The notes below the pieces were generated by a model. The model worked only from the letters and a program-made list of their open reading frames with translations, did not search any database and was not told the DNA's origin. A program made the translations under genes and the position numbers. Positions 1 through 64,000 of a DNA stretch of 64,000 nucleotides are shown piece after piece. This stretch comes from Planctomycetota bacterium (GTDB taxonomy: Bacteria > Planctomycetota > B15-G4): assembly GCA_038212275.1 (NCBI GenBank), contig JBBQUR010000002.1, positions 32,001 through 96,000 of the forward strand. Direction: 5' to 3'. Position 1 is the first letter of the stretch; every line of letters starts with the position of its first letter.

Positions 1-8
1 TGTCCGCG

Positions 9-422
9 ATGTCGCGCCTCGACGACGCCATGCTCATCGCGCACCTCTCGCGCCGCGGCCCGCTGCTCTGCGTGCCCGGCGTGCTGCAGCACCTGCTCTG
101 GAACGTGCGCAAGATCCGCTGCATGGGATCCATCGCGCTGGATCTCGCACTGCTGGCAGCCGGCGAGGCCGACCTGCTCGTGGTCGGTCGCGGCACGCCG
201 CAGCGCATGCTCGACATCCTCGGCGGGCTGGTGGTGCTGGAGGAAGCGGGCGGCGCCGTGCGCACCGCGGCCGGCAAGCCGGTCTCGGCCACCACGCGCA
301 CGCTGGTCGCCGGCGTGCCCGGGCTCGTGGACAAGTTCGTGGAGCTCATGCGCGACTTCGACCTGGAAGGCTGGCGCGGTGAACAAGCGCTGCGTCCGCC
401 GCGGGGCGCGCGGCAGGCGTAG
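9..422 (+). CDS. Inositol monophosphatase-family protein, C-terminal part (5' end probably outside the window)
   Basis: RCMGSIALDLALLAAGEAD and LDILGGLVVLEEAGG match the IMPase C-terminal motifs (GSAALDL; WDxAAGxxIxxEAGG). Confidence 0.7.
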   Translation: MSRLDDAMLIAHLSRRGPLLCVPGVLQHLLWNVRKIRCMGSIALDLALLAAGEADLLVVGRGTPQRMLDILGGLVVLEEAGGAVRTAAGKPVSATTRTLVAGVPGLVDKFVELMRDFDLEGWRGEQALRPPRGARQA

Positions 423-575
423 GGCGCGGCTGCCGCTGTCGCCCGAGCTTCGCGGCAGCGACATCACCGACCACCCGCTCCGGACAGGAAGCCGACGCAA
501 CGTCACCTGCCGGCCACGAGTCCTCGGATATCGTGGGCGCCGCTCGCTCGGGATGCGGGCCCGGAGAATCTCGAG

Positions 576-3575
576 ATGGCAGCCAACCGTGTCCTCCTTC
601 CTGTTGTCGGCGGCCTCGTGCTCGTCGGCCTCGCCGCGTTCCTCATGCTGCGGGGCGACGTCGACGCATCGGGCGGCGAGGCGGCGGCCGTGCTTCGGCA
701 GGACAGCGCCGCGAGCGCGACGGATGGCTCGCGCAACGCCGTCGCGCCGGCCACCGAGCGCACCAGCCTGCCGGCCGCGCTGCCTGCGAGCATCGCGCCC
801 GTGGCCGCCGTGGTCTCCGTCGACAGATCCGCGCTGCCCGAATCCTTCCGCCGCTCGCTCGGCGTGCTCACCGGCCGCATCATCGATGCATCCGAAGCGC
901 CAGTGCCGGGCATGACCGTCGAACTGGTCGGCGGCCGCAAGTCCATGGCGCTGCTCCCGCGCGACGCCCTGCTGACCGAGGGCGGCCTGGACTTCAACCC
1001 GATCGTCGGCAGCGCCGTCACCGGGCCGGACGGGCGCTTCCGCCTCGCGGATCTCGAGCCGCGCACCTTCGGCGGCCTGATCCTCGATCCGGGCGGCCCG
1101 CGCGCGCTGCTGCACGCGCTGGATACCTCGCCCGTCTCCGGCCAGGAGAAAGACCTCGGCGACATCAAGCTGCCCGCCACCGCCACGCTCAAGGGCCGCC
1201 TCGTGGACGAGCGCGGCGCCGCGATTTCCGGCGCGCGCGTGCGCGCCACCGAGCTGCCGATGGCCGGCATCCCCGGCATGGAGTCCGTCATCGGCTCCAT
1301 CGCGGATTTCCGCGCAGGCGGCGCGGTGCTCGTGCCCAGCAGCGCGCAGACGCTGGATCACGACGTGGTCTTCGCGCCCCCGGCCTCGCTGACGCGGCTG
1401 GAGAAGCACCTGCCGCTCCCCACCACGTACACCGACGCCACCGGCGCCTTCGTGCTGAACGGCGTGATCCCCGGCCTCGTGCTCGTCGCGGCCGACGACG
1501 GCGTGCACCTTCCGTTCGTGAAGGAGGGCGTGCCCACCGGCGCCGCGGGCGGCGAGCGTGACCTCGGCGCGCTGACCATGGGCGACGGCACAACGCTGCA
1601 CGGGCGCGTGATGAACGACAAGGGCGAGCCGGTGGCCGGCGCGGAGGTGTTGTCGGGCAATGCTCTCGGCATCGTGCCCGCGGCGCTGCTCAAGGGTCCG
1701 GTGAGCACCGACGCCGAGGGCCGCTTCGCCGTGAAGGGCCTGCGCGACGCCCTCGTGTGGACGGCCGCGCGCACCGACCGACGCAAGGAGTACTCCGCCT
1801 TCTCGACCGACGACCTCACGCGCGAGTTCGTGATCACGCTGCCCGCGCCGCGCACCCTGCACGTCACCGTGACGGACGGCAACGGCGTCATGGTCGGCAA
1901 TGCGCGCTTCTTCGGCCGCATCATCGAGGAATCGAAGATCCCGGACTTCCTCGTGCCGCCGCGCCCGCTGGATGAGCACGTCAAGCCCACCGCCGGACAG
2001 CCGGGCGCCTACACGCTCTCCGACCTGCAACCGGGCAAATGGGAGTTGGCCGTCAACGCGCCGGGCTTCGGTCTCGAGCGCGCGGAGGCCGACCTCAGCG
2101 CGGGCGACGGAAGCGTGGAGATCCGGCTCCCCGAGGGCCGCGCGCTGATCGTCAGGGTGGTGAAGGCGAGCGACGGCACGCCCGTCGAGCACGCGTTCGT
2201 GGCGGCCTACCAGGGCGAGAAGGAAAGCCCCGACACCGCCATGCGCACGGACGCCGACGGCCGCGCGCGATTCACCGCCCTGCGCGCCGGCGACGTGAAG
2301 CTGCAGGTCACCCACCCGGCGCTGGCCATCGCCGAGCAGAACGCGATCGTGCCGGGCACCGACGGCATCGCCGACGTGCCGGAGGTCCTCGTCGAGCTGA
2401 TGGCCGGCAGCTCGATCCTCGGCACCGTGCTCGAGAACGGCGGGCCGCCGCTCGAGCCGCTCATGATCGTGCTCGCCCCGCGCGACGGACCCGGCGACAG
2501 CGAGCTGCCGCGCGTCACCGTCAGCGACCTCGACGGCAACTTCCGCTTCGACCAGGTCGAGGGCGGCACCGTGCACCTCGAGGCGCGCTCGCGCAACGAC
2601 CTGCAGAGCGGCCTCATGCTCTTCGAGGCCTTCTTCAACTCGCCGCTCGCGCAGGAAACCGTGGAAGTGGCAGCAAACAGCGAGACGCGCGCGACCCTCG
2701 TCATCGGCGCGGCGCTCGCGGACGTGGACACCGGCTTCCTCGCCGGCCGCCTCGTCGTGAACGGACGCGCCGCCGCAGGGTGGAAGGTGCGCTCGTTCGG
2801 CGAGATCCGCCGCACGGCCGTGGTGGATGAAGGCGGACGCTTCGACCTCGGCCGCGTCGAGGCGGGAGAGGTCATGCTGGCCTTCAGTGCACCGGGCACG
2901 TCGCTCATGGAAGGGTCCACGGACACCCGCCAGGTGGCCCTGGTCAAGGACGAGCACAAGTTCGTGGAGTTGAGCTTCTCCACGGGCGGCATCCGCGGAC
3001 GGGTAACCTCGGCGCAGGACGGACACGGCATTCCCGGCGTGAAGCTGCGCGCCGTGGGCGACGGTCAGGCCAGCAACTGGTTCCGGGGATCGGGCGGCGT
3101 GAGCGGCCCCGACGGCAACTTCAATATCGAGACCATCTCGGCCGGCACCTACCGGATGACAGCAAGCGCCGACGGCTACGCCAACTCCAGCAGCGAAGCG
3201 TTCACCGTCACCGAACTGGCGGTCGTGAGCGGCATCGAGGTACGCCTCGCCAAGGCGCTGAACATCGCGGGCACGCTGTCACTGAGCAGCGGCGAGAAGC
3301 CGACCTGGATGTGGCTCGTGGCCGAGTCCGCGGACGGCACCACGCGCGACACGGCGCAGGTGGACCGCAAGACGGGCAAGTTCTCCTTCGACGGCCTCGC
3401 GCCGGGCGACTGGACGTTGACGCTGGCCACGAACCTCGACGACGACCTCGCGCCGCTGCCGATGCACTTCGACCACGACAGGACCGACCTCAAGCTCGTC
3501 TTCGATCCGGCGCCCGAGGACGCTGAGGCGGGGCAGACGCTGGAGGTCAAGGCCTTTAACGTCGAGATCAAGTAG
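576..3575 (+). CDS. Membrane-anchored protein with multiple carboxypeptidase-regulatory-like (CnaB/prealbumin-type) beta-sandwich domains
   Basis: N-terminal TM helix; repeated GRVxDxxGxPVxGAxV...TDxxGRF...GxY motifs over 999 aa; GGAG upstream of ATG. Confidence 0.8.
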   Translation: MAANRVLLPVVGGLVLVGLAAFLMLRGDVDASGGEAAAVLRQDSAASATDGSRNAVAPATERTSLPAALPASIAPVAAVVSVDRSALPESFRRSLGVLTGRIIDASEAPVPGMTVELVGGRKSMALLPRDALLTEGGLDFNPIVGSAVTGPDGRFRLADLEPRTFGGLILDPGGPRALLHALDTSPVSGQEKDLGDIKLPATATLKGRLVDERGAAISGARVRATELPMAGIPGMESVIGSIADFRAGGAVLVPSSAQTLDHDVVFAPPASLTRLEKHLPLPTTYTDATGAFVLNGVIPGLVLVAADDGVHLPFVKEGVPTGAAGGERDLGALTMGDGTTLHGRVMNDKGEPVAGAEVLSGNALGIVPAALLKGPVSTDAEGRFAVKGLRDALVWTAARTDRRKEYSAFSTDDLTREFVITLPAPRTLHVTVTDGNGVMVGNARFFGRIIEESKIPDFLVPPRPLDEHVKPTAGQPGAYTLSDLQPGKWELAVNAPGFGLERAEADLSAGDGSVEIRLPEGRALIVRVVKASDGTPVEHAFVAAYQGEKESPDTAMRTDADGRARFTALRAGDVKLQVTHPALAIAEQNAIVPGTDGIADVPEVLVELMAGSSILGTVLENGGPPLEPLMIVLAPRDGPGDSELPRVTVSDLDGNFRFDQVEGGTVHLEARSRNDLQSGLMLFEAFFNSPLAQETVEVAANSETRATLVIGAALADVDTGFLAGRLVVNGRAAAGWKVRSFGEIRRTAVVDEGGRFDLGRVEAGEVMLAFSAPGTSLMEGSTDTRQVALVKDEHKFVELSFSTGGIRGRVTSAQDGHGIPGVKLRAVGDGQASNWFRGSGGVSGPDGNFNIETISAGTYRMTASADGYANSSSEAFTVTELAVVSGIEVRLAKALNIAGTLSLSSGEKPTWMWLVAESADGTTRDTAQVDRKTGKFSFDGLAPGDWTLTLATNLDDDLAPLPMHFDHDRTDLKLVFDPAPEDAEAGQTLEVKAFNVEIK

Positions 3576-3592
3576 CGGCGCGACGGACCGAC

Positions 3593-5437
3593 TCAGATCG
3601 GCTGCAGTCTCGGGAAGAGCCGGCGCAGCGCGTCGGAGAGCCACTGGTCGGAGCTTTCGTCCGCGGGCGGCGGGCCGTCGTCGTCACCACCGTCCCGGCG
3701 GTCGCGGCCGATGATCATGATGCGGGCGCGGGAGATGGCGTTGCGCGTGAGGTGACTGTCCACGCCCTCGATGCCCTCGGTCTCCGGGTCCACGTCGTGC
3801 AGCACGATGTGCACGCCCTGCACGCCCAGGAAATCCTGCTCGCCCACCTGGGGCGGTTCCACGCGGCGGATGTGCCGCTCGAAGAGCGCCTCGAGCACCG
3901 CCGTCACCTGCTGCGGCGTCACCGAGTCCTCGACGTAGAAGACGTCGATGCCTGCGCGAGACATGACCTCGAACAGAAAGCGGCGCAGGCGCGTGCCGAG
4001 CGCCGACTGGAAGGACTGGCCGAAGGTCATCGACGGCGGGCGGTCGCTCTCGGGGCGGTCGTCGTCGCGCGTGAGTCCCACGACCATCCAGCACTGCGGC
4101 ACGAGGAAGGTGCCCTCGCCGCGGTCACCGAAGCGCGGACGCGTTGAGGCGAGCAGGCGTTCGAGCGCGGTCACGGCGCGCGCCGCCTTGTCGCGCTCGT
4201 CCGCTTCGGACAGCACCTGGCCCGGGTCGCGCGCCACCAGGAAAAGCGCGCCCGGCACGCGCGTCAGCGGCACGCGGCAAGGAGGCATGAGGCCGGGCGG
4301 GATACCGACGAGCAGGTCGGCGTCCTCTGCATCGGGCAGCTTCTCCGAGACCACGAGTCGCCAGCCGGACGCCTCGATGGCGACGGCCTCGTCCTGCAGC
4401 GTGCGCGCCTCGGGGCCCGGCACCGCCCACAGCACGCGGCTGCGCTCGAAGGCCGGATCGAAGAGCCGCCGCCGCCGATTGAATTCGCCGATGGCGAGCA
4501 GCGCGCCGCCGGTGAACAACCACGCGGAGGTCCAGCCGTAGAGGCGCAGCAGCACGTCCGTCACCGGGAAGAGCTCCGCGCTCACCGACGCCGTCGGCGC
4601 CAGCGCGCACAGCAGCAGCAGCGACTCCAGCGCGAAGAGCCGGTGGCTGTCGCGGATGAGGTCTCCCAGCGGCGCGGTCTTTGCCGTGCCGTCCTTGCCG
4701 AAGGCGATGTTGAGCCACGGGCCGCCGGGCGGGTCCACCGCGCGCACCACCGACGGCAGCAGCGCCGCGAACGCCAGCGCCGCGATGCAGCCCGGCAGGC
4801 CGGCCGCATCATCGAGCAGCGCAAGCAGCGCCGTCACGGCGATCATCGAGCCGATGACGACGCCGGCGCGCGCCGCGACGCGCAGCCGCGTGCGCCCCTT
4901 GAGCACTTCGATCGTCCCGAGCACGATCGCTGGAAGCTGAACCGCAAGTCCCGCGAGCAGCGCCAGCCAGATGGCGCCGAGCAGCAGCACGTACGCCGTG
5001 CGCAGCCCCGGCACCTCGCGCAGCACGACGAGCAGCTCGCGCAGCAGGCCGCGCGCCGGATACAGCACCACCGCCGCCGCGCCGGTGACCAGCACCGCGC
5101 GCCGCAGCGTCGTGAAAGCGGGCAGACGCGGATGCCGGTCGGGGTGGAAGTCCAGGCCGAGACTCAGCACGAGCCGCCCGCGCAGATTCTGGATGCCGCG
5201 CAAGGCGAAGTCGAGCAGGCCGTGCGTGAGCGGCAGGTTGCGGTAGCGCACGACCGAGCAGCCGATCATGAACAGCAGCGGCAGCAGCAGCACCCAGGGA
5301 ATGTCGCCGACATCGTCCGCCGAGTGCTGTCCGAGGAACTCGATACCCAGCACCGCCACAGCCAGCACCAGCGCCTCCCACGGCGAGATGCGCCGGAAGA
5401 GTCGCGTGAGCGTCGGCGAGCGCAGGAGGCGGGACAT
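3593..5437 (-). CDS. Hypothetical multi-pass membrane protein with a soluble C-terminal domain
   Basis: 614 aa; about 8 hydrophobic segments in the N-terminal half; TAGGAT -10-like hexamer 6 nt before ATG; family not recognised. Confidence 0.7.
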   Translation of the reverse strand: MSRLLRSPTLTRLFRRISPWEALVLAVAVLGIEFLGQHSADDVGDIPWVLLLPLLFMIGCSVVRYRNLPLTHGLLDFALRGIQNLRGRLVLSLGLDFHPDRHPRLPAFTTLRRAVLVTGAAAVVLYPARGLLRELLVVLREVPGLRTAYVLLLGAIWLALLAGLAVQLPAIVLGTIEVLKGRTRLRVAARAGVVIGSMIAVTALLALLDDAAGLPGCIAALAFAALLPSVVRAVDPPGGPWLNIAFGKDGTAKTAPLGDLIRDSHRLFALESLLLLCALAPTASVSAELFPVTDVLLRLYGWTSAWLFTGGALLAIGEFNRRRRLFDPAFERSRVLWAVPGPEARTLQDEAVAIEASGWRLVVSEKLPDAEDADLLVGIPPGLMPPCRVPLTRVPGALFLVARDPGQVLSEADERDKAARAVTALERLLASTRPRFGDRGEGTFLVPQCWMVVGLTRDDDRPESDRPPSMTFGQSFQSALGTRLRRFLFEVMSRAGIDVFYVEDSVTPQQVTAVLEALFERHIRRVEPPQVGEQDFLGVQGVHIVLHDVDPETEGIEGVDSHLTRNAISRARIMIIGRDRRDGGDDDGPPPADESSDQWLSDALRRLFPRLQPI

Positions 5438-5559
5438 CCCGACATCCTACCTGCGGTCTCGCAGGGCGGTCGAACGGCGGGGCCGTCAGCGCTAGAATCC
5501 CGGGGAGGCAGCTCGTGATCCGGGTTGCGCTCACGACCTCGGACCCGAGAACGGCCACG

Positions 5560-5886
5560 ATGCACGCAAGCGTATCCGACCAGTTGCTGAGCGACATCAC
5601 GCGGCGGATCGTCGACCGGTTTCATCCGCGGCGGATTCTTCTCTTCGGCAGTCGGGCACGTGGCGATGCGCGCACCGACAGCGACATCGACCTCTTCATC
5701 GAGATGGACTCTTCCAAGCGTCCCTCCGACCGGGCCATCGACGTGCTGGCGCTCTTCGGCCTGCGGCCGTGGTCGATGGACGTCCTCGTCTATACGCCTG
5801 ACGAAGTGAGACGCTCACGCGGCAACCCGGGTTCGCTCGTCGAGTCGATCGAGGCGGAAGGCCGCGTCCTTCATGAGCAGGCCTGA
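5560..5886 (+). CDS. Minimal nucleotidyltransferase (MNT), antitoxin of an MNT-HEPN pair
   Basis: ILLFGSRARGDARTDSDIDL is the GSx10DxD motif of Pol-beta-type MNTs; overlaps the downstream HEPN gene. Alternative GTG start at 5515. Confidence 0.85.
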   Translation: MHASVSDQLLSDITRRIVDRFHPRRILLFGSRARGDARTDSDIDLFIEMDSSKRPSDRAIDVLALFGLRPWSMDVLVYTPDEVRRSRGNPGSLVESIEAEGRVLHEQA

Positions 5887-6273
5887 TCGCCCGGAAGACG
5901 CCGGCAGTCGTGCCTGGGTGCACAAGGCCGACAGCGACTTCCTCTGCATCGAGAACAACCTTGCCGCCGCCCACGTGCCGTGGGACGCCGTGGCGTTCCA
6001 CGCACTGCAGGGCGTGGAGAAGCTCCCAAGGCATTCCTCATCTCTCGGCGATTGAGTCCGACGCGCACGCACGACCTGGTGGCGTTGCTCGCATTGAGCG
6101 CCGAAGTGGCGCCCTCGCTCGCGGACTTTGAAGCGGATTGCGCGGAGCTCACGATCCGCGCGATCCGGTCGCGCTACCCGGACGATCGCGAAGAGGTCAC
6201 CGAGGACGACGCTCGATCGCTCGTCGCGAAGGCGCGGCGCATCCGCGAGGCGCTCCTTCACCTGTTGGCTTGA
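5873..6273 (+). pseudogene. HEPN-domain protein with a 1-nt frameshift near 6026
   Basis: WVHKADSD...FHALQGVEKL in one frame continues as KAFL...PTRTHDLVALL...RSRYP in another. The sequence reads GAG AAG CTC CC AAG GCA, one base short of a codon. Confidence 0.75.
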
Positions 6274-6339
6274 TCCGCTGCTGCGCTGCCTTGAGCGCGC
6301 TGCGTCGCTGAGATCGCGAATCGCCGACCACCACGGACA

Positions 6340-6741
6340 TCACCTGTCGTCGGGGCGGCGGATCCAGACGGCGTCGTCGACGTCGATGAAGGCGGGAGCG
6401 ACGCGGGCGGCGGGCGCGCGGCCTGAGTGCGTGACGTGCAGGGAGCGCGGGTGTTCGCCGCCGCCCGGCTCGGGGTGCGCGGGGTCCACCATCGTGCGGA
6501 ACAGCTGCGCCACCGCGTCGTCGTCGTGCTGCAGGCGCCACGTCTCGTCGGCCGCCGGCACGAAGGCCGCGCTGGCCTCGATGATCTCTTGCTTGCTGAA
6601 CACGGACGCACGGCCCGCGACGCCGTTGCCTCAGGTACAGCCCAACGGATGGCCGTTCATCATCCAGAGCAGCTTCGGCTTGCGCGCCTCGTTCGCCGCG
6701 CGCAGGCCGTCGGCGAAACTCGCGTGCCAGCCGATGCGAGG
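6340..6741 (-). pseudogene. Decayed thioredoxin-like gene with in-frame TGA (possible selenocysteine, C-T-U)
   Basis: One frame reads RIGWHASFADGLRAANEARKPKLLWMMNGHPLGCT-TGA(6631-6633)-GNGVAGRASVFSKQEIIEASAAFVPAADETW. There is no in-frame start upstream of the conserved-looking block. Confidence 0.55.
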
Positions 6742-6806
6742 CCGGCGCCGAGGGCGCGTGGCTCGACGACCTCAGCGTCGACCCCGCCGACGGCTGACAC
6801 CGCGCG

Positions 6807-8114
6807 TCACGGCGTGATCGCGCGCAGGCCGTTGCTTGCCGCGACGCCCTTCGGGCCGACCGGATCGACGATCCACTCCTGGAAGTAGAGCGCCAGTCCC
6901 GAAGGCAGGCCCACCGGCCAGGTGGTCGGCAGCGAGAGCGCGCCGCCGGCATTCGTGGGCAGGCCCGTAAGGAGGATGTCGGCCGCTGGCACCAGCGTGC
7001 CGCCCTTGAACGGCGCGCCGAGCTGCGTGAAGCCGATGAAGAGCGCCACGCTGGCGAGCGGTCGCGCCTGCGTGAGGTCGAGGCTCATCGGGTCGCCGCC
7101 GGCGAGCGCGCCGGTCCCCGTGAGCGACGGCAGGCCCGCCGTGCCCGCCAGCGCGAAGCCAAGGTCCGTCCACGGCGAGAGCGGCTTGATGCGCAGCACC
7201 TTGTTCGCGTTGATCACGGAGACGAAGAGGTCGCCCGCCGCGCTGAACGCGATGTCCTTCGTGGACAAGCCCGTGGCGAAGCCGGTGCCCACCGTGGTCT
7301 TGACGCCCGTGGAGCTCACGCGCACCAGCGTGCCGGCTCCGGTGTCGAGGACGTAGAGCTCCGTCCCGAAGGCGCCGCCCGGCGCGTACTCCACGCCGCC
7401 AAAGCCGGAGAACGACGCCAGCGCACCGATCGCGAGCGAGCCATCGGCGTTGTAGACGTAGAGCTTGTTGTCGCTGGCGCCGACGACGATGCGATCGTCC
7501 GGCGCGATGGTGATGTAGATCGGATTCACGGAGCCGGGCAGCGTCGCAAGGATCGTCGGCGTGCCGCCCGTCGAGGTCCAGATGCTGCGCGACTCGCCCG
7601 CCGTGAAGAGCAGCCGACCGGTGTGGTCGAACTTCATCTCGATGATGTTGGCCCAGTTCGACTCGAAGAGCGTGGCGACGGTGCCGTCGGGATGGATGGC
7701 GCTGAGACGACCGAGCACGTTGCCGACGATGAGACCGCCGACGAGCAACGAGCCGGGCACGCCGGAGATCGTGCCCGCGACGTCGAGCACGGTCGTGTCC
7801 GGATCGGGGATCGCCACGTTGCCGAGCGGCGTCACGGGCGAGCCGCCGACGCCGATGCGGTTGACGAATTGCGCCGTCGCGGACCCTGCCGCGACGGGGT
7901 CCCTGCCGGCGTAGAGCGCGCCGTCCGGGCCGAAGGAGAGCAGCACGGGATTGGGCACCGTCGCGTAGGTGCTGACCTGGAAGCCGGGCACGGATTGCGC
8001 GGACACGGCGCGCGGCGCGCCGAACAAGCCGGCCAGCAGCGTCGCGCAGGCGACCAGGCGGCGGGCAAGACGCGGAGACCGCGCCGTGAACGAGCGATGC
8101 ATGGGTCTGGACAT
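6807..8114 (-). CDS. Secreted beta-propeller-like protein with the shared C-terminal module
   Basis: AGGAG RBS before ATG 8114; signal peptide ending VSA-Q; repeated xFxPDGxLY blades; C-terminal SPWTDLGFALAG...PFKGGTLVP...SNGLRAITP. Confidence 0.8.
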   Translation of the reverse strand: MSRPMHRSFTARSPRLARRLVACATLLAGLFGAPRAVSAQSVPGFQVSTYATVPNPVLLSFGPDGALYAGRDPVAAGSATAQFVNRIGVGGSPVTPLGNVAIPDPDTTVLDVAGTISGVPGSLLVGGLIVGNVLGRLSAIHPDGTVATLFESNWANIIEMKFDHTGRLLFTAGESRSIWTSTGGTPTILATLPGSVNPIYITIAPDDRIVVGASDNKLYVYNADGSLAIGALASFSGFGGVEYAPGGAFGTELYVLDTGAGTLVRVSSTGVKTTVGTGFATGLSTKDIAFSAAGDLFVSVINANKVLRIKPLSPWTDLGFALAGTAGLPSLTGTGALAGGDPMSLDLTQARPLASVALFIGFTQLGAPFKGGTLVPAADILLTGLPTNAGGALSLPTTWPVGLPSGLALYFQEWIVDPVGPKGVAASNGLRAITP

Positions 8115-8271
8115 GACGGGAATCTCCTGGTCAGGGTCGAGCGGAAGCCGGCGGACCGGATCGCGGTCGAAGACCGCACGCCGGAGCCCGTTGAAGCCGG
8201 CAACTCCTGAATCGGGATCGCTGCGCCCGCGTGACCCCGCATGCGTCGTGCGGCAGCGGCGCACCGCTATC

Positions 8272-8949
8272 ATGCGCGCCACCATGCGATACCGTGCGCT
8301 GCTCCTCGACCTTGACGGCACCCTCGTGGATGCCTCCGCGCCCATCGCGGACGGGATCCTCGCGCTGGCCGCGCGGCACGGGCTGGCCGTCCCGGATCGG
8401 GAGTGGGCGCTGGCGCGCATCGGCGGTTCGCCGCAGGACACGTGGCGGCTGCTCGGGGCACGCGACCCGGATGCGCTCGTCGCCGAGTTCCGCGCGGAGT
8501 ACATGGCCGACCTGCCGGCGCGCACGCTGGTGCTGCCGCGCGCGCGGGAGACGCTGATCGCGCTGCACGGTCACGGCTTCCGCATGGCGCTGGCGAGCAC
8601 GCGCGCCACGGACAGCGCGGTGGCGACGCTCGCCCACGCCGGCATGCTGGACCTGCTCGAGCACGTGCTCGGCGGCGACCTCGTCGCAAGGCACAAGCCC
8701 GCGCCCGACGTGATTCAACTCGCGCTGAAGCGAATGGGCCTCGCCCCGCACGAAGCGCTCATGATCGGCGACACCACGAACGACGTCGGTGCCGCGCACG
8801 CGGCCGGCCTCCCGTGCTGGGCCGTGCTGGGCGGCACGCACGACGAAGCCACGTTGCGCGCGGCCGGCGCGGACTCCATCCTGTCCGGCATCGCGGCGCT
8901 GCCCGCGGCACTGGGCCTCGGCAGGCCTCCCGGTCACGTCCACCCCTGA
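8272..8949 (+). CDS. HAD-superfamily hydrolase (phosphoglycolate phosphatase-like)
   Basis: Motif I DLDGTLVD, motif III KPAP, motif IV MIGDTTND. Start 8272 or 8284. Confidence 0.9.
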   Translation: MRATMRYRALLLDLDGTLVDASAPIADGILALAARHGLAVPDREWALARIGGSPQDTWRLLGARDPDALVAEFRAEYMADLPARTLVLPRARETLIALHGHGFRMALASTRATDSAVATLAHAGMLDLLEHVLGGDLVARHKPAPDVIQLALKRMGLAPHEALMIGDTTNDVGAAHAAGLPCWAVLGGTHDEATLRAAGADSILSGIAALPAALGLGRPPGHVHP

Positions 8950-9018
8950 GTCGTCACGACGGGGCAGAGGAACAGCGACGCAGCGGGTCACGCCCGACGC
9001 GTTCGGGCGGCGCCCAGG

Positions 9019-11562
9019 CTACGGCGTGGTGGCCTGCAGCGCGTTGCTCAACGCCACCTGTTTCAAGGCGATGATGTCGCTGATCGCGTACTGGAAGTAG
9101 ACCGCCGTGCCCGGAGCAAAGCCCGCCGGCCACGTGATCGGCAACGAGAGCCCGCCCGCTGTCGACGTGACGAGCGGAACGGCCAGCAGCGACGGCAGGG
9201 GAATCAGCGAGCCGCCCTTGAACGGCGATGGCACCGACGACAGCGACATGACGAGAAGGCACGCGGCCCCAGGGACCGTGTTGCCGAGCGAGAGTTCGCA
9301 TGCGGACCCGGGCTCCAGCGTGCCGGTCCCGACGAGGATGGGCGTGCCACTGCCTGCCAGGCCATGGCCCAGGTTCTCCCACGGACTGGCCGGGCCGCCC
9401 TGATTGAGCAGCACGGTGGCATAGGCCGGCGCCGGGCCGGACAGTCCCCCCGTGTTCGCCACGGCCAGGTCGAGCCGGCCGTCACCGTCGAGGTCGCTGG
9501 CGAGGAGGTCCATCGGGCCGGGCCCCACGCCGTAGTGCGTCGCGGCACCGAGCGAGCCGTTGCCGAGCCCACGCAGCACCGAGACGGAGTACCCGGTCAG
9601 GTTCGCCACCGCGAGATCGACCGTGCCATCTCCGCTGAAGTCACCAGGCGCAACGGCGTAGGGGTGACCTCCCACGGGATAGCTGACCTTCGGACCGAAC
9701 TGCCCTCCGCCGGTACCAGGCAGCAACGAGACGGTGTCGCTGGCGTAGTTCACCAGCGCGAGGTCGAGCGTGCCGTTGCCGTCGAAGTCGGCCAGTGCGA
9801 CTGACCGCGGCTGGGACCCCGCGGCGTACTTGTTCACGTGGCCGAAGGCGCCGCCACCCAGACCCAGGAGCACCGCCACGGCATCCGGGCTGCTGCCCGA
9901 AGCGACGATGTCGAGCGTGCCGTCGCCATTGAGGTCGCCGACGGCGATCGTCCCCGGATGACACTCCACGCCGTGCGGGACGGCCGCACCGAACAACCCG
10001 CCGCCGAGGCCCGGAAGGACGAGCACGTTGTTGGAGGCGTAGCTCGCCACGGCCACATCGAGGTGGCCGTCACCGGTAAGGTCGGCGATGACGACCGACT
10101 GCGAGGCGCTGCCTGTGAAGTGGGTGACGGGCGCAACGAACGTGCCGTCGCCCAGGCCGAAGAGAACGGAGACCCGCATGGAGCCCTCGTTCGTCACGAC
10201 GAGGTCGAGCGTGCCGTTCTCGTCGAGATCGCCGGCGGCGATCGACGTCGGTGCAGGGCCCGCGCCGTAGCCCGCGACGCTTCCGAACACGCCGCCCCCC
10301 TGGCCCAGCAGCACGGCGACGGTGTCGAAGTCCGTGTCGGTGAGCGCCAGGTCGGGGCGGCCGTCCGCATTGAAGTCTCCCGCCGCGAGGGACGTGGGGC
10401 ACGTTCCCACCAGGTATTCCGCCGGTGCGGCGAACACTCCGTGGCCCTGGCCCAGGAGCACGGCGACCGCGTCCACGTCCGCGTCGGGCAACGCCATGTC
10501 GAGCTGGCCATCCGCGTTGAGGTCGCCCAGCGCGATGTCGGGAGTCCCGGAACCCACGTGATAGGTGGTCACGTTGCCGAGAAGGCCCCCGCCCACGCCG
10601 GGCATCACGATGACTGACTTCGTGCCGGCCATCGACACCACCGCGTCGAGCCGCCCGTCGCCATCGACGTCGCCGAGTGCGATCGCGCGCGGCTTGGACA
10701 GGATGGCGTACGTCTTCGGCGGGCCGAACGAGCCGCCGCCCTGACCCAGCAGCACCGAGATCGTGTTGTGCGGGCTGTCGGTCAAGGCCGCGTCGGGCAG
10801 GCCGTCGCCATCGAGGTCGCCGAGCGCGAGCCGTTCGGGCGTGCCTCCCGTGGCGGCGCTCGTCGCCGCGCCGAACGCTCCGCCGCCCAGGTTCAGCAGC
10901 ACGGAAAGAGAGCCCGACTTGTTGTTCGTCACCACGAGATCGGGCGCGCCGTCGCCATCGACGTCGGCCACGGCGACCGACCTCGGGGACATGCCCACCG
11001 GCAAGGGTGTCGCTGCGCCGAACGAGCCACCGCCGAGTCCCGTCAGCACGGTGATCGTGTCCGAGGAGCTGTTCGTCACGATGAGTTCGGGCTGGCCGTC
11101 GCCGCCGAGGTCCGCGGCCACGATGGACTGGGCAGTCTCGCCCGCGAAGAAGCTCGTCGCTGCGCCGAAGTGTCCCCCGCCCAGACCCAGCAGGACGGAC
11201 ACCGTGCCCGACTTGGTGTTCGCCACGGCGAGATCGGGGACGCCGTCGCCGCTCAGGTCGCTCACGGCGACCGAGGTCGGGTTGAGGCCCACGCCGTAAT
11301 CCGTCACGGCACCGAACGCACCGCCGCCCATGCTCAGCAGCACGGCCACCGTGCCGGGCGTCGTGGAGAGTTTCGGCTTCGTCACGACGAGGTCGAGCAG
11401 CCCATCGCCGTCGAGGTCAACCAGCGCGACGGACTCCGCGTCGCCGCCGACGGCCTGCAGGAGCGGGGCCGGGAACAACATCGCGGACTGCGATGTGGCG
11501 CGGGTCGCGGACAACGCAAGACACAAGGCGCCCCACACGACGGCGTGCCGATGAAGTGCCAT
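9019..11562 (-). CDS. Secreted FG-GAP/VCBS repeat protein with the shared C-terminal module
   Basis: Signal peptide; about 14 repeats of xGDLxGDGxxDL(A/V)V; C-terminal SPWENLGHGLAG...PFKGGSLIP...SNALQATTP. Confidence 0.9.
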   Translation of the reverse strand: MALHRHAVVWGALCLALSATRATSQSAMLFPAPLLQAVGGDAESVALVDLDGDGLLDLVVTKPKLSTTPGTVAVLLSMGGGAFGAVTDYGVGLNPTSVAVSDLSGDGVPDLAVANTKSGTVSVLLGLGGGHFGAATSFFAGETAQSIVAADLGGDGQPELIVTNSSSDTITVLTGLGGGSFGAATPLPVGMSPRSVAVADVDGDGAPDLVVTNNKSGSLSVLLNLGGGAFGAATSAATGGTPERLALGDLDGDGLPDAALTDSPHNTISVLLGQGGGSFGPPKTYAILSKPRAIALGDVDGDGRLDAVVSMAGTKSVIVMPGVGGGLLGNVTTYHVGSGTPDIALGDLNADGQLDMALPDADVDAVAVLLGQGHGVFAAPAEYLVGTCPTSLAAGDFNADGRPDLALTDTDFDTVAVLLGQGGGVFGSVAGYGAGPAPTSIAAGDLDENGTLDLVVTNEGSMRVSVLFGLGDGTFVAPVTHFTGSASQSVVIADLTGDGHLDVAVASYASNNVLVLPGLGGGLFGAAVPHGVECHPGTIAVGDLNGDGTLDIVASGSSPDAVAVLLGLGGGAFGHVNKYAAGSQPRSVALADFDGNGTLDLALVNYASDTVSLLPGTGGGQFGPKVSYPVGGHPYAVAPGDFSGDGTVDLAVANLTGYSVSVLRGLGNGSLGAATHYGVGPGPMDLLASDLDGDGRLDLAVANTGGLSGPAPAYATVLLNQGGPASPWENLGHGLAGSGTPILVGTGTLEPGSACELSLGNTVPGAACLLVMSLSSVPSPFKGGSLIPLPSLLAVPLVTSTAGGLSLPITWPAGFAPGTAVYFQYAISDIIALKQVALSNALQATTP

Positions 11563-11774
11563 GAGATCCCCTATTCTTTCCTGGGAAAGTTCCCTTGCCA
11601 CGGCCCGAACGATCCGAGGCATGTTAATCCGAACGGCCGGTGCTGACCATGTGGCGTCGACCCCGACCCGGTCGTGGCCGGCGGGCGCTCTGCCACGGTT
11701 ATCATCCCGCGGCTGTCGCCGACTCCCGCCACGCACGACTCCAACGACTCCCTCCACGCCCCGCGAGACCCCAC

Positions 11775-12257
11775 ATGAAGCTCCCCTTCTTCAGCCGCAA
11801 GCCGCCCGAGCTGCTCGCACCCGGCACTCCGGCGCCCGCCTTCGATGTGCTCGACCATCACGGCGCGCGCGTGCGGCTTGCCGACCTGCGCGGCCGGCGC
11901 CTGCTGCTGTGGTTCTATCCCAAGGCCAGCACCGGCGGCTGAACCGCGCAGGGCAAGGGGTTCCGTGATCGAATCCCCACCATCGGCGACAAGGGCCTCA
12001 TCCTCGGCGTGTCCTTCGACACGCCCGCGGACAACAAGACGTTCGCGGACGCGCAGGGCTTTCCCTTCCAGCTCCTGTGCGACACCGACAAGTCCATGAG
12101 CATCGCGTACCGTGCGTGCGCCGACCGCGGCGCGAAGTATCCCGACCGCATCACCTACATCATCGACGCCGAGGGCCGCATCGAGTCGGCCGAGCGCGTC
12201 GCGAACATCGCCGAGCACGTGGAGTCCGCAACGAAGCGGCTCTGCCGGCTCACCTGA
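11775..12257 (+). CDS. bcp: Peroxiredoxin (Bcp/PrxQ type), putative selenoprotein with TGA at the peroxidatic position
   Basis: MKLPFF...WFYPKASTGG-TGA(11940-11942)-TAQGKGFRD...ILGVSFD...FPFQLLCD...RITYIIDAEGRI is a single frame. TGA occupies the Cys site of PxxxTxGC. Confidence 0.85.
11957..11977 (+). promoter_or_regulatory. Candidate bacterial SECIS hairpin
   Basis: GGGGUUC-CGUGAUC-GAAUCCC: 7-bp stem starting 14 nt after the UGA, with G at loop position 2. Confidence 0.45.
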
Positions 12258-12355
12258 CCACGCACCTCACACCTGACATCACGCACCAGGCACCCGGCCT
12301 GCGGCCCCCGCGCCGCAGGCCGGCCACGCCTGCCGAACGCGCGACCCGCCGGAGC

Positions 12356-12862
12356 ATGACCATGACCATCACCACGCAATCGCTGCTCGACTTGCTCTCC
12401 GCGCCGCTGGCCGCAGCCGCGCAAGCCCACTGCAAGGACCCGGGCGGCGCGCGCGCCGTGCTGCACCGCCTCTATCCGCCGGAGGGCAAGGACAGCCAGG
12501 CTCTGCGCGCGGCGCTGCTCGAGGCCGTCGCGTCCGGCGTCATCTGCGACAAGGGCAAGGGCGACATCCGCTACAGCCGCCTGAGCAAGCCGGACGCGAG
12601 CACGCGCGACTTCTCCATCGACTTCGTGTGGATGACCGGCCCCGGCATCAACCACCGCCACCCGCAGGGCGAGATCAACCTCTGCTACGCCGTGGAGGGC
12701 GACCCGCGCTTCGACGGCCAGCCCGAGGGCTGGGTCGTGTTCCCGCCCGGCTCGGCGCACGTGCCGACGGTGACGGGCGGGCGCATGCTCATCGTTTACT
12801 TCCTGCCGCAGGGCGCCGTGGAGTGGATCACCGACGGGGCGAAGTCGCGGGCGGACGGGTGA
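12356..12862 (+). CDS. DUF4863-family (cupin-like) protein
   Basis: GINHRHPQGEINLC...RFDG.PEGWVVFPPGSAHVPTVTGGRMLIVYFLPQGAVEW. Start 12356 or 12362. Confidence 0.75.
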   Translation: MTMTITTQSLLDLLSAPLAAAAQAHCKDPGGARAVLHRLYPPEGKDSQALRAALLEAVASGVICDKGKGDIRYSRLSKPDASTRDFSIDFVWMTGPGINHRHPQGEINLCYAVEGDPRFDGQPEGWVVFPPGSAHVPTVTGGRMLIVYFLPQGAVEWITDGAKSRADG

Positions 12863-12876
12863 GGGGTTGGCGGTGG

Positions 12877-13113
12877 GGCTTGGTTCCGCTTGGGGGGTCC
12901 GGACGCTGCCGTGACGGCGAGACGAGGGGGAGTCGCGTGGCGCGGTGAGTGCGCCGTCGAGGGGGCGGCGGGCCGCCTCGGTCAACGACCCGCCATGCGA
13001 AGACCGGTGCCAAAGCGAGAGGCGCTCGTGGCGGTCGGAATCTAGCGGTCCGCCGCCCCCTCGCCGCGCACGCTGACGCACGTTTCTCCGCGCGGACGAG
13101 TGGCAGCGTCCGG
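12877..13113 (+). repeat. Structured intergenic element, copy A1
   Basis: Closing stem CCGGACGCTGCC (12899-12910) / GGCAGCGTCCGG (13102-13113); inner stem GGGGGCGGCGG / CCGCCGCCCCC; outer motif GGCTTGGTTCCGCTTG. Confidence 0.75.
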
Positions 13114-13390
13114 CCCTCGGCGCTCCGCCTCGCGACGATCGGGCGTCCGCTTCTACGCGTGTTGAACGAGAACCCGCAACGAGATGACGGCGAACTTGTG
13201 GTGCAACCAGGCATCGCCCGAAGCGTGTGAGAAGAAGCGCAGGCGCGTTCGTGCATCGTGCGGTGCGTCTCCCCGATCGTGCCGCGGCCACTCGTGTCGG
13301 GCGCGCTCGGTGTTCGTTCCCCAGCTTCGCCGTGCTTGCAGTTCCGTCGTGCGCATCGTTGAACTCGTGGCGGCGTCGAGGAGCGCGTGC

Positions 13391-13640
13391 GGCGGGGGTG
13401 CTGCTCGCTTCGTCCGACCGGAGACCCGTGCGTTGCCGTGCGCGGCGACGGGGCTGCGGGCGTCAAGATTAGGCCGCCGCATGCGGCCAGGGCGTTGGCG
13501 CGCCGTTTCCTCGGCGCGCCGTCTGACCGAAGACGTCCGCAGCCCCGTCGACGGCGCACTGCAATCCCAGCCCGACTCACCGACCTCACGCTGACCGTGC
13601 GAGCAGCACCCCCGCCCCCACAAGCGGAACAAAGCCGCCC
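13391..13640 (-). repeat. Structured intergenic element, copy A2 (inverted relative to A1)
   Basis: Perfect 18-bp closing stem 13391-13408 / 13599-13616; inner stem CGGGGCTGCGG / CCGCAGCCCCG; 19-mer at 13622-13640 identical to 24416-24434. Confidence 0.8.
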
Positions 13641-13641
13641 G

Positions 13642-14367
13642 TCAGAGCAGCGTGGCGCGCAACACCGCCAGCACGACGATGAGCGCCTCCAACCCGACCG
13701 TGCCCCGCTCGCGCCGCAGCACCTTGACCCACGGGTAGTCCTCCCGCGTGTCGGGGCGCGGAAGGCCGTCCGGGCGCGTGAGGCGCGGGATGAAGCGCGG
13801 CACGAGGCGGCAGTATTCCGGGTAGTCGTCGGCGTAGAGCTTGATGAGGATCGACTCCTCCCAGCGCACGACGAAGTGGTACCAGAGCATGGAGGACACG
13901 GCGGCCACGGCGCCGAACCACGCCGGGCCGAAGAGCAGGCACGCACCGGCGATGCCCGCGGTGTTCGCGACGTAGAGCGGGTTGCGCACCAGCCCGAACG
14001 GCCCGCCGGTGACGAGCACCTTCTTCTCCTGCGCCTTGCGCGCATGAACACGCGCCGCGCCGCGAATGTGCTTGGCGGACCAGAGCCTCCCGAAGAGGTG
14101 CACGCCCAGCAGCACGCCGCCGAGGATCATCGCATCGCGCTGCGCGCGCCCGACGGTCAGGCCCAGGACCACGGCCGTCGTGAGCAGCACCGGGTGGATC
14201 CAGCGCCGCAGCTCGAAGAGCCTGGCGCCCGCCGAACGGTCCAGCGGAAGTGCTGCCTCGCCATTCTCGTGGCCGGGGCTTGCTCCCGTCCGACCGGCGC
14301 CGGCCGACGCCACGGAGCCGGAAGCTCCCGCCTGCTGCCCGATGACCTGCGACTTGCCGCGCTCCAT
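13642..14367 (-). CDS. Isoprenylcysteine carboxyl methyltransferase / PEMT-family membrane methyltransferase
   Basis: LVTGGPFGLVRNPLY...EESIL...Y.EY...VPRFIP signature with TM helices. Confidence 0.85.
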   Translation of the reverse strand: MERGKSQVIGQQAGASGSVASAGAGRTGASPGHENGEAALPLDRSAGARLFELRRWIHPVLLTTAVVLGLTVGRAQRDAMILGGVLLGVHLFGRLWSAKHIRGAARVHARKAQEKKVLVTGGPFGLVRNPLYVANTAGIAGACLLFGPAWFGAVAAVSSMLWYHFVVRWEESILIKLYADDYPEYCRLVPRFIPRLTRPDGLPRPDTREDYPWVKVLRRERGTVGLEALIVVLAVLRATLL

Positions 14368-14392
14368 GCGCCGCCCAGTATGCCGGATCGCG

Positions 14393-15265
14393 TCAGCGCA
14401 AGCCCGCGCGGAGGACCCCGTCCAGCACGGCCAGCAACGCATACTTGCCGTGCGGCCTGTCGCGGCGCGCCTCGCGCCGACGGTCGAAGGCCCAGACGGC
14501 GCGCCAGACGGGCGACGGGTGGCGCAAGTAATGCGCGACGCTCGCCTGCAGTCGCGACCTGTCTGCGTAGCCCCGGACGAAGGCCTCCACGTCGCTGCGC
14601 AGGCGCTGCGCGTCGGACTTGCTGCAGCGCGCCAGCGAGCGCAGGCAGGCGGCGATTTCCTTGGCGAGCAGCGGCGACAGGTTGCGACGCGCGCGGAAGC
14701 TGTTCTCCAGGTCGAAGCTCGCGAATCGCAGCGCGCTCACCGGCCGCGAGGCGGCCTCCGTCCACGCGGCGCCGGCCGGCGCCGCCACGAGCACGTGTTG
14801 CACGCCTCCGTGCTCCTGGACGAGGGCCGCCTCGCCCAGCGACAGCGCACGGGCGTGGCGCTTCGCGGTGTCCGCTGCGAAGCGTTCGATGAGGGCCTCG
14901 CGCCGGGAGCGCGGCAGCGCAGGGTCGGCGAGCAGCGCGGAGAGCAGCGGACCGTCCACGAACTCGAGCACGAGGGTGCGCGGACCGGCGAGTTCCGGGT
15001 GACGCGCGGACAGCTCGGCCGGCACGTCGAAGCCCTGCTCGCGCCAGAGCGCCAGCAGGCGCGCCTCGGTGGCGCGTCGCGCCGCCGCCCGCGTGCCGGT
15101 TTTCCCGCCGCGCAGGCGGCTGGCCAGCTCGCGGCCCCATGCATGCAGCCAGGAACCGCGCTCCGCGTACAGCTTCTGCAGCACCGGGCCGTGCGCGGTC
15201 TGCACGCGCCAGATGCGGTTTCCGTCAAGCCGGAGCAGCTCGCGGGCTGCGGCCGCCTTCGGCAC
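14393..15265 (-). CDS. Protein-kinase-like (Kdo/WaaP-like) protein with a degenerate catalytic loop
   Basis: DGNRIWRV, VLQKLY, LVLEFVDG, LVQEHGGVQHVL, FDLE; paralog of the upstream gene. Confidence 0.6.
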   Translation of the reverse strand: MPKAAAARELLRLDGNRIWRVQTAHGPVLQKLYAERGSWLHAWGRELASRLRGGKTGTRAAARRATEARLLALWREQGFDVPAELSARHPELAGPRTLVLEFVDGPLLSALLADPALPRSRREALIERFAADTAKRHARALSLGEAALVQEHGGVQHVLVAAPAGAAWTEAASRPVSALRFASFDLENSFRARRNLSPLLAKEIAACLRSLARCSKSDAQRLRSDVEAFVRGYADRSRLQASVAHYLRHPSPVWRAVWAFDRRREARRDRPHGKYALLAVLDGVLRAGLR

Positions 15266-15267
15266 CG

Positions 15268-16212
15268 TCAGCTCCCGCGCGTGAGCGAGGCCGCGTCGAG
15301 GCGGCGCTTGAGGTCGCGCGCCACGCCGTACTTGCTGTACTTGCTGTGGTGGCGCGGCTTCAGGCGCACGTCGAGCCAGCGCCCGACGCGGATGACGGGG
15401 TTGTCGTTCGCGAAGGCGTGCTCCCAGGCCGCCAGCAGCAGCGTCTTGTCCGGGTAGTGCGCGACGAGTTCATCCATGAGGCGCTCGTAGAGTTCGTCGC
15501 CGAAGAATTTTCCGGCCGAGCGCATGTAGGCCAGGATCTCGCGGCCGACGAGGTCGCGCACATTCCGCGAACGGAAGCAGATCTCGAAGTCGAAGTAGGT
15601 GAAGCCACCCTGCCAGAGCATCACGTGCTTCACGTCGCCGTTCTCGTGGATGAGCATCGGCTCGCGTTCGCGCACGGCGATCATGTGCCGGCGGTGCCAC
15701 TCGGGCACCCAGCGGCGCCACATGGCGAGGCGCTCCTCCAACGGGACGGCCGCGTCTTTGAAGTACTCGCGGAAGTGCCGGCCCGGCGTCCAGTCGTAGA
15801 GCATGTAGCCCTCGTCCGGCAGGCCGGCGACGCGCACCTCGGGGTGCATGCCGAAGCAGCGGAAGCCGTGCTTCTCCCAGAGCCGGACCGAAGCGACCTC
15901 GTGACGGAAACGCGCGCGCGGCATCTGCGACGTGCGGCCCGTCAGCAGCAGGTTGCCGAGCGTTTTCTTCATGTAGAGGAGCGAGCTGCGGCTGCCGTAG
16001 TAGACCTTCAGCACGGCGAAGCCGTCGGTGCCTCCCGCGAAGGGAATGCGCCAGAGGAAGTTGCCCTCGCCGGCAAGCACCTTTTTCTCCAGGCCGTCGA
16101 GGCTCAGCGTGACAGGAGCGCGCGGCGACGACGTGCCGGGCGCCACCGGCGTGCCGCCCGCTTCGGGTGCACGGCGTTCGGGCCGCTCGGCAGTTCCGCT
16201 GTCGCTGGGCAA
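15268..16212 (-). CDS. Protein-kinase-like (Kdo/WaaP-like) protein
   Basis: AGEGNFLWRI, AVLKVY, ARFRHE, LIHENGDVKHVM, YFDFE; TTG start at 16212 behind AGGAG. Confidence 0.65.
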   Translation of the reverse strand: MPSDSGTAERPERRAPEAGGTPVAPGTSSPRAPVTLSLDGLEKKVLAGEGNFLWRIPFAGGTDGFAVLKVYYGSRSSLLYMKKTLGNLLLTGRTSQMPRARFRHEVASVRLWEKHGFRCFGMHPEVRVAGLPDEGYMLYDWTPGRHFREYFKDAAVPLEERLAMWRRWVPEWHRRHMIAVREREPMLIHENGDVKHVMLWQGGFTYFDFEICFRSRNVRDLVGREILAYMRSAGKFFGDELYERLMDELVAHYPDKTLLLAAWEHAFANDNPVIRVGRWLDVRLKPRHHSKYSKYGVARDLKRRLDAASLTRGS

Positions 16213-16423
16213 GTCCGCTCTCTCCTCTGATGAATCGCGCCGGTGATGAATCGCGTCGGCGCGGCGTGCGAGTCCCGCGGCCATGGCGGTCTTGTCATCG
16301 TGCCGTGGAAGGGCGCACCATACAACGGTCGGAGATGGGCCCATCACGGCCCACCATGCCCCGCCTCCGGCACGCGAGACCCGCGCCATGACCGCCGCTG
16401 CAAAGCCAGCCAGCCCGCGCTGC

Positions 16424-17089
16424 ATGAAAATCCTGGTCGTGGACGACGACCCCAAGCTGCGCGCCTTCGTGACCCGCGGCCTGACCGAGTCCGGGATGAG
16501 CTGCACCACCGCGCCGGACGGCGAGACGGCGCTGGCCCTGCTGCGCCGCGAGAAGTTCGACCTCATGCTCCTCGACGTCATGCTTCCGGGCCTGCAGGGT
16601 TGGGACGTGCAGGAGGCGGCCCGGCGCGAGGGCATCCGCGTGCCGGTCATCTGGGTCACGGCGCGCGACGCGCTGGACGAACGCCTGCGCGGCCTGGCCA
16701 TGGGCGACGACTACGTGGTCAAGCCCTTCGCCTTCGCGGAGCTCGTGGCGCGCATCCAGGTCGTGCTGCGACGGCACGAAGACGAGCACGTGCTGCGCAT
16801 CGGCGACCTCGAGATGGACCTGCTTGCGGGCACTGTCCGCCGTGCCGGCAAGCCGCTGGACCTGACGCGCACCGAATTCTCCCTGCTGCGCCAGCTCGCG
16901 GAGCGCCCGGGCGAGACCATCTCGCGCACGGAGCTGCTGAAGTCCGTCTGGAACATCGAGTTCGACCCGGGCACCAATGTGGTCGACGTGCACATCCGGC
17001 GCCTGCGCCGCAAGATCGACGAGCCGTTCGACGCGCCGTTGATCCACACCGTCAGGGGCTCCGGATATGTCGTCACCCAGCACGCCTGA
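16424..17089 (+). CDS. OmpR-family response regulator (CusR/CzcR-like)
   Basis: MKILVVDDD, LDVMLPG, DDYVVKPFAF, winged-helix TNVVDVHIRRLRRKID...IHTVRGSGY. Confidence 0.93.
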   Translation: MKILVVDDDPKLRAFVTRGLTESGMSCTTAPDGETALALLRREKFDLMLLDVMLPGLQGWDVQEAARREGIRVPVIWVTARDALDERLRGLAMGDDYVVKPFAFAELVARIQVVLRRHEDEHVLRIGDLEMDLLAGTVRRAGKPLDLTRTEFSLLRQLAERPGETISRTELLKSVWNIEFDPGTNVVDVHIRRLRRKIDEPFDAPLIHTVRGSGYVVTQHA

Positions 17090-18623
17090 CGACGCGGCCG
17101 GCGGACCCATCGCCACGCGGCCCCAGCAGATGCACTGGTCGCTGACACGCCGCATGGCGCTGATCTTCGCGCTGACCACCACCATGATCATCACGATCTT
17201 CGGCGTGTGGAACGGATTCCTGCTCTGCACCGCGCTGCGCACCGAGATGACGGAACTCATCGAGCACGAGACCCGCGAGCTGGTCCTCGAACTGGAGGAT
17301 TCGGACGGCAGCGAGGCCGCCGTGCGCGAACACGTGAGCGACGTGGAACAGGTCTTCGTGAAGCCCGCGTGCGCCTACATCGTGCGCAATCGCCGGGGAG
17401 AGCTCATCGCCCAGGCCGGCAAGGAGCGCCTCCTCCACGCCGAGACGACGGAGATCCCGCCTGGCGCGACCCCCAGCCTGTCGCAACTCATGGGCACCGC
17501 TCCGTTGAGCTCAACGCGGCAGGTGACCGGCCACGACCTCGAGGTGCAGGTGATCGTCGACGGAGCGCCGACGCGCGCCACGCTGCTCACGTTCCTGCGC
17601 TCGATGGTGGTGTCCTTCCTCGTGGCGCTCGGACTGGCCGCGCTCGCGGGCTGGTACACCGCGTGGCGCGGCCTCGCCGGCCTGCGCGCGCTGGTCGCCC
17701 AGACGCGCATCATCGATGCGCACTCGATGCAGCAGTCCGGCTCGCGCCCGCGGCTGCAGCTCGATGGTGCGCCGCAGGAACTGCACCGTCTCGGCGAGGA
17801 GCTGGACGCGATGTTCCAGCGCATCGACGACGGCCTCGGACAGATGCGCACGTTCACGGCCGGCCTCGCGCACGAGCTGCGCTCGCCGCTGCAGAACCTC
17901 ATCGGCGAGACCGAGGTCGCGCTCATGTCGCCGCGCGAGAGCGACGAATACCGCGCGCTGCTGCACAGCAATCTCGAGGACCTGTCGGACCTGTCCGACG
18001 CCATCGACAACCTCATCACCTGGTGCCGCACGAACGACCCGGGCCGGCAGAAGGGCGCGCACGAGTCCTTCGACCTCGCGGCGGAATCCCGCCTGCGCCT
18101 GCAGCGCGAGCGCCGCTCGGCGGAACGCGACGGCGTGACGCTGGAGTTCGACGCGACAGGCGATACCACGCTCGTGGCGGACCGCGAGGCCGCCTTGCGC
18201 GTGCTGCGCAACCTCGTCGCCAATGCCATCGCCTGGAGCCCGCGGGACAACGTCGTGTCCGTGCGCATCGATGGCCAGTCGGACCGCGTGGCCATTCGCG
18301 TCGAGGACAGGGGGCCGGGCATCCCGCCGGAACTGGGCGAGCAGATCTTCCTGCCCTTCATCAGCGGGCGCCAGCAGCGCGGGCGCCGCGGGGGCTATGG
18401 CCTGGGCCTCGCCATCTGCCGCTCCATCATGACCGACCACGGCGGCAGCCTGCACTACGAGGCGCGCGAACAGGGCGGCACGCGTTTCACCGCGGAGTTC
18501 CCGCGCGTCGCTCGGGCGCCGGGCGCCACGCGCAGCGCCGCGTCCTCGGATCGGAACGGTCAGCGCGGAACGAGCCGCACCACGTCGGCCGGTTCGGTCC
18601 TGAGCAGCAGCAGCTCGCCCTGA
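17067..18623 (+). CDS. Sensor histidine kinase (CusS/CzcS-like architecture)
   Basis: Two TM helices, HAMP-like linker, H-box AHELRSPL, N-box NLVANA, G-boxes DRGPGI and GLGLAIC. Confidence 0.92.
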   Translation: MSSPSTPDDAAGGPIATRPQQMHWSLTRRMALIFALTTTMIITIFGVWNGFLLCTALRTEMTELIEHETRELVLELEDSDGSEAAVREHVSDVEQVFVKPACAYIVRNRRGELIAQAGKERLLHAETTEIPPGATPSLSQLMGTAPLSSTRQVTGHDLEVQVIVDGAPTRATLLTFLRSMVVSFLVALGLAALAGWYTAWRGLAGLRALVAQTRIIDAHSMQQSGSRPRLQLDGAPQELHRLGEELDAMFQRIDDGLGQMRTFTAGLAHELRSPLQNLIGETEVALMSPRESDEYRALLHSNLEDLSDLSDAIDNLITWCRTNDPGRQKGAHESFDLAAESRLRLQRERRSAERDGVTLEFDATGDTTLVADREAALRVLRNLVANAIAWSPRDNVVSVRIDGQSDRVAIRVEDRGPGIPPELGEQIFLPFISGRQQRGRRGGYGLGLAICRSIMTDHGGSLHYEAREQGGTRFTAEFPRVARAPGATRSAASSDRNGQRGTSRTTSAGSVLSSSSSP

Positions 18624-20458
18624 CGCTCCAGCGCGCCGCGCACCCGGACCGGCACGGCCACGCGATCGAGCAGCTGGAGGTTCAGCGCCCGGCCGTCGCG
18701 GCCCGTGAGCAGCGGCGTCAACTCCGTGCCGTCCGCGGCGCGCACGCGCAGCAGCGCCGGGATGCCGCCCGACAGGCAGCGCTCGGCGCACGCGCGATGG
18801 CTCGTGCCCTCGGCCGGATTCATCACGCCGAAGTAGCACTTGCTGTCCACGATCTGCCCGACGAGTTCGACCTCGCCCAGCGCGACGAGGGCGCCATCGG
18901 CGGCCGCCGCAGCGCCCAGCTGCGCCTCGCTGGCCGGCACCGGGCGCTCCGCGAGTTCGAGCATGACCTGTCCGCCGCGATAGACGAGTGTGCCGTGCAG
19001 AGCGACGGCCTGCCCGTCGAGTCCTGCGCACAGGGCCTGCGCACCATGCTTGCCCGGCGCCACGAGCAGGTAGCGCGAGACCAGTTCGGCGGGTGCTCCG
19101 GGGCCGGACGAGCCCAGGTCCGTCACGCCGAGGCCGGGCCGGCGCACTTCGAGCAGGGGTTGCGGGCTCTCGTGCAGGACTCCTCTCCACGCGCCGACAT
19201 CCCCGAACTCGAAACGGCTCCCGCGGAACGGCCCCTGGCCCGCGAGCAGCAGCGCGCCGCCTCCCAGCATGACGAGCAGCACGCCGACGACGGCCCGCTG
19301 CACGAAGCGCACCAGGCGTGGCGGCACCGCCGGCAGGTAGCCGACGAAGAAGTCCTCGTCGGGCGCGGGCCTCTTCCCGGTCGCTTCGCCGTCGGCGATG
19401 ACGGGCAGCACCTGCAGCGTCCCGGGCGCGCAGGCCTGCGGGTCGAGCAGCACGCGCCCGCCACGCAGCGTCACGCGATACGTCGGCACGGCCTCCGTGA
19501 ACGGCGGCGGCGAACGGCCGCTCTCCGGCACGTACTGGTAGCCGTGCCACGGGCACACGATGCACCCGTCCTGGATGCGGCCCTCCCCGAGCGGCCCGTT
19601 CTGGTGCTGGCACGCATTGGACAGGGCGGCGACGCGCCCGCCGGTGCGGAAGAGCGCCACGCGCTCGCCGCCGACGTTCAGCACGCGGCCGCGCCCTTCG
19701 CGCAACTCGTCCACCGCGCAGACGTCGAGCAGCGCGCCGTCCGCCCCGCCCTGGCCCGCTGCGGCGGCCGAGGTCGCGGCGGAGTTCGAGGTCGCGTCCA
19801 CGCGGTGCTCCTTTGCGGCAGCGAGCAGGTGCAGCGCGCACAGCAGCACGACTCCTGCGCCCAGCACGAGCGCGAGCGGAGCGCCGACCTCGTCCTGCAG
19901 CACGCCGAGGCCCACGTGCACCAGCACGAGCCACCAGGCCAGATACACGGCCATGTGCAGCGCCTTCCACACGGGCGCCGTGAGATTCACCAGCCAGAAG
20001 TCGTGGCTCGTCGCGGCCATGAGGAACAGGATCAGCAGGGCTGCCGCGCCGAAGGGCTGGAAGGGCCACTCGGAGACGACCGACCAGCGTCCGCCCGTGG
20101 TGAGCAGCGAGACGAGCGGGTTGCTGTCCCCCAGCGCGTGGTACTGCAGCAGCGCGAAGCCGCCATGCAGCAGCGCGACGGCAAACATGGTGACGCCGAG
20201 GTGGCGCCGGTTGTAGAGCAGCGGCAGGAAACGGCGGTCGAGGCGGCACAGCGGCCCGATGGCGAGGATCACGTGCAGCAGGAGCAGCGCGCAGCTTCCC
20301 GCCGCACGGATGACCGCGGTCTCGAGCGTGACCGCGGGGTACAGGGCGAGCATGCCGCCCGCAAACAGGACGAGGTACGAGAGCGTGGCGCCGAGAAGCA
20401 CGCCGTCGTACAGGCGCTTGCTGCGATTCCAGCCGACGGCGCGATAGCCGACGCTCAC
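18560..20458 (-). CDS. Ferric-reductase-like TM domain + Rieske 2Fe-2S domain + Cys-rich C-terminal domain fusion
   Basis: YNRRHLGV and WKALH haem-ligand helices; Rieske CQHQNGPL...CPWHG; C-terminal DSKCYFGVMNP...HRACAERCLSGG; GTGA coupling to the upstream gene. Confidence 0.82.
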   Translation of the reverse strand: MSVGYRAVGWNRSKRLYDGVLLGATLSYLVLFAGGMLALYPAVTLETAVIRAAGSCALLLLHVILAIGPLCRLDRRFLPLLYNRRHLGVTMFAVALLHGGFALLQYHALGDSNPLVSLLTTGGRWSVVSEWPFQPFGAAALLILFLMAATSHDFWLVNLTAPVWKALHMAVYLAWWLVLVHVGLGVLQDEVGAPLALVLGAGVVLLCALHLLAAAKEHRVDATSNSAATSAAAAGQGGADGALLDVCAVDELREGRGRVLNVGGERVALFRTGGRVAALSNACQHQNGPLGEGRIQDGCIVCPWHGYQYVPESGRSPPPFTEAVPTYRVTLRGGRVLLDPQACAPGTLQVLPVIADGEATGKRPAPDEDFFVGYLPAVPPRLVRFVQRAVVGVLLVMLGGGALLLAGQGPFRGSRFEFGDVGAWRGVLHESPQPLLEVRRPGLGVTDLGSSGPGAPAELVSRYLLVAPGKHGAQALCAGLDGQAVALHGTLVYRGGQVMLELAERPVPASEAQLGAAAAADGALVALGEVELVGQIVDSKCYFGVMNPAEGTSHRACAERCLSGGIPALLRVRAADGTELTPLLTGRDGRALNLQLLDRVAVPVRVRGALERQGELLLLRTEPADVVRLVPR

Positions 20459-20949
20459 CGCGCGCCTCCCGCAGCGGGCAGGGCCTCGCGCGCGAGCACC
20501 GTCTGGTGGCCGAGGCTGTAGAGCCACCATTCGTTCGCGTCGGCCGGCAGGGTCCAGCGTCGCGCCAACGTGCCCGAGAGCGCGCCCAGCAGGCGTGCAT
20601 CGGCCGGCAGCGCGGTGTCCGTCGTGCCCGCGCGAGCCGAAGCCTTCGACACGGCGTAGACGAGGACATCCGGCTCGAGCAGTGGTTCTTCGGGCTGTAA
20701 TTCCAGCAGGCGTGCACCGCCCGGGCCGTCCACCGACACCCGGACGGCCAGTTTCAGCGGCAGCAGCAGCGGAGCGCCGTCGAGATCCGCCACGGCGCCG
20801 AGGCCCGCGCGCACCTCCTGGGTGAGCGCCGGCGCCACCTCCGACGGACGCGCCGCGCGGACGCGCAGCGCGACGATCAGCACCACCGGCGCCAGCAGCG
20901 CGAGCATCCGCCAGACGATGAGGTGACGACGGCGCAGCCTGCCGATCAC
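20455..20949 (-). CDS. Hypothetical membrane-anchored protein in the Rieske operon
   Basis: LRRRHLIVWRMLALLAP N-terminus; PDVLVY and LYSLGH motifs; 4-nt overlaps with both neighbours. Confidence 0.7.
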   Translation of the reverse strand: MIGRLRRRHLIVWRMLALLAPVVLIVALRVRAARPSEVAPALTQEVRAGLGAVADLDGAPLLLPLKLAVRVSVDGPGGARLLELQPEEPLLEPDVLVYAVSKASARAGTTDTALPADARLLGALSGTLARRWTLPADANEWWLYSLGHQTVLAREALPAAGGAR

Positions 20950-21176
20950 GCGTCGCGCCCGTGCGCAGGCTCGCGACCGCAGGCCCACCAGCGCCTGAGG
21001 AGCAGCGGCCACAGTGCCACGGCGCCCGGAAAGATCGCCGCGCGGAAGCCCGGCGTGCCGGTGTGTGCGGCCGGATCGATGCGTTGCGCGCCGCGCGTGA
21101 CGAAGGCCAGGGCAAACACCACGCCAAGCGCTGCATAGGCGCCCAACGCGACGACGATGTCAGCAGCCACGTTCAC
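20946..21176 (-). CDS. Small membrane protein, first gene of the Rieske operon
   Basis: 76 aa, two hydrophobic segments, GxxRIDPAA...GFR..IFPG...LWP; GTGA overlap with the next gene. Confidence 0.7.
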   Translation of the reverse strand: MNVAADIVVALGAYAALGVVFALAFVTRGAQRIDPAAHTGTPGFRAAIFPGAVALWPLLLRRWWACGREPAHGRDA

Positions 21177-21374
21177 GCGGATCGGATGCTCCGGGTCGTC
21201 AGGAGGTTACGCCTCCGAGGGCTTCCGAGGAATTGTCGCCGTGTCGTTTGAAGCGCGACCTGTGCACGGTGCGACGATCGACTTAGGCTGCGCGCGTTTC
21301 ACGATCGGGTTCCGCGCCTTCCTGCCGCCTCGACTCCGTCCGAGATCACCCGCACCATTGTCCCGGAGACTCCC

Positions 21375-22511
21375 ATGAAATACGCCCTCTCCCTGCTCCT
21401 CTGCCTTGCCCTCTTTGCGACGGAGGCCTCGGCGCAGACGACCTTCCGCGCCAACCTCGACGGCTTCCAGGAGACGCCGGCCATTCCGGGCACCAAGGCC
21501 GGCGGCTACGTGCTGCTCACGCTGAATCCCGCGGGCACGCTCACGTACGACCTGCGCACCTTCGGCCTCTCCGCCACCGCAGCGCACATCCACAAGGGCG
21601 CCGTCGGAGTGGCAGGCGGCATCGTCTTCCCGCTCACCGGCGGACCGACCGTCTTCACCGGCACGACCGCCGCGCTGACCGCGGCTCAGGAGGTCGACCT
21701 GCGCGCCGGCCTCTACTACGTGAACGTGCACACGGTCGACCACCCCGGCGGCGAGATCCGCGGCCAGGTGGCGCTGTCCCCGAACACCTTCGGCGCGCGC
21801 CTCGACAACCTGCAGGAAGTGCCCGCCAACGCGTCCCTGGCGCGGGGTCATGCGGTCTTCACCGTGAACCCCGACATGACGCTGACCTACCTGGTCACGA
21901 CGACGGGCCTCGTGGGCGGCACAAACGCTCACATCCATTCCGGAAGCTTCGGCAACGGAGGCGGCATCGAGGTGGTGCTGCTCGGCGGCCCGACGACCTG
22001 GTCCGGCACCTCACCAGCGCTCAGCGAGGGGCAGATCGAACTGCTGCAGAACCTCGGGCTTTACGTCAACGTGCACACGATCGGGAAGCCTGCCGGCGAG
22101 ATCCGCGGCCAGATCGTGCCGAGCGGCTCGATCTACGGGCCGAACAGCAACCCGCCCACGGGCACGATCGTCCTGGCCAGCACGGGCGCCCCGACCGACG
22201 TCGGCGGTGGCGGCACGTTCACGCTGAACATCACCGGCGGCAAGCCGTTCGGCTCCGGCAGCCTCGCGGTCAGCCTCGGGGATGCCGCGACGCTCATCCA
22301 CAGCGAGCCGCTGCTGGTCAACATCGGCTCGCTGCTGACGCTCATCGCGCTGCCGCTGGACGGAACTGGCAGCCTCACCATCCCGGCGACCACGCCGGCT
22401 CTGCCGGCGAGCATCGACATCGACTTGCAGTTCTTCGGCTTCGACAACACCGCGGTGAACGGGTCGTTCAACTCGTCCAACGGTCTGAAGATGACCATGC
22501 AGCACTTCTGA
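21375..22511 (+). CDS. Secreted double-CHRD-domain protein with a divergent C-terminal module
   Basis: GGAG RBS; signal peptide; two AHIH.G...LYVNVHT...GEIRGQ CHRD motifs; tail Q.FGFD...SNGLKMT. Confidence 0.88.
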   Translation: MKYALSLLLCLALFATEASAQTTFRANLDGFQETPAIPGTKAGGYVLLTLNPAGTLTYDLRTFGLSATAAHIHKGAVGVAGGIVFPLTGGPTVFTGTTAALTAAQEVDLRAGLYYVNVHTVDHPGGEIRGQVALSPNTFGARLDNLQEVPANASLARGHAVFTVNPDMTLTYLVTTTGLVGGTNAHIHSGSFGNGGGIEVVLLGGPTTWSGTSPALSEGQIELLQNLGLYVNVHTIGKPAGEIRGQIVPSGSIYGPNSNPPTGTIVLASTGAPTDVGGGGTFTLNITGGKPFGSGSLAVSLGDAATLIHSEPLLVNIGSLLTLIALPLDGTGSLTIPATTPALPASIDIDLQFFGFDNTAVNGSFNSSNGLKMTMQHF

Positions 22512-22780
22512 GGCCGCGGAAGCTCGGCGGGGACTGCTCCGGAGTGCCCGGAAGCGCCGAGGCAGTCCCCGCAGCGCCCCCTGAACAACCGCCGGCAGCG
22601 CTTCCGGAGCCGGGTCGCACCTTTGCGGCGCGACGCCGGTTCAAGCACAGCGCGCGCGGAGGACGGGCAGCGACGATCTGCAACTCGTTTCGCACCCCCC
22701 CTCACCCGTCCTCCGCGCGACTCTTCGGTCACGCGCGCGCCGCTCTTCCATTGCGCTTTGCTTTTGCTAGAAACGGGGAC

Positions 22781-23644
22781 ATGAACGCACCTTCCAAGAT
22801 CCGCCTGTTGTTCGTCCCCGTTCTCCTCGCGCTGCTGACCGCACAAGCAACGGCGCTCTCCAACACGCAGAAGGGGAAGTCCAATCTCGTGCGCTTCGAT
22901 CCGGATGCGCCATTGGCGCTGCCGCCCGACACCGACGCGAAGGGCACGTTCCAGATCGAGACCAAGACGAGCACCGGCCGCGACCGGCTCACGGTCCTGG
23001 TCAAGAAGGTGAGTTCCACGCAGACCTACGACCTCTGGATGGAAGACCCCGAAGATCTCGGCGGCCCGCTCGTGAACGTGGGCACGCTGGTCAAGAGCGG
23101 CAGTTCACAGAAGCTGAAGCTCGACACCGACAAGGGCGACTCGCTCCCCTTCGGTGAGGACAGTTTCGACAACCTGATCGGCCTTCAGGTCGAGGTGCGC
23201 GTCGGCTCGGCCGTCTACCTGAGCTGCATCGTCCCGTCCTTCGACGGCGAGAAGAAGACGCTCAAGGCCAAGCAGGACCTCGGCTTGGCGCTGAACTCGC
23301 CCGACAGCAACGGCAAAGGCGAGTTCGAACTCTCGGGCAAGGCCAGCAACGACGACCAGCGCATCCGCGTGAAGGTCAAGGCGATCGACTTCGACAGCCA
23401 CACCTTTTCCCTTTGGATCCAGCACGACGCGGACAACGATCCCAAGTCGCCGGACATTTTCGAAATTGCCGGCGTGTTCACGCGCAAGAACAGCAACTCG
23501 GGCGAGTTCGAGCGCCGCACCAGCAAAGGCGCTCCGCTCCCCTTCGGCGACCTCTCGGCCGCAGACTTCTCCGGCCGCGTGATGGAGGTCCGCGACCAGA
23601 ACGATGTCGCGTACCTGAGCGGGCTGATTCCGCAGCTCAACTGA
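22781..23644 (+). CDS. Secreted hypothetical protein with two internal repeats
   Basis: Signal peptide ATA-L; two units ending TxKGxxLPFG...VEVR...YL...(V/I)P. Confidence 0.75.
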   Translation: MNAPSKIRLLFVPVLLALLTAQATALSNTQKGKSNLVRFDPDAPLALPPDTDAKGTFQIETKTSTGRDRLTVLVKKVSSTQTYDLWMEDPEDLGGPLVNVGTLVKSGSSQKLKLDTDKGDSLPFGEDSFDNLIGLQVEVRVGSAVYLSCIVPSFDGEKKTLKAKQDLGLALNSPDSNGKGEFELSGKASNDDQRIRVKVKAIDFDSHTFSLWIQHDADNDPKSPDIFEIAGVFTRKNSNSGEFERRTSKGAPLPFGDLSAADFSGRVMEVRDQNDVAYLSGLIPQLN

Positions 23645-23685
23645 CGAGGCGAGGGGCGGGCGCGGTTGAGGCGGGCGCGCTTCGG

Positions 23686-23908
23686 GCGCGGTTTCGCTGG
23701 GCCGGGCGCTGCCCCTTGGGGCGAGGTGAGAGGGAGTCGTGTGGAGCGGGGTGTGCGCGGCTCGGGAGGCTTGCCCGGCGCTGCGCCCCTTGGGCAACTG
23801 GACGCGTAAGGATTCCGGGAGCGGCGCCCTTCGCGCCGGACAAGACTCCCGATCCGCGCAAGCCGAGGTACGAGTCTCCGTGCCATGCGAAGCGGGGCAG
23901 CGCCCGGC
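23686..23908 (+). repeat. Structured intergenic element, copy B1
   Basis: Perfect 15-bp closing stem 23701-23715 / 23894-23908; inner stem TGCGCGG-C-TCGGGAG / CTCCCGA-T-CCGCGCA. Confidence 0.85.
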
Positions 23909-24199
23909 TGACGCTGCACCGCGCGTGAAGTGCGTCCTTGGTTTGGAACGCATCCTCCGCAACCCGATAGCGGCGTGGCCGCAACGCGGTCAAGCAACGC
24001 GTGATCGTGGATAGAGGAAGGGCGGGCGGCGTGGCGCAACTCACGCGCTTCGCGGCCCCGCACGAGTCGGCAGCGCCCTCGCCACGAGGGGCTGTCGTCA
24101 TTCGCTCTTGGCTGCTGACCTTGCCACGGAGCACTCCGGGCGCGCTCGCAGTCCAAGCGTTCAACTTCTCCAAGCGTGGGACGGCGTCGTGGAGCGCGA

Positions 24200-24434
24200 G
24201 CGCCGGGGGTGCTGCCCACCTCGCCCGGCACGGAAGTCCGTGTCTCGGCGGCGCGGATCGGGATGCTTGTCCGGCGCGAAAGGCGCCGCTCCCGGAATTC
24301 TGACGCGTCCTGTTGCCCCAGGGGCGCAGCGCCGGGCAAGCCTCCTGAGCCGCGCACACCCCGCACCACACGACTCCCTCTCACCTCGCCCCAAGGGGCA
24401 GCACCCCCGGCGCGGAAGCGGAACAAAGCCGCCC
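24200..24434 (-). repeat. Structured intergenic element, copy B2 (inverted relative to B1)
   Basis: Perfect 18-bp closing stem 24200-24217 / 24396-24413; 24251-24402 is the reverse complement of 23708-23859 with 9 mismatches in 152 nt (manual count). Confidence 0.88.
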
Positions 24435-24456
24435 CCCGGCCTCGTCCCGTCCAGTC

Positions 24457-25374
24457 TCAGACCAGCAGCTTCTTCGTCCTGAAGTGCGTGCCGCCCTCGA
24501 GGAAGGCCACGCTGGCGACGACCTCGCCGTCCACCCACGCGAAGCAGGGGTCGGCCATCACGAAGCCCGGAGGCGTGCGCAGCGTCTGGCCGCGCACGAG
24601 GCGGTTGCGCTGGTGCAGCGGCACGTTGATGCGCGGCAGGTCGGCCATGGCCGGCTCGATGCCGATGATGTGCGATGCGTCCACCTCTTCGGGCAGCACG
24701 GCCGTGGACAGGTCGAGCGCGCCGACGTGCGTGCGCACGAGCCGCGACATGTAGCCGCCGATGCCGAGGCGATTGCCGAGATCGCGCGCGATGCCGCGGG
24801 CATAAGTGCCCGACGTGCAACGCAGGTGCAGGTCCAGCAGCGGCCACTCGTAGCGGTCGAGTCGCAGCTCCAGCACGGTGACCGGGCGCGGCGCGGCTTC
24901 CACAGGATTGCCCTTGCGCGCTTCGCGGTGCATGCGACGACCGTCCACCTTCACGGCGCTGTACGTGGGCGGAATCTGCATGATCTCGCCGCGGAACTCC
25001 GGCAGCGCGGCTTCGATCTGCTCACGCGTCGGCGGCGTCACCTCGCCGCTCGAGACGATCTCGCCCTCGGCGTCGTCGGTGTCGCTGCGCGCGCCCAGCG
25101 TGACGGTCATGTCGTAGACCTTCTCGCCGCGCACGATGAGGTCCTGCACCTTGCGCGCCTTGCCGACGACGAGGATCAGCACGCCCGTGGCAAGCGGGTC
25201 GAGGCTGCCGCAGTGCCCGAGCGCACCGAGGTTCAGCCGCTTCTCGACGATGTTGAGCGCCTTGCGCGAGGTCAGTCCCTGCGGCTTGTTGACCACGATG
25301 AGGCCGCGCGGAATGTCCTCCGCCTGCGCCTCGCCCGAGGACTGGGAATCAAAGTGCTGCGGGGCTTGTGACAT
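24457..25374 (-). CDS. truB: tRNA pseudouridine(55) synthase
   Basis: VNKPQGLTS, GHCGSLDPLATGVL (catalytic Asp), QIPPTYSAVKVDG, CTSGTYAR. Confidence 0.95.
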   Translation of the reverse strand: MSQAPQHFDSQSSGEAQAEDIPRGLIVVNKPQGLTSRKALNIVEKRLNLGALGHCGSLDPLATGVLILVVGKARKVQDLIVRGEKVYDMTVTLGARSDTDDAEGEIVSSGEVTPPTREQIEAALPEFRGEIMQIPPTYSAVKVDGRRMHREARKGNPVEAAPRPVTVLELRLDRYEWPLLDLHLRCTSGTYARGIARDLGNRLGIGGYMSRLVRTHVGALDLSTAVLPEEVDASHIIGIEPAMADLPRINVPLHQRNRLVRGQTLRTPPGFVMADPCFAWVDGEVVASVAFLEGGTHFRTKKLLV

Positions 25375-25525
25375 GGGGCGGCGCTCGGCGGGTGCGGGCG
25401 GAGGGTCCTGCGCCCTCGACAGGTTGAGGGCACGCGTGAACCGGACGAGGATACCGGGCGGGCGCCGCCCGGCGCGAGGGGTTGCCCGCCGCGGCCGTTC
25501 TCGAGGAGTTCGTGCGGCTCTCGCA

Positions 25526-25654
25526 CGGTCCGGGCGCGGTCCGGGCGCGGTCCGGGCGCGGTCCGGGCGCGGTCCGGGCGCGGTGCGGGCGCGGTGCGGG
25601 CGCGGTCCGGGCGCGGTGCGGGCGCGGTGCGGGCGCGGTCCCCGGGCGCGGTGC
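25526..25654. repeat. Tandem repeat, 11-nt unit CGGT(C/G)CGGGCG, about 11 copies
   Basis: Read directly; intergenic, upstream of truB. Confidence 0.9.
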
Positions 25655-25885
25655 CGGCACCATCCCCGCCGGACGCGCGCGACGGCCTGTACGCGCTGGC
25701 CGATCAGCCCGGTACGGAGCAGGGGACACGGCAGTCAAAGAGGCTCCGGCTCCGGGAGTGTGCGGGACCACCCCGACCGCAGAGCCGCCGTGCCGGGGTG
25801 GTCCAGGGACCCTTCTCCGGCACGGCGCGCTCCATGCGTGTGCCGCCGCCTCGCGGCGACGGCCCTCAGCCTCTGCCGGCGAGCC

Positions 25886-27769
25886 TCACTCCAGCATGTC
25901 CACGTGCACCAGCCGCAGGTGCTTCTCGTCGAACAGGCGCTGGGCGTGCAGGTTGAAGCTGTCGAGATCCTTGAGGTGGAACCACGAGTTGGCCCACGTG
26001 CCCGAGCGCGAGATGCCGATCCACTTGCGCTTGCCGCCCTCCACGTAGGTGGTGACGAAGACGAGCCGCTTGCCCTCGTCGTCGAAGAGCTGCTGGGCCT
26101 TGAGGCGGAACTGGTTCTCGTCCGGCGAGATCCACCAGCGGTTGGCCCACGTGCCCGAGCGCACGATGCCGAGCCAGCGGCGCTTGCCGCCCTCGATCCA
26201 CGTGCGCACGTGCACCAGGCGCCGCCCTTCGTCGTCGAAGAGCTTCTGCACGGCCTTGTTGAAGCTCGTCAGGTCGTTCTTGATGACGAGGCTGTTGGCC
26301 CAGTCTCCGCTGCGCGCGATGCCGACCCACTTGCGCTTGCTGCCTTCCGCGAACGTGGACGTGTGCACGAGGCGCAGCGCCTTGTCATCGAAGAACTGCT
26401 GCGCGGTCTTCTGGAAGTCCGCGAGGCTGTTGCTCACCCAGAAGCGGTTGGCCCAGTCGCCGGCGCGCGCGATGCCCGCCCAGCGCCGCGCACCGTTCTC
26501 CAGATAGGTGGTCACGCTGGTGAGCCGCCGGCCCTTCTTGTCGAACAGGTCCTGCGTCGTCTTCTCGAACGATGCCAGGTCCGGCGACACGATGAAGGAG
26601 TTGGCCCAGTCGCCGGCCATCGAGATGCCGATCGTCGGCACCGGCCAGCCGGGAGACGTGGACGCGGGCCAGATGGAGACCGAGTCCTTGCTGATGCCGT
26701 GTTGCGAGAGCGGGAACCACGGACCCTTGCCGCCCGGCGGCTTGAGCTTGCTGCGGTCCACCACCCACGCGCTGCGGAACGGCATCGGGCGCAGCGCGCT
26801 GTCGGAGGTGCGCCCCGCCTCGATGTGCGTGTGCGGGTTGGTGGCGCGGCCGGTGTTGCCGGCGCGCCCGAGGAACTGCCCCTCGAAGACGGGCTTGTCC
26901 TTCACCTGCAGCGACTTGTCCATCGAGTCGTGGCGGAAGTGGCAGTAGGTCACCTTCTCGGTGCCGTGGCGGATGACGAGGTGATTGCCGCTGCCGGGAT
27001 CGGGGGTCGGGTCGGGGAAGAGCAGGCTGCCGTCGGCGTCCTGCTTGATCGTGTTGTCCTTCAGGCCGTCGGACCAGCTGTCCACGAAGCCGTCGGCGAC
27101 CGCGCGGATCGGCTTGCCCCAGATGCGGTAGTCCTCGTTCTTCAGCTTGCTGCCGCCGGGGACCAGGCCGGACCACTTCTTCGTCTTGGCGTCCCAGCCG
27201 ACGACGCTGATGTCGTGCGCGAAGATCTGCGTGCCGCCGCCGCCGCCGTTGGCCCAGTGCACCGCGTCGGTCTGGTAGTACTCGTCGTCGCGCAGTTCCC
27301 CCGCCGCGTACGGGAAGCGGTACGCGCCGCCCGCCACCGGGCTCACGTGCTGCACCAGCGGCAGCGTCCGCGTCACCGGGTCGGCGTAGCTCTTGCATGT
27401 GACCTCGACCTTCACCTGCGTCGGCGCCGTGCCGGTGAGGAAGATCGCGTTGTTCACGAACTCCTTCACGTCGGGATCCGGGTCGATGTCCACGCGCCCG
27501 TTGGACCACTTGACCGTCTCGCCGGGGCTCAGGTCCAGGCCGCCGTCCAGGTTGACTCCCTCCATGTCCTTCGACGGCTGCGTGGAGCCCGGGAATGAGA
27601 ACTTGATCGCCTTCACCTTCACGGTGGAGTTGCCGGTGTTCTCCATGCGCAGGCGCAGCACGACCTTCATCATCGTCTTGCCGGACGCGGTGGTCGGCGC
27701 GAGCAACAGGTAGGTGGCCTTTCCGTTTTCGACGGGCTGGATCTCGAGCTGCAGGTTGGGAACGGCCAT
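25886..27769 (-). CDS. M23-family metallopeptidase with about five C-terminal ~50-aa repeats (bacterial tandem repeat domain-like)
   Basis: GNHLVIRH...YCHF...GNTGRATNPHTHI (HxH); repeats WAN...FxxxxQxLFDxxGxRLVxVxTYxExGxRxWxGIxRSG. Start 27769 or 27778. Confidence 0.82.
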   Translation of the reverse strand: MAVPNLQLEIQPVENGKATYLLLAPTTASGKTMMKVVLRLRMENTGNSTVKVKAIKFSFPGSTQPSKDMEGVNLDGGLDLSPGETVKWSNGRVDIDPDPDVKEFVNNAIFLTGTAPTQVKVEVTCKSYADPVTRTLPLVQHVSPVAGGAYRFPYAAGELRDDEYYQTDAVHWANGGGGGTQIFAHDISVVGWDAKTKKWSGLVPGGSKLKNEDYRIWGKPIRAVADGFVDSWSDGLKDNTIKQDADGSLLFPDPTPDPGSGNHLVIRHGTEKVTYCHFRHDSMDKSLQVKDKPVFEGQFLGRAGNTGRATNPHTHIEAGRTSDSALRPMPFRSAWVVDRSKLKPPGGKGPWFPLSQHGISKDSVSIWPASTSPGWPVPTIGISMAGDWANSFIVSPDLASFEKTTQDLFDKKGRRLTSVTTYLENGARRWAGIARAGDWANRFWVSNSLADFQKTAQQFFDDKALRLVHTSTFAEGSKRKWVGIARSGDWANSLVIKNDLTSFNKAVQKLFDDEGRRLVHVRTWIEGGKRRWLGIVRSGTWANRWWISPDENQFRLKAQQLFDDEGKRLVFVTTYVEGGKRKWIGISRSGTWANSWFHLKDLDSFNLHAQRLFDEKHLRLVHVDMLE

Positions 27770-27955
27770 GGACGACATGCCTCGCTGTGGGTGGGAATCG
27801 TGCGCGGCATGCGCACACGCTGGAATCGGCGTGCCGTCGCCGATGTGACAGCGCGGGCATCGAGAACGCGTGCCGTCACGAGCGGCTCCCGCTCCCGATG
27901 AAGAGGCGGCGGCTCGCAAGCCGTCGCCCCGCCACCATTTCCAGGAATCACCGCC

Positions 27956-29386
27956 ATGCGCCGTTCGCTCGCTGCCTCTCTGTCCGCCGTCCTGCTCGCC
28001 GCCGCGTTCCCGATACCGTCCGCGTCCGCGCAGGGCAGCGGGCTCACCGCCGGGGACATGTATCTTCTGAGCGGCGGCCTCGGCGCGCTCGTCCGGGTGG
28101 ACCTCTCGAGCGGCACGGCCAGCATCGCGGTGGACACCAGCTTCACTCCCGCGGCGGCGGGCGCCGTGGTGTTCGACCCCTACCGCCAGCGCATCGTGTT
28201 CCGCGGCAGCATCGGCCCGCCCAGCAACCCCCCGTATCTGTGGGCCGTGGATGGCGCCGGGAACCTCGACCCGCTCATTCTCTCGACGGGTCCCTCCATC
28301 ACGGCGATGTCGCCGACGGGCGACGGCCGCATCTACATGCGCGTCAGCGAGACCCCGCCCTTCCGCTACCTCGACGCCTCCAACGACATGCGGACGCTCA
28401 TGGACGAGACCGGCGCCGCCCCCTTCATGATCGACGGCAGCAGCAACTTCGACTTCCGCGGGATGATCTACGACGCGGGCACCAACGCGCTGTTCATCTC
28501 GTCCCACCTCGAGGGACTGTGCGGCGGGAGCGCGGGCCGGCTCAACGTGCGCAAGCTGCCGCTGTCCGCGGACGGCACACGCGTGGTGGGCCCGGTGATC
28601 TGCTCGCAGTTCGAGGTGAGCGCGAGTGGCGAGAACCCCGTCGGCTGGAGCCACGGCCCCTCGGGGCAGCTCGTGGTCGTCGTGGACACGAACAGCAACG
28701 ACGTGGAGCCGCGCATGGTCCTGGTGGACCCGGTGACGGCGGGCATGTCGGCCCTCGCCAGCAACGGCGCGCCGGGTGTCTTCGCGGCGGCGACCAACGC
28801 CGGCACGTGGAATTCCGCGCTGGGCAAGGCGGTCATCCTGGACACGGGCGCCAACGTGCTGCGCGCCTTCGGGATCGGGGAGACCGGCGCCGGCACCGTG
28901 CTTTCCATCTCGGGCGAGATCCTGTCCCCCAACGGCAGCTCGGGCGAGCAGGCGGCGCTCTGCGAGGTGGAGCCCACCGCGTGCGACGGCGCATGGATGG
29001 CCTACGGCGCAGGCCTCGCCGGCGCTGGCGCGTTCGTGCCGCGCCTCACGGGCGGCGGCTGCCCCGAGGTGGGCGGCTCGCTCACGCTGACCCTCGACCG
29101 CGCCGTGGGCGGCGCGAGCAGCGTGCTGTTCGTGGGCCTGGCCGGCGCCGCGGTCCCCTTCAAGGGCGGCACTTTTTACGTCGGCGCGCTGGTGCTCTCC
29201 GTGCCGCTGCCGATGGGCGGCGCGCCAGGCGCGCCGGGCGCAGGCGCGCTGACGCTGCCCGCGGCACTCCCCGCCAACCCGCTGCTGTCGGGTGTGAACG
29301 TGCACCTGCAGGCGGCCTTCACGGATGGGGCCGCCGTGAAGGGCGCCTCGCTGACCAAGGGATTGCGGATGACCATCGGCGGGTGA
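27956..29386 (+). CDS. Secreted propeller-like protein with the shared C-terminal module
   Basis: AGGA RBS; signal ASA-Q; tail WMAYGAGLAGAG...PFKGGTF...Q...D...KGASLTKGL. Confidence 0.8.
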   Translation: MRRSLAASLSAVLLAAAFPIPSASAQGSGLTAGDMYLLSGGLGALVRVDLSSGTASIAVDTSFTPAAAGAVVFDPYRQRIVFRGSIGPPSNPPYLWAVDGAGNLDPLILSTGPSITAMSPTGDGRIYMRVSETPPFRYLDASNDMRTLMDETGAAPFMIDGSSNFDFRGMIYDAGTNALFISSHLEGLCGGSAGRLNVRKLPLSADGTRVVGPVICSQFEVSASGENPVGWSHGPSGQLVVVVDTNSNDVEPRMVLVDPVTAGMSALASNGAPGVFAAATNAGTWNSALGKAVILDTGANVLRAFGIGETGAGTVLSISGEILSPNGSSGEQAALCEVEPTACDGAWMAYGAGLAGAGAFVPRLTGGGCPEVGGSLTLTLDRAVGGASSVLFVGLAGAAVPFKGGTFYVGALVLSVPLPMGGAPGAPGAGALTLPAALPANPLLSGVNVHLQAAFTDGAAVKGASLTKGLRMTIGG

Positions 29387-29594
29387 GGACAGGTGAAGAC
29401 GGGTGAAGACGGACGCGGGCAGCCGTTGCGCTTTCGCACGGAGGCGCGCAGCGACATCGGGAGTCGTGCAGACAGCGACGCAACCCGCGTCTTGTCCGCG
29501 GAGCGCTCTCGGAGCGCCCACAGGGAATCAGCATGCTGAGTAGAATGCCGAGCGCGCCGCCCGCGCCGACCTCGACCCGCTCGGGAGACTTCAC

Positions 29595-30785
29595 ATGCTT
29601 GAGTTGCTGGCAGCCCTCATGCTCGCGTGCACCGCGGACATCCATGTCGTGGACGACAACGGTCCGGCCGAGTTCTCCAACCTCCAGACCGCGATCGATT
29701 CCGTGGAGGCGGGCGAGACCCTGATCGTGAAGGTCGGCGAGTACGCGGGCTTCACGCTCACCAAGCGTCTGACCATCCTCGGGCAGGACGGGCCGTTCGA
29801 GCCTTTCGTCGGCACGGAGCCGTACATCGGCAGCACGACCACCATCGACGGCGCCGCGACGTTCACCCTCGCCGGCTTCCGCATGTTCGACCTGGCCGTG
29901 GCCAACGTGGCCGGCGCCGCCCTCGTGGACGATGTCACCGTGCTGCGCGGCATCTCGGTCGTGAACAGCCAGCAGGTGTCGCTGAGCCGGGTCGTGATGC
30001 CGGCGGCCCAGCAGGACGTCACCGCGGTGAGCGTGACGGGCTCTCGCGTGACGCTCGTGGACTGCCAGATCACGGGCGGCCCCGGCAGCGCGCCGTTCGC
30101 AGGCCCCGGCAACCCGGGCAAGCCGGCGCTCGAAGCGAAGGCCGGCAGCGTCGTGCTTGTCGCCGGTTCGTCGCTGACGGGTGGCAATGCCGGCCAGGGC
30201 TTCTCCCAGGACGGGCCTGCCGGGCACGCGGTGAGCTGTCTCGGAGCAACGGTCATCCTGCGCGGCTCGAGCACCGACGTGCTCGATGACGGGAACTTCG
30301 ATCCGTCCTTCGGCGGCGCGCCGGGCCACGCGATCCTGTGCTCCGGCGGCTACGTCCAGCACAGCGGCGTGACGCTGGCGGCGGACACCCTTGCCGTGGC
30401 GGGCGGCAGCATCGTGCAGGTGGCGGCGCCGGAGCCCTACCTCGAGATCACCGGCACCGACGGCCCCGGCGGCCAGCGCTCGATCGACCTCTACGGGCCC
30501 GCAGGCTCGCAGGCCTTCCTCATCCTTTCCCTGGGCGCGGGCCCGCTCACGCTGCCCAAACTCGAACTGCCGCTGGCGCTCAACCTGAACGCGCCCCTTG
30601 CCATCCTGCCCTTGCCGTTGCTCGGACAGGACACGCCGCTCAGCATCGCCGTGGCGCTGCCAGCCGCCGCCGGCTTCGAGGGCGTCGTGCTGCACGTGCA
30701 GGCCATCTCTCCCGCGATTCCCAGCACGTTCAAGCCGGGCAAGCAACTCGTCACCAACCACGCGCCGCTCATCGTTCAGCCGTAG
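29595..30785 (+). CDS. Secreted beta-helix-like protein with a divergent C-terminal module
   Basis: GGGAG RBS; VVDDNGPAEFSNLQTAID...GETLIVKVGEY pectin-lyase-type start; Gly-rich rungs. Confidence 0.72.
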   Translation: MLELLAALMLACTADIHVVDDNGPAEFSNLQTAIDSVEAGETLIVKVGEYAGFTLTKRLTILGQDGPFEPFVGTEPYIGSTTTIDGAATFTLAGFRMFDLAVANVAGAALVDDVTVLRGISVVNSQQVSLSRVVMPAAQQDVTAVSVTGSRVTLVDCQITGGPGSAPFAGPGNPGKPALEAKAGSVVLVAGSSLTGGNAGQGFSQDGPAGHAVSCLGATVILRGSSTDVLDDGNFDPSFGGAPGHAILCSGGYVQHSGVTLAADTLAVAGGSIVQVAAPEPYLEITGTDGPGGQRSIDLYGPAGSQAFLILSLGAGPLTLPKLELPLALNLNAPLAILPLPLLGQDTPLSIAVALPAAAGFEGVVLHVQAISPAIPSTFKPGKQLVTNHAPLIVQP

Positions 30786-30862
30786 AGCAGCGGGCGCGTC
30801 GGAGCAGCGGGGCGCGTCAGAGCAGCGGGGCGCGTCGCTCGCACAGGGATGCCTCGCGTGCT

Positions 30863-33544
30863 CTACCAACCCTGAAACCTCAGCTCCACGGCGTTGGAGA
30901 AGCCGGCGCCGTGAGGTGGCAGTCGAGCATCCTGACAGACGAACTGCACGACGAGGGCGATCGGCTCGGCGGCCAGGTCGCCCGGAAGCGGGAACGACAC
31001 GAGACCATCCCGGTCGGCATCGTGCAGCGGGAGGCAGCCGATCAGCGTCGCGGGAACCAGCGTCCCGCCGCGCGCTGCGCGCGGTGCACTCGTGAGCCCC
31101 ACGAGCAGCACTCCGGCAGCGCCGGCCGGCAGGCCTGAGAGTGCGACGCTTGCCGTGCCCGACGGCGCCAGCGGATCGCCGCACACCGCGAGCCGCACGC
31201 CGCCGGGGCCCGCATGACCGAGGTCAGGCTGGCAGACCGGCCTGAAGACCACGCGCGCCAGGACGGGGTCGTGATCGCTCGCCTGCACCTGGAACTCCGC
31301 GTTCACATGCACGATGTCGTACGTCGCGAGGCGGGCGAGCGGCCGGCTCACGAGGATGTGATCGAGACTCTGCGCATTGCCGTCGAAAACGAAGCTGTAG
31401 CGCTCGACCTCCGGCAGTGTCTCCGTGAGATTCGCGAGAATCTGCACCGGGAGGCCCTTCAGCACAGCCAACGGCTCGTTGTAGGAGAACTCGTTGAGGT
31501 CGCCGAGCACGATCACGTTGGCCGCCGGATCCGCGGCCAGGAGCTCCGCGACGTGATCGTGCACGACCTGCGCCTGGGCCACGCGCTTGGCGACGGATCC
31601 GTTGATCGGCGGCTGGACCAGCCCGAACAGCGGCGTGCTGCCCGACTTCGACGCGAAGTGGTTCCCGATCACCGTGAGCTTCCGGCCCCGGAACATGAAG
31701 TCTGCGGCGAGCGGGAGGCGCGACCCTTGAAAGGCGTTGCCGTCGCGCAGGTCTCCGTCGGTGATCGGCTGCAGCGACCCCTCGTCGAGGGACACGCGCG
31801 ACGGCTGAAAGAGGAAGCCGACCCGGATGTTCCCGCCCGGCTGGCCGCCGCTGCTGCCGTTCAGTGGCGCCACGTCGCGGTACGCGTAGTCCGGTCCGCC
31901 GGCTGCGACGATCGCGGCGATGAGCGTGGCATACGTGAGACTCGCGTCGGTCTCGGCGGTCTTCTCCGCGCCGTCGTTGTCCTGGACCTCCTCCAGGCAG
32001 AGGATGTCGGGCGAGCGCAGCGCACCGGCGATCTGCGCGCCGAGCCGGTCAAAAAAGCCCGACCCGACGTCATCGTCGATGTCGGCCGCGCTGCCGACGA
32101 GCGCAAAGCTCTCCAGCTTGGGATCGAGGTTGTGGACATTGAAGGCGGCGATCGAGAGCTGGGCATCGCCCGGAACCGGGGCGGGCACCGGCTCGGCGGT
32201 CTCGGGCTGCAGCCCCGCGTGCTTCACCACGAAGGGCTGCGTCGCCAGCACCTCGTAGTTGCCGAAGGAGTACGAGACCACGCCCACGACATCGCCAAGA
32301 GAGTCACCGGTGCTTACGGCCGGATCGAAGCCCGGAGTGAGCTGCTCGTCCAGCTGCACCTGGATCCGCTCCGGGTTGGAGTCCGCGGCGGTGAGCGTGA
32401 GCCCCGAACGCGCGTTGAGGTGCGTCGCGGCACGCCCGCCGTTGCTGACGGTGACGATCTCGCCGAAACCATTCCTCGCGCTCACGGCCAGCGCCCCGCG
32501 GATCAGCACGCGCATGCCCTCGAGCGTCTCGAAGAAATCGATCCCGTCGCTGGCCGGGTCGAAGTCCGAGAAGCCATCGTCGTCGATGACCTCGGTGGGG
32601 CACAGCGTGCCGGCGACGCCCACGACGACCGGCGCGGGGAACTCCCCCACGGCGCGCAGCACTGTGACGTCAGGCTCGGCGAGCTCCGTCACGCTGAGGT
32701 TCTGCGAGCCGGCGCCGCCCGGCTGAAACTCGCCCACGACGCCGACGACTCTCACCGCATTGCCCGCCACCACGCCCGGCGCGGAGGCCGTGAACACGAA
32801 GAGCCCGTCCGAGGTCGCCGGGTCGCGATCACCCACGGGATCCTGAAGATAGAAGCCGTGCGAGTCCACGGCCGTCACCGTGCCCGTCGTCTCCACGAGC
32901 ATGCCCGCGACGGGCGACACGTGCCCGGCGCCCTGGATCTGCGGAATGGCGAGCGCCTTCGCGACAACCTCGGGGTCGGGGTAGGTCCCGAGTCCGGAGA
33001 AGGTGTCCTCGGTCAGGCCCTGCCACTCGATCGCGGGATCGAAGGCATCGCTTCCGTCTGCATCACCGGCCGTGACGCGGGAGCGCCGACGCAGCGTGTG
33101 ATCCGCCGTGGTGATGCCGCCGACGCCCCACGCCACACCCGGATCGAAGCCGATCTGCCCGACGACGTCGAGCAGCACGCCGCTCCGCACGAGGGCAACG
33201 GCGTCGTCGCCGTTGAACCAGCTTCCCGTGACGGTCTGGTCCGCCACGGCCAGGATGTCGTCATCCGCCGCGCCGTGCGCGATCACGAACACCTCGCCAT
33301 CCGCCAGCGTCCCGGAGAGAGCGGTCGTGAGCCCGGGCGACGAGCTCCCGTTGAAGTAGCAGCGCACCTGGCAGGTGGAGAGATCGACGCTGCCGCCCGT
33401 GTCGTTGAAGATCTCGAGCGCCTTGTTGCTGCCGCTCCCTTCGATGTATTCCGTGAAGCGCAGGCCGCCCGCCAGCGCAACGTTCAGCACGCCCAGCGCC
33501 ACGTGCGCCACGACGACCGCAAGCCACGCGCCCGGCCGGCTCAC
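30863..33544 (-). CDS. Extracellular nuclease: lamin-tail domain + OB fold + endonuclease/exonuclease/phosphatase domain, with C-terminal module variant
   Basis: FTEYIEGSGSNKALEIFN (LTD); IPQIQG; AFNVHNL, LEEVQD, NHFASK, LGDLN, LDHILVS, SDHDPV. Start is approximate. Confidence 0.9.
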   Translation of the reverse strand: MSRPGAWLAVVVAHVALGVLNVALAGGLRFTEYIEGSGSNKALEIFNDTGGSVDLSTCQVRCYFNGSSSPGLTTALSGTLADGEVFVIAHGAADDDILAVADQTVTGSWFNGDDAVALVRSGVLLDVVGQIGFDPGVAWGVGGITTADHTLRRRSRVTAGDADGSDAFDPAIEWQGLTEDTFSGLGTYPDPEVVAKALAIPQIQGAGHVSPVAGMLVETTGTVTAVDSHGFYLQDPVGDRDPATSDGLFVFTASAPGVVAGNAVRVVGVVGEFQPGGAGSQNLSVTELAEPDVTVLRAVGEFPAPVVVGVAGTLCPTEVIDDDGFSDFDPASDGIDFFETLEGMRVLIRGALAVSARNGFGEIVTVSNGGRAATHLNARSGLTLTAADSNPERIQVQLDEQLTPGFDPAVSTGDSLGDVVGVVSYSFGNYEVLATQPFVVKHAGLQPETAEPVPAPVPGDAQLSIAAFNVHNLDPKLESFALVGSAADIDDDVGSGFFDRLGAQIAGALRSPDILCLEEVQDNDGAEKTAETDASLTYATLIAAIVAAGGPDYAYRDVAPLNGSSGGQPGGNIRVGFLFQPSRVSLDEGSLQPITDGDLRDGNAFQGSRLPLAADFMFRGRKLTVIGNHFASKSGSTPLFGLVQPPINGSVAKRVAQAQVVHDHVAELLAADPAANVIVLGDLNEFSYNEPLAVLKGLPVQILANLTETLPEVERYSFVFDGNAQSLDHILVSRPLARLATYDIVHVNAEFQVQASDHDPVLARVVFRPVCQPDLGHAGPGGVRLAVCGDPLAPSGTASVALSGLPAGAAGVLLVGLTSAPRAARGGTLVPATLIGCLPLHDADRDGLVSFPLPGDLAAEPIALVVQFVCQDARLPPHGAGFSNAVELRFQGW

Positions 33545-33782
33545 GCCGCCCCACCGCCGACCTGCGTCGCGTCCCGATCTGATGTCATGGCTTGCCCCCG
33601 CGGGCCTCCGCGCCGTCCGCGACGACGTGGCCCCGTGCATGAGGACGCGGGACCGGCCCGTGCGTTACATCAGCCGCCCGGCCACGCCACGCCCAGCCTC
33701 CCGGCGTGGCGACGCGCCCGCGCGGCACTCAGCGCGACGCATCGTGTCCGCGCGGCACTCAGCGCGGCACTCAGCGCGGCAC

Positions 33783-36206
33783 TCAGCGCGGCGCGTCGGC
33801 GCCTCCGGCGGTGTCTTGCGCCTCGGCTCCCGGCGCGGCGTCCGGGGCGTCGGGGCCGGTGGCCAGCAGCGCGAGGGCGTAGCAGGCGAGGGCAAGCACC
33901 GCGACCGTCGTGAAGCCCGTCTCCATCGCGACGATGATGGCGAGCACCGACGCGATCACGCCCGCGCCGCCGTTGGCGCCGATGGCCCAGGCGACGAGCT
34001 CCGGGTTGACTGCGCGCAGGCGCGCCAAACCCTGCGGGAAGGGCAGGCCCATCATGAAGTTCATCGGCGCGAGACAGCCGACCGCGACCGCGATGCGCCA
34101 GGCGAGCGGCAGCCCGAGCAGTTGCGCCGTCACGACATCGAGCAGCAGCGTGAAGGCCGCGATGAGAAGCACGAGCACGGCCAGGGCCATGCGCGTCTGC
34201 CGGGCACTGCCGCGCAGGAAGCGCCCCGACCACAGGCTGCCGAGTCCCGCGAAGAACAGGAAGCTGAACAGCACCACGGTGAGCGAATAGGTCGGGTGCC
34301 CGAGGAAGAGCGCCAGCCGCTGCACCGAGCTGATTTCCAGCAGCATGAAGCCGGCGCCGACGGCTGCGAAGAACGTGAGCTGGCGCACCGAACCCGCGCT
34401 GCGCAGACCCCTGCGGCGCCGAAGCCAGAGCGGCAGGACGACGAGCAGCAGCACGAGCACGGTGCACTGCAGCAGCAGCGCGCGCAGGATGCTCGGCGCG
34501 ATCGGAATGCGCGAGTCCATGGCGCGCGCATACGCCGAGTCCTCGGTGTCACCCGCGTCCCAGACGTGGTGGAAGTTGAAGAAGAAGGGCGAGTCGTCGT
34601 CCACCGGGCGCACGTCCACGCCGTAGTTTGCGAAGAATGCGTCCTCGGTGTGGTGGTCGATCGCCTCGGCGAGTCGCGTGAACTCGTTCGGATGCGTGGC
34701 GCCGGATCCGGGCAGGTAGATCACCGAGTGGAGTCCGGCGGTTTCGCTGTCGGCGATGCGCTGGTAGGCGGCGATGTCCTGGGCCGACAGCGGCTCGACG
34801 GAGAAGAGCGTGCCGGCGGCCCAGGCGGCCCGGATCACCGCGGCGTGCTCCGACGGCCGCTCGACGCCGCGACGCCGCAGCTCGAGCAGCGCCATGCCGA
34901 AGAAGCGCAGCGTCTCGCGGTCGGGCTCGTCGAAGGCGCGGATGACGCCCAGCGTGCCGCCCGGGTTGAGGTGATCGAAGTAGTCGCGCACCGCCTCCGT
35001 CGTGTAGAGGTACGACTCCGAGAGCACGAAGGAGCCGATCATCCCCGCGGTGTAGGTGTCCGCGCCGGCCAGCTGGATGAGGTCGAAGGTCCGGTCGAGC
35101 CGGCGCAGCGTGCTGCGGCCTTCGCCCTCCATGACCGTCACGCCGGGCTGCTCGAGCAGGTGGCCATTGAAGTCCGCGAACTCGCTCCGCAGCAGGTCGA
35201 TGATGCCCGCGTTGATCTCGATGCCCAGCACGCTCTCGGCGCCAAACGCCATCGCCTGGCGGAGGTCGGTGCCGCCGCCCACGCCGATGACCAGCACGTT
35301 CGGCCGGACGCCGGTGTCCTTCAGGCGGCGCAGCAGCGGACCGTAGGCCACGGCATGCGTGTCGAGCAGCGACGGCACATCCCAGTGATCCTTCGAGAAC
35401 ATGAAGGTGCCGGCCGCGCCGTCCTGCAGCAGGAAGAGCGCTTCACGGTCCGCCTCCGGCGCGCCGTAGAGGTCGAGACGGCAGAGCGGCGTCCAGTGCC
35501 GCGCGACGAGCTCGCCCTGGATGTGACGGCGCTTGCCGAGCCCGAGCTCGATGGACATGTGCTGCTCTGCGCCGACGAAGAGAAAGGCCGCACCCACCAG
35601 GCTGAGCGCGGCGACCGCGCGCGGCAGGCGCGCCTTGCCGGCGAAGAAGAGCGCAGAGAACGGCCCCGCGGCGGCACAGAGCACGAGCAGCCGCTCGCCC
35701 TGCAGCGGACCGATCAGCGCGATGAAGAGCCAGGCGCCGAGCGCGCTCCCGAGGAGGTTCACGAAGTAGCGCGCATGGATCTTCCCGCCCGTGGACAGCG
35801 CAAGCGTGACCACGATGCCGCCGAGGATGTACGGCACCATCAGCAGCGAGAAGGCGATCGCGAGCAGGCCGAACTCGCCGCCCGCCGACACCGTCGTGAC
35901 CGCGTCCGCGGTCCGCGTCAGCAGCAGGTGGCCCGCCGTGACGGCGAAGCCGAACAGCGTGGCCGCCCAGGCCATCGTCGCGCCCACGTTGCCACGCGTG
36001 AGCCGCGGCCAGACGGTGACCAGCGTGCCGGCCGCCGCGAAACCCAGCATCGCCATCGTGACGACCACGAAGGCGTGGTGGTACCACATCTGCACCGAGA
36101 GCACACGGGCGTGCAGCACCTCGAGCGCGAGGATCGCCGCGGAGAGAATGAACAGCCCGAGCTTGATCGGGAGGTCGGGCCCCGTGGTCTCCCCCGAGGC
36201 CGTCAT
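33783..36206 (-). CDS. Spermidine-synthase-like SAM-binding membrane protein
   Basis: TM blocks at both ends; VLVIGVGGGTD; EGRSTL; ESYLYTTEA; PVDDDSPFFF. Confidence 0.85.
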   Translation of the reverse strand: MTASGETTGPDLPIKLGLFILSAAILALEVLHARVLSVQMWYHHAFVVVTMAMLGFAAAGTLVTVWPRLTRGNVGATMAWAATLFGFAVTAGHLLLTRTADAVTTVSAGGEFGLLAIAFSLLMVPYILGGIVVTLALSTGGKIHARYFVNLLGSALGAWLFIALIGPLQGERLLVLCAAAGPFSALFFAGKARLPRAVAALSLVGAAFLFVGAEQHMSIELGLGKRRHIQGELVARHWTPLCRLDLYGAPEADREALFLLQDGAAGTFMFSKDHWDVPSLLDTHAVAYGPLLRRLKDTGVRPNVLVIGVGGGTDLRQAMAFGAESVLGIEINAGIIDLLRSEFADFNGHLLEQPGVTVMEGEGRSTLRRLDRTFDLIQLAGADTYTAGMIGSFVLSESYLYTTEAVRDYFDHLNPGGTLGVIRAFDEPDRETLRFFGMALLELRRRGVERPSEHAAVIRAAWAAGTLFSVEPLSAQDIAAYQRIADSETAGLHSVIYLPGSGATHPNEFTRLAEAIDHHTEDAFFANYGVDVRPVDDDSPFFFNFHHVWDAGDTEDSAYARAMDSRIPIAPSILRALLLQCTVLVLLLVVLPLWLRRRRGLRSAGSVRQLTFFAAVGAGFMLLEISSVQRLALFLGHPTYSLTVVLFSFLFFAGLGSLWSGRFLRGSARQTRMALAVLVLLIAAFTLLLDVVTAQLLGLPLAWRIAVAVGCLAPMNFMMGLPFPQGLARLRAVNPELVAWAIGANGGAGVIASVLAIIVAMETGFTTVAVLALACYALALLATGPDAPDAAPGAEAQDTAGGADAPR

Positions 36207-36517
36207 GACGCGAGCACCGCGCGCCACGCACGGCACGCAGGCTGCATCGCCGTGCCTCCGGACTGTCGTCGCGTGCCGCTCATGCTTCTCTCTCCGGACG
36301 TCCGTCTGCCCGCGCCATTCAGCATGGCTGCGGGCATGTCGCCGTCTTGCATCTCCGTCGCACGTCGCCGCCACGCGTCGCCGCCACGCGTCGCCGCCTT
36401 GCACCGCCCCCCTTGCACCGCGAGGCGCCCGGCCCGCCGAAGAAGGGCGCGGCATCCTATCTCAGGCTGCCGGCCTGAGGTAGGCTCGCCGCCCATCACC
36501 CCCGGCGAACGGAGCAC

Positions 36518-38320
36518 ATGAGCGACAACGAGCCTGAAGATGGTGTCGAGATGGTGCCGGGCGTGAAGCCCGAGGGCATCAACGAATTCACGCTGCGCAG
36601 CGTGCTGGTCGGGCTGCTCGTCGCGGTGGTGATCGGCGCCTCGTATCCCTACGTCGTGATGAAGCTCGGCTTCGGGCCGAACATCTCCGTCGTGGCGGCG
36701 TTCTTCGGTTTCCTCGCGCTCGGGCTCGTCTGCAAGACCTTCAACCGCTGGGAGAACAACATCGTCGAGTCCGCGGGCACCGCCGCGGGGCAGACGGCCT
36801 TCCTCTGCACGCTGCTCGTGGCCTTCGACCTGCTCGACCTCGACAAGTCGCTCGGCATCGACGTCCACCTCGGCACGATGCAGATTTTCCTGTGGTTGAG
36901 CATCGCCGGCACGATGGGCGTGCTGCTCGCCGTGCCGATGCGCCAGCACTTCGTGGTGGACGAGAAGCTGCCCTACGCCGACGGCATCGCCGCCGCGCAG
37001 ACGCTCATCATCCTCGACAGCAAGGGGCCGCAGGCCAAGCTCTCCGCCTTCGCGATGGTCGGCGCGGCCGTCGTGGCGGGCGGGCACTTCCTTCTCAAGA
37101 CTTATCACTTCGCGCTCGAGGCGCTCTCGCCCGCCGGCCTGCTCAGCGCCGGGGCCACCGGCGCCGGCACCGTCGCGAACGCGGCCAGGGTCGGCGTCGG
37201 CATGTCGCTGGGCCTGCTGTCCTTCGGCTCCGGCATGATCATCGGCGTGCGCATCTGCCTGAGCATGCTGCTCGGTGGCACCCTGGCCTGGGTCGTGGCG
37301 ACCAACTGGCTCGTCGGCACGGGCGGCCCCGGCGGCGCGCCCTATCTCGTCGGCGACTGGTCCAAGAGGGAGGTGCTGCTCTGGGTCATGTGGCCCGCGA
37401 CCGGCATGCTCACCGCGGGCGGACTCACCTCGCTCGTGCTCAAGTGGAAGATCCTGAAGAAGAGCTTCCGTTCGCTGACCGGTGCGGGCCAGCAGGAGAG
37501 CACCGACTTTCCCATCCGCTGGGTCGGCATCGGACTCGCCGTGCTCACCGTGGCGCTCGTGGTCTTCCAGAAGGTCAGCCTCGGGCAACCGTGGTGGGTC
37601 ACGCTGCTCGCGCTGCTCTTCAGCCTGCCGCTCGTGCTCGTGGGCCTGCGTGTGCTGGGCGAGACGAACTGGGGCCCGATCAGCGCGCTCTCCAATCTCA
37701 TGCAGGGTGTCTTCGGGATGATCCAGCCGGGGAACATCGCGGCCAACATGACGGCCGCCGGCGTGACAGGATCGGTCGCCTCGGAGTCCGAGGGCCTCAT
37801 GCAGGACTACAAGGTCGGCCACATCCTCGGCACGACCCCGCGCTACCTCACCTACATGCAGCTCATGGCGGTGCCCGTTGGCGCGGCCACCGTCGCGCTG
37901 GTCTATCCGCTGCTGCGTCCGCAGGTGCTCGAGGGCACGCTCACCAGCCCCATCTCGCAGAAGTGGGTCGGCTTCGCCAAGATCCTGTCCAAGGGCGTCG
38001 ACGCGGTGCCAGCGAGCGCGCTCTACGCGCTGGTCGTCGCCACGTTGCTCGGCATCGTGTTGACGATCCTCGAACAGAAGCCGGCAAACAGGAAATGGTG
38101 CCCGTCACCGACCGGAGTCGGCATCGGCATGCTCGTCCCCTTCGGCGAAGTCGCCGTGATGTGCGTCGGTTCCTTCGTCGGCGCAAGCTGGCTGAAGCGG
38201 AGCCCGGAAACCGCCAGGCACTACCTGATCCCGGTCGCGTCAGGCTTCATCGCCGGCGAGGCGCTGCTCGGCATCGTGGTCCCGGCGCTCGTTGCGGTCG
38301 GCTGGATCGCCGCGCCGTAG
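36518..38320 (+). CDS. OPT-family oligopeptide transporter
   Basis: EFTLRSVL, MKLGFGPNIS, ENNIVES, MQDYKVG, ASGFIAGE; multiple TM helices; GGAG RBS. Confidence 0.92.
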   Translation: MSDNEPEDGVEMVPGVKPEGINEFTLRSVLVGLLVAVVIGASYPYVVMKLGFGPNISVVAAFFGFLALGLVCKTFNRWENNIVESAGTAAGQTAFLCTLLVAFDLLDLDKSLGIDVHLGTMQIFLWLSIAGTMGVLLAVPMRQHFVVDEKLPYADGIAAAQTLIILDSKGPQAKLSAFAMVGAAVVAGGHFLLKTYHFALEALSPAGLLSAGATGAGTVANAARVGVGMSLGLLSFGSGMIIGVRICLSMLLGGTLAWVVATNWLVGTGGPGGAPYLVGDWSKREVLLWVMWPATGMLTAGGLTSLVLKWKILKKSFRSLTGAGQQESTDFPIRWVGIGLAVLTVALVVFQKVSLGQPWWVTLLALLFSLPLVLVGLRVLGETNWGPISALSNLMQGVFGMIQPGNIAANMTAAGVTGSVASESEGLMQDYKVGHILGTTPRYLTYMQLMAVPVGAATVALVYPLLRPQVLEGTLTSPISQKWVGFAKILSKGVDAVPASALYALVVATLLGIVLTILEQKPANRKWCPSPTGVGIGMLVPFGEVAVMCVGSFVGASWLKRSPETARHYLIPVASGFIAGEALLGIVVPALVAVGWIAAP

Positions 38321-38606
38321 CGCGGCGTGGCGGGGGCGTCCGGAGAACCGGAACCCTGCCACCCACGACGGGATCTGGACGACCTGCGCGCCCCGCTACA
38401 CTGCGCGCGATGAGCCGCCCCTCCCACGAGACGGCCCGTCCGTCCGCTCACGTCCCGCCGACACAGGGTCCGCGCATGCACCTTCAAGCACCCGGAACGC
38501 TCAGCCGCGCGCAGCCGCGCGCCGCGTCCACCGTCCCCACCGTCTCCGCCGTCTCATCCGTCTCCGCCGTCTCCTCCGCATCCTCCGCTTCAGGCCGATC
38601 CGCCTC

Positions 38607-40229
38607 GTGTTGAAACGCCTGCTGCTCTCGGTGGTTGTGACGCTCTGCATGCTGCTCCTCGTGGAGGGCGCGCTCTCTCTGGCGACCGGCGGCAGCCTGC
38701 GCTCGCGAGCCCGCGGCGCGATGCCGACCACGATGACGACCACGATGCCGACGACGATGCCGGGCGGCGGCGACGCGACCGCGGCGGATGCCGCGACGAT
38801 GCTGCGGCAGCCGGCTACCGACGCCGAGCGCCACGACGCCGGCTCCTCGAGCAAGGGCGTCTACCAGATGCACGAGGATGCCCGCGTGCGCTACGTGCTC
38901 AAGAGCGACGCCGAGCTGCCCTTCGTGAGCAGCCGCACGCACACCGATCACCTCGGCATGCGCGTGCGGCCCGGGCCGCCGCCGGCCGCCGACGCGCTGC
39001 GCATCGCGGTCGTCGGCGACTCGGTCGCCTTCAGCTACGGAGTGGACGACGACCAGACGATCGCGGCGCACCTCGAGCGCCTGCTGACCGACGTGCGTGG
39101 CCCGCTGGCGCGCCCGGTGGCCTGCTACACGGTGGCCATCCCGAGCTGGAACCACCGCAACGCGCTGGCCTTCCTCACCGATCACTGGGACCAGGTGCAC
39201 GCCGACATCGTGCTGTACCTGCCGATCCCCAACGACCTCGGCGACACCGGCGCGCTGTACGAGTCGGGCAAACTGCGCGTGGAGCCCGACCCCTTCCAGT
39301 CCGACCCGCTGCTCGTCGTGAGCCGCAGCCTGCTCGCGGCCATCGAGGGCAACATCGACGCGAAGACTGCGGGCCACGCGCTCGACATCAGCTTTCTCGG
39401 CCCGTACGCCCTGGAGTCGGACTTCAGCCCGGAGAGCACGCGCCGCTACGACGACAACGCCCTCTCGATCGCGCTCATGGAGGACATGCTGGCCGCGCGC
39501 GGCGCGCGCCTGCTCGTCGTGCACACCGACCAGTCTCAGTACACCTGGCATCTGGACACGCGGCTGCAGCGGCTCGCGCCCGAGCTGCCATTCCTCTATC
39601 TCGAGCGCTTCCTGCCGCCGGAGTTCACGCTGGGCGTGGACCCTCACGCGAATGCCGCAACCTGCAATGCCCGCGCCAACTGGATCGCCGCCGACCTGCT
39701 CGCCCGCGGCTGGGTGGACCGCGGCGCCGATCTGCCGCTGCCGGAGGTCCCCGAGCCGCACACGCGGCTGCTCAGCCCGCAGCACACGCCCGAAGAGGTG
39801 CGCGGCTATTCGGCCGAGTCACGCGACCGGATGCGCGAGACCGTGCTCGACGAGATCGACTTCATCACGGGCAAGGGCCTGCGCCAGGTCATCGGCGGCT
39901 TGAACATCGACCGTACGCTGCGCATGCACGGACTCTTCCTGCTGAAGGCGAACGGCCCGAACGTGCTGATGGAGCTCGGTCCGCTGCCGGGCCGGCCGGA
40001 CCTGTATCCACTGGAGGTCGGCGTGGAGCTGGGCGGCGTGCCCGCAGGGACGATCACCGTCGGCGCGCCGGAGAGCACGGTGGTCAGTGTGCCCCTGCCC
40101 CCGTCGGTGACTCCGGGCACGATCTTTGAGGTCAAGCTGTTGCCCGTGACATGGTGCGTGGACGCGGCAAACGACCGCTCGCAGATCATCTCGCTGCGTC
40201 CGCTGCGCATCGCCTGTCCCGCTCCCTGA
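38607..40229 (+). CDS. Membrane-anchored SGNH/GDSL hydrolase-family protein
   Basis: N-terminal TM helix; block I VVGDSVAFSYGV; PNDL; block V DPHANA. Start uncertain (GTG 38607 or TTG 38610). Confidence 0.78.
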   Translation: MLKRLLLSVVVTLCMLLLVEGALSLATGGSLRSRARGAMPTTMTTTMPTTMPGGGDATAADAATMLRQPATDAERHDAGSSSKGVYQMHEDARVRYVLKSDAELPFVSSRTHTDHLGMRVRPGPPPAADALRIAVVGDSVAFSYGVDDDQTIAAHLERLLTDVRGPLARPVACYTVAIPSWNHRNALAFLTDHWDQVHADIVLYLPIPNDLGDTGALYESGKLRVEPDPFQSDPLLVVSRSLLAAIEGNIDAKTAGHALDISFLGPYALESDFSPESTRRYDDNALSIALMEDMLAARGARLLVVHTDQSQYTWHLDTRLQRLAPELPFLYLERFLPPEFTLGVDPHANAATCNARANWIAADLLARGWVDRGADLPLPEVPEPHTRLLSPQHTPEEVRGYSAESRDRMRETVLDEIDFITGKGLRQVIGGLNIDRTLRMHGLFLLKANGPNVLMELGPLPGRPDLYPLEVGVELGGVPAGTITVGAPESTVVSVPLPPSVTPGTIFEVKLLPVTWCVDAANDRSQIISLRPLRIACPAP

Positions 40230-40248
40230 AGCGTGATGCCCGGCGGCG

Positions 40249-42099
40249 CTACAGCGTTCCCGTCGCCGCAAGCGTTCCGGCCGAGCGCGTGTCGACGCGC
40301 ACGCGAAAGGCGCCGCTGCCGCGCACGATCCAGCGCAGGCGCACGCTGCCGTGGCCGGGGATGCCGCCGTCGAGGCGCAGGCGCGCGGGCTCGTGCTCCA
40401 CGGCGTCGAAGCGCGTGAGGTCGAAGAGGTCCGCGCCGGTGCCGCCGGCAATGACCTCGAGCGATTCGCCTTCCAGCGTCACGAGGTCCGGGCGGCCGAT
40501 GCCCTTGTCCGCGGCGAGCGCGGTGCGCGTGGGGATCCAGCGATCGTTGGAGATCTCCACCGTGATCACCTGCGTGCCGTCGGGACCGGGCGTGACCTCG
40601 GGTGCCGCGATGGAGAGACGCGGCAGCTGCGAGGCGTGATAGATGCAGAAGGCCGCGTTGCGATGCAGCATCTCCTCGATCATGAAAGCGGGCGGCACGC
40701 GGCGCGTCATCTTGCGGAAGCCGCCGACCTCGACCTCGCCGTAGAGCGGGTGCTGCACCGGGTGCCAGTCCACGAAGGTCTCGCCGAACATGAGCCGGTC
40801 GTCGAACTCCAGCTGCTTCAGCGTGTCGGCGTTGCGGCCGGCACGGCCTCCGCGGCCGCCGCCTGCGCCGCCGCCGCCGTCGGCCGCGCCGGTGCCGTCC
40901 GCGAAATACTGCCGGTCCTCCCACATCTCGTTCGTGAACGAGATGATGCCCAGCCCTTCGGCGGTCCAGTTCACGAAGCCGCCGTGCACGTCGTAGAGAT
41001 CCTTGTAGATCACCAGCGCGCGGTAGAACGGGATGATCTGCACGCCCTCGTCGGCGATCGCGTCGTACACGCGGCGGTCCGCATCCGGATAGAAGCCCTC
41101 GCGCGCGCGACTGCCGGGTCCGCGCAGGATCATGCCGCCGGAATTGTGGAAGGACTGCACGGCCGCGATGTTCGGGTGCGCGAGGATGAAGGCTCCGATG
41201 GCCGCGCTCTCCGGATGGCTGAAGGGATAGTCGCCCGCGCCGAACTGGATGTAGTCGGGCTGCCAGTCGGAAGGCCAGTTGCGGTTGAGGTCGTAGCCGC
41301 CGATGCCGTCCTCGTTCACGCGGCCGTCGCCGTCGTTGTCGAGGCCCTCCTGGCCGAGCATCAGGTAGTCCGCGCCATACTCCACGCGCTTGTCGGCGGG
41401 CACGAACTCCAGCACGCGCGCGTCGTCGGGCGAGATGCGGTAGCTGCCCGTGCCGGGCGCCACGCGCTTGCGCATCATGAGGATCTCGCCGTCGCCATCG
41501 AGGTCGTCGGGGCCGTCCTCGTCGGCCACGCCGTCGCGGTCGTTGTCCAGCGGCGCGACGCCGCTACGCGAGCTGCTCGACGTGTTCGGGTCGTCGAACC
41601 AGTGCTGCCGGCCGTCCGGATTCACAGTCGGAAGGATGTAGAAGACGTTGCGGTCCAGCAGCTCCGTGAGCTCCGGCAGCTCGCCGTGGCGCTCGAGCAG
41701 CAACCACGCGAGGTAGAGCGCGGCCTCACTGCCCTGCACTTCGTTGCCGTGCACGTTGCCGTCCACCCACATTGCGGGCTTGCCTTCGGCCGGCCCGGTC
41801 TGCGGATTGGACAGCGTGAGCAGCGGCATGCGCCGTCCCTCGTGGCTGGCGCCGATGGAGGACAGCGTGCACAGCTCGGGGCGACTCGCCGCAAGACGCT
41901 CGCAAAGCTCGACGAGGCCGTCGTAGTCGTAGAAGCGGTCCCACGCGATGGCGACGCGCGGCGTGCGCACCGACTGCGCGGAGACGCTGCCTGCGAGCGG
42001 CGCGGCCACGAGCAGCGCGAGCAGCGCGCAGGCCGGCGCGAGCCGCCCCGATGCGGATGCCAGCGTGTCGGCCCATCGGTGGAGCGGGCGTGTCGTCAT
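40249..42099 (-). CDS. Secreted M14 zinc carboxypeptidase (Zn ligands intact)
   Basis: DGNVHGNE, NPDG, DLNRNW, SFHNSG, FTNEMW; DxDxDG Ca-binding-like insert. Confidence 0.92.
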   Translation of the reverse strand: MTTRPLHRWADTLASASGRLAPACALLALLVAAPLAGSVSAQSVRTPRVAIAWDRFYDYDGLVELCERLAASRPELCTLSSIGASHEGRRMPLLTLSNPQTGPAEGKPAMWVDGNVHGNEVQGSEAALYLAWLLLERHGELPELTELLDRNVFYILPTVNPDGRQHWFDDPNTSSSSRSGVAPLDNDRDGVADEDGPDDLDGDGEILMMRKRVAPGTGSYRISPDDARVLEFVPADKRVEYGADYLMLGQEGLDNDGDGRVNEDGIGGYDLNRNWPSDWQPDYIQFGAGDYPFSHPESAAIGAFILAHPNIAAVQSFHNSGGMILRGPGSRAREGFYPDADRRVYDAIADEGVQIIPFYRALVIYKDLYDVHGGFVNWTAEGLGIISFTNEMWEDRQYFADGTGAADGGGGAGGGRGGRAGRNADTLKQLEFDDRLMFGETFVDWHPVQHPLYGEVEVGGFRKMTRRVPPAFMIEEMLHRNAAFCIYHASQLPRLSIAAPEVTPGPDGTQVITVEISNDRWIPTRTALAADKGIGRPDLVTLEGESLEVIAGGTGADLFDLTRFDAVEHEPARLRLDGGIPGHGSVRLRWIVRGSGAFRVRVDTRSAGTLAATGTL

Positions 42100-44099
42100 G
42101 GCAGCGTGAACTCCACGTTCGTGGCGGGGACGGAGGCGCTCTCCAGGCTCAGGGTGACGCGCTGGCCGGGTGCGCCGGCGAGCACCCAGCGCAGCGTTTC
42201 GCGCCCGCCGCCGCCGTCGAGCCGGTCGATGAAGACGTGGCTCTCGCCGTGCAGGCGCGTGGCGCCGTCGGGCAGCCCCAGCGTCACGTGCAGCGGTCGC
42301 GAAAGCCGCGCAAGCGCCGCGAGCCGCGACAGCGTCGGCAGCACGCCGCGGTTGACGACGGAGACCTCCACGTTGGCCACGCCGCCCGAACCCGTCACCT
42401 TCAGGTCCTCGAAGGCGACGCGCGGCAGGCAGTCGAGCAGCGTCAGCGCGTAGGGCGCGAGCAACGCGGAGAGCGCGTCCACGTCGGCGCTGCTTGCGGC
42501 GAAGAGCGTGCCCGGCGCGAGGCCGCCCAGCTGCACCGGCCCGAGCGCGTCGTGCTGGAAGGCATGCCACGGGACAAAGCCGGCGCCGTCACGCTCGGCA
42601 TCGAGCCACGCCAGGACGGCCGCCGGCGCGGGACTGTCCGCGTCGCTCGTCGGCTTGTCGTCGTCCTTCGACTTGTCGTCATCCTTTGACTTCTCGTCGT
42701 CCTTCGGCTTGTCGTCAGCCTTTGACTTCTCGTCGTCCTTCGGCTTGTCGTCAGCTTTCGATTTCTCGCCAGCATTCGGCGGCTCGTCAGCCTGAGGTTT
42801 CACATCGTCCTTCGGTTTCTCGTCGGCCTTCGGCATGTCTTCAGCATTCGCCTTGCCTTCAGACTTCGGCTTGTCGGCCTTGGGAAGTTCCGTCGGCGGG
42901 CTCCAGGTCTTCAGCGCGAGCGGCCAGCGGCCGGCCTGGTGATAGGCCCATGCGAGGAAGCTGCCGCCGGTCAGGCCGTCGCCCTTCACCGCGTGCTCGT
43001 GCTCCTGCGACTTGCCCAGCGCGACGAGGCGCCGCTGCAGCTCCTTGAGGCTGGCGACATCGTCAGCGTGCACGCCGTCGAGGGCCGCGCTGAAGTTGCC
43101 GTCGGCGGGCGCGTTGCCGGCGGCCTTGGGCAGCGCGACGAGCGTGTCCTGCGCGCCCAGCACGAAGACGGCCTGCAGTCGCGGATGATTCAGCACGAAG
43201 TCCGCGAGCGCGCGCGACTCCGGCTCGCTCAGCGGATAGCGGCCGGCGTCCGGCGCGAACTCGCGCCATCCCTGCGGGAAATTGCCGTCGGGCTGCACGC
43301 CTTCGGTGCCGTCCTCGTTCTCGTCGCCGTCGCCGTCGTCGTCGCGGCCCTCGAGCAGCAGGCGGTGCGTGCCGCGCTCGCCGCGCTCGGTGCGCGCCTT
43401 GCGCAGCGCGCGCGGGTCGTGCTCGTCGAAGACCCACGGGCCCTTGCCGTCCGGCACGGCCATCCACGTGATGAGGCCGTCACCGTCGAGGTCCTCGGGG
43501 CCGTCCTCGTCCTGCCGGCCGTCGCGGTCGCGATCATCGGGCCGCCCGTTGCCGGCCTGCTCGCGCCGCACGACGGCATCGCCTCCCGCTGCGGCGCCGT
43601 ACGTCAGCAGCTCCGCGCCGTCGGGATTTGCTCTCGGTACGATGACCACGGCGGCGTCGCCGAGCCGCTCGTGCAGGTCGCCGGTCGCGTCCGCGAGCAG
43701 CGCTTCCGCCACGCCGAGCAGCACGTTGGCGTCCGTCGCGCGCCGGCCGTCGAGACCGCCGACGAACAGCAGCCCCTGGCGGTCGCGCAGCGGCGCGTCG
43801 CCCGCCCCGATGACGAGCGCGAGCACCGGCCGACCGCCGAGCGTGATGCCCAGCGTGTCCACGCGTGCGAGCTCCGCGTGTGCATCGGCCAGCGCGGCCA
43901 GCCTTGCGCCCACGGCGTCCGCGTCGAGCCATGCCGCAGGCACTGAAGTTTTTTCCGGAGCGGCCGGCGCAGGCGCGGACACCGCGGCGATCGCTTCCGC
44001 CGGAGGCGCATCGGCAGGCGCCGTGCCGGCATCCTGAGCCGGGATTTCCGCGCACATCAGGGACAAGGCGGCGCAAACCGCCAGCACTCTGCTGCTCAC
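42096..44099 (-). CDS. Secreted M14-fold paralog lacking the Zn ligands
   Basis: GGLDGRR replaces HxxE and VLGAQD replaces the second His; NPDG and the DxDGDG insert are kept; KxDDKP low-complexity insert; ATGA coupling. Confidence 0.85.
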   Translation of the reverse strand: MSSRVLAVCAALSLMCAEIPAQDAGTAPADAPPAEAIAAVSAPAPAAPEKTSVPAAWLDADAVGARLAALADAHAELARVDTLGITLGGRPVLALVIGAGDAPLRDRQGLLFVGGLDGRRATDANVLLGVAEALLADATGDLHERLGDAAVVIVPRANPDGAELLTYGAAAGGDAVVRREQAGNGRPDDRDRDGRQDEDGPEDLDGDGLITWMAVPDGKGPWVFDEHDPRALRKARTERGERGTHRLLLEGRDDDGDGDENEDGTEGVQPDGNFPQGWREFAPDAGRYPLSEPESRALADFVLNHPRLQAVFVLGAQDTLVALPKAAGNAPADGNFSAALDGVHADDVASLKELQRRLVALGKSQEHEHAVKGDGLTGGSFLAWAYHQAGRWPLALKTWSPPTELPKADKPKSEGKANAEDMPKADEKPKDDVKPQADEPPNAGEKSKADDKPKDDEKSKADDKPKDDEKSKDDDKSKDDDKPTSDADSPAPAAVLAWLDAERDGAGFVPWHAFQHDALGPVQLGGLAPGTLFAASSADVDALSALLAPYALTLLDCLPRVAFEDLKVTGSGGVANVEVSVVNRGVLPTLSRLAALARLSRPLHVTLGLPDGATRLHGESHVFIDRLDGGGGRETLRWVLAGAPGQRVTLSLESASVPATNVEFTLP

Positions 44100-44206
44100 G
44101 AGCGGTGATCTCCCGGGATTGCAGTGCGGCCAACGACCACTGGATGCCGATGGATGGGCGCGGCATCCTACTGCCCCCTCACGCCCGGCCGCCATCGCAG
44201 ATCGAC

Positions 44207-46369
44207 ATGAACACCCACATCCCCACGCTTCCCCCGGATCACCAGGACGTCCCCGAGCCGCTCGGCCGGCTCCTCGACCTGGCCTACAACCTCTGGTGGA
44301 CCTGGCACCGCGAGGTGCGCGCGCTGTTCGAGCGCATCGACCCCAATCTCTGGTCGCGCTACCGCAGCCCGGTGCGCGTGCTGCTGCTGGCGCGACGCGC
44401 GCGCCTCGCGGAACTCGCCACCGATGAGTCGTTCCTCGCAGAGCTGCGCTCCGTGCTCGCGCTGTTCGATGCCGACACGGCCGGCCCCGCCGATCGCAGC
44501 CAGCCGGTGGCGTACGTCTCGGCCGAGTACGCGCTGCACGAATCGCTGCCCATCTACTCCGGCGGCCTCGGCGTGCTCTCCGGCGACCATCTCAAGGAAG
44601 CGGCGGACATGGGCCTGCCCTTCCTCGGCGTGGGCCTGTTCTACCGCCGCGGCTACTTCCACCAGAACGTGGACGCGGACGGCTGGCAGCAGCACAACTA
44701 CCCGGACCTCGACGCGATGCGCCTGCCGATGCTGCGCGTGCGCGGCCCGGACGGCGACACGCTGCGCGTCAACATCGAGCTGGGCGATCGCAACATCTCG
44801 CTGCGCGCCTGGTGCGCCTTCGTCGGGCACGTGCCGCTGCTCCTGCTCGACAGCTTCACAACGCACAACCCGCCCGAAGACCGCTTCATCACCAGCCAGC
44901 TCTACGTGCGCGGCCGCGACATGCGTCTCGAGCAGGAGCTGGTGCTGGGTCGCGGCGCCGTCGCGGTGCTCTCGGCGCTGGGCATCCGCCCGCGCGTCTG
45001 GCACATGAACGAGGGGCACTCGGCCTTCCTCGCGCTGGAGAACGTGCGCCTGCGTCACGGCCTCGCACGGCTGGACACGCAGACCCCGCAGGCTCGCGAT
45101 GCGGGCAATCACACCGGTCGCGGCATCGTCAGTCTCGACGACGCCATCGCCGAGTGCCGGCCGCTGCACGTCTTCACCACGCACACGCCCGTGCCCGCCG
45201 GCAACGAGGTCTTCTCACGCGACAAGGTGCGCCCGTATCTGCAGGCCACCGCGCGCGACCTCGGCGTGGACACCGAGGCGCTGCTCGCGCTGGGCGAGGC
45301 CTCCGGCGCCGGCTTCGAGCCCGGCTTCAACCTCACGGCCCTTGCGCTGCGGCTTTCCTGCAAGGCGAATGGCGTCAGCCAGCTCCACGGCCGCGTGAGC
45401 CAGGACATGTGGCAAGGCTACAGGGTCGGCGCGATCACCAACGGCGTGCACGTGCCGACCTGGCTCGGCCGCGAGATGGCGCGCGTGCTGCACGCCGCCC
45501 ACCACGACGATCCCTTCGAGCTGGCGCGCCGCGCCGGCGAGCTGAGCGACGGCGTGCTCTGGGCCGCGCACGTCGCGCAGAAGCATCGGCTCATGCGCTT
45601 CGTGCGCGTGCGCGCGCTGCGCCAGGCGGCGCGGCACGGTCATCCGCCCGCGATGCTGCGCCACATCGAGAACCTGCTGAATCCGTCGGCGCTGACGCTC
45701 GGCTTCGCGCGCCGCTTCGCGCCCTACAAGCGCGCGGACCTGCTGTTCTCGGACCCCGGTCGCCTCGAGCGCCTGCTCTGCAGCACGGATCGCCCCGTGC
45801 AGCTCATCATGGCCGGCAAGGCGCACCCGGCCGACCGCGCCGGCCAGGAGATCATCCGGCGCATCTTCGAGCTGACCGGCGGCGAGCGCATGCGCGGCCG
45901 CATCGTCTTCGTCGAGGACTACGACCTTGCCACGGCGCGCCTCATGGTGCGCGGCGTCGACGCGTGGCTCAACACGCCGACGTGGCCGCTCGAGGCCAGC
46001 GGCACGAGCGGCATGAAGGCCGCCGCCAACGGAGTGATCAACGTGTCGGTGCCTGACGGCTGGTGGGCCGAGGGCTACGCGCCAGGACTCGGCTACGCCA
46101 TCGGCGAACAGCGCGCGCCCGACGACGGCCGCGACGCGGACCTGCTTCTCAACATCATCGAGCAGCAGCTCGTGCCGCAGTTCTACGAGCGCGGACCCGA
46201 GGGACTGCCGCGCCGCTGGACCGCGATGATGCGCGCGTCGATGGTCGCGTTCCTCGGACGCTTCTCGACGCGACGCATGCTGCGCGACTACTGCCGCGAG
46301 ATGTACGAGCTGCCCGAGCACTCCGACGCGCTCGCAGCGCCGCGCAGCGTGCAACCCGCCGCGCGCTGA
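44207..46369 (+). CDS. glgP: Alpha-glucan phosphorylase
   Basis: YSGGLGVLSGD, HMNEGH, FTTHTP, FARRFAPYKR, PLP site EASGTSGMK. Confidence 0.96.
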   Translation: MNTHIPTLPPDHQDVPEPLGRLLDLAYNLWWTWHREVRALFERIDPNLWSRYRSPVRVLLLARRARLAELATDESFLAELRSVLALFDADTAGPADRSQPVAYVSAEYALHESLPIYSGGLGVLSGDHLKEAADMGLPFLGVGLFYRRGYFHQNVDADGWQQHNYPDLDAMRLPMLRVRGPDGDTLRVNIELGDRNISLRAWCAFVGHVPLLLLDSFTTHNPPEDRFITSQLYVRGRDMRLEQELVLGRGAVAVLSALGIRPRVWHMNEGHSAFLALENVRLRHGLARLDTQTPQARDAGNHTGRGIVSLDDAIAECRPLHVFTTHTPVPAGNEVFSRDKVRPYLQATARDLGVDTEALLALGEASGAGFEPGFNLTALALRLSCKANGVSQLHGRVSQDMWQGYRVGAITNGVHVPTWLGREMARVLHAAHHDDPFELARRAGELSDGVLWAAHVAQKHRLMRFVRVRALRQAARHGHPPAMLRHIENLLNPSALTLGFARRFAPYKRADLLFSDPGRLERLLCSTDRPVQLIMAGKAHPADRAGQEIIRRIFELTGGERMRGRIVFVEDYDLATARLMVRGVDAWLNTPTWPLEASGTSGMKAAANGVINVSVPDGWWAEGYAPGLGYAIGEQRAPDDGRDADLLLNIIEQQLVPQFYERGPEGLPRRWTAMMRASMVAFLGRFSTRRMLRDYCREMYELPEHSDALAAPRSVQPAAR

Positions 46370-46502
46370 GCGTCTCGCGCAGAGTGCCGCGCGCATGCAC
46401 ATCGCTGCATGCCACGTGTTGCGCCGTTAGTCGCGCGACTCGTCGTCGTCTTCACGCTGCCGGCTCCCCGAGACGGTGCGGATGGGAAGCGGAGAGGACG
46501 CA

Positions 46503-46919
46503 TTGCTCGATGCTCGTTTCCGCCGGATCTGGGACTCGGCGCGCTTGCCCGAGCCAGCCCGGTTCGACTGCGCGAACGACGCGCACGTCGAGGAGCTGGC
46601 CTGCCTGCTGCTCGAGCGATTCCGCAATCACGGTGACGCCGAGGCCTTCGCGCTCCTCTTCCAGTTGACCGGTCCGAGGCTCGAACGCATCGCACGACGC
46701 CTGCTCGACCGACACGCCCGGGCGCTGCAGGCCCCCGACGTCGTGGAGGCCTTCAAGCGCCAGATCTTCCTGCACGGTCCGGAGTCGCCGGTCCGGCTGA
46801 TCGGCAGCTTCCTGGCCCTGGCCCGCAGTCACATGGAGCATCGCCTGCGGATGCCGTCGCAACCCCCGAGACCACCCCGCCCCCCAGGACGCCCCCACGG
46901 AGATCGCCACCGGACCTGA
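46503..46919 (+). CDS. Short sigma2-only paralog of the downstream ECF-like sigma factors
   Basis: FDCANDAHVEELACLLLERFRNHGDAEAFALLFQLT aligns with both downstream paralogs; no sigma4 HTH; GAGAGG before TTG 46503 (alternative starts from 46476). Confidence 0.65.
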   Translation: MLDARFRRIWDSARLPEPARFDCANDAHVEELACLLLERFRNHGDAEAFALLFQLTGPRLERIARRLLDRHARALQAPDVVEAFKRQIFLHGPESPVRLIGSFLALARSHMEHRLRMPSQPPRPPRPPGRPHGDRHRT

Positions 46920-46992
46920 GACCTCCTCCCCGAGTCGCCGCCGCGCGTTGCGCCTTGTGTCGGCGCACGCAGACAACGGCTCGCCGCTGCAC

Positions 46993-47108
46993 TTATCCAC
47001 AATTCGACGGCGGCCGAACCTGCCCGAAAACCACATCCACTGGAGCCTTCGCGGGTCATATGCACCGCGGGGTTGGATAGTTCTCCATTCCGGGGTTACT
47101 TTTCCACA
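46993..47108 (+). promoter_or_regulatory. Two DnaA-box consensus matches
   Basis: TTATCCACA at 46993-47001 and TTTTCCACA at 47100-47108, both matching TTWTNCACA. Confidence 0.45.
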
Positions 47109-47169
47109 GGCACGTCGTCGTGTCACCAGCACCCGTGGACCAGCGGGTGCCTGTCTCCTGAGGGAGGAG

Positions 47170-48819
47170 ATGGAGGGCAGGTTCTTGGACGTCAGTCATT
47201 TCTCAGCGCGCTTGATTGCCATGCCGGGAGCGGCATGTCTCGAGCACCTGGGGCCATTCGACCCGCGCGAGGACGCGCATGTGGACGAGGCCGCGCGATT
47301 CCTGCTGGATCGCTTCCGGCAGCACAGCGACTTGGAGGCCTTCACGCTCCTTTTCGAGCTGACCCACTCCAGGCTGGCCAGTTCGGCGGATCGCATCACC
47401 CGCAAGCTGGCCCCCGCGGTGCAGGCGGACGACCTGGCGGCGGCCTTCATGGCCCGCCTCTTCGCCGACGTCCGGCACAAGTCCAGCGAGCCGGTGCGCC
47501 ACTTCCTCGCGCTGGCCCACACGTCGATGCGGAACGACCTGCTCGACCAGCTCCGGCAGCACAAGCGCGCCGCTGCCAACGGCCGCGGCTACCACTCCAC
47601 GCTCCGCGCCCCGGCCGATCCAGCCGAAGAGCTCGCCTCGATGGAGGAGGAGCACCTGCTCCTCGGGTTCGGACGCGCGGTCCTCAGGCTCACGGCCGAG
47701 TGCTTCCAGGAGCTCGACCCGCGCGATCAGCAGGTGCTCGTGGCGCGCGAGATCGTGCGCCTGCCGTATGACCGCGTGGCCAGCATGCTCCAGCTTTCTA
47801 CTGATCAAGTGGGCATGATCATTCGCAGAGCGCGCATGCACCTGGTCAATCGCATCGTAGCCCGCATGCCCGAGGCGGCAGCCAGCGCGGACGTGCCCTT
47901 CGACGCCGGTCAGCTCCAGTCGCTGCGCGACATGGTGGTCAGCAATCTGGGCAGCAAGGAAAGCACGCGGCACGTGCAGGCGCTCATGCAGCGCATGCTC
48001 GACCTTTCCGCGGAGGCCGGCCGCCGCAAGCTGGCCGACCTGATCTACGAAATGGCCAAGGCCTGCCTCGTGGTGGCTCCGGGCTTCACCACCCGCACGC
48101 TGATCGCCGCCGAACCGCGCCGCAGCGGCGTGGTGGGAGGCGACCTGCGCCAGATGGCAAGCCGGCTGGCGGGCGTGGCCGGTGCACCCGACGTCGCGCG
48201 CCTCGCCGACACGCAGCCCGAACCCGGCACCGCGCTCGACGACGCGCACGCCTGCCTCACCAAGCTGGCCGAGATCGAGGGCACGTCGGGCCGGCAGCAG
48301 GTCGCACTGGCCCTCGCACACATCCACGGCGGCAAGCCGACCGACGCGGAAGGCATCCTGCGCCCGCTGCTCGATCGCGAACTTCCGGCCCGCACGCGCC
48401 AGAACGTCTCGCGCAACCTCACGCTGGCCCTGCTGCGCCAGAACCGGCACGCCGACGCGCTGGCCACCGCGGAAAGCGCTGCCAGCGAATGGCCTGAAGA
48501 TCCGGTGCGCGTAATGAACCTCTGCTACGCCTCTGCCCGCCTGGGCGATGCGTCGCGCTTTGCCCGGTACGCGGCCGACCTCACGACGTTGTACCGGCAC
48601 ACCCCCAGCGATCGTGTGCGCGCCTGGCTCGACACCGAGTTGCCGAGCCTCGCCGCCGAGGTGGGCCTCAGCCACCTGCTTCCCGACGTGCCCTCGCCGG
48701 TCCCGCCCGAGGCGGAACCGCCCGAGACAGAGACGTTCCGCGCCGCCTTCACCACGGCGCGCTCGTCCGCAGCCTCCTCAGCCACCGTCCTGCCCGATCC
48801 CGGTCACAGGGACCTCTGA
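47170..48819 (+). CDS. ECF-like sigma-70 factor with a long C-terminal TPR-like extension
   Basis: AGGGAGG RBS; sigma2 DLEAFTLLF...DDL...MRNDLLDQLRQHKR; sigma4 LDPRDQQVLVAREI..LPYDRVA..L...QVGMIIRRAR; helical TPR-like tail. Confidence 0.8.
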   Translation: MEGRFLDVSHFSARLIAMPGAACLEHLGPFDPREDAHVDEAARFLLDRFRQHSDLEAFTLLFELTHSRLASSADRITRKLAPAVQADDLAAAFMARLFADVRHKSSEPVRHFLALAHTSMRNDLLDQLRQHKRAAANGRGYHSTLRAPADPAEELASMEEEHLLLGFGRAVLRLTAECFQELDPRDQQVLVAREIVRLPYDRVASMLQLSTDQVGMIIRRARMHLVNRIVARMPEAAASADVPFDAGQLQSLRDMVVSNLGSKESTRHVQALMQRMLDLSAEAGRRKLADLIYEMAKACLVVAPGFTTRTLIAAEPRRSGVVGGDLRQMASRLAGVAGAPDVARLADTQPEPGTALDDAHACLTKLAEIEGTSGRQQVALALAHIHGGKPTDAEGILRPLLDRELPARTRQNVSRNLTLALLRQNRHADALATAESAASEWPEDPVRVMNLCYASARLGDASRFARYAADLTTLYRHTPSDRVRAWLDTELPSLAAEVGLSHLLPDVPSPVPPEAEPPETETFRAAFTTARSSAASSATVLPDPGHRDL

Positions 48820-48820
48820 C

Positions 48821-49465
48821 ATGAAGCCCTCATCCAAGCACCTGCTGAGCCGTACCGCACTCGCCTTGCTCACACTGTTGGGCGGCGCACCTTCGGCCTC
48901 GCTGTCCGCGATGGCTGGCGTGTCCGAACGGCCCGGCCGCCCGGCGCAGCTCGGCAACGACGGCGTCGGCGGCATCGAGAAGACCGGCGGCGTCGGCCCC
49001 GCGGGCAGCGGCCCCGGGGGCAAGGTCGGCCCCGGCGGCACCGGTGGTTTCCTCCCCGGCGGCCCTGTCGGTTCGACCAGCTCGGCCAGCCCCTCGGCCT
49101 GGCACGACCTTGGCGAAGCCCTCGGCACCACGGCCGTGCTCCCCACACTCGAGGGTTCGGGCACCGGCGAGGCGGGGACGCTGGTGGTCCTGTCGCTCTC
49201 CGACGCCAGGCCCGGCGCGGTAGCTGCCCTGGTCATCGGAATCTCCACGCTGAACGCCCCGTTCAAGGGCGGGACGCTGGTTCCCACGCCGATGCTCATC
49301 ATTCCCGGCCTGCCGGTGAACGGCGCGGGGACGCTCGATCTTCCCGCATTGCTCCCCGCGTCGGTGCCGTCGGGCCTCTCGCTCTGCATGCAGATGTGGA
49401 TGACCGACACGTCGGCCGCGAAGGGTTTTGCGGCAAGCAACGCGCTGGAGCTGCTCGTCCCCTGA
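48821..49465 (+). CDS. Small secreted Gly/Pro-rich protein consisting mostly of the shared C-terminal module
   Basis: Signal peptide, ~60-aa Gly-rich linker, SAWHDLGEALG...PFKGGTLVP...SNALELLVP. Confidence 0.82.
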   Translation: MKPSSKHLLSRTALALLTLLGGAPSASLSAMAGVSERPGRPAQLGNDGVGGIEKTGGVGPAGSGPGGKVGPGGTGGFLPGGPVGSTSSASPSAWHDLGEALGTTAVLPTLEGSGTGEAGTLVVLSLSDARPGAVAALVIGISTLNAPFKGGTLVPTPMLIIPGLPVNGAGTLDLPALLPASVPSGLSLCMQMWMTDTSAAKGFAASNALELLVP

Positions 49466-50428
49466 GCCCTCCCCTGAGCCCTCCCCGGAGCCCTCCCCTG
49501 ACCGGCCCCTAGACCGAAGCCGGCACCGAGGCCGGCACCGAAGCGGGCAAGCCTGCGCGGCGTCGGGTCAGCTCGGTGGCGTCGGTGCTCGCCCGACACG
49601 GGTGCCGGTCGGTAAGCTCCCTCACGGGCAGTTCGGACGCAGGGCGGTCAGGCGCACGGGAGCGCCCCGGCCGTCGGCGGAAGATGAGCAGGGAGTGCGC
49701 TTGGACAAGCCGGCGGACGACACCGACTTCCTCGTGCGCAACATCCGGCGCGTCTGCGGGCAGCCGGATCTCGTGCTGCCCGAGCCCTTCGATCCGCGCG
49801 ACGACCGCCACGTGGATCTCGCGGCCTGCGTGCTGCTGCACCATTTCCGCGAGCACGACAGCGCCGATGCCTTCACCGTGCTGGTGCAGCTCAGCCAGAT
49901 GCGCACGTCCGCCATCGCACGGCGCATCACCCGACAGCTCGGCCTCGCGGTGGATCCCGACGACCTCGTCGCCACTTTCTTCGCCAACCTGTTCGTGGAC
50001 CTGGTCAAGGACCAGCCGCTGGTGCACCGATTCCTCGGCTTCGCCCACACCGCGATGCGGCACGAGGCGCTCAATCAGCTCCGCCAGTTCCGGCGCGCGC
50101 AGGCCCGGCACATCATCTGGGGGCAGCGCTTCCTGGGCGGCTCGGCCGACCCGTCGACCGTCATCGCGGAGCGCGAGGAATGCGAACTGCTCGAGCGCAG
50201 CGGCACGACCTTCCTGCTCGTGGTGAATCAGTGCTTCCACGAGTTGTCCGAGCGTGACCGGCGCGTGCTGCTCGCGCGCGAAGCCGACGGCCTTTCCTAT
50301 GACGACATCGCCGTCCGGCTGGACCTGCCGCGCAACCAGGTCGGCATGATCCTGAAGCGCGCGCGCACGCGCCTGGCAGGGCGCATCGACGACAGCTTCG
50401 CGCGCCTGACCGAGGCGAGGGCCGCCGC

Positions 50429-52035
<1,607 letters not shown>

Positions 52036-52042
<7 letters not shown>

Positions 52043-53172
52043 GATCCGGCCAGCTCTCCGCTCGAGGTGCCCGTCGCGCGGCGATCGAGCGCGGCGGCCG
52101 CACGGTTGCCGACGCCAGACGCAACCGCCTCGCGTGCGCTGGCCTGGCCGTCGGACGCAAGACCTGTCCCGGCCACGTGCGGCGCGGCGTCCGCAGCCAC
52201 CAGGGCCTGCTGCAGCGGCACGAACCACTCCGGGTAGCGACGCGCCGTGAGCGCCAGCGCCGAGGACACGCGCTCCGCGCCGCGCGCACCGATGGGGCCG
52301 AGCGGCGCGCGCACGCCCGCATCGCACGCGCCGAGCTGCGAGAGCGCGGCCTTCAGCGGGACGGGATTCCTGCTGCGCTGCGGCACGGTGCGCCGTTCGC
52401 CGCGCACGGGCAGGTCTTCCTCGGTCGTGATGCTGGCGAGCCCGAAGAGCAGCGACAGGGCGTCGTGCAGCTCGCGTGCCGCCGCGGCGCGTCCCGCGCG
52501 TGCGGCGTCGTACAGCGCACGCATGGCCGCCGGCGCAAGATTCGTCGTCGAGGCGACGGCGCCGTCGGCGCGGATGTGCGGGTCGAGCAGCGCGTCGCGC
52601 AGCATGAGGTCGTCGCCGCACAGGATGGCGAAGTGCTCGCCGCACAGCTCGCGCACGCGGCCCATCCGCGCGAGCCGTCCCGTCGCGTCCTTCACGCCGA
52701 CGACGTTCGGGCAGTCCTCGGCCAGGCGCGCGAGGTCGTCGGGCAGCAGCTCGGTGCCCGTGCGCGAGGGCACGGCGCAGGGGAAGAGCCGCGACTCGGG
52801 CAGCGCGCGCGCCACGGGTTCGTGCCACTGCGTGCGCAGCGCAGAACTGCTCGCGCCGCTGTACGGAGCATCCGTGAGCAGCAGGTTCCGCACGCCGCGC
52901 GAGCAGGCCTGCCGGGCGCGTGCCAGGACGGTGGACAGCGTCCCCTCGCCGAGCGCCACCATGACCTGCTCGGGGCGCGCCACGCCGAGCACCGCGTCGA
53001 GCAGTCGCTCGCGCTCGTCGTCGTGCAGCGCGCTGCCTTCTCCCGCGATGCCGAACAGCAGCACCGCATCGCAACCGTGCGCCAGCTGGAAGCGCGCGAA
53101 CGACGCGGCAGCCGGCAGGTCCGGCGCGCCATCGCCCGCTCGAAAGGGCGTCACAAGCGCAGACACCAGCAT
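52036..53172 (-). CDS. DapA/dihydrodipicolinate synthase-family protein with non-canonical active-site residues
   Basis: ALVTPF, GIAGE, PSRTG, VGVKDATG (Schiff-base Lys), CGDD, NPVPLK. Confidence 0.85.
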
Positions 53173-53220
53173 GATCGTCGACTCCCGCAGGCCACCACAG
53201 CCGCGCGACACTCTATCAGC

Positions 53221-53343
53221 CGACCTCGCGGCCGTGCGAGACGGCCTCGCGGCCGTGCGAGACGACCTCGCGGCCGTGCGAGACGACCTCGCGGCCGTGC
53301 GAGACGACCTCGCGGCCGTGCGAGACGGCCTCGCGGCCGTGCG
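53221..53343. repeat. Tandem repeat, 21-nt unit CG(A/G)CCTCGCGGCCGTGCGAGA, about 6 copies
   Basis: Read directly; no spacers; lies between divergent genes. Confidence 0.92.
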
Positions 53344-53447
53344 CGGCGCCGGCGCGGCTGGCGTGCCGCGACGGCGGTGGTGCAGAATGCGCCTGCTCCT
53401 CGACTCGCACCGATCCCGTGGTCGGCCGCCCTCATGAGATGCCCGCC

Positions 53448-54296
53448 ATGCGTTGCCACCTCGTCGTCGCCCTCGCGCTCCCACTGCTGGCCTTGCCGCT
53501 GCTGGCCACGGGTTGCGCGCAGCTCCAGAACATGCTCGGCAGGCCGAGCGCCAGCGTCGACAAGGTCTCGCTCAAGGACCTGGACCTGGCGGGCGTCGAC
53601 ATGCTCTTCGACGTGTCGGTGACCAACCCGTACGCGGTGGCGCTGCCGATGTTCGGCCTCGACTACGACATCCGCCATGCCGACACCAGCGTGCTGCGCG
53701 GCAACCTCGATGCGGACGGCATGATCCCGGCCCACGGCACGCGCACGGTGCCGGTGCCGGTGCGCCTCGACTTCGCGTCGCTGCTCGCGCTCGCGAACGA
53801 CATCACGCCCGGCAGCGTCGTGGAGTACGTGGCCGACATCGGCATCACCGTGGACGCCCCCGGCTTCGGCAACATGCGCCTCCCCATGGAGCACTCGGGC
53901 AGCTTCCCGGTGCCGGCCGTGCCCGAGGTCGCGCTCAACTCCGTGCACTGGGACAAGCTCTCGCTGACCGAGGCTGCGGCCGTGCTCGACATCGGCATCC
54001 GCAACACCAACGCCTTCGCGGTGGACCTGTCGCACCTCGCTTACGACCTCAAGCTGGGCGGCACCTCCGTCGCGTCCACGGGCGTAGACCAGGCGCTCTC
54101 TCTTGCCGCGGGCGCACCCGGCGCGCTGAAGCTCAAGCTCTCGCTGAAACCCGCCGACCTCGGCATGGCAGCCTTCAACATGCTGACCGGCAGCAGCTCG
54201 ACCTACGAACTCGGCGGCCGCATGACGCTGGGCACGGCCTTCGGCCCGCTCGACCTGCCCTTCAGCCGGCAGGGCAACGTGCCGTTCAGCAGGTAG
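53448..54296 (+). CDS. LEA type 2 / WHy double-domain lipoprotein
   Basis: Lipobox LATGC; VSVTNPY and IRNTNAF WHy motifs. Confidence 0.85.
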   Translation: MRCHLVVALALPLLALPLLATGCAQLQNMLGRPSASVDKVSLKDLDLAGVDMLFDVSVTNPYAVALPMFGLDYDIRHADTSVLRGNLDADGMIPAHGTRTVPVPVRLDFASLLALANDITPGSVVEYVADIGITVDAPGFGNMRLPMEHSGSFPVPAVPEVALNSVHWDKLSLTEAAAVLDIGIRNTNAFAVDLSHLAYDLKLGGTSVASTGVDQALSLAAGAPGALKLKLSLKPADLGMAAFNMLTGSSSTYELGGRMTLGTAFGPLDLPFSRQGNVPFSR

Positions 54297-54305
54297 ACGG
54301 TCCGT

Positions 54306-54878
54306 TCAGCGCCTCGCGACGGCCTCGCGCACGGGCACGAGCAGCATCGTCAGTTCGTGCGGTGTGCCGGCGGCCGACGACTTGCTGCGGATGAAGATCT
54401 CCGAGATGGCGTCGAGGTGCGCGCGCACCTCCGCGTGGCTGGCCGCGTCGAGACGACTGTGCAGACGCGCGACCACGGGAGCGGTTGCTGCCTGCTCGAC
54501 GCCCGGGTCGCGGCCGATCGCGCGGCGCAGGTTTGTCTCGGCGTCGCGAAGCATGTCCAGGCTCGTGCGGATGACAGCTTCCGCGCCGGCGCCGGCCTCA
54601 TCCTCCACCGCAAAGGTCAGGCCCTGAGCCGAGAGCGCCAGCACGACTTCCTCGCGCCGCCCCGCCGGCCGCGTCCCGACTCGCTCGAGCACGCCCACTT
54701 CGAGCAGGCGCCGCACGTGGTAGTAGAGGGAGTCCGCCGAGCGGCGCATGTAGCTGGAAAGTTCCCCGACGGTGCAGCGCTCGTGCGACTGCATGTGCCG
54801 GATGATTTCCATGCGCACCGGAGAGGCGACGGCCTCGACTTCGTCACGGGTGGTCAGGGAGAGACGCTTGGTGGTCAT
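54306..54878 (-). CDS. ArsR-like winged-helix transcription regulator
   Basis: ASPVRMEII...TVGELS...SLYYHVRRLLEVG. Confidence 0.8.
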   Translation of the reverse strand: MTTKRLSLTTRDEVEAVASPVRMEIIRHMQSHERCTVGELSSYMRRSADSLYYHVRRLLEVGVLERVGTRPAGRREEVVLALSAQGLTFAVEDEAGAGAEAVIRTSLDMLRDAETNLRRAIGRDPGVEQAATAPVVARLHSRLDAASHAEVRAHLDAISEIFIRSKSSAAGTPHELTMLLVPVREAVARR

Positions 54879-55110
54879 GGCGCAGAGTCTCGTGGGTTGA
54901 AAAGAACGGCGCCCCCGACGCGGGGCCGGAGGAACCGGGAACCACGGGCGCGGCGTGGAGAGTCCGCACGAGCTCCGGAATGCGCGACCGTTATCACGGC
55001 CACGCATCGAGGCAACGTAGCCGCCGTCGCGCCGGGCAAGTGGAGGCCAATCGGTGGCGAAACGGGCTCGGGGCAGCAGCGCCTCCGGTTCCGGAGGCGC
55101 GGTCACGCAC

Positions 55111-56637
55111 TCACGGCGTCACACCCTGCAGCGCATGGCTGAGCGCGAAGCCCTTCACGCCGGACGCATCCGCCACCACGGCCTGCACGAACAGATCGGT
55201 GCCCGAGGGCACTCCGGCCGGGAAGGCGCCGGCGACGGCGAGGCCACCCGCGCCGCTTGTCGCGAGCACGATGACGACGTCCGTCTGCGGGACCAGCGTG
55301 CCGCCCTTGAAGGGGGCGTTGATCGTCGTGAGGCCGAAGACCACCGCAGCCGCGGCGCCGTTCGCTGCGCCGGACAGCGTGATCGACACCGGCGAACCGG
55401 CCTGCAGCGTGCCCGCACCGGCGAGCGACGGAATGCCCGCGACGCCGGCGAGACCGCCACCGAGGTTCGTGAAGGCACTCCCCTCGTTCAGGTTGATCAG
55501 CAGCGAGACGCTGGCGCTGCCGGTGTTCGCCGCCACGAGGTCGAGGCTCCCGTTGCCGTCGAGATCGGCCGCGGTCACGAAGGACGCCTGGCTGCCCGTC
55601 GCGAAGGGCGTGGCCGTGCCGAAGCTCCCCGTGCCGCCGTTGGCGAGCACCGAGACGTTGGCGCTGTCCTGATTCGCGGTGGCGACGTCGAGATCGCCGT
55701 CGAGATCCCAATCGCCCGCCACGATGGAGACGGGGCTGACTCCCCCGGTCGCAAAGCTCACGGGTCCGGCAAAGGCGCCCGCTCCGAGGCCCGCGCCGAC
55801 GTTCAGGAAGCGTGCGACGACGTTCAGGCCGTTGCCCGAGGCCGCCACCGCGAGGTCGGTGTCACCGTCCGCATCGAGGTCCGCGGCGACGATGCCGTCC
55901 GGCCGGAGTTGCGCGCCCAGCGAGACCGTGCCTGCCGCGCTGAAGGCCCCTGCGCCGTTGTTCGCGAACAGGTCGAGGCGGCGGTCATCGTGCGCCGTCG
56001 CCACGAGGTCGAGGTCGCCGTCGCCGTTCAGGTCACCCACGTTCACGTCGCGCACGTCCTGGCCGGTGGCGAGCGTGGTCGCGGTGAAGCTGGCCGCGCC
56101 GGCATTCAGCAGCACCGTGACGCTGTTGCCCGAGCGGTTGCCGCTGACGAGGTCCGGCAGCCCGCCGTTGAAGTCGGCCACGCGCAACGCGCGCGGCTCG
56201 GCGCCGGTGGCGAACAGGCCGCCGAGGCTGAACGCGCCTGCGCCGTTGTTGAGCAGCACGCGCACCGCGTCGGCATTCTGCAGCGAGACGGCGACGTCGA
56301 TGTCGCCGTCGCCATCCAGATCCGCTGCCACCGCGGTGTGCGGCCCGGTGTTGGCACCGGTCGCGACGGACACGGCGCCACCGAAGCCGGCCTTGCCATT
56401 GTTGAAGAGAAAGACGACGCGGTCGGGCGCATCGACGGGCACGGCGAGATCCGCATCGCCGTCGCCGTCCCAGTCGCCGATGGCGACGGAGTCCGGTGAG
56501 GCGCCGACGGGCAGCGCAAGAGCCGTCGCGAATTGCGCGGCCGCCGCACCGGAGAGCGCAACGAGCGTGGCGCCCGCCGCGAGAAGGGACGTGGCGCGCG
56601 CGCCGCGGAAAGACTGGAGAGAACGCGTGAAGAACAT
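55111..56637 (-). CDS. Secreted FG-GAP repeat protein (about 7 repeats) with the shared C-terminal module
   Basis: GAGG RBS; signal AAA-Q; xDLDGDGDxDxA repeats; AFTNLGGGLAG...PFKGGTLVP...SHALQGVTP. Confidence 0.9.
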   Translation of the reverse strand: MFFTRSLQSFRGARATSLLAAGATLVALSGAAAAQFATALALPVGASPDSVAIGDWDGDGDADLAVPVDAPDRVVFLFNNGKAGFGGAVSVATGANTGPHTAVAADLDGDGDIDVAVSLQNADAVRVLLNNGAGAFSLGGLFATGAEPRALRVADFNGGLPDLVSGNRSGNSVTVLLNAGAASFTATTLATGQDVRDVNVGDLNGDGDLDLVATAHDDRRLDLFANNGAGAFSAAGTVSLGAQLRPDGIVAADLDADGDTDLAVAASGNGLNVVARFLNVGAGLGAGAFAGPVSFATGGVSPVSIVAGDWDLDGDLDVATANQDSANVSVLANGGTGSFGTATPFATGSQASFVTAADLDGNGSLDLVAANTGSASVSLLINLNEGSAFTNLGGGLAGVAGIPSLAGAGTLQAGSPVSITLSGAANGAAAAVVFGLTTINAPFKGGTLVPQTDVVIVLATSGAGGLAVAGAFPAGVPSGTDLFVQAVVADASGVKGFALSHALQGVTP

Positions 56638-56712
56638 GGGCAACCTCTTCGTGTGAAAAGCGGATCAGCAGGGAACGGCGCGAGTCACGTCGACTCGCGT
56701 GAGCCACGACAG

Positions 56713-56728
56713 AGCGAAGTGCATGCCA
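56713..56728 (-). promoter_or_regulatory. Sigma54 (-24/-12) promoter candidate for the FG-GAP gene
   Basis: TGGCATG-CACT-TCGCT against consensus TGGCACG-N4-TTGCW. Confidence 0.55.
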
Positions 56729-56876
56729 GTGCGCGCGGCCTGCGCGCGGCCTGCGCGCGACTGGCGCGCGACTGGCGCACGGCGTCGCGTCGCTCGCGTG
56801 TCGCGATTCCGGACACGCATGTCCAGCACGCCCGACACGAACGACCTGCGGATGGCATGGCGACGGCGCCGACACG

Positions 56877-56911
56877 AAAAAGAAGGAGGCCGCCCTTGCG
56901 GGCGACCTCCT
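56877..56911 (-). terminator. Rho-independent terminator downstream of the 57024-58604 gene
   Basis: AGGAGGUCGCCC-GCAA-GGGCGGCCUCCU stem with GNRA loop, followed by UCUUUUU. Confidence 0.8.
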
Positions 56912-57023
56912 CCTGCCGAAGCGTGGTGTCAGCGATGTGATCGCTGCAGCGCAGGCGACCGCTTGAGGGCGGAGTGCCGAGGGGGGCGGCCCCTCCGCTG
57001 CGCCGTCGTCGCGCAGCCCGCGC

Positions 57024-58604
57024 TCACGGCACGTCGATCACGGCCTGCAGCACGACGACGTCGCTGCTGTCGGTGAGCTGCACGAGCGCACCGACCGGGT
57101 CGAAGTCGAGCAGCAGCTTGCTGCCCTTGGCGACGGTGGCGAAGGTCAGCTTGCCCTTTCCCGATGATGGCTTCGGGGACACGGTGAGCACGGACGTGCT
57201 GGGCACGCTGTTCACCACGACGCCGTAGTCGCCGGCCGGAAGATCCTTCACCTGGATCTGCAGCTCCTGTTCGCCGTTGCCCTTGAGCTTCCAGCTCAGC
57301 GTGCCTGTCGCGTCCAGGTCCGCACCGGCGTTGATCAGGTTGACGTTCACCTTGTTGGACTTGAACGTCTCCTTCTTGTACTTGCCCAGCGCCGACTGCA
57401 CGGACGTCGGGAAGACCGTGCTGAGGATCACGTCCGCGCCGGACTTCACCTCGATGAGCTGGCCCTTCACCTCGAAGGTGAGCAGCATCACGCCGCCGCG
57501 CGGCGACGTGCTGTAGTTGAGTTGCGCGTGCCCCGTGGAGTCCGCGGACAGCGTGCCCACCGGAGTGCCGTTCACGGACAGCGGGTAGTCGCCCGCGGGA
57601 ACGTTCTCGATCTCGACCTCGAACTCGGTCTCACCGGTCTGCGTCAGCTTGGCCTTGCCGCTGGCGCCGGCCTGCACGCCGCTGTTCGCGAGGAAGACGA
57701 GCAGCTCGTCGCCCTTCGTCTTGCCCAGATCCTTCGCGCCCTGGCTGCCCTTGTTCGGAGCCTTCGTGCCGGTGGACGTGTCCGAGCCGGACAGCACGCC
57801 GGTCAGGTAGGTGGTGCCGTCGAGCTCGACGTCGATCTGCGCGCCGAGCGGATCGAAGTTGAGCAGCGTCTTGCCGGCCTCGACGGGGTTCTGGAATTCC
57901 AGCACCACCGACGCGGAGCTGACGGTGGTGATCTGCGCCACGGGCGTGCCGGCGACGAGCAGCGTGTACGTGCCCGCGTCCAGCTTCTCGACCTCGATCG
58001 CGAACTTGGTCTTGTTGCTCTTGATCTCGTACTTGAGCTTGCCCTGCGCGTTGATGTCGGGGCCGACGTTGACCATGTACACCTCCGTCTTGGTCTTGTC
58101 GCCGCTGTTGTTCCCGCTGCCGCCGCTGCCCCCGTTGCCACCGCTGCCGTTCGCGCTGAAGGTGTCGGTGAAGAAGATCGTCGCGCCCTGGCGCACCTCG
58201 ACAACCTGGTCGAAGACCTCGAAGTCGAAGAGCGGCTTGGGGCTGTCCAGCGGCGCCTTGAACTCGATCTCGCCCTGGCCGGTGCCGCCCACTGAGATGC
58301 TGCCCTTGGACAGATCGAGGTCGGTGACGTACAGCTCGTAGCTGCCGGCATCCATGTGCTCGAGTTCGACGCTGAAGTCGAGCGAGCCATCGCCCTTGTC
58401 GCGCCAACGGGCGCGCGCCGTGCCGTTGCCGTCGGCGCCGGTGCTGGCCAGGAACTGGAGCACTTCCTGGCCGTCATTGCCGCCGCTCTTGGCGGACGCG
58501 TCGCCTGGCAGGAAGCCCGCGACCAGGGCGAGGGTGAGGGCGGAGCCGAACAGAGCCAGAGGACCGTGACGGCCGGAAGACGTGGATTTCGTAGTGGAGT
58601 TCAT
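57024..58604 (-). CDS. Secreted protein with four ~115-aa beta-rich repeats
   Basis: Signal ASA-K; four units LxxxGxDxxAxG...FxVExExxxAGxYxLxV...LLxF(D/E)xxGxxIxV. Confidence 0.82.
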   Translation of the reverse strand: MNSTTKSTSSGRHGPLALFGSALTLALVAGFLPGDASAKSGGNDGQEVLQFLASTGADGNGTARARWRDKGDGSLDFSVELEHMDAGSYELYVTDLDLSKGSISVGGTGQGEIEFKAPLDSPKPLFDFEVFDQVVEVRQGATIFFTDTFSANGSGGNGGSGGSGNNSGDKTKTEVYMVNVGPDINAQGKLKYEIKSNKTKFAIEVEKLDAGTYTLLVAGTPVAQITTVSSASVVLEFQNPVEAGKTLLNFDPLGAQIDVELDGTTYLTGVLSGSDTSTGTKAPNKGSQGAKDLGKTKGDELLVFLANSGVQAGASGKAKLTQTGETEFEVEIENVPAGDYPLSVNGTPVGTLSADSTGHAQLNYSTSPRGGVMLLTFEVKGQLIEVKSGADVILSTVFPTSVQSALGKYKKETFKSNKVNVNLINAGADLDATGTLSWKLKGNGEQELQIQVKDLPAGDYGVVVNSVPSTSVLTVSPKPSSGKGKLTFATVAKGSKLLLDFDPVGALVQLTDSSDVVVLQAVIDVP

Positions 58605-58726
58605 GGGAGTCGGATTCCGGGAGGTATTCGATCGGGAGGAAGAAGCAGAGGAGGGACCGAGAGTGATTGCCAGACAAAGGCACAGCCGTTCCTGGAGTTC
58701 AGCTCGCGGCCGGGAGGGCAAACACA

Positions 58727-58741
58727 ACAAGCGCCATGCCA
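58727..58741 (-). promoter_or_regulatory. Sigma54 promoter candidate for the four-repeat gene
   Basis: TGGCATG-GCGC-TTGT (one deviation at -12). Confidence 0.5.
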
Positions 58742-58914
58742 AACCAGGAAACCGGCCCGCGATGGCGTTTCCGGACCTCGGTCCGCACGAGCCGGGCCGG
58801 TCCAGGTCCCAAATGACCAGATTGTGGATGGCGCGTCCGGATCATGGGCAGCACCGCGACCGCCCGCTCGGACCGAGGGACCGCGAGACAACCCAGGACT
58901 CGCCTGTCACGGCC

Positions 58915-58930
58915 CGGCACGGCCCTTGCT
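58915..58930 (+). promoter_or_regulatory. Sigma54 promoter candidate for the 59029 gene
   Basis: CGGCACG-GCCC-TTGCT, near-consensus. Confidence 0.65.
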
Positions 58931-59028
58931 ACTTCAGGCGCAGTAGACTCTCTGTCCCTCGAGTCGCGCGATTCCGGATGACACTGCTCAGCATGCTCGA
59001 CACCTTGAAGCCTCGCCTTGTCCTGCGG

Positions 59029-60789
59029 ATGCCCCGGCTGCTATGCCGGCTGGCCGCCATGCTGCTGCTGGCCGCCGCGCTCCCTGCCCAGTCGGCCACG
59101 ATCGCCCGCGCCGATGGCACCGGCGGCTACGAGCTCTGGTCGGCACTGCCGGGCGGCCCGGCCCAACTTCTCGGCGGCAGCGTGCACTTTCTGCCACTCG
59201 ACCTCGCGGGCGACACCTTTCGCGATCACCTGCGCCTCGACCTGCCGGTCGTCGCGGGGGCCGATTCGCCCGCGCCGCACATCCGCCTTCCCGGCGGCGG
59301 AAGCCTGTTCCTGATCGACGCCTCGGGCGCAACGGCGCTGCTGCGCATCGCCGCGGACGGTTCGCTCTCGGTGCCCTTCGCCGTCGCCGCGGGCGATTTG
59401 CAGCTTTCGCTGGCAGTCGCCTCCGACGGCAGCCGCGCGCTGCTCGCCACGACGCAGGCGGCCGGCGGTGACGTCGTGCTCGTCGACCTCGAGCCGAACG
59501 CTTCGGCGCCGCCGCTTGTGCTCACGGCCGCTCAGGCCCCGCTCGCCATCGACGCTTCCTCGCTGCGCACCTCCGCGGAGCGCTCCTTTTTTGTCGCCGG
59601 CAACGGGCTGTGGCGCGCGGACCTCACGGCCGTCGGCCCGGCCTCGCAGGCCCTGCCGGTCGCGTTGCCCGTCGGGCCAGGCGACACGCTGCTGCCCGAG
59701 ACAGTCCTCTCCGCCGACGGCCGCTCGCTCGCGCTGCTGAGCCGCGACCCGTCGACGCAGAGCCAGCTTCACGTCGTGACACCCTTCGGGGTGCCGGTGC
59801 TGCTGAATGCGGTGCCGGCTGCGATCGATGCGCCCGCGCTGCAAAGCCCGATCGGTCCGTTGCTGGCGCTCTCGCCCGACGGCACTCTCGCCGCCTGGCG
59901 CCAGACCATCGGCCCGAGCAAGGAGGTCTTCCTCCAGGCCGTGCCGCAACCAGGCCCTCCGCCGCCCGCCGCGACGCAACTCACGGCCGACACCTACTTC
60001 ATCGACACGCTCGACAGTGCGGGGATTCTCGGCTTCGTGAACAACGTCGTCCTGAGCTTCGTCGCGGGCGAGGCGGGCGGGCAGGCCGTGGGCGCCGCGG
60101 ATCTCTTCGTCGCGCAGCTTGGCGTGGGCGGCGGCGGTCCGGCGCTGCAGAACGCGACGCTCACCTCGGGCGTCAGCCTGCCTCCGTTCCTCGTGCCGGG
60201 TGACCTCGAGATCAGCGCCGCCATGCTCGATGCAACGAGCACGCGCATGCTGTTCATCGTGGATCCGCACGGCGGCGACGCGGCGCTCTTCTCGACCGCC
60301 GCGGATGGCAGCGGGACCCCCGCGATGCTGCTCCCGACACTCCAGCAGGACCCGGTGCTCGTGCGCGCGGGCCAGAGCGTGCTGGTGCAGTCCGTGCCCG
60401 AAGGCCCCGGCGTGCCCAAGACGCAGCTCCACCTGCTGCGGCCGGCGGGCGTCGCACCGCTGCTGCTCGGCACGCTGCCGGCCGGCACGCTGCTCGACCG
60501 CTTCACCGACAGCGCCGACGGCACGAGCGCGGCCTTCGTCGCGCACGCGGGGCCGCTCGCGCCCATGCTGCAGCTTCCCGTGCGCCTCGACACGAGCACG
60601 GGCGCGCTGCTCCCGGCGTGGAGCCAGCTCCTGCAGGTGTCTCCGCTCATGGCGCTGCCGCCGTCGGGCGCTCTCATCGCGGGCGTCGGAGCCGCCGGCG
60701 GCCCCTACCTCAGCGTCGCGTTCACCGGCTTCGAGCAGGGTTCGCTGCTGAAGGTGCCGATGGGCTTCACCTTCCCGCTGCCCTACTGA
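59029..60789 (+). CDS. Secreted TolB/propeller-like hypothetical protein
   Basis: Signal LPA-Q; repeated (L/V)SxDGxxxA motifs. Start 58993 or 59029. Confidence 0.72.
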   Translation: MPRLLCRLAAMLLLAAALPAQSATIARADGTGGYELWSALPGGPAQLLGGSVHFLPLDLAGDTFRDHLRLDLPVVAGADSPAPHIRLPGGGSLFLIDASGATALLRIAADGSLSVPFAVAAGDLQLSLAVASDGSRALLATTQAAGGDVVLVDLEPNASAPPLVLTAAQAPLAIDASSLRTSAERSFFVAGNGLWRADLTAVGPASQALPVALPVGPGDTLLPETVLSADGRSLALLSRDPSTQSQLHVVTPFGVPVLLNAVPAAIDAPALQSPIGPLLALSPDGTLAAWRQTIGPSKEVFLQAVPQPGPPPPAATQLTADTYFIDTLDSAGILGFVNNVVLSFVAGEAGGQAVGAADLFVAQLGVGGGGPALQNATLTSGVSLPPFLVPGDLEISAAMLDATSTRMLFIVDPHGGDAALFSTAADGSGTPAMLLPTLQQDPVLVRAGQSVLVQSVPEGPGVPKTQLHLLRPAGVAPLLLGTLPAGTLLDRFTDSADGTSAAFVAHAGPLAPMLQLPVRLDTSTGALLPAWSQLLQVSPLMALPPSGALIAGVGAAGGPYLSVAFTGFEQGSLLKVPMGFTFPLPY

Positions 60790-60799
60790 ACGCGCGGCG

Positions 60800-63700
60800 T
60801 CAGTCCGCGCTGTCGGGCGCGAGGCCGAGGCGAGCGAGCTTGGCATAGAGGCCGGCTCGGGAGATGCCCAGCAGCCTGGCGGCCTGATCCTTGCGGCCGC
60901 CCGCGGCGGTGAGCGCGCGCTGCACGGCCACGCGTTCGGCATCCTCCAGCTTGAGCGACGCGGACGTGCTGGCCGGCATCGCGTCGCTGCCGCCGTCCCC
61001 GACGCCGCGTCCCGCGTCGGCGGGCTCGCGCACGAGGGAGGGATCGTCGATCACGTCTCCGGACAGGAAGTAGAGACGCGAGACCTCGTTGGCCAGCTCG
61101 CGCACCTGGCCGGGCCACGCGCGCCGCGCGAGCGCACGCAGGACAGGCTCGCGCAGCGTGCGCGCCGTCCGGTGCTTGCCATTGAGCAGCGCCAGGAAGT
61201 GCGCCACCAGCAGAGGCAGGTCGTCGAGACGCTCGACCAGCGACGGCAGCCGGATCTCGGCTCCGTTGAGGCGGTAGTAGAGGTCTTCGCGGAAGGATCC
61301 CTCGCGCACGCGCGCCGGCAGGTCCCGGTGCGTCGCGGCGACGATGCGCACGTCCACGCGCACGTTGCGGCGACCGCCCACGGGCCGGTACTCGCCGGAC
61401 TCCAGCACGCGCAGCAGCTTGGCCTGCAGCTCGAGCGGCATGTCGCCGATCTCGTCCAGGAAGAAGGTGCCGCCGTCGGCCTCGGCGAAGAGGCCCGGTC
61501 GGTCGCGCTCCGCTCCGGTGAAGGCGCCGCGCACGTGACCGAAAAGCTCGCTCTCGAGCAGCGTGGGCGGCAGCGCCGCGACATTCTCGATGACCAGCGG
61601 CTTGTCCGCGCGCAGGCTTCGCGCGTGCAGCGCGCGCGCCACCAGGTCCTTGCCCGTGCCTGACGGCCCGGTCACCAGCACGGGCAGTTCCGTCGGGCCG
61701 AGGCGATCGATGAGCATGTAGACGCGCTGCATCGCTTCGCTGTCGCCCACCATGCCCGGCGCGGGCGAGACGCTGCCGCGCTGGCGCAGCAGGGTCCGCG
61801 CGGTGACGAGTTCCTGCTCCTGCACCTGCACGCGCGCGGCGAGGCGGGCATTGAGCGACTCGATCTCCGCACGCTGAGCGAGGAGCTCTTCGTGGCGCGC
61901 AGCCAGCTCGGCCGCGCCGGCCTGAAGCTCCGCACGCCGGCGCAGGTTGGCGATCGCAAGGCTGGCCTGGTCCGCGAGCCAGCCGGTGCGCTCCGCGTCG
62001 GTGTCGTCGAAGACCGATGCCTGCTGGTCGTTGTCGAGGTAGAGCGCGCCGGTCACGGGCCCGGGCAGGCGCAGTGGCACGCACAGCACCGAGCGCAGCC
62101 CGAAGGACTCGATGCTCTGCGTGCCGCGGAAGCGGCTGTCCGCGGCGGCGTCCGTGGTGACGACCGTGCGCCCCGACGAAACGGCATCGCGCACGACGGT
62201 GAGCGAGAAGCGCGCCTCTTCCTCCGGCATCGCGGCGCGGTCCATGCCGCGCGCGGCCTGCACGGAGACCGCGTCGCCTTCCAGCAGCACGAGCAGGCCG
62301 CGGCGCGCGCCTGTCAGTTCCAGCGCGCTGTCGACGATGCCAAGCAGGAGGCCGGCCAGGTCGTCCTCGGCCGCCATGCGACGGTTGCACGTGAGCAGCC
62401 AGGTGATGTCGAGCCCTGCGGGCGACTGGCCGGCGCGCGGCGTGTCAGTCGAGGTCCCGCTGTCCGGGCCTTCGGGAACACCGCACAGCAGGTGCGTCAT
62501 GCGCTCGAGTGCTGGCTGACGTGCGGCGGCGGGCAGCGTTTCGACCAGCGCGTCCGTGGCCTCGGCAGCGCGTGCCGACGCGCGGCGACGCGTCGACTTG
62601 TCGCCGGCCGCGTCCGCGACGTGCGCAAGTCGCTGCGCCACGACGCGCACGAGATCCGTGCGGCCCGCCTGCTCGAAACACGTGAGCAGCTCCTGCAGGG
62701 CCTCCGACGACAGCGACTGCCGCGCGGCGATGCGCCAGCGCAGCTCCGCCGCGCGCACCGGTGAACCGAGTTGATCCGCGGCTCCGCGCAACATCGTCAC
62801 CGCGTCGTCCGCGTCGGGCGACAGCGCCACGAGCAGCGCCGCCGCGCGGAACAGCTCGGCGACATCGCCGTGGTCCTGCGCGTGGCGGCAGGCTTCGCGC
62901 GCCGCAAGTCGCGCGCCGGGCAGCTCGCCGGCGCACGCGCGGACGAGCGCCGTGGCGCGCGCGCGAAGCGCCGCATGCTGGTCGCCGGGCGCCGACGACG
63001 CCGGCACCAGCGCGCCGGCCGCATCGACGTGGCGACCTGCGAGAGCGAGGGCCATCGCGCGGTGCAGCTCGAGCACGACCGCCTCGGGCGCGTAGGTGCT
63101 GCCGGTCAGCCGCGCGCGTGCGGTGTCCAGTTCCGACAGGGCCGCGCCCACCTGCCCCGCATCCAGCCGCAGCAGGGCAAGGCTTCCGAGCGTAGGCAGA
63201 ATGCCGTGCGTCTCGCCCGTGCGGCGCCTCAGGGCGAGCGCTTCCTGCAGTAGCGCCCGGGCGGCGGTGAGGTCGCCGAGATCGCGGTGCAGCACGCCGA
63301 GATTCTGCAGCGCGAGCGCGCGGCCGCTCACGTGACCCGCCGCGTCGAAGCTCGCTTCCGCACGCTGCAGGGCTGCGACGGCCTCGGCGCTGCGCCCGCG
63401 GCGCCGGTCGAGGATCGCGCGGTTCAGCTCGGTGCGCGCGCGCGCGAGCACGAGCGATGAGCCGCCCGCCTCGCACCGCCTCAACGCGTCCGAGAAGCAG
63501 GCCTCCGCCTCCGGCCAACGCTGCAGTCGTACGCACGCGACGCCCCGCAGGTTGAGCAGAGCCACGGCCGGACCGTCCGGGTCATCCTCGCGCGGCGCGT
63601 CCGCGATGATGTCGAGGCAGTCCTGGCTTCGACCTTCGAGCCACGCCGCGTAGCCCAGACCTCGCAGCGCATCGAGCTCCTGCGCGCGCCCTGCCGGCGC

Positions 63701-64000
63701 GTCGAGCACGCGCTGCAGCCAGACCCGCGCCTCGTCGCGGCGACCGGCCAGCTCCGCGGCCTCCGCCGCCGCGAGCAACTCGTCGGAGGCGGCGCCGGAC
63801 AGGTCGTCGCCGAAGCTGCGCTGCAGCTCCGCCAGCGCCTCGCGCGCGCGACCCTGGACGAGTTCGAGCCGCGCGGAGAGCAGCGCGAGGCGACGCGCCA
63901 CGGACGGCGAGGTCTCGGCGCGCGCGACGGCCTGCGCCAGCGAGCGCGCCATCGGCACGTGACCATCGGCGAGCTCGAGGTCGGCGCTGTCCAGCACCGC
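60800..64000 (-). CDS. Sigma54-dependent enhancer-binding protein: TPR - GAF - AAA+ - Fis HTH (5' end outside the window)
   Basis: [67 protein letters not shown]...GALYLD; TPRs upstream. Confidence 0.95.

Follow-up and report, generated by a model that had tools for sequence, protein, structure and literature searches.

A diverged member of a long-hairpin repeat family between two convergent genes of a Planctomycetota bacterium: most likely a transposon-like element rather than a new RNA gene

Two convergent genes of a Planctomycetota bacterium are separated, stop codon to stop codon, by 779 nt that hold a pair of long palindromes, and the question raised by this locus (locus A) is whether the pair represents a new RNA gene or a transposon-like element. 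A first-pass annotation of the window (the whole stretch of 64,000 nt that was analysed) had described two diverged, oppositely oriented units in this gap and had offered both kinds of explanation: a new non-coding RNA or 3'-UTR motif family under selection for its structure, or a REPIN/MITE-like element mobilised in trans. Our analysis indicates that locus A is most likely a transposon-like element rather than a new RNA gene. The parts of the locus, in window coordinates, are the following.

12077 to 12862, + strand: PnbB-like gene (4-hydroxylaminobenzoate lyase family), left flank (open reading frame list; Pfam PF16155, E 9.8e-30)
12863 to 13641: intergenic gap of locus A, 779 nt, between the stops of the convergent PnbB-like and PEMT-like genes
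12877 to 12891, + strand: type-I outer end motif, GGCTTGGTTCCGCTT, heading arm A1 (from the sequence)
12896 to 13116, + strand: arm A1, a rod of ~220 nt (inverted repeats I11 and I5; fold z -5.8)
13117 to 13390, no strand assigned: middle segment of locus A (BLAST gives arm matches only; reading of the sequence)
13391 to 13616, - strand: arm A2, an inverted copy of A1 (inverted repeats I6 and I4; alignment; fold z -7.0)
13622 to 13636, - strand: outer end motif of arm A2, GGCTTTGTTCCGCTT on the - strand (from the sequence)
13642 to 14442, - strand: PEMT-like methyltransferase gene, right flank (open reading frame list; Pfam PF04191, E 8.7e-14)

The TGA stop codon of the PnbB-like gene lies at 12860-12862, 14 nt ahead of the outer motif of A1, and the stop of the PEMT-like gene, which is convergent with it, reads TCA at 13642-13644, 5 nt away from the outer motif of A2. 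This motif, GGCTT(G/T)GTTCCGCTT, was found at 12877-12891 and 13622-13636, that is, after each stop as had been described, and the same motif heads type-I arms throughout the genome. The whole of locus A was spanned by one 17-kb contig from the source run with zero differences. Just upstream of the PnbB-like gene lies a gene for a 912-aa FG-GAP repeat protein (PF13517, E 1.4e-101; window 9019-11757, - strand), homologues of the C-terminus of which occur near the PEMT-like gene in the relatives G007 and G002.

Alignment of A1 and A2 (~225 nt each) gave a mean column identity of 81%, which confirms the inverted pair of diverged units. Both folded into long rods, A1 at -149.8 kcal/mol (z -5.8) and A2 at -159.1 kcal/mol (z -7.0), and none of 200 shuffles folded as well as either. 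The closing stem of A1 comprises 15 nt with 93% complementarity (12896-12910 with 13102-13116) and that of A2 18 nt with 100% (13391-13408 with 13599-13616), while the inner stems comprise 22 nt with 91% (12955-12976 with 13045-13066 in A1; 13443-13464 with 13532-13553 in A2). All four closing-stem sequences quoted in the first-pass annotation do pair, two of them at locus A and the other two in a second copy in the window at 23688-24429, and the two double substitutions that it reported in the inner stem are real. Its claim of covarying stems was borne out in the A-type trio, composed of A1, A2 and a unit at C9:171100-171343, where 15 of the 84 predicted pairs had changed on both sides yet still paired; shuffle controls gave a mean of 6.5 such pairs, with 0/500 reaching 15, and sliding the partner gave 3-5. 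The observation is therefore confirmed as real and well beyond chance. Compensation inside a long DNA palindrome is, however, on its own no demonstration of selection on RNA; template switching at quasi-palindromes can yield compensated DNA changes without selection.

Further copies were sought across the source genome (G000), a 91% complete draft assembly of 4.65 Mb in 40 contigs with ~70% G+C, in which repeat copies at contig ends are incomplete. BLAST with A1 returned 20 matches, several of them at contig ends, and an iterated nhmmer search returned 90 hits on both strands, which merged into 49 units (36 of at least 200 nt) spread over 24 of the 40 contigs. The repeat contained 21 of the 80 contig ends, and of the 175 non-self matches given by megablast (300 nt or longer, identity of at least 85%), 157 lay within 700 nt of a unit. 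This hairpin repeat is thus the dominant dispersed repeat of the genome.

The units revealed a consistent architecture. Thirteen inverted pairs spanning 638-1006 nt had their arms pointing inward without exception (13/13), and one additional pair spanned 1679 nt. Alignment of nine composites showed a fixed order of type-II arm, middle and type-I arm, in which each arm (about 225-270 nt) is a long imperfect palindrome and the middle (170-750 nt) consists of conserved blocks adjoining each arm with large deletions between them. No conserved open reading frame was found in the composite middles. Composites of the main family were 74-91% alike end to end, though their flanking genes are unrelated, and all four solo arms proved to be truncated composites in which part of the middle was retained. 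The copy at 23688-24429 belongs to this main family and, like locus A, sits between convergent genes.

23688 to 24429, no strand assigned: second copy in the window, main family (nhmmer, as C2:55688-56429), with a type-II arm at 23688-23907 (+ strand), a middle, and a type-I arm at 24185-24429 (- strand)

A covariance model (R1) of a 158-nt core, with 158 positions and 44 pairs, gave the arms of this second copy scores of 164 and 153 bits. No other member of the family is as diverged as locus A: its two arms both belong to the type-I kind, and its likeness to the other copies is confined to the arms, the middle giving no BLAST match to main-family middles. By our own reading of the sequences, both edges of that middle nevertheless retain the inner-flank motif (...CTCGACGCCG...GTTGAAC) typical beside type-I arms. 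Together with the solo unit C9:171100-171343, A1 and A2 form an A-type subfamily that differs from the main family in the tip and the inner stem.

Three further features of the genome were recorded alongside the family. At G000:C24:18511-20197, next to murA, two inverted family arms surround a 403-aa open reading frame with a weak PD40 (beta-propeller) match, which is not a transposase by Pfam and is the lone exception to the non-coding middles; the arrangement may represent either a copy that carries cargo or two insertions nested in each other. A shorter palindromic repeat with the core ...GTGTGATGT.GAGGCACTGCCTC.ACATCACAC... occurs at G000:C16:64232-64430 and G000:C3:187937-188196, hence in at least two 3' intergenic regions, and may be a separate REP-like family. 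A near-perfect, unrelated rod of ~190 nt, missed by the family profile, lies in a 3' intergenic region at G000:C9:23772-24031 (- strand).

Gene context was evaluated with gene calls from our own simple codon-usage model, which is crude (3414 genes, 89% coding) and yielded 3374 gene gaps: 502 convergent (15%), 514 divergent (15%) and 2358 tandem (70%). The ten complete composites away from contig ends lay in six convergent, four tandem and no divergent gaps, and by our own arithmetic the probability of at least 6/10 convergent at a 15% background is ~0.001. Between convergent genes, the spacers left over on the two sides summed to 22-70 nt, matching the genome median for convergent spacers (59.5 nt) as an ordinary spacer that received an insertion would predict. 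Where the neighbouring genes are tandem, the element lay 7-17 nt from the upstream stop codon and 28-154 nt from the next start. The outer end lay 1-29 nt from a stop codon in 32 of the 49 units; a stop preceded the type-I anchor by 1-26 nt, with a mode of 5 nt, and at two sites the TGA overlapped the conserved end. G directly followed the stop at 24 of 32 sites, compared with 44% genome-wide. The idea that the outer motif is a general post-stop signal of this genome was rejected, since no such general motif was found; outside the units the motif occurred at scattered sites only, mostly in coding sequence. All four solo arms had the orientation of the gene whose stop codon lies 4-25 nt from them. 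At C24 one arm is antisense behind the gene preceding it, which fits the element acting as a unit better than each gene owning a hairpin.

Sites orthologous to locus A were compared across genera. Of the 15 other genomes of this taxonomic family, 6 contained the PEMT-like gene, and in three of those six, all from other genera, a PnbB-like gene was its convergent neighbour. The two genes overlapped by 44 nt in G001 and were separated by 22 nt in G004, neither of which has an insert, so the search for empty sites that had been suggested for this locus gave two. In G008, from another genus, the spacer was filled stop to stop by an unrelated element of ~748 nt. Contigs from a rhizosphere sample (another study's run) continued from the PnbB-like gene into A1, as far as 12975, and covered parts of the middle and of A2 with an identity of roughly 81-95%, which means that this site is occupied by the insert in a close relative too. 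Together with the empty orthologous sites, this relative indicates that the insert is derived and older than the split from it. Insertion differences between close strains, which would demonstrate movement directly, were not seen.

The element in G008 was found at G008:C45:176176-176930 and at least 32 more sites, and it is non-coding and strongly folded. At least 33 matches covered most of the query at 84-95% identity; its ends lay ~1-30 nt from stop codons, and 8 of 20 examined copies were clearly between convergent genes by a crude open reading frame call. Some copies showed a partial direct duplication of the right end (CCGACCTTGCAG...). Comparison with the hairpin family gave nothing by nhmmer and a best BLAST score of 36.8 bits against a null of 34.8 +/- 3.4. 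The PnbB/PEMT spacer has thus been occupied independently by two unrelated repeat families.

BLAST of a full composite of the hairpin family against 40 relatives gave just two chance-level matches of 46-49 nt, and a scan for a 27-nt core pattern gave 0 hits both in the genome contig collection and in the metagenome contig collection. A looser 19-nt A-type pattern was rejected, as it gave more than 119 chance hits in GC-rich genomes; its two Planctomycetota hits folded no better than shuffles (z -0.4 and -0.7). The covariance-model search proposed in the first-pass annotation was run with R1, which scored 70-177 bits at ~40 sense-strand sites of the own genome and 41-54 bits on the antisense strands, and which misses the A-type units (3/3). 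Against the 15 genomes of the same taxonomic family it gave a single marginal hit (E 7.9e-4) in G014, a single-copy 250-nt rod (z -6.8) at G014:C2:3002455-3002735 (- strand). This rod begins right after a stop codon between convergent genes and has a 14-nt motif in common with the 3' arm of the family, which is suggestive, though not proof, of a relationship. The 14-nt motif was found in 27 of 41 relatives of the order; among 30 screened loci (28 in relatives) a rod was present at G014 only, and the two other strong folds examined were coding. PnbB-like orthologues at three loci in metagenome contigs were discarded as candidate empty sites, the one that was checked having a different neighbour gene.

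Comparison with 4227 Rfam families gave no match at gathering score in the 64-kb window, and thus the match to a known RNA family that would count against a new one did not appear; hits at E values up to 1 were sub-threshold and concerned plant miRNA-precursor models and one IRES model. There was no match in 72,556 plasmid records, and no description of the hairpin repeat family turned up in the papers searched.

An enzyme that might have mobilised the family was sought in the same assembly. No Y1_Tnp/RAYT (PF01797) match was found in the 91% complete genome, while the same search hit 6 of 14 control genomes; with no such match and with units of ~225 nt as opposed to 20-40 nt, a REPIN mobilised by a linked RAYT transposase, as one form of the first-pass proposal had it, is unsupported. 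Three weak DDE_Tnp_1 matches and one rve match occurred in the assembly, none of them near a unit. The DDE_Tnp_1 matches are carried by a two-copy repeat of 1.55 kb (93% identity; G000:C13:27658-29207 and G000:C5:3883-5430), the only other long dispersed repeat, the ends of which are unlike those of the hairpin family and begin with GTAAGCG, which we take to be typical of the IS66 family. A parent insertion sequence with the same ends as the hairpin family was not found in this 91% complete assembly, a kind of assembly in which repeats are often left unassembled. The target duplications sought at the composites were likewise not seen: at 10/10 no shared flank word exceeded chance (the longest were 3-7 nt and averaged 4.7, compared with 5.7 for the null, the exact ends being unmapped), in a comparison that is blind to duplications of 2-4 nt or to old, eroded ones.

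What was observed directly comprises the family with its architecture, copy number and gene context, and the empty orthologous sites in other genera. We consider it probable, at roughly 0.7, that locus A is one copy, old and diverged, of a MITE/BIME-like repeat, non-autonomous and without coding capacity, that is specific to this lineage and was spread in trans, and the MITE-like half of the first-pass proposal fits the dispersed copies, their decay by deletion, the solo arms and the empty orthologous sites. Such an element would consist of two inverted arms flanking a middle that decays by deletion, would have spread through the genome by means of a putative mobilising enzyme acting in trans, and would persist where copies are harmless, beside stop codons and chiefly in short convergent spacers. 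We infer that the family spread by transposition and that its position reflects tolerance rather than targeting. Transcripts entering from either flanking gene would likely, on the predicted folds, end in a very stable hairpin, which by analogy with REP/BIME elements in E. coli could block read-through or 3' decay.

The alternative that survives best, although we regard it as unlikely, is that the arms are 3'-UTR modules selected by the host, which are kept because they terminate convergent transcription or insulate it, and because they shield the 3' end of the mRNA; it is compatible with a mobile origin. The proximity of the outer ends to stop codons in 32/49 units and the direction of the solo arms agree with it, as does a marked strand asymmetry. 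The strand read inward from the flanking gene folded better than its complement in 35/36 units, by a mean of 21.7 kcal/mol, and contained 9.6 G-U pairs per unit as against 2.6 on the complement. This strand had a GC skew of +0.12 and an AT skew of -0.15, whereas 716 control 3' intergenic regions were near zero, and 120 folded control regions showed no strand asymmetry (mean -0.01, sd 14.3, half each way). However, the inverted-pair architecture fixes both arms inward, so that the asymmetry is largely one inherited trait. Mismatches under a fold without G-U pairs comprised 82 G-T versus 20 A-C, as a preference for wobble pairs would give, but also 124 G-G versus 7 C-C, and because the G-G excess exceeds the G-T excess, general G-richness is indicated rather than such a preference.

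Conservation and substitution patterns bear on the same alternative. Within the main family, the inner stem was the best conserved part, at 95-96% identity, followed by the tip and mid stems at 75-78% and the outer stems at 62-68%, an unevenness that is not predicted by plain neutral decay after insertion; the conserved inner stem could be either a binding site of the mobilising enzyme or a part with a working role in the host. The compensated changes among the three old copies likewise speak for host selection. Against it, derived changes within the type-I and type-II subfamilies comprised 50 G-U-forming and 44 A-C-forming events (p 0.61), and 258 pair-breaking events compared with 19 that kept the pair. 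A first count of 29 G-U versus 14 A-C pair types on the 36-unit alignment fell in this within-subfamily test. RNAalifold on all 36 units did not recover the rod, as the subfamilies do not align structurally.

As for termination, no U-tract or T-run follows either rod of locus A directly, which distinguishes them from Rho-independent terminators, and a terminator scan found one small site, not the rod, against 0.6 expected. In E. coli a REP is reported to act as terminator and stabiliser (bioRxiv 10.64898/2026.03.23.713779), which favours a host role for the arms. The antisense arm at C24 and the two genera that do with PnbB/PEMT spacers of -44 and 22 nt count against one. A single-strand role for the arms is possible on the predicted folds, but the present evidence falls short of ongoing selection on an RNA fold: of the proposal of a new non-coding RNA or 3'-UTR motif under structural selection, the covariation among three old copies stands, whereas recent substitutions show no favour for G-U pairs.

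Much less probable than host-selected modules is that the rods are single-stranded DNA hairpin substrates of a strand-specific recombinase or HUH enzyme, attC-like or REPIN-like, which places them at gene ends. The strand asymmetry with its G-T and conserved unpaired G-G positions would suit such substrates, as would the absence of a visible target duplication and the ends that abut or overlap stops (modal distance 5 nt, TGA overlap at two sites), which can be likened to attC sites abutting the open reading frames of cassettes. However, no Y1_Tnp/RAYT match was found, the copies are dispersed and not in tandem cassette arrays as integron attC sites are, and the favoured strands of the two arms lie on opposite DNA strands, in which they differ from IS200/IS605 ends. 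Chance palindromes or an assembly artefact are highly improbable, for although high-GC DNA generally folds well and one rhizosphere contig has a strand-switch joint between A1 and A2, no shuffle (0/200) folded as well, the 17-kb source-run contig spans the stretch without differences, and dozens of copies lie in unique contexts.

A transposon-like element of this kind was compared with known repeats. Foldback transposons of eukaryotes also have very long self-complementary inverted ends around a variable middle, but their ends consist of tandem subrepeats, and no relationship is implied. MITEs usually measure a few hundred bp at most, and the element here is larger (0.64-1.0 kb). Each of its terminal repeats is itself a long palindrome, which further distinguishes it from MITEs; neither a target duplication nor a parent insertion sequence was found for it in the assembly. 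It resembles the hairpin-forming MITEs (Correia, ERIC, QMITE, RUP/SPRITE) in being non-coding, multi-copy and intergenic, with terminal inverted repeats and very stable predicted transcript folds, but it is GC-rich in a GC-rich genome, whereas MITEs are described as typically AT-rich (PMC10969869). The same review describes MITE transcripts as stable stem-loops and possible terminators (PMC10969869).

To BIME and REP elements the family is similar in its palindromic units in alternating orientation with conserved linkers, its location at gene 3' ends and its species specificity. REPs lie mostly between convergent and same-direction open reading frames, and some REP classes are reported to lack a dedicated transposase (PMC3733652); the composites agree in position (10/10 convergent or tandem, 0 divergent). 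They differ in size, with units of about 225-270 nt compared with 20-40 nt for REPs (PMC3733652), in having two units per element around a middle of 170-750 nt, and in the absence of a RAYT match. The 748-nt repeat of G008 is of similar size, non-coding, strongly folded, stop-adjacent and located in the same PnbB/PEMT spacer, but it has no detectable sequence likeness, and the much greater uniformity of its copies suggests that it spread recently. In working terms, REP/BIME elements and hairpin-forming MITEs are thus the nearest systems, although membership in either fails on defining points.

The family accounts for a quarter of the contig breaks and most of the long intergenic gaps in this genome, and annotators should mask it ahead of any calling of new RNA genes or promoters there. 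Among repeats of the REP/BIME and MITE kinds it stands out by its unusually large size, and such elements are little described in this phylum. One convergent gene pair, without an insert in two genera but with unrelated repeats between its genes in two others, provides a natural test of whether convergent spacers are merely safe landing sites or whether long hairpins are useful to the host. REPs between convergent genes are reported to accompany higher expression of both genes (bioRxiv 10.64898/2026.03.23.713779). A tentative extension, which we rate as rather doubtful, is that genera of this Planctomycetota family each filled convergent spacers, the PnbB/PEMT spacer among them, with unrelated structured non-coding repeats of ~0.75 kb that, should more than tolerance be involved, serve as giant analogues of REP/BIME elements. 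If so, the well-conserved inner stem would be their working part, and the repeats would be mobile 3'-end modules used by the host to insulate convergent transcription and to protect mRNA ends.
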